Part shown: positions 1-35,513 of the stretch, one piece after another
How the letters are laid out: each line of letters opens with the position of its first letter
Position numbering within the stretch: the first letter of the stretch is position 1
Assembly (NCBI GenBank): GCA_039180205.1
Contig: JBCDDR010000002.1
Span: 1-35,513, forward strand
DNA: 35,513 nt
Direction of reading: 5' to 3'
Origin: Pseudomonadota bacterium
Lineage (GTDB): Bacteria; Pseudomonadota; Alphaproteobacteria; Sphingomonadales; JBCDDR01
Translations under genes and position numbers: made by a program
The notes under the pieces: model-generated
Told to the model about the DNA's origin: nothing
The model's input: only the letters and a program-made list of their open reading frames with translations
Databases searched by the model: none

Positions 1-140
1 AGGTGCAAAGCTCTTGCTGTGGAGCGCCCTTAAAGGCGGGCGAGAACCACCATGCAACAAATGCGAGACATGCAAACAGGAGCTCCCATCTCATACGGGT
101 GCGGCCTTCTTAAAGGCTACCCGGATCAGCTGCGTTCTTG

Positions 141-239
141 TTAGGGAGCATGTAGAAGACCGCACGCATAGACCGCCGCCGTATACCCGGCAGGCCCGGA
201 ACCGATGATAAGCACTTTAGAATGCAGAACTTCTGCCAT
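141..239 (-). pseudogene. N-terminal remnant of a thioredoxin-reductase-like FAD/NAD(P)-dependent disulfide oxidoreductase (32 codons, then TAA)
   Basis: My translation of the minus strand from ATG 239 gives MAEVLHSKVLIIGSGPAGYTAAVYACGLLHAP*. This is the TrxB-type dinucleotide-binding N-terminus (KVLIIGSGPAGYTAA.YA). An AAGGA Shine-Dalgarno lies about 8 nt upstream. None of the three downstream frames continues the family. It is too short to appear in the ORF track. Confidence 0.5.
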
Positions 240-449
240 TGCTATGTCCTTTTGCCTCAAATACCGGGGGAATGGTGACGCCGACCTCACCGTCGACGCG
301 ACCGATCAAATCCCCCGCTAAGCATATCCTGATTTGAACGCTATGTAAGGTGCGGTTTGAAAGATTGAAAGGGGCTCTTGATCAGCAGTTGGTGATTTGG
401 AAACCGTCAGCGTCGCGCCCGGCGCCGGTCCTCGGGCCGCAGCCTCGCC

Positions 450-491
450 ATTCAGTCCTGATTGTCGAGGCCCGAACATTCAGGACTGAAT
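450..491 (-). terminator. Perfect 12-bp stem hairpin (attcagtcctga / tcaggactgaat, 18-nt loop) starting 3 nt after the stop of the kinase-like gene. It has no U-tract.
   Basis: Base pairing checked position by position (a450-t491 through a461-t480). Three further pairs are possible inside the loop. There is no T/U run on either side, so it is not a canonical intrinsic terminator. Confidence 0.3.
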
Positions 492-493
492 AC

Positions 494-2944
494 TTACGAA
501 CGCGAACGGCCTGCAACTTTCGATGATGGCGTCGCGCGCGGAAGACCAACCACAAGCTCTGCCACCTCTGTTTGCCACGCACCACGCCGCGCGTTCGGAT
601 CACGCCTCAGGAAAATGCGCCCGCCCATTTCCTTGATGAGCGTCTCAGCAAGAACCAATGCCGCCCGCCGTCTAGCGGTTTCACCTGATTGCAGGCCCCT
701 CGCTGGCACATGTGCGACCAGGCGATCAAATTGAAAGGCCTTGTCCCACAAAGGTAACGGGATACGGACACCTGCCATTTCATCGTCGAGGACCTGATAT
801 GTGAGCGCGATTGGAGCGCCCGGATGGCCAAAACGAATAGCTTCCAGAAGCAACGTAGTGAGCACGCGCTTCAGCCCCTCCGGATCACCAATCACCGTCG
901 CCGCCTCAACCGGTCCAAGGGCGCGATGTATGATAGAAATCTCGTTCGTCTTTTCAGTTTCCAAAACCGCCACGTCGATCAAGTCCCCCCATTCGAGCGC
1001 AACTTCTCCAAGGGGGTAGGAGCCATCCTCAAGCTTCGCGAGAAACAGGATATCGTTGAGAAGGGTTTCGATCGCCTGTGCGGCGGAGTGTATCCGTTTG
1101 GCTCGCGCACGATAGGCCGGAGAGACGGGGCCAAGGACCTGATTGTCGATCATTTCCGCAAATCCACCGATTGCGTTCAGCGGGGTCAGCGATTCGTGCG
1201 CAACCGCAGAGAGCTCATCGGTTGAGGTTTTCGCAAGCTCGTCGCTTAACCAGCCTGTTGCCGCGGCTTGCGCTTCATCCGCGGCGGAGGCCGCTTTCGG
1301 ATCGGGTAGGAAACCCTTCGTATGCCAATGTGGTTGGATGTCTCCAAGCCGTTGAAACGTTGATTCGCTCTGGGTGGTTCCGCGAAATCCCTGAAACCGA
1401 CCGGTAGGAAGATCAAAAACAGGAACCGCCGATAAGCGCTGCGAACGATCCGCAATGGTTATGGGCAAAAGGCGAAAGGGCGAGCGGCGATCAAGAGCGG
1501 TGTTCATGCGATCGCGTTGCTGCTCCTCCAAGATAAGCGCAACGAGCGATTGCCCAATCGCTTTGCTCGGAGCCAAACGCCATACCCTTGCAAGCTCCGG
1601 GGAAATTGAACGTAAACAGCCGAACCGGTCGGTTTCCCACTCACCGCCGAAAACGTCGTCGCCCGGGCCATTGCCATTTTTGAGATTTGGCGGTGAAAAC
1701 GGATCTTCCGCAGGCGAGCCGCGGCCGCTCGATCCAGACGGGGCAATTCCATCGCCATTCTGGGGGGGGAAGTCGCTCGTTTCGGGCGAGCCCTCAGGAG
1801 GCGAATTCAGCGGAAGTGCGCTGGTTTCACCACTGACGAATGTATCATCACGCTCACCGGTCAATCCTTCGTCTGTGGAGAGCGATATCGTTTCGTCTGC
1901 GATCGCATGGGAAGTCTCACACTCAAAACGCTTCGGCGGCTCAACATAAGAACCAGTGGTGTCGGAGACCAGTTTCAAATGAGGCCCGTCGTTGCCTGAC
2001 GTAAACAATCCCGATCTCGAGGCGAGTGACGGCGTATTCCAGGATGCTGAGACCTCATCATCAGGGCGAGCGGACCCGACTGAGCGTATTTCGTCTTTTG
2101 GAAGGGCGTTGACCGATGCTTCGGACGCTGCGATCGCTTGAGGCCCAAACAAATCGATAATTCGCTCGGAATCTTTCGCACGATCAGCGCGATTTTGGCG
2201 AAATGTCTCCAGCTTTTCGAGCAGATCGCGCACCTCATGCCCCTTCGACGCAGACACCTTGATATCGTCTTCATGGGTATCCGCTGAAGCATCTTCGGTC
2301 AGCGCGGGCAGAACGCTTTCTGAAGTCTCACCATCGCCATCAAAATCAGGGCGCAGATCATCAATATCCTCGCGGCGACTGACAAACTCATCAAACCCCG
2401 AAAGATCGATAACGGCTTGCGGCTTGCTCTCTTCTTCGATCTCGCTATCGTCGGTAGCGTGTGTTGCGTTGGTTGATTGTTGCGAAAGGTCCGCCTCTGC
2501 GGCGGGCGCAAACATGAAATCTTCGCCAAAACTCGGAAACAGATGCGGAGAAATGTCTCCACGCGCATGAAGGGCAGCGCGGTGCGGTTCACTCAGTTCG
2601 GGCAAAAGCGCCTGCCACTGATCATCGTCAAGTCTGAGCCCTGCAACCAAGGGTTCGATGGCAGACTCTTCATCATCGAACAAAACAATCAGATAATCGA
2701 CTGCCGCATGTCGGACTGCGGCCACGGTTTTCAACACATGCTGACGTACATGGACAGGTACGCTAGAGCGCATACGCACAAGCAAATCCAACGCCTTTCG
2801 ACGCTGATGAGGATGACGCACGCTCGCCCGGCGACACAGAAACAGGTCAACGATCTGACGGTAGACGCACGCCCGCAATGCCGGCGATAAATCCCCCTCA
2901 GCCAGGGCGCTCAATGCGCGAAGGCTATCGTTAAAATACAGCAT
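494..2944 (-). CDS. Soluble histidine-kinase-like protein with an intact HisKA H-box and a degenerate catalytic (HATPase_c-like) domain
   Basis: The track ORF is 494..3046. I prefer the ATG at 2944 (MLYFNDS...). The H-box is AHESLTPLNAIGGFAEMI. In the downstream CA-like region the N-box reads LLLEAIRF (Glu where the Mg-ATP Asn is expected). No DxGxG or GxGxG lids are recognisable. A PAS-like segment lies upstream and the middle contains a long acidic, Ser/Pro-rich stretch. No TM helix was seen. Confidence 0.7.
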   Translation of the reverse strand: MLYFNDSLRALSALAEGDLSPALRACVYRQIVDLFLCRRASVRHPHQRRKALDLLVRMRSSVPVHVRQHVLKTVAAVRHAAVDYLIVLFDDEESAIEPLVAGLRLDDDQWQALLPELSEPHRAALHARGDISPHLFPSFGEDFMFAPAAEADLSQQSTNATHATDDSEIEEESKPQAVIDLSGFDEFVSRREDIDDLRPDFDGDGETSESVLPALTEDASADTHEDDIKVSASKGHEVRDLLEKLETFRQNRADRAKDSERIIDLFGPQAIAASEASVNALPKDEIRSVGSARPDDEVSASWNTPSLASRSGLFTSGNDGPHLKLVSDTTGSYVEPPKRFECETSHAIADETISLSTDEGLTGERDDTFVSGETSALPLNSPPEGSPETSDFPPQNGDGIAPSGSSGRGSPAEDPFSPPNLKNGNGPGDDVFGGEWETDRFGCLRSISPELARVWRLAPSKAIGQSLVALILEEQQRDRMNTALDRRSPFRLLPITIADRSQRLSAVPVFDLPTGRFQGFRGTTQSESTFQRLGDIQPHWHTKGFLPDPKAASAADEAQAAATGWLSDELAKTSTDELSAVAHESLTPLNAIGGFAEMIDNQVLGPVSPAYRARAKRIHSAAQAIETLLNDILFLAKLEDGSYPLGEVALEWGDLIDVAVLETEKTNEISIIHRALGPVEAATVIGDPEGLKRVLTTLLLEAIRFGHPGAPIALTYQVLDDEMAGVRIPLPLWDKAFQFDRLVAHVPARGLQSGETARRRAALVLAETLIKEMGGRIFLRRDPNARRGAWQTEVAELVVGLPRATPSSKVAGRSRS

Positions 2945-3123
2945 TCCCCACCAAACCCACAAACGCAACTGGAGCCGCCTGGTTTCCCCGATGATGCAAT
3001 TGAAACCCTTGTGCGACCGCGCCGCGATCAGGGTTCCGCCAGGCACTCATGCTCAACGTCAAAAAAACGGCGTTTTCCCCTACCCGTCTCTAAGACATTG
3101 AAATCGGATGCCGAAATCACTGC

Positions 3124-3151
3124 GGTGGAAAAAGTTCTGACCTTTTCCACC
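3124..3151. repeat. Inverted repeat with 9-bp arms (ggtggaaaa / ttttccacc) and a 10-nt spacer, in an AT-rich divergent intergenic region
   Basis: Read directly from the sequence. It lies about 180 nt upstream of the kinase-like gene start and has no flanking T-run. Confidence 0.6.
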
Positions 3152-3537
3152 AACAATTACCTCTGTTTATGTTTACTCATGTACCAAACAAAATTCAGAA
3201 AAAACCAGTCACGCCAGCAACCACGAACCATCAATTCATGAGGTATAGCGCAAAAACCTGCGCAAGTCATGTCAGGATTTGGTACAATTTGTTTATTCTG
3301 GTTTCAGCTCGCCCTCGTTTCTTCGACGGAACATTTCTCATTCTAACGAAAATTTGAAAAGATAAACTCGCATTGTGATGCTTTATGTCTTAAACGAATA
3401 CGAAAAGTAGCCAGATGTGAAATCTATCGAAGGGTTTTTGCAGGATTTAACGCGATCGCGATAGCTATGACGCTGTTTTGCCAACTGATTTGAAGCACAG
3501 CGGAAGTGGATGGAGTTTTGGGGAGAGGGATAAGCAA

Positions 3538-4014
3538 ATGTCGCATGGAAAGCTGGATGCCGTTGATCGGCGAATTCTATATCATCTTCAGGAAGATGGT
3601 CGCATGACGAATGTTGATCTGGCGTCGAAGGCGGGGATCACAGCACCGCCATGCCTCAGACGCGTGCGCGCACTTGAAAAGCAAGGCTATATTCGCGGAT
3701 ATCATGCGGATCTCGACGCTGCCATGATGGGATATGGCATCACCGTTTTTGCGATGGTGGGCTTGAAACAGCAATCAGAAGCCGATCTCAAAGCCTTTGA
3801 ACAGGCGGTTGCAGAATGGCCACTCGTTCGCGAGTGCTTTATGCTCAATGGCGAGATCGATTTTATTTTGAAGGTGGTCGCCAAGGACCTTGCCGAGTTT
3901 CAGCTTTTCCTGACCAGCCATCTGACGGCACTGGAAAACGTGGCGAGCGTGAAGACTTCGCTCACCATCCGCAATGCAAAGAGTTTGCCCGGCATTCCGA
4001 TCACAGATCTCTAA
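3538..4014 (+). CDS. lrp: Lrp/AsnC-family transcriptional regulator
   Basis: MSHGKLDAVDRRILYHLQEDGRMTNVDLASKAGITAPPCLRRVRALEKQGYIRGY is the AsnC-type HTH. It is followed by an AsnC/RAM ligand domain (GYGITVFAMVGLK...ECFMLNGEIDFILKV). I chose the ATG at 3538 over the upstream alternative start at 3478. Confidence 0.85.
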   Translation: MSHGKLDAVDRRILYHLQEDGRMTNVDLASKAGITAPPCLRRVRALEKQGYIRGYHADLDAAMMGYGITVFAMVGLKQQSEADLKAFEQAVAEWPLVRECFMLNGEIDFILKVVAKDLAEFQLFLTSHLTALENVASVKTSLTIRNAKSLPGIPITDL

Positions 4015-4049
4015 TCGGAAGCTACCCGAAGAAGTCGTCAAAGGCGATG

Positions 4050-5138
4050 TCACCCGGTGCGAATGGTCCGAAAACGACGATATAGCGAACGGATCAGTTT
4101 CAAGCTTGGCCGCTCAATGAAATAGGTCATGGCACTTGCGATGGTGAGTGCGACCGCAAGCGCCGTGCCGGTGGATATCCAGAAATCGAAACCTCCCTCA
4201 TACAGGCTTTTCATAATGCGATAGCCGATATTCTGGTGGGTGAGGTAAAGACTGTAGGAAATCGTCCCCAAAAACACGAGAGGGCGCAGCGCAATCCATT
4301 TGAGCCAGCCCGATACAAATCCGATGAACGCCGCATAAAAAACCGTAATGAATGCCATTTCCACCAGATCGTAACGGAGGAAATTAACGGCGTAACTACC
4401 GATGATTAATGAGAGGGGGCCGAACGACCAGCCATCACGCCGCACGATATAGAAGGCAATGCCGGCAACAAAAAGCTGGCCATAGGTGAGGACGAGATAC
4501 CCGATAATCCTGCCAACCCAGACGTCTACTTCGGCAAGCCCGGTTGCCACCGTGATCGCGCCTGCGATCAGCCACACCCAACAGAATAGTCTGATTTTAT
4601 CGAGCGCCCCACACGCAAACGCCAGGCAGACCAATGCGTAAAAACAAAGTTCGACAGTCAGTGTCCAATAGACGCCATCGACATGAGGCACGAAGGGTTT
4701 GTGCATCAATGTAAAGTTCAAGAACACCTGCGTAATCGTTACCTCAAGACCCGGCAAAGGGGCGATGGCAAGAACGGTCGCAGTCAGGATGACCGCAAAC
4801 CAAAAAGGTGGGAAAATTCGGGAAAAGCGCGAAACGACGAAGTCGGCAGGGACCTTGCAGCGCAGGACAGTCATGAAAATCACAAAGCCCGAGATCATAA
4901 AAAAGAGCTCGACCCCCAGATAACCCAACGTGAGCCGGAAGGGGGGAAGTTCCGGGTGCCGAAACAACTCGTGATAGCGCTGGGTATAATGATAGATCAC
5001 CACGACCAGTGCGGCTATGCCCCGGAAAACGTCGAGCTCAAGAAGGCGCCCATCAGACACCTTCAGGCCGGGTGACCGCTCCGTGGTGCTGGCTGCCGAG
5101 CTTATGTGAACAGCATCACGGGGAGGGGCGGATGCCAT
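4050..5138 (-). CDS. Acyltransferase family 3 (OafA/YrhL-like) integral membrane O-acyltransferase
   Basis: 362 aa, polytopic. The N-terminal signature is LELDVFRGIAALVVVIYHY, followed by about 10 hydrophobic segments. It starts 12 nt downstream of the GT2 gene stop. Confidence 0.75.
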   Translation of the reverse strand: MASAPPRDAVHISSAASTTERSPGLKVSDGRLLELDVFRGIAALVVVIYHYTQRYHELFRHPELPPFRLTLGYLGVELFFMISGFVIFMTVLRCKVPADFVVSRFSRIFPPFWFAVILTATVLAIAPLPGLEVTITQVFLNFTLMHKPFVPHVDGVYWTLTVELCFYALVCLAFACGALDKIRLFCWVWLIAGAITVATGLAEVDVWVGRIIGYLVLTYGQLFVAGIAFYIVRRDGWSFGPLSLIIGSYAVNFLRYDLVEMAFITVFYAAFIGFVSGWLKWIALRPLVFLGTISYSLYLTHQNIGYRIMKSLYEGGFDFWISTGTALAVALTIASAMTYFIERPSLKLIRSLYRRFRTIRTG

Positions 5139-5150
5139 GAGGACGCTGTC

Positions 5151-6338
5151 CTATTTCTTCCAGGTGAGAACCGACGAGACGCCATAATTCCAGACCACAC
5201 CCACCAGCACACCCGCAATGGCCGAAAGCCACCAGGCGGTATCGAGGTTATAGATATATTGAGCGACACCCACGTTGCCGATCGCGCCGACGGCGCAAAT
5301 CGCGTAGAATGAAAGGAGCCCGGTGAAAAAGCGGGTCCCGGTCAGGCGTTTATCGCGATAGGTGATAAAGTTGTTGAGGATATAGTTGAACGTCATCGCG
5401 ACGATGGTCGCAATCCCCTGCGCGATCGCAAAACCGATCGCCAACGCCTTGAAGGCCACCCCAAGCACGGCGAGATGGACAATCAGGCCCAGCCCGCCAA
5501 TCGCGGCAAACATGACAAAGCGCACGGGCACGATATGCCCGACCATTTTATCAAGCAGCATCACGAGGTATTCCCAGGCGACAGCACTATCGAGCTTGCT
5601 CTCACCGGCGACGCGCGTGCGGAATTCGTAAGGTAGTTCTTTCACTTTCAGTGGTTCGGGTGATGAGGCCACCAGGTCCAGCAGAATTTTGAACCCAATT
5701 CCCGAGGTCTCCCGAACCGAGCGGGTAAAGGCCTCTCGCGTCACCATAAAAAATCCGCTCATAGGATCGCTCAAGCGCACATTTTTGAGCACCATGTCAG
5801 ACAGCCTGGTTGCGAATTTCGATATTGACTGGCGGCTTTCTTCCCAATCCCCGAACCCGCCGCCCTCGACATATCGGCTCCCGACCGCAAGGTCATAGCC
5901 GTCCGCGCGCAATGCGTGCAGCATATCGGGTAGAATTCGCTCATCATGTTGCATATCGCCATCAATGACCGCGAGATAGGGTGCAGGCGTTGCCAGCATC
6001 CCTTCGATGACCGCAGTGGAAAGGCCGCGCCGACCGATCCGCTGCACGACGCGGACGCGGGGATTGTTACGGCCGATTTCGCGCACCAGATCGGCGGTGC
6101 CATCGGTCGAGTCATCATCGACAAACACGGCTTCCCACGTGACCCCAGTCAAGGCATCGTCGAGTTTGGCGAGCAGCGGTCGTACATTGTCAAATTCATT
6201 GAGCACGGGGATGATCACCGCGACGGTCAAATCCCCCGCGGACGCGGGCCGGGGTGCCGCATCAGCATTCACCGCACGGTTTTTGCCTTCAGCATCGATT
6301 TCGGTCTCAAGCACAACTTCAGACAGTTTTGCGGACAT
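5151..6338 (-). CDS. Family 2 glycosyltransferase (polyprenyl-phosphate sugar synthase, DPM1/GtrB/ArnC-like) fused to a C-terminal GtrA-like 4-TM domain
   Basis: The GT-A core is VAVIIPVLNEFDNV...VFVDDDSTDGT...IDGDMQHD. The C-terminal roughly 120 aa (VRFVMFAAIGGLGLIVHLAVL...NYILNNFITYRD...VWNYGVSSVLTWKK) matches the GtrA-like pattern. Confidence 0.8.
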   Translation of the reverse strand: MSAKLSEVVLETEIDAEGKNRAVNADAAPRPASAGDLTVAVIIPVLNEFDNVRPLLAKLDDALTGVTWEAVFVDDDSTDGTADLVREIGRNNPRVRVVQRIGRRGLSTAVIEGMLATPAPYLAVIDGDMQHDERILPDMLHALRADGYDLAVGSRYVEGGGFGDWEESRQSISKFATRLSDMVLKNVRLSDPMSGFFMVTREAFTRSVRETSGIGFKILLDLVASSPEPLKVKELPYEFRTRVAGESKLDSAVAWEYLVMLLDKMVGHIVPVRFVMFAAIGGLGLIVHLAVLGVAFKALAIGFAIAQGIATIVAMTFNYILNNFITYRDKRLTGTRFFTGLLSFYAICAVGAIGNVGVAQYIYNLDTAWWLSAIAGVLVGVVWNYGVSSVLTWKK

Positions 6339-8106
6339 TATCGATCATTCCCCCTTGGCCACCCGTCTCAACAGGCTTTTTCGGCGATATCACCATGCGA
6401 ATACTGATCATAGCGAGCAATAGCAAAAAGAAACTGAACAAACTGATCCATGGTGCCAAACGTTCAAGCGCGACACCTGCCCAGGAAATGCTGACGCTTT
6501 GCGCTCCTTGCGGTGCTTCCAAACGGATGAGACCGCTTTGCCTGTCCTTCGTTAGCGGCACAGTTTCGCCATTCATCGCGACCTCTAGCGCGGGAAAGGC
6601 GAAGAAAGGTAGGATGATTGGTTGTTGCGTGGGTGACGTGAAAGCCAGTTCCCACCCGGATTTGATCCGGCGGCGCGGGCTACACGACAGTCGTTGCCGT
6701 GCGCATTCGCCCTGCCAGCCACCGCTGTCTCGATAGTCACGCCAACCACTCTCAGGTGGCAAATATTCGCCGAGCCCCTTGTAAGGAATGAGTTGATCCT
6801 CCCGGCTCGCAAGTGGCGTTCCATCCATCAGGGCATTTTTCGAAAGAATGGCGATCCCCATCGCGGCATGAAGGGCGATGGGCAAGGCAACGATCACGAG
6901 GCCAAGATGCTCCCGTTTAGGTGCAAGCCGTACCCATGCGTACGCGGCGAGGATGAGCGCGATGGGCGTTAGAAGCGTCATGAAGCGAAAGGGGAATTGC
7001 ACCTTTCGAAGCGGAGTGTCGAAAAGCCAAAGCGGGTAACTGAGCTCGGAAGCGAAAAAGAGTGCTGCCAAAGCCATTGCGATAAGCGCGATCGCCGGCG
7101 AAAACGCATGATCACCAGCGCCACGGTCGGCGGGCTTTGACCGCGAAAGGGCTATCGCGGCCCCAACGACAAGCAACAGCAATGCCACCGGAATAGGCCA
7201 CTGAAAAGCAAACCAGCGCATGCCATTTGCCGCCCATGAAAATGTTGAAAATGCGAAGGCATCCCAGGGAACATATTTATTGGTCCATACGCCAGCGCTG
7301 ATCATGTCGAGGGAGCCCATCGCCGGGATAAGGTAAAAGCCCGACAGCCCCAACCCCAGGACAACAGCACACAACCAGGCAACCCACGGTCGCGGATTGA
7401 TCGCCAAGGGGCCTATCGTCAAACGGTTCGGACGGTCCATTTGCGATCTGGATACAGCCCCGAATACATGAAAACTCACCACCATGAGCGCCAGAAGCGC
7501 GGTCACCGTGTGGGTGATCACCAACAGCGCGATCGAGATGGTCGCAAGCGGATTGACCCAAAGTGATGGCGCCTTAGGTCGCATGACCGCGTAGATCAGC
7601 ATGGCCGCGGGCGCCATCGCAACCGCCCAGGGAAAGCCATTGAACCCGTGATGCAAGAGCAGCGTCATCGGTGCAATGATCGCCGAAAGCCCGGCAATTC
7701 GACCGAGCCTTGGTGTCGCCCAGATACTCACCGTTTTGGCGACGAAAAGCCCCAACCAGAAGCTCGCGAAAATCTCCACGATTTGCATCGCTGTAAAGGT
7801 GTTCGACACGATCTGCCGAACCAGCGCAGTGGCCCAGTAGTAAAGCGGTGAGTAAAAAAGCAGCGCGGGTTCACCCAGACCGCCGTTTGCGTAGGCCATC
7901 CAGCGCGGATAAAAATCGCCAACGCCCCAGGCTTCGACCATTTCCATCGACCAGCGATAATGCACGAGAAAGTCGAGATTTGAATCGACCCGGGCAAAAA
8001 CGAGATGCGGCACGTGCGCAACAATTGCGGCAAAGAAAAATAGCAGCACGGCGGGCCATTCAACCCGCGGCGTTGGTCTGTCGTCAAACGTGGCTGCGTC
8101 GGTCAT
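6319..8106 (-). CDS. Large polytopic membrane protein, putative GT-C-type (ArnT/PMT/GtrC-like) glycosyltransferase
   Basis: 595 aa with many hydrophobic helices. It has an N-terminal YPRW....NGGLGEP.LLFYSPLYY loop, a soluble-looking domain near the C-terminus and a final TM. Its stop overlaps the GT2 start by 20 nt. The family assignment comes from topology and context only. Confidence 0.5.
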   Translation of the reverse strand: MTDAATFDDRPTPRVEWPAVLLFFFAAIVAHVPHLVFARVDSNLDFLVHYRWSMEMVEAWGVGDFYPRWMAYANGGLGEPALLFYSPLYYWATALVRQIVSNTFTAMQIVEIFASFWLGLFVAKTVSIWATPRLGRIAGLSAIIAPMTLLLHHGFNGFPWAVAMAPAAMLIYAVMRPKAPSLWVNPLATISIALLVITHTVTALLALMVVSFHVFGAVSRSQMDRPNRLTIGPLAINPRPWVAWLCAVVLGLGLSGFYLIPAMGSLDMISAGVWTNKYVPWDAFAFSTFSWAANGMRWFAFQWPIPVALLLLVVGAAIALSRSKPADRGAGDHAFSPAIALIAMALAALFFASELSYPLWLFDTPLRKVQFPFRFMTLLTPIALILAAYAWVRLAPKREHLGLVIVALPIALHAAMGIAILSKNALMDGTPLASREDQLIPYKGLGEYLPPESGWRDYRDSGGWQGECARQRLSCSPRRRIKSGWELAFTSPTQQPIILPFFAFPALEVAMNGETVPLTKDRQSGLIRLEAPQGAQSVSISWAGVALERLAPWISLFSFFLLLLAMISIRMVISPKKPVETGGQGGMIDNVRKTV

Positions 8107-8248
8107 GTTTATTCCGTGCGATCATGGAGTTCTGATCGGAAAGCCGAACATCGCGGATAACACGACCCTGGCCCTTCAGGGGAACCCCTACTGTAGCGCG
8201 GTTAAACTCGCATGAACGATCCGGAATTCAAATGCCTTAGCTTGACCC

Positions 8249-9025
8249 CTAGCCTTGGCGTTCCAGCATCATTTTCTTCGTTTCGGCGATCGCCTTCGCG
8301 GGGTTCAAACCCTTCGGGCACGCGTTCGCACAGTTCATGATCGTGTGGCAACGGTATAGCCGGAAGGGATCCTCGAGATCATCAAGCCGCTCACCCGTCA
8401 TTTCATCACGGCTATCCACCAACCAGCGATAGGATTGGAGCAGGATTGCGGGACCTAAGTACTTATCTGAATTCCACCAATAGCTGGGGCAGGATGTGGA
8501 GCAGCATGCGCACAGGATGCACTCATAAAGCCCGTCGAGCTTCTCGCGCTCTTCTTTTGATTGCAGACGCTCTTTTGTCGGTGCAGGCGACTGGGTTTGC
8601 ATCCATGGTTTGATCGACGCATATTGGGCGTAGAAATGCTTGAAGTCTGGCACCAGGTCCTTGACGACCTCCATGTGCGGCAACGGTGTTACGTTGACCT
8701 TGCCTTTCACCTCACCGATCGCTGTCGTGCAGGCGAGGCCATTTTTTCCATCGATATTCATCGCGCATGAGCCGCAAACCCCCTCACGACACGAACGGCG
8801 CAGCGTCAGCGTAGGATCAATCTCATTTTTGATCTTGAGCAACGCATCGAGAACCATCGGGCCACAATCATCAAGGTTGATGGTATAGCTGTCCATACGC
8901 GGATTTTTGCCGTCATCAGGATTCCAACGATAAACCCGGAATGTCTTGAGGTTTTCGCCTTCCTGTGCGGGGTGATCGACGCCCCTAGTAATTTTCGAAT
9001 TTTTGGGAAGTGCAAATTCAGCCAT
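8249..9025 (-). CDS. sdhB: Succinate dehydrogenase iron-sulfur subunit
   Basis: Cys clusters are [23 protein letters not shown] and [12 protein letters not shown]. The SdhB-like sequence is full length. An AAAGGTGAG SD lies upstream. Confidence 0.97.
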
Positions 9026-9078
9026 ATAATCTCACCTTTTGCTCACGTCGCTGACAAGAGCCATGGTCAACGAAATGT

Positions 9079-9810
9079 CTAGCCTTCGACTAGTTTCATG
9101 GGCCGCACACCCAGGCCTTGCTTGCCGTCGGGTTCGCCCTCTATCTCTACGATCGCAGTCCACTGACGGGCGCAGGCGGCAATCAACCACTCCTCGGTCG
9201 CCTTGACGCCGTAGCGCGTTTCGGTCGCCTCGACGACCTGGATGCCAAGAACGCGCAATGCCGATTGGCATTCGGACCGGTCGATCTTCGCCTCATCCAG
9301 CGCTCGAATAACTTGTAGCCCAAAAACCTGATTAATTTCAGTCAAGTTGACACCGTCGGCATGGCTTTTGCCAAATCCAACGAAGGTGGCGCCAGGACCG
9401 TTGCTGGTGAAAAAAAACAAGACCACCATTGAAGAGGCATTCCGGCAACCGGAAATCGGGACCACCGCGGACCAAGCCCCCCAGTTCAGCGCCCCCTGAA
9501 TGGTTTGCACGTCTGCCGCGATACTTACATTCTCATGTTTTGATGAGGCTCTGATTGAAGACCCACACCCATATTGCGCGCGATCCTCGCTCGGTATGGA
9601 GGCGAAAGCCGTATTCACCAGGTCCTGGTTATGCGCATTGACGAAGTCCGCATAAGCTGCCGACTGGGCGAATTCCTTTTGATCTTCCGCTTTATAGCGC
9701 TGGAAAAGCTCTGCGTTGGCGGTGCCAGGCGTGCCAAGAACCAACAGAGCCCACATTAGAAAAAGACCAATCCAGTGGCTTGATCGCATGGAAGAGAACC
9801 GTGTCATCAA
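9079..9810 (-). CDS. Secreted (Sec signal peptide) protein of unknown family, embedded between sdhA and sdhB
   Basis: The N-terminus is [33 protein letters not shown]|E, with an n-region, an h-region and an AXA cleavage site. The mature part has 4 Cys. The start overlaps the sdhA stop (ATGA, 9807-9810). I recognise no family. Confidence 0.6.
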
Positions 9811-11594
9811 TACACCCGGGCTTTGGGTTTGATATATTCAAGCTCTTCGGTGAGCGTGTAACTATGAACGGGACGATCCCCCAAACGGACACTGCCATCG
9901 GTAAAAAACGACGTGGTATGTTTCATCCACTCATCATCATTCCGGTCGGGGTAATCCTCATGCATATGAGCGCCTCGGCTTTCCTTGCGGTTGGCGGCGG
10001 AGTGCATCGTGCATGCGGCTTGCCCGATCATGTTGTCGAGCTCCATGGTCTCGATCAGATCGGTATTCCAGATCAGCGAGCGATCAGACGTGCGGATATC
10101 CGCCATCGACTGATATACGGCATCGATTTTGCGCTTTCCTTCCTCAAGGATCTCATCAGTACGGAAAACGGCGCAGTTATTTTGCATTGTCCGCTGCATG
10201 TTATCCCGGATTTCGGCAGTTGGTGTGGCACCGGAGGCGTGGCGGAACCGATCCAGACGCTCAAGCGCCATCTCAGATGAGTTGGCGGGCAACGTCTGAT
10301 TTTTCGTCCCTGGTTTGACTGTTTCCGCAACCCGGTGCCCAGCGGCACGGCCAAACACCACCAGGTCGATGAGCGAGTTTGAACCCAAGCGGTTCGCGCC
10401 ATGAACCGACACACATGCCGCTTCACCAACGGCAAACAGTCCTGGTACGACCGCATCAGGATCACCATCAGTCGGACAAATCACCTCACCATGATAGTTG
10501 GTCGGTATGCCGCCCATGTTGTAATGGACCGTCGGCAGCACAGGGATAGGTTCCTTGGTGATGTCAACGCCCGCAAAGATCTTCGCGGTTTCGGTAATGC
10601 CGGGAAGACGTTCCGCCAACACGTCGGCTGCAATGTGATCAAGGTGCAGGTGGATGTGATCGCCCTGCGGCCCAACCCCGCGGCCATCACGGATTTCCGA
10701 TGACATCGAACGCGAAACAACATCGCGGCTCGCCAGGTCTTTCGCCGAAGGAGCATAGCGCTCCATAAAGCGCTCACCCTCGGAGTTGGTAAGATAGCCG
10801 CCTTCGCCGCGCGCACCTTCGGTAATCAAAACCCCGGCGCCGTAAACCCCGGTTGGATGAAATTGCACGAATTCCATATCCTGCATCGCGAGACCCGCAC
10901 GCAGTACCATTCCACCACCATCACCCGTGCATGTATGCGCTGAGGTGGCTGAGAAATAGGCGCGGCCATAGCCACCCGTTGCAAGCACCACGACTTTTGC
11001 CGAGAAGCGATGGATTGTTCCATCTTCCAGGCAAAGCGCCATTACGCCAACACATTCACCATCTTTCATGATGAGGTCGATGGCAAAATATTCGATAAAG
11101 AAGTCTGTCGCATGCTTGAGCGACTGTTGATAGAGCGCGTGCAACATAGCGTGGCCGGTACGATCGGCGGCGGCGCATGTGCGCTGAGCAGCCGGACCTT
11201 CGCCCATATTCTGGGTCATTCCACCAAAGGCACGCTGATAGATCTTGCCCTCTTCGGTGCGGGAAAACGGCACCCCGAAATGTTCGAGTTCATAAACGGC
11301 GGCGGGCGCTTCGCGACAAAGATATTCGATAGCGTCCTGGTCGCCCAGCCAATCTGACCCTTTCACGGTATCATAGGCGTGCCACTGCCACGCATCGGGC
11401 CCCATGGTGCCGAGACTTGCCGCAATGCCCCCTTGCGCCGCGACCGTGTGGCTGCGGGTGGGGAATACTTTGGTGATGCAGGCGGTGCGCAGCCCGGTTT
11501 CAGCTATGCCCATAGTCGCGCGCAGCCCGGAACCCCCGGCCCCCACAACAATGGCGTCATATTCGTGGTCGGTAATCGGATAGGCGGTTGACAT
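9807..11594 (-). CDS. sdhA: Succinate dehydrogenase flavoprotein subunit
   Basis: [15 protein letters not shown] is the FAD fold, SHTVAAQGG is the covalent-FAD His region, and the C-terminal signature is [11 protein letters not shown] chose the ATG at 11594 with AGGAG upstream. The track offers a GTG at 11606. Confidence 0.97.
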
Positions 11595-11646
11595 ATCGGA
11601 TTGCACTCCTGGGAACGGATCAGCGGTATCGGGACCGTGGCGGCGA

Positions 11647-12027
11647 TTATCCGCCGAACAGTACCGTCAATATTGAAATGATAGCTATGGCCCCGGCGAC
11701 AATGGCGGCAAAGGTGGCAAATAGCAGCAGAAACAGCTTGGTAGCGGGTTTGTGGATATAATCTTCAACGACAACCTGAACGCCAAGACGCATATGATAG
11801 AGCCCGGTTGTCACGAGTAATACCAAGAGTGCCGCGACAACAGGCTGGCGGATCCAGGCGACGATCGCATCATGATCCGCGCCGATCAGAGCAACAACAG
11901 AGGCGAGGAACCATATCACCAGCGGCGCCATGGCGATCGCGGTAACGCGTTGTATCCACCAGTGATGCGTTCCCGATTTCGCCGAGCCCAGTCCACGGAC
12001 CCGGCCAATGGGGCTTTCCATGCGCAT
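11647..12027 (-). CDS. sdhD: Succinate dehydrogenase hydrophobic membrane anchor subunit
   Basis: 126 aa with 3 TM. The N-terminus [17 protein letters not shown] is typical of SdhD. It sits between sdhC and sdhA. Confidence 0.9.
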
Positions 12028-12081
12028 AAAATACCTCTCTGATCAAAAACCTTGCGAGATCGACCCTCGCCCGAACGGGGG

Positions 12082-12468
12082 CTAAATCAGCCCGTAGCCG
12101 ATAATCCAAACGAGTAGCGTTAGGCTGGTCGACAGGACAAGTGTCATCGCTGCACTCAGGCGATTGGCCTTTAGCTCATAGCCCGCACCCGTGTCGGTAT
12201 ATAAATGCCGCAGACCCGAGCACATATGCTGCAAAACCGCCCAGGTGAACCCGAACAAAACAAGCCTTCCGATCGGATGGTAGGCGGCAGTCAAAAACTG
12301 TTCGTAAGCGGCCGGACCCTGCGCGACCGCGGCAAGCCACCAGATCAACAAAAGGATCCCGAATGCAAGCGCGGTACCCGTTGCACGATGCAGGATTGAC
12401 ACGAGCATATGAGCGCCCCATCGATACACCTGCAAATGCGGCGACAGCGGCCGATTGACGTCGCTCAT
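12082..12468 (-). CDS. sdhC: Succinate dehydrogenase cytochrome b556 subunit
   Basis: MSDVNRPLSPHLQVYRW... is the typical SdhC N-terminus. 3 TM. ATG at 12468 is preceded by GGAG 8 nt upstream. The track start at 12477 is a GTG. Confidence 0.92.
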   Translation of the reverse strand: MSDVNRPLSPHLQVYRWGAHMLVSILHRATGTALAFGILLLIWWLAAVAQGPAAYEQFLTAAYHPIGRLVLFGFTWAVLQHMCSGLRHLYTDTGAGYELKANRLSAAMTLVLSTSLTLLVWIIGYGLI

Positions 12469-12684
12469 GGCGCACACTCCTTCTTTTTCGATTTCGTTTC
12501 GTTTGTGTATTCGGTGGCGACTGACTACCCCAAATGGACCAGAGCGGTCAGCGGATTGTTTATTCGCATAGATTGGTAGCGTGCGCCGGTCAGAATTTCA
12601 ATTGTTCTAAAAGGGCGATCCAGTGCCAATCGCGTGAGATAGCCAGCTGCCGGTCAAAACAGATCGGTTTCACAGGACCTGAGC

Positions 12685-13053
12685 CTAGCTGACCGCTTTT
12701 TTCACTGCGCCCTCTAAATCAGCGATTGAAAAAGGCTTTTCGAGAACCTCCAGAATAAGTTCGTCGAGGTTGTGGGCACGCTGGCGTTCCGCCGAATAGC
12801 CGGTCATCATGACAACGGGCAGATCCGGATGCGACGCGGCAAGTTTCAGCGCAAGGGAAATACCGTCCATCACCGGCATCACGATATCGGTCAAAACCAA
12901 ATCGAAGTCATTTCCCGATTTCTGCGCGGTGATTTCCGTAAGGGCCGCACCGCCATCGGCAACGGCTGTGACGCTGTGTCCCAGGGTTTCGAGTGCCCTT
13001 TCAACAAAAGCCCGCACCGAGTCATTATCTTCGGCAACTAAAACATGGGCCAT
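12685..13053 (-). CDS. cpdR: Single-domain response regulator (receiver only), CpdR-like
   Basis: 122 aa: VLVAEDNDSVRAFVERAL...DLVLTDIVMPVMDGISLALKL...VVMMTGY...KPF. The LTDIVMP.MDGI.LA block is characteristic of alphaproteobacterial CpdR. The orthology call is by recognition only. Confidence 0.6.
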   Translation of the reverse strand: MAHVLVAEDNDSVRAFVERALETLGHSVTAVADGGAALTEITAQKSGNDFDLVLTDIVMPVMDGISLALKLAASHPDLPVVMMTGYSAERQRAHNLDELILEVLEKPFSIADLEGAVKKAVS

Positions 13054-13138
13054 AATCGTGCCGCTTCCTTTCCTCCGCGCCTGATCTCAACCGATGTTGG
13101 GGCGAAGTTTGGTCGGTGATGATCACCCGATAAAATCG

Positions 13139-14095
13139 TTAAGACCCTGCATTGCTGACAAAGAACAGCTCGATATTCCGGCTCGTCGGCGGCAAATTGT
13201 CGACTTCGGTGTGAAAGGCACCGCTTTTCCCGGGGGCCAGCCTCGAGAAGGGCGCGCGAAACTCCCAACTGAAAACCTCCTCACCATTGGCATCGCTCAG
13301 GACGCCGCGCAATGGTGGAACGATCACCTCTTGCTGCGCGATGTTTTCAATCACGCCCGTCACTGGTTGAACCACCCGACCGTCACGTTCTTCCGATCGA
13401 GGTAAACGCGGCAAAACGATGCGTAGTGCCTGCGAAGGGTCAACCGCCCTCGCCTCGGGTGCAAGACCAATCGCTGCGTAAATTGGCTTTGCGGCGGGAA
13501 GCGCCCGCGCGATTTGTTTGTTGAGAACGAGGAAGTTTACCGAAACCAGCAAAACGACCGAGGCAACAATCACCCACCCCATCAGCGCCTTACGCTGCCG
13601 ATCTTTTATGAGCGCCGGCACATTACTTCGAATTGCGCGCTCCGGAGAGTCCGATCGCCGCCGTCGCCGCTGATGTACATCTCGTGGTTTTTTGAAATCC
13701 GCATTTTCGGTTTCGACACGCGCGGTTTCGCCCTGTGCGGGAACGTCTTCGTCTTCGCGGTCGCCAATTGCTTCGTCAAAACCTGGCTCATCCTCGCTTT
13801 GGTCGTGAGATGCGCCGAAATCGTCGTGTTCAGGGGTGGCGTCGAGACCAGAACCTGTTTGCGGTTGATGCGGCTCGCCATCAGACGGATCGGCACTCGG
13901 AGAAAGCTTGGCGTCAGCCATGCTCGGAGTTTGGTCTGAAGCAGGTTTTAGCCGCGTAATTGTGCCGTCTTCGGTGTCGACATCCTGATACCAGCTGTGA
14001 CGACACTTTGCGCAGCGAACCATGCGCCCGGCGGGCCCTAACTTTTCTGCGGGTACCAAAAACCTTGTACCGCACGCAGGACAGCTAATGATCAT
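13139..14095 (-). CDS. MJ0042-type zinc-ribbon protein with acidic linker, one TM and a DUF3426-like C-terminal domain
   Basis: MIISCPACGTRFLVPAEKLGPAGRMVRCAKCRHSWYQ is the zinc ribbon. It is followed by an acidic low-complexity region, a TM (MGWVIVASVVLLVSVNFLVL) and a C-terminal beta-rich domain. It lies divergent from ftsE, which is common in Alphaproteobacteria. Confidence 0.75.
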   Translation of the reverse strand: MIISCPACGTRFLVPAEKLGPAGRMVRCAKCRHSWYQDVDTEDGTITRLKPASDQTPSMADAKLSPSADPSDGEPHQPQTGSGLDATPEHDDFGASHDQSEDEPGFDEAIGDREDEDVPAQGETARVETENADFKKPRDVHQRRRRRSDSPERAIRSNVPALIKDRQRKALMGWVIVASVVLLVSVNFLVLNKQIARALPAAKPIYAAIGLAPEARAVDPSQALRIVLPRLPRSEERDGRVVQPVTGVIENIAQQEVIVPPLRGVLSDANGEEVFSWEFRAPFSRLAPGKSGAFHTEVDNLPPTSRNIELFFVSNAGS

Positions 14096-14521
14096 CGAAT
14101 TCCCTCGCGGACATACTCACGCAAAGCCTGAAAAGCTTCGCGCAGAACACACATAAACATAGAACAAAATATCAAAAACTTCAAAATCTGGATCGCCAGC
14201 GATAAATTTTCGACTGAGGACTGATCGTTTTACACCTTCACGCTTCCGTTACCGCAGTTCGCTTTGATCTGGCAAGGATTGGTGACGGGTCCGAACCGAA
14301 GGTACCTTAGTCCGGTGGCATTTGCGCCACAAGTTCACCGGCGAGACGTTTTTATTTCGCCTGCTATGATTTTCAGCGATCAGATAACGCAATCGCATCA
14401 TTGCTCGTTCTTTCTGGTGGCGTTATGGATGGGAGGTGATATTGCGGTCAGGGGCTCGAGATATCTTACCGACAAATCTCAGTGGCGTTCTTGCCCTCTC
14501 CAAAATGAACCCGGGTCATGC

Positions 14522-15307
14522 ATGTCCAATTTGGTAAAATTTGAAAATGTGGGGATGCGATATGGTGTCGGGCCCGAGGTACTGCGCGATATCAATCTGA
14601 CGCTTGAACCCGCGAGCTTTCATTTTCTCACCGGCCCGAGTGGTGCCGGGAAAACCTCGCTGTTGAAACTGCTCTATCTGGCTGAACGGCCCTCACGCGG
14701 ATTGATCAATCTGTTCGGCAAAGACATCGTGTCTTTACCGCGCAAGGCGCTGCCAACGCTCCGCCGTCGCATCGGTGTTGTGTTTCAGGATTTCCGTCTT
14801 CTCGATCATCTGACTGCGCTTGAAAACGTGGCGCTTCCTCTTCGTATTGCCGGTGCGAAGGAACATCAGGTGAGCGAGCATGTGAAAGAGCTTTTGAGTT
14901 GGGTCGGGCTTGAAGATCGGATCGATGCCAAGCCGCCGACGCTTTCAGGCGGTGAAAAACAGCGCGTTGCCATCGCGCGCGCGGTGATCGGCAGACCTGA
15001 TCTGTTGCTTGCTGATGAGCCGACGGGTAACGTTGACCCGGAAATGTCTGAGCGCCTGATGCATTTGTTCGTGGAGCTCAATAAGCTTGGGACAACGACG
15101 ATCATCGCGACGCACGATATTGCGCTGCTCGACCGGATCAAGGCGAATGTGATCCGCATCGAAAAAGGACGGCTTATCACCAAACCACCCTCCGCACTCG
15201 CCGGTTCGCAAGGGGTTGAGGTGGTTGGGTCATCGATCGAAATGGATGCACCACCCACGATATCCGGTAGTGGCGCGATTGCTGCCGTGCGGACCGATAA
15301 TGATTAA
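14522..15307 (+). CDS. ftsE: Cell-division ABC transporter ATP-binding protein FtsE, with a C-terminal tail of about 40 aa
   Basis: Walker A is GPSGAGKTS, the signature is LSGGEKQRV, and Walker B is LLLADEP. I chose the ATG at 14522 ([15 protein letters not shown]). The upstream 86 codons of the track ORF do not look like coding sequence. Confidence 0.92.
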
Positions 15308-15378
15308 TCACGGTCAGAATCAATGCCGGGTCCGGTGAAGACCCCCTTTGCGTTCACGAACCCGATGAGGCCAGGCTT

Positions 15379-16263
15379 TTGATTGCTTTCTTTCGACGCC
15401 CTTTGAATTTTCTACCCGAAACCCGCGATTCAGGGGGGATTTTACCCTGGGTCATCGCGGTGATGATGTATCTTTGCGCGCTCGGCCTTGTGGCGGCGTT
15501 GAGCTTGAATGCCGGGGTCAAAAGCTGGGGCGCAAATCTCGATCGGCGCATTAGTGTTCAGATCGTCGATGTGGATCGGGATCTTGCCATTGAAAAAGCG
15601 AAGCAGGTCGTGGCTGTGGTCGGTCAACTCCAGCGTGTGCGCGCACGGCTGCTTTCAGACGTCGAGGTGCGGGCATTGCTCGAACCCTGGCTTGGGGTTG
15701 GCAATGTGAGCGAGGATCTTCCGATCCCAGCGATTGTCGATGTGATTTTCGATCCCGGTGCCGAAATCACGCGTGATGACATTGAGCTCGCGGTCATCAA
15801 TGTAGCACCCGATGCGCGGGTCGATGATCATCAACAATGGCTTGCGCAACTCCGCGACTTTGCACATCTGATTGAGGCACTCGCCACGCTGATTCTATTT
15901 TTGGTGGTCATGACGACGGTTGCGATTGTTACCTTTGGCACGCGCGCACGGTTGGCGGCGCACCAGGCAATGATTGATATCTTGCATCTGATTGGGGCAG
16001 AGGACCACATTATTGCCGACGAGTTTGGCTATCGCTTTATGGTGTATGGCGTTCGAGGCGGCGTCATCGGTCTGGTCGCGGCCCTTGTCACGCTCTTTTT
16101 TCTGGGTCGGATTGCAGCGAGCGTCGGCAGCGGTTTGCTGCCTGAGTTTCAGCTTCCGCTCGCTGGCATGATCCTGTTGGGGCTGTTACCGATTGCTGCT
16201 GCTTTGATTACGATGTTAACGGCCCGTTTCACTGTCCTCAGCCAGCTCAAAACCACGATATGA
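15379..16263 (+). CDS. ftsX: Cell-division permease-like protein FtsX
   Basis: 294 aa with one N-terminal TM, a periplasmic domain and 3 C-terminal TM. It lies immediately downstream of ftsE. The start is a TTG and is uncertain. Confidence 0.85.
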   Translation: MIAFFRRPLNFLPETRDSGGILPWVIAVMMYLCALGLVAALSLNAGVKSWGANLDRRISVQIVDVDRDLAIEKAKQVVAVVGQLQRVRARLLSDVEVRALLEPWLGVGNVSEDLPIPAIVDVIFDPGAEITRDDIELAVINVAPDARVDDHQQWLAQLRDFAHLIEALATLILFLVVMTTVAIVTFGTRARLAAHQAMIDILHLIGAEDHIIADEFGYRFMVYGVRGGVIGLVAALVTLFFLGRIAASVGSGLLPEFQLPLAGMILLGLLPIAAALITMLTARFTVLSQLKTTI

Positions 16264-16270
16264 TGCGGGA

Positions 16271-16936
16271 ATGATGCAGACCGCCTTGATGACCCGCACC
16301 CAGCGCGCACGGAAAGACCGTCGACGCCGCCGCCAATTCTGGCTTTGGATCTTTTTGTTTGTTGTGAGCGCGTGGCTCGGCGCAGCGCTTGCTTTTGATC
16401 GTTGGTACACGATCAACGATGCAGCGGGTATCGACCAGGCACAGGCGCTCAACCTGAAAACAAACCCTGGCGATGCAAAGGCCGACGCAATCGTTGTCTT
16501 AACGGGTGGCCCGCATCGGATTGAAACGGCGATCCGCCTTCTGCTTCAGGGCCGCGCCAGGCGGATTTTAATCAGTGGTGTGAACGCGCAAACGACCCCG
16601 GCCGATATTGCCCGGCTCCACAATGTGTCGGCTTCGCTTTTCGAATGTTGTATTCAGATAGAAAAAACGTCGCGAGATACAGCTGGAAACGCTCGCGAGA
16701 GTGCAAGGTGGCTGGAACAAAAGGGGTTTTCGTCACTGATTCTGGTGACGGCTGATTATCATATGCTACGCAGCCTTGCCGAGTTTGAACGCCTGATGCC
16801 TGAAGCAGCGATCACCCCCTATCCGGTACAGGTCAGGCAAGCGCCGGTCCGTCGTCGGCTCATCGAGTTTCATAAAACCGTATTGAGCGTAATCACAAGG
16901 CGGCTCCGCGAGGTGCCTCATGACGCCCGATCATGA
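16271..16936 (+). CDS. DUF218 (YdcF/SanA/ElyC-like) domain protein with an N-terminal TM
   Basis: Motifs are AIVVLTGGPHRIETAIRLL, RILISGVN, TSRDTAGNARESARW and LILVTADYHMLRS. Confidence 0.8.
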   Translation: MMQTALMTRTQRARKDRRRRRQFWLWIFLFVVSAWLGAALAFDRWYTINDAAGIDQAQALNLKTNPGDAKADAIVVLTGGPHRIETAIRLLLQGRARRILISGVNAQTTPADIARLHNVSASLFECCIQIEKTSRDTAGNARESARWLEQKGFSSLILVTADYHMLRSLAEFERLMPEAAITPYPVQVRQAPVRRRLIEFHKTVLSVITRRLREVPHDARS

Positions 16937-17685
16937 CGATACCCGTATCCAGAGATTACCCTGAAAGCCCGATTGGCAGCGTGCTTTTCAAAGTCCTGTT
17001 CTACCTTTGGACGGTGATGATGCTGCTGGTCGCGTTACCCGCGCTCATCTTACCGAAGAGCGTGCTGTTTCGGGCGGCCCGGTTTTGGGCTCGCGGTATT
17101 TTGGTCATCATGCGGGTCACCTTGGGAACGAAGGTCTTCATCAGCGGGCGCGAACACCGGCCTCGCGGAACCGGGCTTCTTGCCGTCAAACATCAGTCAC
17201 CATGGGAGACCATTATCTTCTTCCTTGAATGTGAACGGCCGGTTTTTATTCTCAAGCAAGAGTTGATCAGGCTCCCCCTGTTCGGCATTTATGCGCAGCA
17301 TATGGGTATGATTGCGGTGGATCGTTCAGGTGGTGCGCGCGCGCTGAAAGCCATGCTCGGCAAGGCGAAGGCTGCTTATGCAGCGGGGTCGACCCTGATC
17401 ATTTTCCCCGAAGGTACCCGCGGTGACGTCGGCAAACGATATGCCTATCAGCCCGGGGTCGCGGCACTTGCGAAATACATCGGTGCGCCAGTGGTCCCCG
17501 TCGGATTGACCTCGGGGCTCGTATGGTCGCGGAACGGTCCGATGCGCCGAGGCGGGCGGATCGATATGGCCTATGGTTCGCAGATTCCCCCCGCGGCCAA
17601 TAAGGCGGAAATGCTGCAAGCCATCGAAACCGCTGTTGAAGGGCTCACTGCCAACCTGATCAATCAGCCGGAAGACGGCACCTGA
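16933..17685 (+). CDS. plsC: 1-acyl-sn-glycerol-3-phosphate acyltransferase family (LPLAT/PlsC-like)
   Basis: KHQSPWET is an HX4D/E-type block and IIFPEGTRG is the second block. An N-terminal TM is present. The start overlaps the upstream stop (ATGA). Confidence 0.8.
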   Translation: MTIPVSRDYPESPIGSVLFKVLFYLWTVMMLLVALPALILPKSVLFRAARFWARGILVIMRVTLGTKVFISGREHRPRGTGLLAVKHQSPWETIIFFLECERPVFILKQELIRLPLFGIYAQHMGMIAVDRSGGARALKAMLGKAKAAYAAGSTLIIFPEGTRGDVGKRYAYQPGVAALAKYIGAPVVPVGLTSGLVWSRNGPMRRGGRIDMAYGSQIPPAANKAEMLQAIETAVEGLTANLINQPEDGT

Positions 17686-18023
17686 CCCGCAATCATCAAG
17701 TCGTTTCTCAGGGAAATCGAGGTCCTCTCGGTTTTCAAGAATTTAGCCTGTGGAAGCTGGGGATAAGATGGTAAACTTCTCAAAAGACATGATTTTTCGA
17801 CTTGTCCCTGTAGATAACCTCGTTGAGAACATTATAAGAACATGGTCTTGACGGGGCGGTTTGATGTTGCCACGATAGTGATCGATGACATCATGATTCG
17901 ATTGGCTTGGGGGGAGGCGATGTCCCGACCGAGCGCCTAAACAATGCTTACTCCATGATGGATAGACCGGTTGATCAGGTGATGCGGTTTCTCATGCCCG
18001 AAGACCAGAAGGTGGGAATATAT

Positions 18024-20441
18024 ATGTCCGAGGCGAAACAAACGGGGACGCTGTTTGATGGGGTTGCGGCGGCCTCTAGCGATAGAAAAGCGGCCTCTGT
18101 CGCGGATGGCGAGCCGGCGCGGTTACCCAAGTTGAATGTGGCGCCGGTGTCCCGGCAAATCTGGGATATGAAATACCGCTTCAAGGGTGCAGACGGTACG
18201 CCTGTTGACAAAACCCTGACCGATAGTTGGCGGCGTGTCGCGAAAGCCCTGGCTGAGGCCGAAGATGAGGCGAACCGCCCGTATTGGGAAGAGGCATTTT
18301 TCCGCGCCCTGGATGATTTCAAGTTTCTACCGGCAGGTCGGATTTTGGCGGGGGCGGGCACAGGGCGTGATGTCACCCTCTTTAATTGTTTCGTAATGGG
18401 CCGGGTACCCGACAATATGGGCGGGATTTTCGAAAACCTCAAAGAAGCTGCGCTTACGATGCAGCAGGGTGGCGGTATCGGGTATGATTTCTCGACGCTG
18501 CGACCGAAAGGTGCAGTTGTCAAAGGGGTAGGTGCTGACGCATCGGGCCCACTCTCCTTTATGGATGTGTGGGACGCGATGTGCCGAACCATTATGAGCG
18601 CAGGCTATCGCCGCGGTGCCATGATGGCGACGATGCGTTGCGACCACCCCGATATTGAAAGCTTCATTGCCGCGAAACAGGACCCTGGCCGGTTGCGAAT
18701 GTTCAACCTCTCGGTTCTTGTGACTGACGAATTCATGGATGCGGTGAAACATGACCGATCATGGGACCTCATCTTTGATAATGCGGTCTTTAAGACCCTG
18801 AAAGCGCGCGATCTGTGGGACCAGATCATGCGTTCAACCTATGCCTATGCCGAGCCGGGGGTTATCTTTATCGACCGGATCAACCAGCGCAATAATCTAG
18901 GCTATTGCGAGACGATTTTCGCAACGAACCCCTGCGGTGAGCAGCCGCTTCCCCCCTATGGTGCGTGCCTGTTGGGGTCAATCAATTTGACGCGTTTTGT
19001 CGATACGCCCTTTGAAGATGGCGCGGAACTCGACTTGTCAGCGCTTACCGAAACGGTGCGCACCGCGGTGCGAATGATGGATAATGTCGTTGATGTATCG
19101 CGTTTCCCGCTTGAGGCGCAGGCCGAAGAAGCGCGCCAGAAACGGCGTATCGGGCTCGGTGTGACAGGGCTTGCCGATGCCCTCATCATGTGTGGTGTGC
19201 GTTATGGTTCAGACGCGTCGCTGAAGCGGATCCGCGCCTGGATGTCGGCCATTCAAAATGCAGCCTATGCGGCATCCGCCGACCTTGCCGCCGAAAAAGG
19301 TGCATTTCCGCTTTTTGAAAAAGACGCTTACCTGGCCTCGCCCTCGCTCGAAACGCTTGATGATAAGGTCCGCGAGAAGATTGAGACCCATGGGATTCGG
19401 AATGCGCTTGTCACCTCAATCGCTCCCACGGGCACAATCTCGCTTTATGCCGATAATGTCTCTTCGGGGTTGGAGCCGGTATTTTCCTTCACCTACACGC
19501 GCAAAGTGTTGATGCCGAACGGCGAACGAAAAGAAGAGCAGGTAAGTGACTATGCCTATCGCCTTTATTGCGAGCGGTTTGGCGAAGAGGCGCCCTTGCC
19601 CGATTATTTTGTCACCGCACTCACGCTGTCGCCCAATGACCATGTGAAAGTTCAGGCCGCCGTGCAGGAGTATGTCGATAGCTCAATTTCCAAAACGATC
19701 AACTGTCCCGAAGATATTTCGTTCGAGGCGTTTAAGACCGTTTATCAGCAGGCCTATGATCTTGGCTGCAAAGGGTGCACAACCTATCGCCCCAATGATG
19801 TAACGGGCTCGGTCCTGTCGGCTGAACCCAGTCAAGAGAACCAACCGTCGCTTGATCTGGAAGAAGAGAGTTCGTCGTCCAGTCCCAAGGATGTATTTGA
19901 AGCAGGTGGCGTGGTTTACATGACCCAGCCGCTCGACCGGCCCGAAGTCCTGCCCGGGAAAACCTATAAGGTTCGCTGGCCAGAGGCCGAACACGCGATG
20001 TACATTACGATCAATGATGTCATTCAGGATGGGAGACGTCGGCCGTTTGAGGTGTTTATCAACTCCAAAAGCCTGGAGCATTATGCCTGGACCGTTGCGC
20101 TAACACGGATGATCAGCGCGGTTTTCCGGCGTGGCGGCGATGTTTCCTTTGTGGTGGAAGAATTGAAAGCGGTGTTTGATCCACGCGGCGGCCAATGGGT
20201 CGCGGGCCGCTATATCCCATCCTTGTTGGCGGCGATCGGCGAGGTCATCGAACAGCATCTCATCGCCATTGGGTTTATTGAGCGGGGCGGAAATGTCATT
20301 CCGGCCCCGGCCCCGACAGATGCCCGCGCAGCCCAGGAGGGATCTGCGATGGCAACCTGTCCCAAATGTTCAATGCCATCGCTTGTTCGTCAAGAAGGCT
20401 GTGATACCTGCATGAGTTGTGGGTATTCGAAATGCGGCTAG
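18024..20441 (+). CDS. nrdJ: Adenosylcobalamin-dependent (class II) ribonucleotide reductase
   Basis: Motifs are FKFLPAGRILAGAG, TLFNCFV, NPCGEQPLPPYGACLLGS and SKTINCPED. The C-terminal Cys-rich tail is CPKCSMPSLVRQEGCDTCMSCGYSKCG. I chose the ATG at 18024, preceded by AGGTGGGA. The track start 17907 is an alternative. Confidence 0.93.
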   Translation: MSEAKQTGTLFDGVAAASSDRKAASVADGEPARLPKLNVAPVSRQIWDMKYRFKGADGTPVDKTLTDSWRRVAKALAEAEDEANRPYWEEAFFRALDDFKFLPAGRILAGAGTGRDVTLFNCFVMGRVPDNMGGIFENLKEAALTMQQGGGIGYDFSTLRPKGAVVKGVGADASGPLSFMDVWDAMCRTIMSAGYRRGAMMATMRCDHPDIESFIAAKQDPGRLRMFNLSVLVTDEFMDAVKHDRSWDLIFDNAVFKTLKARDLWDQIMRSTYAYAEPGVIFIDRINQRNNLGYCETIFATNPCGEQPLPPYGACLLGSINLTRFVDTPFEDGAELDLSALTETVRTAVRMMDNVVDVSRFPLEAQAEEARQKRRIGLGVTGLADALIMCGVRYGSDASLKRIRAWMSAIQNAAYAASADLAAEKGAFPLFEKDAYLASPSLETLDDKVREKIETHGIRNALVTSIAPTGTISLYADNVSSGLEPVFSFTYTRKVLMPNGERKEEQVSDYAYRLYCERFGEEAPLPDYFVTALTLSPNDHVKVQAAVQEYVDSSISKTINCPEDISFEAFKTVYQQAYDLGCKGCTTYRPNDVTGSVLSAEPSQENQPSLDLEEESSSSSPKDVFEAGGVVYMTQPLDRPEVLPGKTYKVRWPEAEHAMYITINDVIQDGRRRPFEVFINSKSLEHYAWTVALTRMISAVFRRGGDVSFVVEELKAVFDPRGGQWVAGRYIPSLLAAIGEVIEQHLIAIGFIERGGNVIPAPAPTDARAAQEGSAMATCPKCSMPSLVRQEGCDTCMSCGYSKCG

Positions 20442-20460
20442 CATCCGTGGTTTCCGCTTG

Positions 20461-21564
20461 ATGTTGCAACCGAGTGCGCCTCAGAAACGGAGCAACGGGC
20501 GGTACGCGCCCTTTTTGCTGCTTTTGTTGTTGGTCGGCCTCATCATTGCCTATGCGCTTTATTGGCGCTCAGCAAGTGCACGCTTTCAGCTCGAAGTAGA
20601 CCGGGCCATCGCAGACCTTTCGGATCAGTCGATCGCACTCGACTTTTCTGATCGCAAGGTTGGTGGTTTCCCCTTTCAGCTTAAGACGACGCTGACGGCC
20701 GTGCGCGTCGCGCAGGCGGGGGCGGGGCTTTCATGGCGCGCCCGCTTTCCCGAATTAGTCATCGTCGCTCAACCTTGGAATGCATCGTTGGTGCTTTATG
20801 GTGGCGGAACCCCGGAGATTGAGGGCGAGATCGACTGGCCCACCCGAGCCGAAACACGCCGCTATCCTTTCACATTGGCGGCGGATGGCTTGCGCGCGAG
20901 CTTTCGCCGGGGCAATGCGGGCGACCAATTTTCCACTCAAAATGCTTTTCAACTGAATGCGGTAAACCTCAACGCCCCAAAGATCTTTGGCAAAGACGTC
21001 CCCTTGCTTGCCGAAAAGCTAGCGCTCTATTTGAGGTTTCCGCCCACCGGAGGTGGCGAAAGCGGTGGGCTTGATGCGCCGATCCAGGCCCAACTCAGTT
21101 TGAGCGCAGGCAATTTCGGCCTTGCAGGCTCGGAGGGGAACCAAGCCCCTGCGACGCGTATTGATGAGGCGAACCTTGCGCTGACCCTTCGCGGCGAAAC
21201 CCGTCCGCGACGCACTGTCTCCGAGCTTATCCGTTGGAATGAAGGCGGCGGAACGCTTGATCTCGATGCGGCAACAGTCTCCCAGGATGGAAAAGAGGCG
21301 GTGCTCAAGGGCACCTTCGCGCTCGATGAGAGGCTCCGTCCGCTGGGCGCGCTCGACGGTAAGGTCACTGATGTCGAGTGGTTTCAGGGTCTTTGGCAGA
21401 ACATAAGCGGGGCAGACTCTTCGACATCGTGGCGCTCTGAAGTCACCGATCGGAATGTCCGCAGTGATGGAAAAACCGTCGCGTCGTTGAGTTTCCAACT
21501 GCAGAACGGGGCGCTTTTGTTGGGCGATACTGAGCTTTTTTCAGTGGCCCCGATCGCCCGCTAA
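20461..21564 (+). CDS. DUF2125-like membrane-anchored protein
   Basis: There is an N-terminal TM (YAPFLLLLLLVGLIIAYALYW). It is followed by ...GGFPFQLKTTLTAVRVA...GLSWRARFPELVIVAQPWN, a pattern I recognise from alphaproteobacterial DUF2125 proteins. Confidence 0.55.
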   Translation: MLQPSAPQKRSNGRYAPFLLLLLLVGLIIAYALYWRSASARFQLEVDRAIADLSDQSIALDFSDRKVGGFPFQLKTTLTAVRVAQAGAGLSWRARFPELVIVAQPWNASLVLYGGGTPEIEGEIDWPTRAETRRYPFTLAADGLRASFRRGNAGDQFSTQNAFQLNAVNLNAPKIFGKDVPLLAEKLALYLRFPPTGGGESGGLDAPIQAQLSLSAGNFGLAGSEGNQAPATRIDEANLALTLRGETRPRRTVSELIRWNEGGGTLDLDAATVSQDGKEAVLKGTFALDERLRPLGALDGKVTDVEWFQGLWQNISGADSSTSWRSEVTDRNVRSDGKTVASLSFQLQNGALLLGDTELFSVAPIAR

Positions 21565-21592
21565 CGCGGCGGGCGGTTCTTACCAAATCTCA

Positions 21593-22516
21593 TCAGCTGC
21601 GGGACGGGTTGGCGAGCCACCAGGTAAGTAAATGGTGTGCAATGGCCAAGTTTGGGGGCACCATGAGGCTTCCGTTTTTCCCGGCAAACGCGGCCTCCAT
21701 CTCTGCGCGGGAGACCCAGATCGCATCCTCAATCTCGGTGGTATCTAGCACGAGATCTTTGGTGTGGGCTTTGGCGACGCAACCGATCATAAGGCTTGAA
21801 GGAAATGGCCAGGGCTGACTGGCGACATAGCGGACGTCGCTTACCCGAATGCCGGCCTCTTCCCACGTTTCGCGCTCGACGGCCTCTTCGATTGTTTCGC
21901 CGGGTTCGACAAATCCGGCGAGTGCAGAATAAAAGCCCGGCGGAAATCCAGGCTGGCGGCCAAGCAACGCGTGATCGTCAAAGAGCGGGAGCATGATGAC
22001 AACGGGATCTGTACGCGGGAAATGCTGGGCGCCACAGTTTGGACAATGCCGCGCATATCCCGCTTTTGCGAGATCGGTCTCTGCCCCACATTGTGAGCAC
22101 GCCCGATGGGTGTGATGCCAGGATAGGAGGGACCGGGCCTGAGCCAGGATGCCGGCGCGACCATCGCCGAGCTGGGCGCCCGCTGACCTCGCATCGAGAA
22201 ACTTCTGGTCCTCCGATTTGAGTGCGGCTGCCACATCAGCATCGTCGATCGAGGCGGCAAAACATGGCACTTTGTTGTGATCTTCTCCTAAAAAGATCGT
22301 CTCCAGGTTATTTGTCAGATCGCCAGCCGCCGGATACCACGCAATCTCAAGGTCTGCGCCGAGCTTGATCAGCGGGCGAAGCTTGTGAAAAGGCCAGGTT
22401 TTCGCGTCGGGCCTGGATCTCAGCTTGTCGACTTCGTCTCGATTGCCTCGAATATCATCCCGCCGGTCGAGGGGATTGCCAACAAACCCGATGAGTTGCG
22501 GCTCAAACTTGATCAT
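21593..22516 (-). CDS. nudC: NADH pyrophosphatase (Nudix hydrolase NudC)
   Basis: The zinc ribbon is CSQCGAETDL...CPNCGAQHFPR. The Nudix box is GFVEPGETIEEAVERETWEEAGI. The NudC signature is SQPWPFPSS. I chose the ATG at 22516 (MIKFEPQ). Confidence 0.9.
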   Translation of the reverse strand: MIKFEPQLIGFVGNPLDRRDDIRGNRDEVDKLRSRPDAKTWPFHKLRPLIKLGADLEIAWYPAAGDLTNNLETIFLGEDHNKVPCFAASIDDADVAAALKSEDQKFLDARSAGAQLGDGRAGILAQARSLLSWHHTHRACSQCGAETDLAKAGYARHCPNCGAQHFPRTDPVVIMLPLFDDHALLGRQPGFPPGFYSALAGFVEPGETIEEAVERETWEEAGIRVSDVRYVASQPWPFPSSLMIGCVAKAHTKDLVLDTTEIEDAIWVSRAEMEAAFAGKNGSLMVPPNLAIAHHLLTWWLANPSRS

Positions 22517-22619
22517 AAAGGTAGCTCTTTTTTTAGTGGGGTGACCAGACGACGCGCAGGATCGATGCCAAAAAAGCTGACCTACCCCTTGCATGCAAGC
22601 ATGAATTCGCCGATATAGC

Positions 22620-22722
22620 GAGGTGGAAGAAGGGCGCGGACGAGCCACTCGCCAACCCGGTCAGGTCCGGAAGGAAGCAGCCGTAACGAATTCGGTTCGG
22701 GTCATGTTCCTTCTTCCACTCA
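22620..22722 (+). ncRNA. ffs: Signal recognition particle RNA (small/4.5S type)
   Basis: It contains the invariant domain IV sequence GGTCAGGTCCGGAAGGAAGCAGCC (22658-22682). A closing helix pairs gtggaagaagg (22623-22633) with ccttcttccac (22709-22719). It lies directly upstream of dnaX, as in many bacteria. The ends are accurate to about +/-5 nt. Confidence 0.88.
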
Positions 22723-22834
22723 TCCCCGTCTCTAATGTCTCCGTGCCAAAATAGGTGGTGTTCTGCCGCTTTCACTCGCGCCGCAGCTGATTGACCCTTT
22801 CCCTTGCGGCCAGGAGCAGGCTAAGCTTCGCGCC

Positions 22835-24790
22835 ATGGCGAATGATCTCCCTCCCGATCAAAAAACAAACGAAGACTACCGCGTCCTCGCGCGGAAATAT
22901 CGACCCCAGACCTTTGCCGAATTGATCGGTCAGGAGGCGATGGTGCGCACGCTCAAAAATGCGATTGCCATCAATCGGATCGCACACGCATTCATGCTGA
23001 CCGGTGTTCGAGGTGTGGGGAAAACGACCACCGCCCGGCTCATCGCAAAGGCGCTGAATTGTGTCGGGCCCGACGGTCTCGGCACCGAAACGGTCAGTCC
23101 CTGCGGGGTATGCCCGTTTTGCGTTGCCATTGCTGAAGGCAAAGGCGTCGACGTTATCGAAATGGATGCGGCAAGCCATACCAGCGTGAACGACGTCCGC
23201 GAAATTACCGAGGGGGTCCGCTACACCAACCAGGCGGCGCGATATCGCGTCTTCATCATTGATGAAGTGCATATGTTGTCACGGCAGGCTTTCAATGCGC
23301 TTCTAAAAACGCTCGAGGAACCGCCCGGCCATGTGAAGTTTATTCTCGCGACGACCGAAATCCGAAAGGTCCCCATCACGGTTTTATCGCGTTGCCAGCG
23401 GTTCGACCTGAAACGCATTCCTGTACCCATACTGATCGACCATTTCGCGACGATTGCCAAATCCGAAGCCATCTCGATTGATCAGGAATCGCTCTCGATC
23501 ATCGCGCGTGCAGCGGACGGGTCGGTCCGCGATGGGCTCTCGATGTTAGACCAGGCGATCGCCCATGGTGGAAACGACGTGAAAGCCGAGACCACGCGGG
23601 CGATGCTCGGTCTTGCGGATCGTTCGCGCGTGATGGCGCTTGTTGATGCAGCGACCGATGGGAAGCCCGCTGAAGCTGCTCAGCTGTTGCTTGATCAGTA
23701 TGACCAGGGGGCGGACCCCGTGATGTTGATCGGGGATATGTTGGATATTGTTCACCTCGCGACCCGGTTTCAGGTCGTCCAATCAGCTCAAAACGACCCG
23801 GCTTTAAGCGCGGTGGAGCGCGAGGGTGCGGCGCGTCTTGCCGATCGCCTCACGATGATGGCACTCAACCGGTTGTGGCAAATGCTTCTCAAGGGCCATG
23901 CTGAGGTGCGCGATGCTGCTCGACCGATTGCAGCAGCCGAAATGCTGATCTACCGGATCGCTTACGCAAGCAATTTGCCCGACCCTGCCGCCCTGATCCG
24001 TACGCTCGAAACCAACAGCCAAGCCCCTGAACTGCCAACTCAAAAGCCGGAAAGGAAAGAGCGGCCTGCGGATACCCCCATTTCGACGGTTGAAGAGAGC
24101 ACGACTTCAGCGGAACTCGATCCGCCTTCGCACGCGCCGGATAACGACGATGAAATGTCCATGGTTGCGGGACCCGGCGAGACACCTATCGCGCCCGAAC
24201 CTGTCCAGCATTTGCCAACAAACGTTATCCCGCTTCATCAAGGAAAAGAAGTGGATCGGCGGACAACCCCATCCCAGACGGCACCACAAACACCCGATGC
24301 CGCGCTCAAGTTGTTGATCGAAGACATTGGCACGCGGGGTCTGGAAGGCGGCGAGGGGCTGACTTTCTTCGCATGCGTTGTTGCCCTTTTTACGCATCAT
24401 CTGGAAAGCCGGTTGGCGTTTGATCTGACCGACAATGTGAAATTCCGTTCGTTCCGGATAAAGGATGGCCGTTATCACCTAAGACTTGCCGCATTGGCCG
24501 CGTTAGGGCCTGACTTTGGCCGCCGCATTGCCAGACTTTTGCGCGAATGGACGGGCGCTGAGTGGGTTGTTGAGATTGAGCCCGCGTCCAAAGAGACCGC
24601 GCTTTTGAGTCTTCGGGAGGTCGAAGACCGAGAAGCCGAGGCCTTTCGCCAGAGAGCCCTTGCGCATCCCCTCGTGAAAGCTGTATTCGAAACTTTCCCC
24701 GATGCGCGATTGCACGAAATAAAGCCCGCCGCGTCCGGTCAATTGCCGACACCTGCCAAAAATGGCACGAAAGGAGACCTGAAATCGTGA
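22835..24790 (+). CDS. dnaX: DNA polymerase III subunit tau (gamma/tau)
   Basis: Motifs are YRVLARKYRPQTFAELIGQ, HAFMLTGVRGVGKTT, the CGVCPFC zinc module and IIDEVHMLS. A Pro/acidic linker and a C-terminal tau domain follow. Confidence 0.95.
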   Translation: MANDLPPDQKTNEDYRVLARKYRPQTFAELIGQEAMVRTLKNAIAINRIAHAFMLTGVRGVGKTTTARLIAKALNCVGPDGLGTETVSPCGVCPFCVAIAEGKGVDVIEMDAASHTSVNDVREITEGVRYTNQAARYRVFIIDEVHMLSRQAFNALLKTLEEPPGHVKFILATTEIRKVPITVLSRCQRFDLKRIPVPILIDHFATIAKSEAISIDQESLSIIARAADGSVRDGLSMLDQAIAHGGNDVKAETTRAMLGLADRSRVMALVDAATDGKPAEAAQLLLDQYDQGADPVMLIGDMLDIVHLATRFQVVQSAQNDPALSAVEREGAARLADRLTMMALNRLWQMLLKGHAEVRDAARPIAAAEMLIYRIAYASNLPDPAALIRTLETNSQAPELPTQKPERKERPADTPISTVEESTTSAELDPPSHAPDNDDEMSMVAGPGETPIAPEPVQHLPTNVIPLHQGKEVDRRTTPSQTAPQTPDAALKLLIEDIGTRGLEGGEGLTFFACVVALFTHHLESRLAFDLTDNVKFRSFRIKDGRYHLRLAALAALGPDFGRRIARLLREWTGAEWVVEIEPASKETALLSLREVEDREAEAFRQRALAHPLVKAVFETFPDARLHEIKPAASGQLPTPAKNGTKGDLKS

Positions 24791-25110
24791 AAAACCTGTC
24801 TCAAATGATGAAGCAGGCCCAGCAGATGCAGGAGAAGATGGCCGCACTGCAAGAAAGTCAGGCGGAGCTTGAGGTCACAGGTTCCGCGGGCGCAGGGCTT
24901 GTCACCTGTACCGTCAACGGCAAAGGCGAACTCAAGTCGACAAAGATTGACGTATCACTTTTGAAGCCAGACGAAGCTGAGATCGTTGAGGATCTGATCG
25001 TGGCGGCCTACGCCGACGCGCGCGGCAAAGCCGATGAAGCCATGCAGGAAAAAATGAGCGAACTGACCGGTGGGTTGCAATTGCCCCCGGGATTCAAATT
25101 GCCGTTTTAA
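24787..25110 (+). CDS. ybaB: Nucleoid-associated protein YbaB/EbfC
   Basis: 107 aa: MKQAQQMQEKMAALQE...GAGLVTCTVNGKGE. The GTG start overlaps the dnaX stop (GTGA). Confidence 0.9.
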   Translation: MKNLSQMMKQAQQMQEKMAALQESQAELEVTGSAGAGLVTCTVNGKGELKSTKIDVSLLKPDEAEIVEDLIVAAYADARGKADEAMQEKMSELTGGLQLPPGFKLPF

Positions 25111-25143
25111 CGTGTCCCGTCGCTTACCCTTTTATCCAATCGG

Positions 25144-25749
25144 ATGAGCCATCCTGAGCTTGATGTTCTGATCCGCGCGATGTCGCGGCTGCCGGGGCTC
25201 GGGCCTCGTTCTGCGCGGCGTGCGGTCATTCATCTCTTGAAACATCGCGACACTCAACTGGGGCCGCTGATTGAGGCGATGACTCGCGTTTCAAGTGCGC
25301 TTTCTCCCTGTCCTATCTGCCACAATATGGACACGCGCTCCCCTTGCAGCATCTGTACCGACCCGCGCCGCAACCTGCGCCAGCTGTGCGTTGTTGAGGA
25401 TATCGCCGATTTATGGGCGCTTGAACGCGCGCAGAATTTTCGCGGCAAATTTCATGTTCTGGGCGGTACATTGTCGGCCATGGATGGGGTTCAGCCTGAC
25501 GACCTCAATATTTCAACATTGGTGGGACGGGTTCGCAAAGGTGAAACCGATGAGGTGATCATCGCGCTCAGCGCGACCGTCGAGGGGCAGACGACCGCGC
25601 ATTATGTGGCGGATCAGTTGGCGGGGTTTGACGTGTCGGTGACGGGCCTCGCGCACGGCGTGCCCTTGGGGGGGGAACTGGATTATCTTGATGATGGCAC
25701 GCTTACCCAGGCCATGAAAGCGCGCCGCCCTCTCAATGAGAGGACCTAG
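25144..25749 (+). CDS. recR: Recombination protein RecR
   Basis: LPGLGPRSARR is the HhH motif. The Cys4 motif is CPICHNMDTRSPCSIC. The Toprim region is EVIIALSATVEGQTTAHY. Confidence 0.95.
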   Translation: MSHPELDVLIRAMSRLPGLGPRSARRAVIHLLKHRDTQLGPLIEAMTRVSSALSPCPICHNMDTRSPCSICTDPRRNLRQLCVVEDIADLWALERAQNFRGKFHVLGGTLSAMDGVQPDDLNISTLVGRVRKGETDEVIIALSATVEGQTTAHYVADQLAGFDVSVTGLAHGVPLGGELDYLDDGTLTQAMKARRPLNERT

Positions 25750-25766
25750 GGTCCTGACTGACCCTA
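25747..25766. terminator. 7-bp hairpin (tagggtc-ctgact-gacccta) whose two arms contain the convergent stop codons of recR and the HIT gene
   Basis: Read directly from the sequence. The recR TAG is at 25747-25749 and the HIT TAG (minus strand) is at 25764-25766. An alternative hairpin, aggacc-tag-ggtcct, lies at 25741-25755. There is no U-tract. Confidence 0.3.
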
Positions 25767-26150
25767 ATCCTCACCGCCCATGAGCATCGGTCCGAGTGGC
25801 CTTCCCGCGAATAAATGCACATGGAGGTGTGGGACCTCTTGGTGGGCGTCATGTCCGGCGTTGGCGAGCAGCCGATATCCACTGTCTTCAAGGCCAAGAT
25901 CGCGGGCAACAAGGCCGATCGCGCGGATAAATCCCACAATTAACGCATCATCGGCAAGTTCGGTGAAGTCAGCCCACGACACAAATGCGCCTTTTGGGAT
26001 CACCAAAACATGAGTTGGCGCTTGCGGGTTTATGTCATGAAAAGCGAGTGCGAATTCGTCCTCGTACACCCGTTTACAGGGGATTTCGCCGCGCAAGATC
26101 TTCGCAAAGATATTCGTCTCGTCATAGGACGCGCGTGCTTCTACCGCCAT
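25764..26150 (-). CDS. HIT-family (histidine triad, Hint-like) nucleotide hydrolase
   Basis: Motifs are NIFAKILRGEIPC, AFHDINPQAPTHVLVIPKG and HQEVPHLHVHLFAG. I chose the ATG at 26150, preceded by GGAGGTGG. Confidence 0.88.
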   Translation of the reverse strand: MAVEARASYDETNIFAKILRGEIPCKRVYEDEFALAFHDINPQAPTHVLVIPKGAFVSWADFTELADDALIVGFIRAIGLVARDLGLEDSGYRLLANAGHDAHQEVPHLHVHLFAGRPLGPMLMGGED

Positions 26151-26178
26151 GGGGCCACCTCCAGATTTCGGGTTTTGT

Positions 26179-26517
26179 TCACGATTTGCCGCGGGATGCT
26201 TTTTCTTTGAGGCCTGAAATCCCCTCGCGCGCGGCAAGCTCATCGCGCACCTCATCGAGTGAGATACCACAGTCCACCAACAGCATGATCAGATGGAACA
26301 ACAGATCGCCAGCTTCGGCAACGATTTCATCGTGTCCCTCACCCACAGCGGCGAGTGCGGTTTCAACGGCTTCTTCGCCAAGTTTTTGGGCGATCTTCAA
26401 GCGGCCTTTTTGCGCCAGTTTGGCGACATAGGATTCTTTAGGGTCGGCATCGCGACGGGTTTCAATGATTTCATAAAGCCGGTCGAAAATATCAGCAGAC
26501 GCGGTAGATTTTGACAC
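26179..26517 (-). CDS. hisE: Phosphoribosyl-ATP pyrophosphatase
   Basis: 112 aa: SYVAKLAQKGRLKIAQKLGEEAVETALA...EAGDLLFHLIMLL. Confidence 0.9.
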   Translation of the reverse strand: MSKSTASADIFDRLYEIIETRRDADPKESYVAKLAQKGRLKIAQKLGEEAVETALAAVGEGHDEIVAEAGDLLFHLIMLLVDCGISLDEVRDELAAREGISGLKEKASRGKS

Positions 26518-26552
26518 AGAAAAGGGTCCTCATATGCAGATCGGTCAGAGAA

Positions 26553-27317
26553 TTAATGCGTTTGTCTCACCGCAATCCCTGCGTTTGCCATATGTGCCTT
26601 GGCTTCGGCAATCGAATAGGTACCAAAATGAAAAATAGATGCCGCGAGCACCGCGCTTGCCCCGCCGTCGCGCACACCTTCGACCAGATGGTCGAGGCTG
26701 CCAACGCCACCTGACGCGATCACGGGGATTGCCACCCGGCGGGTGATCGCTCGGGTAAGATTGATGTCAAACCCGTCTTTCGTACCATCACGATCCATGG
26801 AGGTGAGGAGGATTTCTCCCGCGCCCAGCTTTGCGACGTGTTCGGCATAGCTGACGGCATCGACCCCGGTCGGTGTGCGCCCCCCGTGTGTAAAGACTTC
26901 CCATTTGCCCGGGGCGACCGCCTTTGCATCAATCGCAACGACAATACATTGGCTGCCAAATCCTGCGGCCAGGTCCGACACCAGCTCGGGGCGCTTTACC
27001 GCCGCTGTCATAACCGAGACCTTATCTGCGCCAGCGAGCAACAGCTTGCGCACATCCTCGGCCGTGCGGACCCCTCCGCCCACAGTCAGGGGCATGAAGC
27101 ATCGCTCAGCCGTATCCTTCACCACATCGAAAAGGATTGAGCGGTCATCGGATGAGGCTGTGATATCGAGGAAACACAGCTCGTCAGCACCGGCATCATC
27201 ATAGGCGGATGCCTGTTCAACCGGATCGCCCGCATCAACCAGATTTACGAAATTGATGCCTTTGACCACGCGGCCGGATTTGACATCAAGACATGGGATG
27301 ACACGGGTTTTCAGCAT
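26553..27317 (-). CDS. hisF: Imidazole glycerol phosphate synthase cyclase subunit
   Basis: Motifs are [36 protein letters not shown] and ASGGVG. Confidence 0.96.
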
Positions 27318-28072
27318 CGCGAAATCGGCTCGTCGGCGTTGTTTTCAATCCACGTAAGGGCTGCTTTCAAATCGAGCCTGCCATCGTAGATCGCGCGCCC
27401 GGCGATGACGCCATCGATCGTGCCCGTCGTATCCCTTGCGGCCCTGGCGACGGCCTCAATGTCCGCCATCCCTGCAACGCCGCCAGACGCGATAATCGGA
27501 ATATCCACCGCCTCGGCGAGTGCCTGCGTGGCCGCCACATTCACACCCCCGAGAAGACCATCGCGGTCGATATCGGTGAAGATGATGGCGGCGACGCCAG
27601 CGTCAGCAAAAGCATTCGCCAGTTGATGGGCATGAAGCTCCGATGTTTCTGCCCAGCCTTCAACCGCGACCTGCCCTTTGCGGGCGTCAATCCCAACGAC
27701 AATCTGGCCAGGCCAACGCCAGGCTGCGCGGCGCACCAGATCAGGATCGCGAACGGCGACAGTGCCGAGAATGACCCGGGCAATCCCGCGATCGAGCCAT
27801 CGTTCGATATCGGCTTCGGTACGGATACCACCGCCGAGCTGAACCGGTATGTCAATCTGGTCCAAAACGGCCTCGACCGCTTTCCCATTGACGGTATGGC
27901 CTGCGAATGCGCCGTTCAAATCGACAATATGAAGCCATTTCGCGCCTGCGTTTGTGAAGTCAATCGCTTGCGCTGCCGGGCTTTCAGAGAAAACCGTGGC
28001 GTCATCCATTTCACCCTGGCGGAGACGTACGCAAGCACCGTCTTTGAGATCAATCGCGGGGAAAAGGTGCAT
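27311..28072 (-). CDS. hisA: ProFAR isomerase (1-(5-phosphoribosyl)-5-[(5-phosphoribosylamino)methylideneamino]imidazole-4-carboxamide isomerase)
   Basis: Motifs are [34 protein letters not shown] and IASGGV. It overlaps hisF by 7 nt. Confidence 0.95.
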
Positions 28073-28129
28073 GAATGTGCAACCAACAACGAGGTTAAGC
28101 CAAGAACCACAGACAAGGGAATATTCAGG

Positions 28130-28726
28130 TCAGCCAAAAGACTTTGAATAGAAGTAACCGGGAACGAAGCGATCGCCAAGCTTTGCATAGTCAGCTTTTT
28201 CGCCCCAACGCTTGAAGCCCGCCGCTTCAAATACCGCAATTGCGCGCAACCGGGTGGCGCGGACCGATAAATTGATCATTGCCGCACCCTCGGCATCGGC
28301 AACCTCGTCGCTTTTATGAAGTAGCATCGGCGCCAGGCCAATGCCCTGCGCCCAGGGCGCGATGAAAAAGTCCTTGAGCTCAAAAACGTCAGAGCCAAGT
28401 TCACTGAATTGCCCCTGCCGAACAAGCTGAAGCGCGCCTGCCACGCGGCCGTCAACACGCCCAAGAATGAGATGGCGGTGCGGTGCCAGCAGAACACCGC
28501 GCCAATAATTTTGAAAGGCGCCTTCGCTGGGTGCCCCCGCCCACGTGGCCTCTCCAACATCAATAATCGTTTCGCGCGATGCAATTGCCAGTTCGCCGAC
28601 AACGCGAGCGACTGCCGCATTTGGCAACGTACCCACGCTTTCGGCATGAAGCAGGTTTTCACCGTCCGACCGTAAGGCGGGTTTCGACGATTGAAGCCCG
28701 CGTCTTTGTGCTTGTCCTGACGCCAT
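28130..28726 (-). CDS. GNAT-family N-acetyltransferase inserted between hisH and hisA
   Basis: The acetyl-CoA motif A-like region is LKDFFIAPWAQGIGLAPMLL. The C-terminal block is LSVRATRLRAIAVFEAAGFKRWGE. The ATG at 28726 shares one base with the hisH TAA (TAATG). An alternative ATG lies at 28738. Confidence 0.7.
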   Translation of the reverse strand: MASGQAQRRGLQSSKPALRSDGENLLHAESVGTLPNAAVARVVGELAIASRETIIDVGEATWAGAPSEGAFQNYWRGVLLAPHRHLILGRVDGRVAGALQLVRQGQFSELGSDVFELKDFFIAPWAQGIGLAPMLLHKSDEVADAEGAAMINLSVRATRLRAIAVFEAAGFKRWGEKADYAKLGDRFVPGYFYSKSFG

Positions 28727-29409
28727 TAGGGTTCCCATCCTAGGAAGTTTTGAAACAGCTGGAGCCCGAGACGCTGGCTTTTTTCCGGATGAAACTGAGT
28801 GGCAAAGATATTGTCTTTTGCAACCGCAGCGGCCAGCGTCACCCCATCATAATTGGTTTCGGCAACCACCGTTTGCGCATCGGCAACCATATGGTAGCTA
28901 TGCACAAAATAGGCATGGTCGTCGGGATCGATGTTCTTAAAGAGGGTATGTGACGATAGAGTTTCAACCCCTTCTTGTTCACCGCCGATCACAGTTTGCT
29001 TTTTCATCGCAAGCGTATTCCAGCCCATGTGCGGAATGATACGGCCAGGCTTGGGAGGGATAGCAATGACGCGGCCCCCAATCCATCCAAGTCCAGGCGT
29101 TTCGCCGAATTCCTCACCGATATCGGCGAGCAATTGCATCCCAACGCAAATGCCAAAGAGCGGGCGGCCCTTGCCGAAAATCGCCCCCTCGAGCGCTTCC
29201 ACCATCCCATCGAGTGCAAACAGTCCGTCTCGACAGGCGCGGAATGCTCCTACTCCAGGTAAGATAATGCGATCTGCGTTGGCGACCAGATCGGGGTCAG
29301 CCGTTACACTGATTTCGCACCGGGTGTTCGCTTCACCCGCAGCGCGTTCAAAGGCTTTGGCAGCCGAGCGTAAATTGCCCGACCCATAGTCAACAATTGC
29401 CAGTTTCAT
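28726..29409 (-). CDS. hisH: Imidazole glycerol phosphate synthase glutamine amidotransferase subunit
   Basis: Motifs are IVDYGSGNLRS, ILPGVGAF, GICVGMQLL (catalytic Cys) and FATQFHPEKS. Confidence 0.96.
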   Translation of the reverse strand: MKLAIVDYGSGNLRSAAKAFERAAGEANTRCEISVTADPDLVANADRIILPGVGAFRACRDGLFALDGMVEALEGAIFGKGRPLFGICVGMQLLADIGEEFGETPGLGWIGGRVIAIPPKPGRIIPHMGWNTLAMKKQTVIGGEQEGVETLSSHTLFKNIDPDDHAYFVHSYHMVADAQTVVAETNYDGVTLAAAVAKDNIFATQFHPEKSQRLGLQLFQNFLGWEP

Positions 29410-29427
29410 AAGTTCGTTCCGGGGGTC

Positions 29428-30075
29428 TCAGCCTTCACCCTCAAAGCCGCCACCAAGCGTACCCTTTGTCGAGGGCACAGCGTCGGCTTTACGCGGATCA
29501 ATTGTGATTGCGGCACGCAGCGACCGCGCGAGCCCCTTGTAGGCACTCTCGATCATATGATGATTGTTGGTCCCGTAAAGTGTCTCGACGTGAAGCGTCA
29601 CACCGGCGGCTTGAGCAAACGCGCGGAACCATTCCAAAAAGAGCTCAGTATCAAATTGCCCAAGTTTATCGCGTGTGAATTCGACTTTCCACACCAGGAA
29701 CGGTCGCCCTGAAACATCGATCGCGACACGGGTGAGGGTTTCATCCATGGGGATCAGCGCACTTGCGTATCGCGTAATGCCCTTCATATCTCCCAATGCA
29801 CGGGCGACGGCTTCGCCGATGGCGATACCGGTATCTTCGGTCGTGTGGTGATCATCAATCCAGGTGTCGCCCTTTGCCCGTACATAAAGATCGATCAGGC
29901 TGTGGCGTGAAAGCTGTTCGAGCATATGATTGAGAAACCCGATGCCGGTATCGACGTCGTAGGCGCCCGTACCATCCAAATCAACGCGAACTTCGATCGC
30001 TGTTTCCTTCGTCTCGCGACGCACCTCTGCGCGACGGGGCAGGGTCGATTTCGACATGTTCATACTCACTTCCAT
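29428..30075 (-). CDS. hisB: Imidazoleglycerol-phosphate dehydratase
   Basis: Motifs are [36 protein letters not shown] and [12 protein letters not shown]. The start could instead be 30063 or 30057. Confidence 0.95.
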
Positions 30076-30175
30076 CGGATCTCAAGGCGAGCGCTATAGC
30101 AGCGAGCATCAAGCGTGACTAGGGGGTAGACCGATATTGGCGTCGATGCTGGTCCTGTTGACGGATACGCTGAAC

Positions 30176-30203
30176 CTTGTGTCACGCTTTCACGCGGCTA
30201 TAT
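30176..30203 (+). promoter_or_regulatory. Candidate sigma-32 (RpoH)-type promoter for hslVU: CTTG-N18-CTATAT
   Basis: CTTG lies at 30176-30179 and CTATAT at 30198-30203, about 60 nt upstream of the hslV ATG. It resembles the alphaproteobacterial RpoH consensus CTTG-N17-CYTAT.T but is not identical. hslVU is a classical heat-shock operon. Confidence 0.3.
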
Positions 30204-30262
30204 GAAGAGGCCAAGCAGCGGCCGCCTATTCAAGAACATTGCCGGGAAAGGAAACGCATTTC

Positions 30263-30823
30263 ATGGCAGAAGAGACGAACGGTTTTCCGGGTTGGCATGG
30301 CACAACCATTCTATCCGTCCGCAAGAATGGAGAGGTTGTGGTCGCTGGCGACGGTCAGGTGTCGGTTGGACAAACCGTTATGAAAGGAAGCGCACGCAAG
30401 GTCCGCCCCATTGGCAAGGGCGATGTGATTGCCGGGTTCGCAGGCGCAACCGCCGATGCGTTTACGCTTCTGGAACGGCTGGAAGAAAAGTTGGAGCGGT
30501 TTCCAAGTCAGCTCACAAGAGCATCGGTAGAGCTCGCCAAAGACTGGCGCACCGACCGCTATCTCAGACGGCTTGAGGCGATGATGGCAGTTGTCGATAA
30601 AGATGTGAGCCTTGTGATCACCGGCAATGGCGATGTTCTGGAGCCGGATGACGGTCTCATCGGGATCGGCTCTGGCGGGCATTTTGCGCTTGCCGCAGCA
30701 CGCGCACTGATCGACCGCGACGACATGACCGCAGAAGAGATCGCGCGGAAGGCAATGGCAATCGCCGCCGACATTTGCGTCTATACAAACGACCAGTTGA
30801 TTGTGGAGAAACTGACCTCATGA
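30263..30823 (+). CDS. hslV: ATP-dependent protease subunit HslV
   Basis: Motifs are [24 protein letters not shown] and [13 protein letters not shown] at 30263, with a GGAAAGGAAA purine run 9-18 nt upstream. Confidence 0.95.
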
Positions 30824-32220
30824 CAAGTACAACGCCTTCGGGGACACCGAACGACGCCGAGATCAAGAGCAGCTTCGCAACGAATGGACATGCGAAACCG
30901 TCCGAGAATAGTGCCGCTGCGTTTTCGCCTCGAGAAACGGTGTCAGAGCTTGATCGCTATATTATCGGTCAACATGATGCGAAGCGCGCGGTGGCCATCG
31001 CGCTCAGAAACCGGTGGCGGCGCCAACAACTGCCAGATGATTTGCGCGATGAGGTGTTGCCGAAGAATATTCTCATGATTGGGCCGACCGGTTGCGGCAA
31101 AACCGAGATTTCACGCCGCCTGGCCAAACTCGCAAAGGCCCCCTTCATCAAGGTCGAGGCAACGAAGTTCACCGAGGTCGGCTATGTCGGTCGCGATGTT
31201 GAAAGTATCGTGCGCGACCTGGTTGAGGTTGCCCAAACGCTGGTGCGCGAAGAAAACCGCGCTTCGGTGCGCGCGAAAGCGCATCTCGCCGCGGAAGAGC
31301 GCGTTTTGGATGCGGTTGTGGGCAAGGATTCAAGCGAAACCACACGGACGAGTTTCCGCCGGAAATTACGCGACGGGGAGCTTGGTGAAAGTGAGATCGA
31401 GCTCGAGGTTCAGGATCAGGGTTCGGGCATGCCGCAGTTTGAGATGCCAGGCATGCCGGGCGCGCAAATCGGCATGATGGATTTGAATGACCTGCTGGGG
31501 AAGGCCATGGGTGGGCGCACCAAAAAGCGTCGCATGAAGGTTGATGATGCCTATGATGTTTTGATCGCAGAAGAGTCGGATAAGCTTCTCGATGACGATG
31601 CGATTGTGCGCGAGGCGCTCGCCTTGACCGAGAATAGCGGGATCGTCTTTTTGGATGAAATCGACAAAATCTGCGCGTCCGAATCTCGTCGCGGCGGAGA
31701 TGTTTCGCGCGAGGGGGTTCAGCGCGATCTCTTGCCTCTGATCGAGGGAACATCGGTTTCCACGAAATACGGCGCGATCAAAACCGACCATATTCTGTTT
31801 ATCGCATCGGGTGCGTTTTCGCTCGCGAAACCGAGTGATTTGTTGCCCGAATTGCAAGGGCGCCTGCCGATACGCGTCGAGCTTTCAGCGCTGACCCGCG
31901 AAGATTTTCAGCGTATCTTGACCGAACCCGAAAACAGCCTGATCCGGCAGTATTCAGCTCTCATGGCAACAGAGGAAGTGACGCTCACCTTCACCGAAGA
32001 CGGCATCAATGAAATCGCTAAGGTATCGGCTGATGTGAATGCAAAGGTTGAGAACATCGGTGCGCGTCGGCTGCATACCGTTATGGAACGTGTGTTGGAC
32101 GAGATCAGTTTCGCGGCGACCGATCAACCGGGTACCGAACACATTATTGATGCGGCCTATGTGCACAAGCATATCGCAGATTTGGCTGAGAACAGCGACC
32201 TCTCGCGATTTATTCTCTAG
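30820..32220 (+). CDS. hslU: ATP-dependent protease ATPase subunit HslU
   Basis: Motifs are [24 protein letters not shown], Walker [11 protein letters not shown], Walker [10 protein letters not shown] and the C-terminal SRFIL. The ATG overlaps the hslV TGA (ATGA). Confidence 0.95.
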
Positions 32221-32232
32221 GCGAACGGTGGG

Positions 32233-32733
32233 GTGGATGTGAATGCGCCAGACGACGATACACCCGAACATCCTTTCACCGGGGTGACAGGTCTCGATGT
32301 TGCGCGCGGCGTGATGCGTCATCTCGCCGAATGCGGTGCCGTTGCCCTTACCGAGGTACCTGTCAATCGCCGTCGCCGCGTGGATGTGATGGCGATGACA
32401 TCGGCGGGCACACTGATTATCGTCGAGGTGAAAGTCAGTCTTGCCGATTTACGCGGGGATCAGAAATGGCCCGAATATCTGGCATACTGTGACCAGTTTT
32501 ACTTCGCCGTACCGCCTCAGTTTCCTGTTGACGTCCTCGACGAAGATCGCTTTCGCCCCGCCGAAGCAGGGCTTATTTTAGCCGACGCATTTGCGGGGCA
32601 TTGTGCGCGCACCGCACCGGTTCAAAAAATCGCGCCTGCGCGCCGAAAGGCACAAACGATATTGTTTGCCCGACGGGCGGCGATGCGGCTTCAGGCACTT
32701 GAAGATCCAGGCTTTCGACAGCCCTGGGCCTAG
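32233..32733 (+). CDS. mmcB: MmcB-family (DUF1052, PD-(D/E)xK-like) DNA repair protein
   Basis: Motifs are RRRVDVMAMTSAGTLIIVEVKVSLADLRGDQKWPEYLAYCDQFYFAVPP. The start is a GTG. Confidence 0.65.
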   Translation: MDVNAPDDDTPEHPFTGVTGLDVARGVMRHLAECGAVALTEVPVNRRRRVDVMAMTSAGTLIIVEVKVSLADLRGDQKWPEYLAYCDQFYFAVPPQFPVDVLDEDRFRPAEAGLILADAFAGHCARTAPVQKIAPARRKAQTILFARRAAMRLQALEDPGFRQPWA

Positions 32734-32751
32734 CGATTGTTCAAAGGAACA

Positions 32752-34965
32752 TCACGAAACCAGTTCGACAAAGCCCTCTCTATCTGAACGCCATTCTTCC
32801 AGATAAGGCCGACCTCCCCGGTGATCGACGACGAACGCCAGCGCCGTCATAATTTCGGTGGTACAGCCGTTGGTTTTTTCTTCCTCGGCGACCATTTCAA
32901 GCGCGCGTTCAATGGTCATCGCTGCGCGAAAGGCGCGTGGGCTGATCATTGAGACAAACTGGTTCGAAAGCCGCAGCAGAGCCGCCCCTCGACGGATCGC
33001 CTGCTGATCGAAGTTTTCGGTCTCCATGCTGAGGTCAGTGTCTGGATCAATCGCCAGTCGAAGCAACGGCGCGACAGGTCTTGAGAAAGGCACTTTTTCA
33101 ATCAGTGTGATCACCTTTTTCAGGTTTTGGCGCACCAGGTCTTGCTCGGCGTCACTCAGCGCCGATGCGCGGGTCAACAGCGAGCGTGGGGTCAGCAATT
33201 TTCCGGCATTCAATAGCCATGCGGCCTGCGATACGGCATCGGCCATCGGCTCGGCGAGTGCCATGGCATCGGCGGCCTCCTCAACAAGGAAATGCAACGC
33301 GGCCGAATGTTTGGCGGCGAAGGGGTCGCGTGCATCAATGAGTGCGATCAACAGCTGAACAAGTTCTTCTTGTACGGCGCGATAATTGCTCTCAGCCGCC
33401 ACAGTTTCAGATAAGTCATGCCAGGTCAGAATGGCGAAGGCATCAGTAGCCTCATCCAGAATACGCGCATCGACGCGCCCCTGACGCGGTTGACCTTTGA
33501 TGATCAGTTCAATGTCTTCTCCTGAAGGCAGACCGCGATTTTCCGCATCGCCTAAAACGGTTAGCAGCGGTTCGGCCAGGGTGGCTCCAAGGAGGGCGTG
33601 TAGATCCTTGCCAGTACAATCCTCTCGGGAAATCCCGGCGAGGCGCGCCGCCCCCTCGTTCGCAAAGACAACTTCGCCATTTCCACTGAGGGCGAAAATG
33701 ACGGTCGGCTGCGCGTCAATTGTCGTCCGCAAAAGCGAGGCAAGTGCGCTCTGTTGGGTTGCCAGCATGTGCGTCTGGTTTGCGAGTGCCGCTAACTTCA
33801 TCGATGACCCATGCCGCCAAGCGAGGATAATTGACGCGGCAGCTGCCAGAATCGCCGAAATCACTGAGATGAGCAGCAACCGACGGCTTTTTCGGATCGG
33901 GGCGAGAACGGCGTCGGCTTCACGCGTCTCCATCAATGTCCACGGCGTGCCCGCGATCCGCCTCCCCGTAGCAAAAACTCTTGAGCCGAGCGCGCCCCTT
34001 GCATCGATGATTGTTCCCGGCGTCGATAGAACCTGGGCCGCTGCCGGGGCATCGCTGGCGGCCCGCCGCGTTCCAACGTCCAGCCAATCCCTATCGGTGT
34101 AAAGGTATGCGACAGCCTCTGGTGCAGGATTATTCGATGGTTCAAGAAGCGCCCAACGCGTATCTTCCCGCTCACCCGCAAAAATAGGCCCGCGCGCGAG
34201 GTCTTCCGAAAAACGCGGCTTCATGTCTTGCACAACCAAAAGATACGCGCTCGGTGATGCGCCGGGATCTGATTGAACCGCGGCGACTGGGGCGAGCAAT
34301 ATCATCGCTGGCGCTGATTGCGGAACGCCCAGTTTGGGGCCCCATTCGCCAATTCCCGACAGAATGAGCGGCTCTGACCCCAGTAGGGCGCGGGGCAAAA
34401 GCTCTGTGACCGAGGGGGCAATCCCAGCTTGAGATGGGCCGTTCCCCCATCCACCGATCCCCCATCCACCGATCCCAAGGAGCGGGGAGCCGTTTGCCGC
34501 GAGCAAAACAAGTCCGCCTGTCACGGTTCGGCCAATGTTTGCCCCGCGAACGCCTGAACTTTCTGACCCTAAAAACCCTTGCTGTTCCGCCGCGAGCGAC
34601 AGTGCGTTTTGTAAATAGGCAGCCGCCGCAGCTTTTGTATCTTCCGTTTCGGTCTCGCTTTGCAAAAGACTGGCATAGAGCGCGATAGAAGGGTTTGTGG
34701 CAAGCCTTTGCACCGCACGAGCACTCGCATTGATAACGCCGGAAAGTGCGGTTGCCCGTGCATCGGCTGACCGGGCCAGTGTGGCGTGGGCAAGAGCGAG
34801 GTCGCGGTCGGTCGTTTTGGCCGAATAGACAAACACGATCGCAATGGCGGATAGGACAAGGCCGACCAATAGACCAACGAATACCCAGAGCCGGGTCTGG
34901 CTCGGTGTATTGGCGGTGTCTATGGTTGCCACAAGCCCGGGTACTTCTCTCGGATTATTGAGCAC
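32752..34965 (-). CDS. Two-TM sensor/receptor with a large periplasmic domain, a PAS-like segment and a degenerate HD-GYP-like C-terminal domain
   Basis: TM1 is LWVFVGLLVGLVLSAIAIVFVY. About 320 aa of extracytoplasmic sequence follow. TM2 is LLLISVISAILAAAASIILAW. The PAS-like segment is PTVIFALSGNGEVVFANEGAARLAGISREDCTGKDLHALL. The C-terminus keeps the HD-GYP block order (LIDARDPFAAKHS ... AWLLNAGKLLTP ... SNQFVSMISPRAFRAAMT). However, the HD dyad reads LN and no GYP block is present. The start is a GTG. Confidence 0.65.
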   Translation of the reverse strand: MLNNPREVPGLVATIDTANTPSQTRLWVFVGLLVGLVLSAIAIVFVYSAKTTDRDLALAHATLARSADARATALSGVINASARAVQRLATNPSIALYASLLQSETETEDTKAAAAAYLQNALSLAAEQQGFLGSESSGVRGANIGRTVTGGLVLLAANGSPLLGIGGWGIGGWGNGPSQAGIAPSVTELLPRALLGSEPLILSGIGEWGPKLGVPQSAPAMILLAPVAAVQSDPGASPSAYLLVVQDMKPRFSEDLARGPIFAGEREDTRWALLEPSNNPAPEAVAYLYTDRDWLDVGTRRAASDAPAAAQVLSTPGTIIDARGALGSRVFATGRRIAGTPWTLMETREADAVLAPIRKSRRLLLISVISAILAAAASIILAWRHGSSMKLAALANQTHMLATQQSALASLLRTTIDAQPTVIFALSGNGEVVFANEGAARLAGISREDCTGKDLHALLGATLAEPLLTVLGDAENRGLPSGEDIELIIKGQPRQGRVDARILDEATDAFAILTWHDLSETVAAESNYRAVQEELVQLLIALIDARDPFAAKHSAALHFLVEEAADAMALAEPMADAVSQAAWLLNAGKLLTPRSLLTRASALSDAEQDLVRQNLKKVITLIEKVPFSRPVAPLLRLAIDPDTDLSMETENFDQQAIRRGAALLRLSNQFVSMISPRAFRAAMTIERALEMVAEEEKTNGCTTEIMTALAFVVDHRGGRPYLEEWRSDREGFVELVS
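34444..34476. repeat. Tandem direct repeat, 15-bp unit cccccatccaccgat x2 plus a partial third copy, inside the receptor gene (encodes IGGWG-IGGWG)
   Basis: Read directly from the sequence. Unit 1 is 34444-34458, unit 2 is 34459-34473, then ccc follows. Confidence 0.9.
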
Positions 34966-35032
34966 GATACGCCTTTTCCCTTTGCCTGCTGCGGGTCATC
35001 CATTCTCAGCAATAGGTTATTCACCAAGACCT

Positions 35033-35047
35033 TTAACGCCGACTTAA
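35033..35047. promoter_or_regulatory. Perfect CtrA-type box TTAA-N7-TTAA in the divergent intergenic region
   Basis: ttaa cgccgac ttaa lies at 35033-35047. That is 68 nt from the receptor start (34965) and 66 nt from the first candidate start of the peptidase gene (35113). Confidence 0.35.
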
Positions 35048-35112
35048 ATACATGGTGACACCTTTCCGCTTTAAGTCCTGATCCGGCACTTCGGCCCTTT
35101 CGCATCCATTTG

Positions 35113-35513
35113 ATGGGCCGGCAGCAAGCGAGGCGTTTTGTGTCGAAAAACTTCACCCCGTTCATCTTCACTCGCATCGGACGATATTGTCTGATGACAG
35201 TAGTGGTCTGCGGGCTGTTGTGCTTCGTGGGGATGCCGCGTGAGGCTTCAGCCCGATCCGAAGCGGGGCTGTTCGGCACCCGCGAAGTCGAGCGGCGGGA
35301 TATCAGTGCGTTTCATAAATGGCTCGCCATGCTGGACCGCCATAATCGCAAAATTTCGTCTTCTCAGTCTCCAAAGGAAGCAATTGGGACGTGCCGCCCG
35401 GAGATGTTCGCCATTTGCGGCCCGCAATTAAAGCGGATCGACCCTTCGCACTGGAAGCATCTATCGGGTCGTGACCTGATAGATGCCGTCAATCGTGGCA
35501 TCAATCGCGCGCG
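35113..35513 (+). CDS. Partial (5' end only) secreted transglutaminase-like cysteine peptidase, BTLCP/LapG family
   Basis: This is my own translation. The frame is open from 35059 to the window end, so it is absent from the ORF track. It reads MGRQQARRFVSKNFTPFIFTRIGRYCLMTVVVCGLLCFVGMPREASARSEAGLFGT...ISAFHKWLAMLDRHNRKI...CRPEMFAICGPQ...WKHLSGRDLIDAVNRGINRA. The signal peptide, W..ML.R, the Cys pair and the AVN..IN blocks match N-termini of BTLCP (PF06035) proteins. The start could be 35113 or 35194. Confidence 0.6.
   Translation, partial: MGRQQARRFVSKNFTPFIFTRIGRYCLMTVVVCGLLCFVGMPREASARSEAGLFGTREVERRDISAFHKWLAMLDRHNRKISSSQSPKEAIGTCRPEMFAICGPQLKRIDPSHWKHLSGRDLIDAVNRGINRA

Follow-up and report, generated by a model that had tools for sequence, protein, structure and literature searches.

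A degenerate HD-GYP receptor beside a putative LapG-like protease gene: a probable alphaproteobacterial homologue of DvhD/DvhG

How might an alphaproteobacterium control a periplasmic protease from the cytoplasm? [quoted passage not shown] The original prediction took the pair for an inside-out switch like LapD/LapG, with GGDEF-EAL replaced by a dead HD-GYP domain together with a PAS domain. Homology to a characterized system supports that reading. With a probability of roughly 0.6, judged from sequence, structural models, and analogy, the pair is an alphaproteobacterial homologue of DvhD/DvhG and would form a c-di-GMP-controlled periplasmic protease switch working like LapD/LapG. The locus comprises the following features.

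32752..34965, minus strand: receptor gene, 737 aa, with TM1, dCache, TM2, PAS, and degenerate HD-GYP; probable DvhD homologue
34813..34896, minus strand: TM1, residues ~24–51; Kyte-Doolittle 19-residue windows >1.8, within the long helix 22–89 of the AF2 model
33886..34812, minus strand: predicted periplasmic dCache domain, residues ~52–360; AF2 model, Foldseek, hhalign, and column conservation
33814..33885, minus strand: TM2, residues ~361–384; hydropathy, and helix 350–418 in the AF2 model
33415..33732, minus strand: cytoplasmic PAS domain, residues 412–517; Pfam PAS (E 6e-9) and PAS_4 (E 6e-5), aligns with the DvhD PAS in 9rc0
32875..33354, minus strand: degenerate HD-GYP domain, residues 538–697; Pfam HD_5 (E 2e-12), Foldseek match to the c-di-GMP-bound DvhD HD-GYP (9rbz)
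33208..33213, minus strand: L585-N586, replacing the catalytic HD dyad; aligned to HD of V-cGAP3 (5z7c) and SQ of DvhD
33019..33036, minus strand: D644-L-S-M-E-T649, replacing the family D-G-[ST]-G-x-P (GYP) loop; column counts
34966..35112, no strand: divergent spacer, 147 bp, or 228 bp with a peptidase start at 35194
35113..35513, plus strand: 5' part of the putative BTLCP (LapG/DvhG-like) gene, cut by the contig end ahead of the catalytic core; custom HMM and BLASTP

The predicted two-TM receptor with a PAS-like segment was confirmed as a 737-aa ORF. Hydropathy places a periplasmic region of ~310 aa between two TM segments, and Pfam searches returned PAS (residues 412–517, E 6e-9) and HD_5 (residues 538–697, E 2e-12). 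AF2 modeled the whole receptor with a pLDDT of 86.9 and residues 49–352 alone with a pLDDT of 83.8 and a pTM of 0.84. In Foldseek comparisons with the PDB, the periplasmic model matched DctB (3e4p, E 1.5e-6) and, at rank 2, the periplasmic domain of DvhD (9rc2, E 2.5e-6, TM 0.66). On the evidence of this model, the periplasmic domain is a dCache domain and not a LapD/MoxY domain. Its helix alpha1' carries the motif L88-A89-x-N91-x-S93-x-x-L96-Y97, which column conservation shows to be conserved in the family, and the window receptor has A and V in place of two periplasmic Trp that 90–97% of relatives share.

The C-terminal domain keeps the HD-GYP block order, as predicted, with three motif blocks at residues 542–554, 582–593, and 667–684. 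It shares this order and the fold with active phosphodiesterases (PmGH, 4mcw; V-cGAP3, 5z7c; the RpfG family), but their HD, H, HH, and GYP correspond to LN, N, ID, and MET in the window receptor. In a phmmer alignment with the Vibrio cholerae 3'3'-cGAMP phosphodiesterase V-cGAP3 (5z7c), LN falls on HD, N on the next conserved H, ID on HH, and L-S-M-E-T on G-T-G-Y-P, confirming both the predicted replacement of the catalytic dyad (33208–33213) and the predicted absence of a GYP motif. The corresponding GYP-loop columns hold G in 50/60, G in 51/60, and P in 50/60 relatives, against L, M, and T here. Because neither the metal-ligand positions (HD, H, and HH) nor the GYP motif is preserved, the window receptor is very unlikely to hydrolyse c-di-GMP, and its HD-GYP domain appears catalytically dead. 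An active HD-GYP phosphodiesterase was considered and rejected, the HD dyad, HHE, and GYP motifs all being missing.

Among proteins of known structure, both sequence and predicted fold lead to DvhD (DVU1020/BfsD) of Desulfovibrio (Nitratidesulfovibrio) vulgaris Hildenborough. DvhD (9rc0) is the best PDB sequence match of the receptor (phmmer E 1.6e-17, query residues 426–720, covering PAS and HD-GYP) and the top PDB fold match of its model (Foldseek E 8e-13). Full-length hhalign against DvhD orthologues gave a probability of 100% (E 1e-81, 654 columns), and the periplasmic part by itself gave 98.1% (E 7e-14), at an identity of ~22% across the cytoplasmic part. The two receptors share the order TM, dCache, TM, PAS, and HD-GYP without metal ligands, and each receptor gene adjoins a gene for a BTLCP, a putative one in the window and DvhG (DVU1019/BfsG) in Desulfovibrio.

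DvhD, a receptor with a dead HD-GYP domain, binds c-di-GMP and governs both the BTLCP DvhG and the adhesin DvhA (PNAS 2024; Nat Commun 2026); its Kd for c-di-GMP is ~0.3 uM, it does not hydrolyse the nucleotide, and it controls DvhG (PMC10990149, PMC13090378). Its metal-ligand losses resemble those of the window receptor, and it is enzymatically inactive in experiment (PMC13090378). The combination of a dead HD-GYP receptor with a BTLCP has thus already been described as DvhD/DvhG (PMC5646257, PMC10990149, PMC13090378), so the original claim of novelty falls. The switch concept was right but is already known from this system, and the window pair reveals no new principle.

The two pairs also differ. 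The HD dyad is SQ in DvhD and LN in the window receptor, and DvhD keeps the GYP motif whereas the window receptor has lost the loop. The DvhD and DvhG genes are co-directional in an operon, in contrast to the divergent window pair, which has no T1SS or adhesin gene adjacent to it within the window. DvhG has a TM anchor and a 180-aa linker, whereas the window peptidase has a seemingly cleavable signal peptide; one host is a Desulfovibrio, the other an alphaproteobacterium.

The ligand site of DvhD is preserved in part in the window receptor. The predicted receptor fold matches the c-di-GMP-bound DvhD HD-GYP domain (9rbz) with TM 0.77–0.80 (Foldseek). Among the eight canonical c-di-GMP contacts, four are identical (L577, M646, R650, and E668 in DvhD numbering, with R677 as the window equivalent of R650), two are conservatively replaced (Y523 and Y652, both F), and two are lost. 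The lost contacts are K582, which is Q in the window receptor, and Y621, the GYP Tyr, whose position is E in the phmmer alignment and gapped in the MAFFT alignment; both positions are variable across the family. At the bridging site, K520, P567, and R569 of DvhD are R, P, and S, so that P567 is also identical. Three of these residues are strongly conserved in the family: R650 in 148/149, L577 in 140/149, and P567 in 134/149 aligned representatives. The degenerate HD-GYP domain is a probable c-di-GMP-binding module.

It seems improbable that the domain no longer binds a cyclic dinucleotide and that a PAS or dCache ligand drives the switch instead, or that the protease is held constitutively. 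The loss of the GYP-loop Gly and Pro, which ~85% of relatives keep, would fit such a reading, as would the changes of K582 to Q and of the Tyr621 position to E and the standing of the window receptor among the more divergent members of its family (61 of 77 family-conserved positions retained, 79%). However, K582 and Y621 are not fixed in the family either, the family-conserved contacts (R650, L577, M646, the aromatic at 652, the acidic or amide residue at 668, and P567) are kept, and the predicted fold matches c-di-GMP-bound DvhD.

The neighboring gene had been described as encoding a signal-peptide protein with a BTLCP-like N-terminus, transcribed divergently 147–228 bp away. The arrangement was borne out: the ORF may start at ATG 35113 or ATG 35194, which puts 147 or 228 bp between it and the receptor start, and is still open where the window ends. 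Relatives sharing the divergent layout have spacers of ~90–120 bp, and a scan of the window spacer for sigma-70 consensus sequences and terminators found nothing. The encoded fragment contains a signal-peptide-like segment (LMTVVVCGLLCFVG...ASA), an LFGT...FHKW motif, and a conserved Cys pair. Its family membership stood only in part as proposed: the fragment (133 aa) had no match to Pfam PF06035 or NCBIfam at E ≤ 1, so the BTLCP assignment derives from a custom HMM built from 62 BTLCPs adjoining homologous receptors. Run against 545 window ORFs, this HMM had the partial peptidase as its sole match (E 7e-10, 33.9 bits, profile positions 15–110 of 221), and a pairwise BLASTP comparison with the PF06035-positive neighbour in one related locus (L101) gave E 7e-7. 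By sequence, the partial ORF matches the N-terminal half of a BTLCP, the catalytic part of which would lie beyond the contig end.

BTLCPs have a Cys-His-Asp triad as their catalytic core and a Ca-binding D-C-E motif, which in the window peptidase would fall past the contig end. The linked BTLCPs of relatives kept the His and Asp of the triad in 62/62 cases and matched Legionella LapG (4fgo, E 7e-17).

We further examined how consistently receptor and protease genes occur together. The receptor family comprises 217 representatives of 50%-identity clusters (E ≤ 1e-30), which are colinear, ~700 aa long, and found mainly in Alphaproteobacteria and to some extent in Betaproteobacteria; the window receptor is a divergent member at ~30% identity. 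Of 149 aligned representatives, 145 carry N where the HD dyad has D, and in 113 the dyad reads MN or LN. A BTLCP gene lies within 1.5 kb of the receptor gene in 62 of 79 related loci, a sample obtained by pattern scan from a three-sequence alignment and biased in favor of members that carry an LMNLGKI or VANAFVAM motif, and 6 of the remaining 17 have too little upstream DNA. Larger alignments of the family, with 61 and with 13 sequences, proved too diverse to serve in such a scan. The three closest relatives show the same divergent layout, with PF06035 genes beside the receptor. Loss of this linkage in other genomes had been named as an outcome that would count against the prediction; the linkage is instead conserved, and its span across two classes and two gene orientations argues for a functional receptor–BTLCP pair.

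This linkage, in 62/79 loci of Alpha- and Betaproteobacteria and in two orientations, and the c-di-GMP-dependent regulation of DvhG by the homologue DvhD (PMC10990149) make it very improbable that the receptor is an ordinary outside-in sensor, with a dCache ligand as input, protein interaction of the dead HD-GYP domain as output, and a BTLCP that is unrelated or processes the receptor, even though inactive HD-GYP proteins acting by protein–protein contacts are known (e.g. RpfG and HnoD) and dCache domains usually bind small ligands.

The likeness to LapD/LapG, known from Pseudomonas fluorescens and also from Legionella, Vibrio, and Shewanella (BpfD/BpfG), lies in the plan of the system: a two-TM receptor, a dead c-di-GMP domain, and a periplasmic BTLCP, with the BTLCPs linked to the receptor family matching Legionella LapG. 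LapD, however, has a HAMP domain, GGDEF-EAL domains, and a LapD/MoxY periplasmic domain with a Trp loop, whereas the window receptor has none of these in Pfam and its periplasmic fold is predicted to be dCache. An identity with LapD was rejected, no HAMP, GGDEF, EAL, or LapD_MoxY domain being found in the window receptor with Pfam. Docking of the protease through a LapD-type Trp loop is not expected in the window pair, because the LapD-type Trp is absent from DvhD and the Trp pocket from DvhG (PMC13090378).

Taken as a DvhD/DvhG homologue, the pair could work as follows. A dimer of the dead HD-GYP domain would bind c-di-GMP without hydrolysing it, as DvhD biochemistry suggests. Binding would splay the stalk helices, and the PAS domain and the TM segments would relay this change to the dCache domain. 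The dCache domain would then hold or inhibit the secreted BTLCP, with the conserved alpha1' helix as the probable contact. A drop in c-di-GMP would free the BTLCP to cleave a surface protein in its periplasmic retention module, which would release the cell from the surface. The most likely substrate is an RTX-type adhesin that is anchored by a T1SS and encoded in another part of the genome.

Several observations speak against a DvhD-type switch: the 22% identity to DvhD orthologues, the changes of K582 to Q and of the GYP Tyr to E, and the loss of the GYP Gly and Pro and of two periplasmic Trp. Further points are the end of the contig ahead of the protease catalytic core, the lack of T1SS or adhesin genes in the window, the presence of T1SS near only 3/79 loci, and the non-adhesin roles that alphaproteobacterial BTLCPs can have, as in the case of HvyA (PMC4241560).

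The target of the protease is where an alternative fares best. A switch of the same type could act on another envelope target in place of a Lap-type adhesin, as with HvyA of Caulobacter crescentus; we consider this unlikely, though less so than a loss of nucleotide binding. HvyA, compared here by its published description, is likewise a secreted alphaproteobacterial BTLCP. Its gene belongs to a capsule export locus, both transcription and proteolysis control it, and no partner receptor has been described; it blocks capsulation and thus targets the capsule rather than an adhesin (PMC4241560). Many Alphaproteobacteria carry BTLCPs, and the genomic context of the window pair gives such a target some room: as the original prediction had noted, no T1SS or adhesin gene is visible within the 35.5-kb window, which ends inside the putative BTLCP gene, T1SS genes occur within 10 kb in only 3/79 related loci, and the pair sits in a housekeeping neighborhood with conserved mmcB synteny. 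On the other hand, Lap and Dvh substrates are often encoded away from the receptor (MapA, CdrA, and DVU1545; PMC13090378), and the linked BTLCPs match LapG structures well. One related locus (L143) moreover ties the receptor type to an adhesin: here the receptor and BTLCP genes share a complete Lap-like locus with T1SS genes (ABC and HlyD) and the gene for an RTX/VWA/Big_9 protein of 2621 aa. This RTX adhesin has PAAG repeats, and PAAGPAAGPAAG lies ~140 residues past its likely start Met.

DvhD/DvhG has been treated mainly as a feature of Desulfovibrionales, and analogues in other bacteria are said to await identification (PMC13090378). The 2026 DvhD paper, whose Fig. 9b gives a class-level distribution, makes no mention of Alpha- or Betaproteobacteria in its text and supplements. 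Our results suggest that pairs of a LapG-like protease and a dCache receptor whose HD-GYP domain is dead are common in these two classes, usually in a core chromosomal context away from adhesin operons. Such a family would extend c-di-GMP-controlled periplasmic proteolysis beyond its known range and provides many natural ligand-site variants. More speculatively, and with low probability, the [M/L]N-type DvhD-like receptors of Alpha- and Betaproteobacteria may constitute a large, vertically inherited receptor–protease module that is mostly uncoupled from T1SS-adhesin loci and little discussed in the text of the DvhD literature. The window member, having lost the GYP loop and the two conserved periplasmic Trp, might accordingly answer to a signal other than c-di-GMP or control an HvyA-like non-adhesin envelope target.

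Searches from the window outward were less productive. An exact-protein look-up found nothing, word-index searches with the receptor and with the peptidase fragment gave only the window's own proteins, and scans of genome and metagenome contigs found neither relatives nor a longer contig. Synteny based on hslU covered 80 loci (HslU identity ≤ 74%), none with the receptor or the peptidase, and hslUV is not close to the receptor–peptidase pair in relatives. In the subclade nearest the window receptor, the receptor is coupled to a divergent EAL-domain protein.

The 737-aa receptor and the gene divergent from it probably form an inside-out switch of the DvhD/DvhG type, a reading to which we assign a probability of about 0.6. 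DvhD of Desulfovibrio vulgaris has two transmembrane (TM) segments, with a dCache domain in the periplasm and PAS and HD-GYP domains in the cytoplasm, and its HD-GYP domain carries SQ for HD and MN for HH; it binds but does not hydrolyse c-di-GMP (Kd ∼0.3 µM), and it controls DvhG, a bacterial transglutaminase-like cysteine peptidase (BTLCP) that cuts the type I secretion system (T1SS) adhesin DvhA (Karbelkar et al., PNAS 2024, PMC10990149; Font et al., Nat Commun 2026, PMC13090378). The original prediction took the pairing of such a receptor with a BTLCP to be undescribed, but DvhD/DvhG has exactly this combination; the switch principle is already published, and the window contributes an added, divergent member.

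32752–34965, minus strand: receptor gene (ORF call), 737 aa
From ATG 35113 or ATG 35194, plus strand, running off the window end: peptidase fragment, divergent from the receptor
32233–32733, plus strand: MmcB-like gene (PF06319, E = 3e-41), convergent to the receptor with an 18-bp gap

Hydropathy places the receptor's TM segments at about residues 24–51 and 361–384, and Pfam supports the predicted PAS (residues 412–517, E = 6e-9) and HD (HD_5, residues 538–697, E = 2e-12) domains. All three HD-GYP sequence blocks named in the original prediction are present. In a phmmer alignment with the Vibrio cholerae 3'3'-cGAMP phosphodiesterase V-cGAP3 (5z7c), the LN reported in place of the HD dyad lies at 33208–33213 and pairs with HD, the next conserved His is replaced by N, HH by ID, and GTGYP by LSMET, so that the metal-binding set of HD-GYP phosphodiesterases is almost completely gone and the GYP motif is absent, as claimed.

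The top PDB sequence match of the receptor is 9rc0/9rbz, an “HD domain/sensory box protein” (phmmer, E = 1.6e-17, residues 426–720), from Font et al. (PMC13090378). The DvhD orthologue of Nitratidesulfovibrio sp. HK-II is 22% identical to the receptor over the stretch between the periplasmic domain's end and the C-terminus (BLASTP, E = 2e-22). Profile–profile comparison of the receptor family with seven DvhD-orthologue ORFs spans the whole protein (probability 100%, E = 1e-81, 654 columns) and matches them with the periplasmic part alone (98.1%, E = 7e-14). The predicted AF2 model of the receptor, with pLDDT 86.9, likewise has DvhD 9rc0 as its top Foldseek match (E = 8e-13), with a TM score of 0.77–0.80 to c-di-GMP-bound DvhD 9rbz. 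Modelled separately, residues 49–352 are predicted to adopt a dCache fold (pLDDT 83.8, pTM 0.84), for which the best Foldseek match is DctB, followed by the periplasmic domain of DvhD (9rc2, E = 2.5e-6, TM 0.66). The HD dyad differs, being SQ in DvhD and LN here.

The visible 133 aa encoded by the divergent gene carry a signal-peptide-like segment (LMTVVVCGLLCFVG...ASA) and, after it, LFGTREV...FHKWLAML. This fragment has no match in Pfam or NCBIfam, so its assignment to the BTLCPs needed independent support. Of the 545 ORFs in the window, this fragment alone matched a custom HMM of 62 BTLCPs adjoining homologous receptors (positions 15–110 of the 221 in the profile, E = 7e-10), and BLASTP aligned it with the PF06035-positive neighbour of a related receptor in locus L101 (E = 7e-7). 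Both matches mark it, at the sequence level, as the probable N-terminal half of a receptor-linked-type BTLCP whose catalytic core is predicted to fall just past the contig end.

An exhaustive HMMER search, counted as representatives of 50%-identity clusters at E ≤ 1e-30, recovered 217 proteins of ∼700 aa that are colinear with the window receptor and 25–36% identical to it (best among representatives of about 15 billion proteins, ∼35%). No closer receptor relative was found in the collections searched, nor any close relative of the host (best HslU identity 74% among GTDB species representatives). Among 149 aligned representatives, none has an intact HD dyad; its D is N in 145, mostly as MN or LN, and the DvhD-numbered positions R650, K563, L577 and P567 are kept in 148, 144, 140 and 134, respectively. 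A genome scan seeded with two motifs, and hence biased towards typical members, yielded 79 loci, most from Alphaproteobacteria (Rhodospirillales-like MAGs, Kordiimonas, Emcibacter, Algihabitans, and Curvivirga) and some from Betaproteobacteria (Sulfuricella, Azonexus, and Rhodocyclaceae). Database annotation of this alpha/beta MN/LN clade is only generic (“HD-GYP domain-containing protein”), and the text and supplements of the DvhD papers do not mention it, Fig. 9b of the 2026 paper aside; the window pair and its relatives would extend the DvhDG paradigm to further bacteria. Some members carry C-terminal extensions (P0115, 1074 aa; P0025, 941 aa), with a CHASE2 domain added beyond the HD-GYP-like domain in P0115.

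In a DvhD/DvhG-type switch, c-di-GMP would bind the dead HD-GYP dimer, and the signal would travel by way of the stalk, the PAS domain and the TM helices until it reaches the dCache domain; this domain would restrain the secreted BTLCP; at low c-di-GMP, the freed protease would cut the retention module of a surface protein. The 35.5-kb window holds no T1SS or adhesin genes, in agreement with the original prediction, and T1SS genes lie within 10 kb of the receptor relative in only three of the 79 loci (L118, L129, and L143). One of these, L143:1–19940, is a complete Lap-like locus with T1SS ABC and HlyD genes, BTLCP, receptor and a 2621-aa RTX/VWA/Big_9 protein.

9106–10113, minus strand: L143 BTLCP
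Plus strand: L143 receptor
8240–9514: L143 trypsin-like ORF

About 140 residues past its likely start Met, the 2621-aa protein has PAAGPAAGPAAG and then a Gly-rich stretch; this resembles the (T/P/A)AA(G/V) LapG site found after a retention module. For most family genomes, and for that of the window host, the gene for the substrate would have to lie elsewhere, as do those for MapA, CdrA and DVU1545 (PMC13090378). The same switch could instead act on a non-adhesin target, for which HvyA is a precedent (PMC4241560), but we consider this rather unlikely.

The window receptor retains 61 of the 77 positions that are ≥ 85% conserved in the family. In DvhD numbering, L577, M646, R650, E668 and P567 are identical, Y523 and Y652 are F, K520 is R, K582 is Q, and Y621 is E. 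The D-G-[ST]-G-x-P loop of about 85% of relatives reads D-L-S-M-E-T, and A59 and V77 replace two periplasmic Trp residues that 97% and 90% of relatives, respectively, conserve; the alpha1' motif L-A-x-N-x-S-x-x-L-Y, whose matching helix is the proposed DvhG-binding surface of DvhD, is kept at residues 88–97. Binding of c-di-GMP by this member is plausible, though not certain. A receptor that has lost nucleotide binding and is driven by PAS or dCache input is improbable.

Conserved receptor–BTLCP linkage across genomes was borne out: a strong BTLCP lies within 1.5 kb of the receptor in 62 of 79 loci (48 divergent, 11 upstream on the same strand, 3 downstream), and 6 of the other 17 have too little upstream DNA. 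The three closest relatives share the divergent layout of the window, with a PF06035 gene 90–120 bp upstream of the receptor. The upstream same-strand group, to which the identifiable Betaproteobacteria belong, shares the dvhG–dvhD order. Legionella LapG (4fgo) is matched by the linked BTLCPs at E = 7e-17, and all 62 keep the triad His and Asp, the Cys column having been selected for in set construction. Set against this linkage, an outside-in sensor beside an unrelated BTLCP is very improbable. Two BTLCP paralogues occur near the receptor in L158 (7927–8775 and 8999–9709, both without D-C-[ED]-D at the catalytic Cys), L147, L151, L110 and L166.

Directly past the BTLCP gene, 13 of the 79 scanned loci, plus L101–L103, the loci of the three closest relatives of the window pair, encode a 405–447-aa cytoplasmic ORF with a divergent EAL domain.

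L101:2556–3785, minus strand: EAL-like ORF
L102:2755–4077, minus strand: EAL-like ORF
L103:610–1935, minus strand: EAL-like ORF
L170:7754–9088: EAL-like ORF, one of 10 further loci

PF00563 matches 9 of 10 members (best E = 4e-11), their profile matches the PDB EAL protein 8pps (E = 1e-5), and the EGVE motif position reads C-D in consensus. Its product may belong to the module as a third component, related to c-di-GMP; its expected place lies beyond the end of the window.

The MmcB-like gene is also convergent to the receptor in L103 and L170, and several other relatives have it no more than a few kb away. This arrangement indicates positional orthology and points to vertical inheritance. L102 (893–2766), L101 (713–2553) and about 15 other loci also encode, at a distance of a few kb, a PilS-like histidine kinase with 6 TM segments and a REC+HTH response regulator of 183 aa, 63–73% identical between loci; they look like RegB/RegA-type housekeeping synteny rather than a switch component.

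The remaining genes of the window, which is the entire contig, are housekeeping (sdhAB, nrd, dnaX, recR, his cluster, hslVU, and MmcB-like). An 850-aa ORF (494–3046, minus strand) has HisKA as its sole domain at E ≤ 1e-5, with no HATPase_c or sensor domain at that threshold, and 4050–8106 (minus strand) holds a small glycan-modification cluster with Acyl_transf_3, a GT2–GtrA fusion and a 595-aa ORF lacking a Pfam match.
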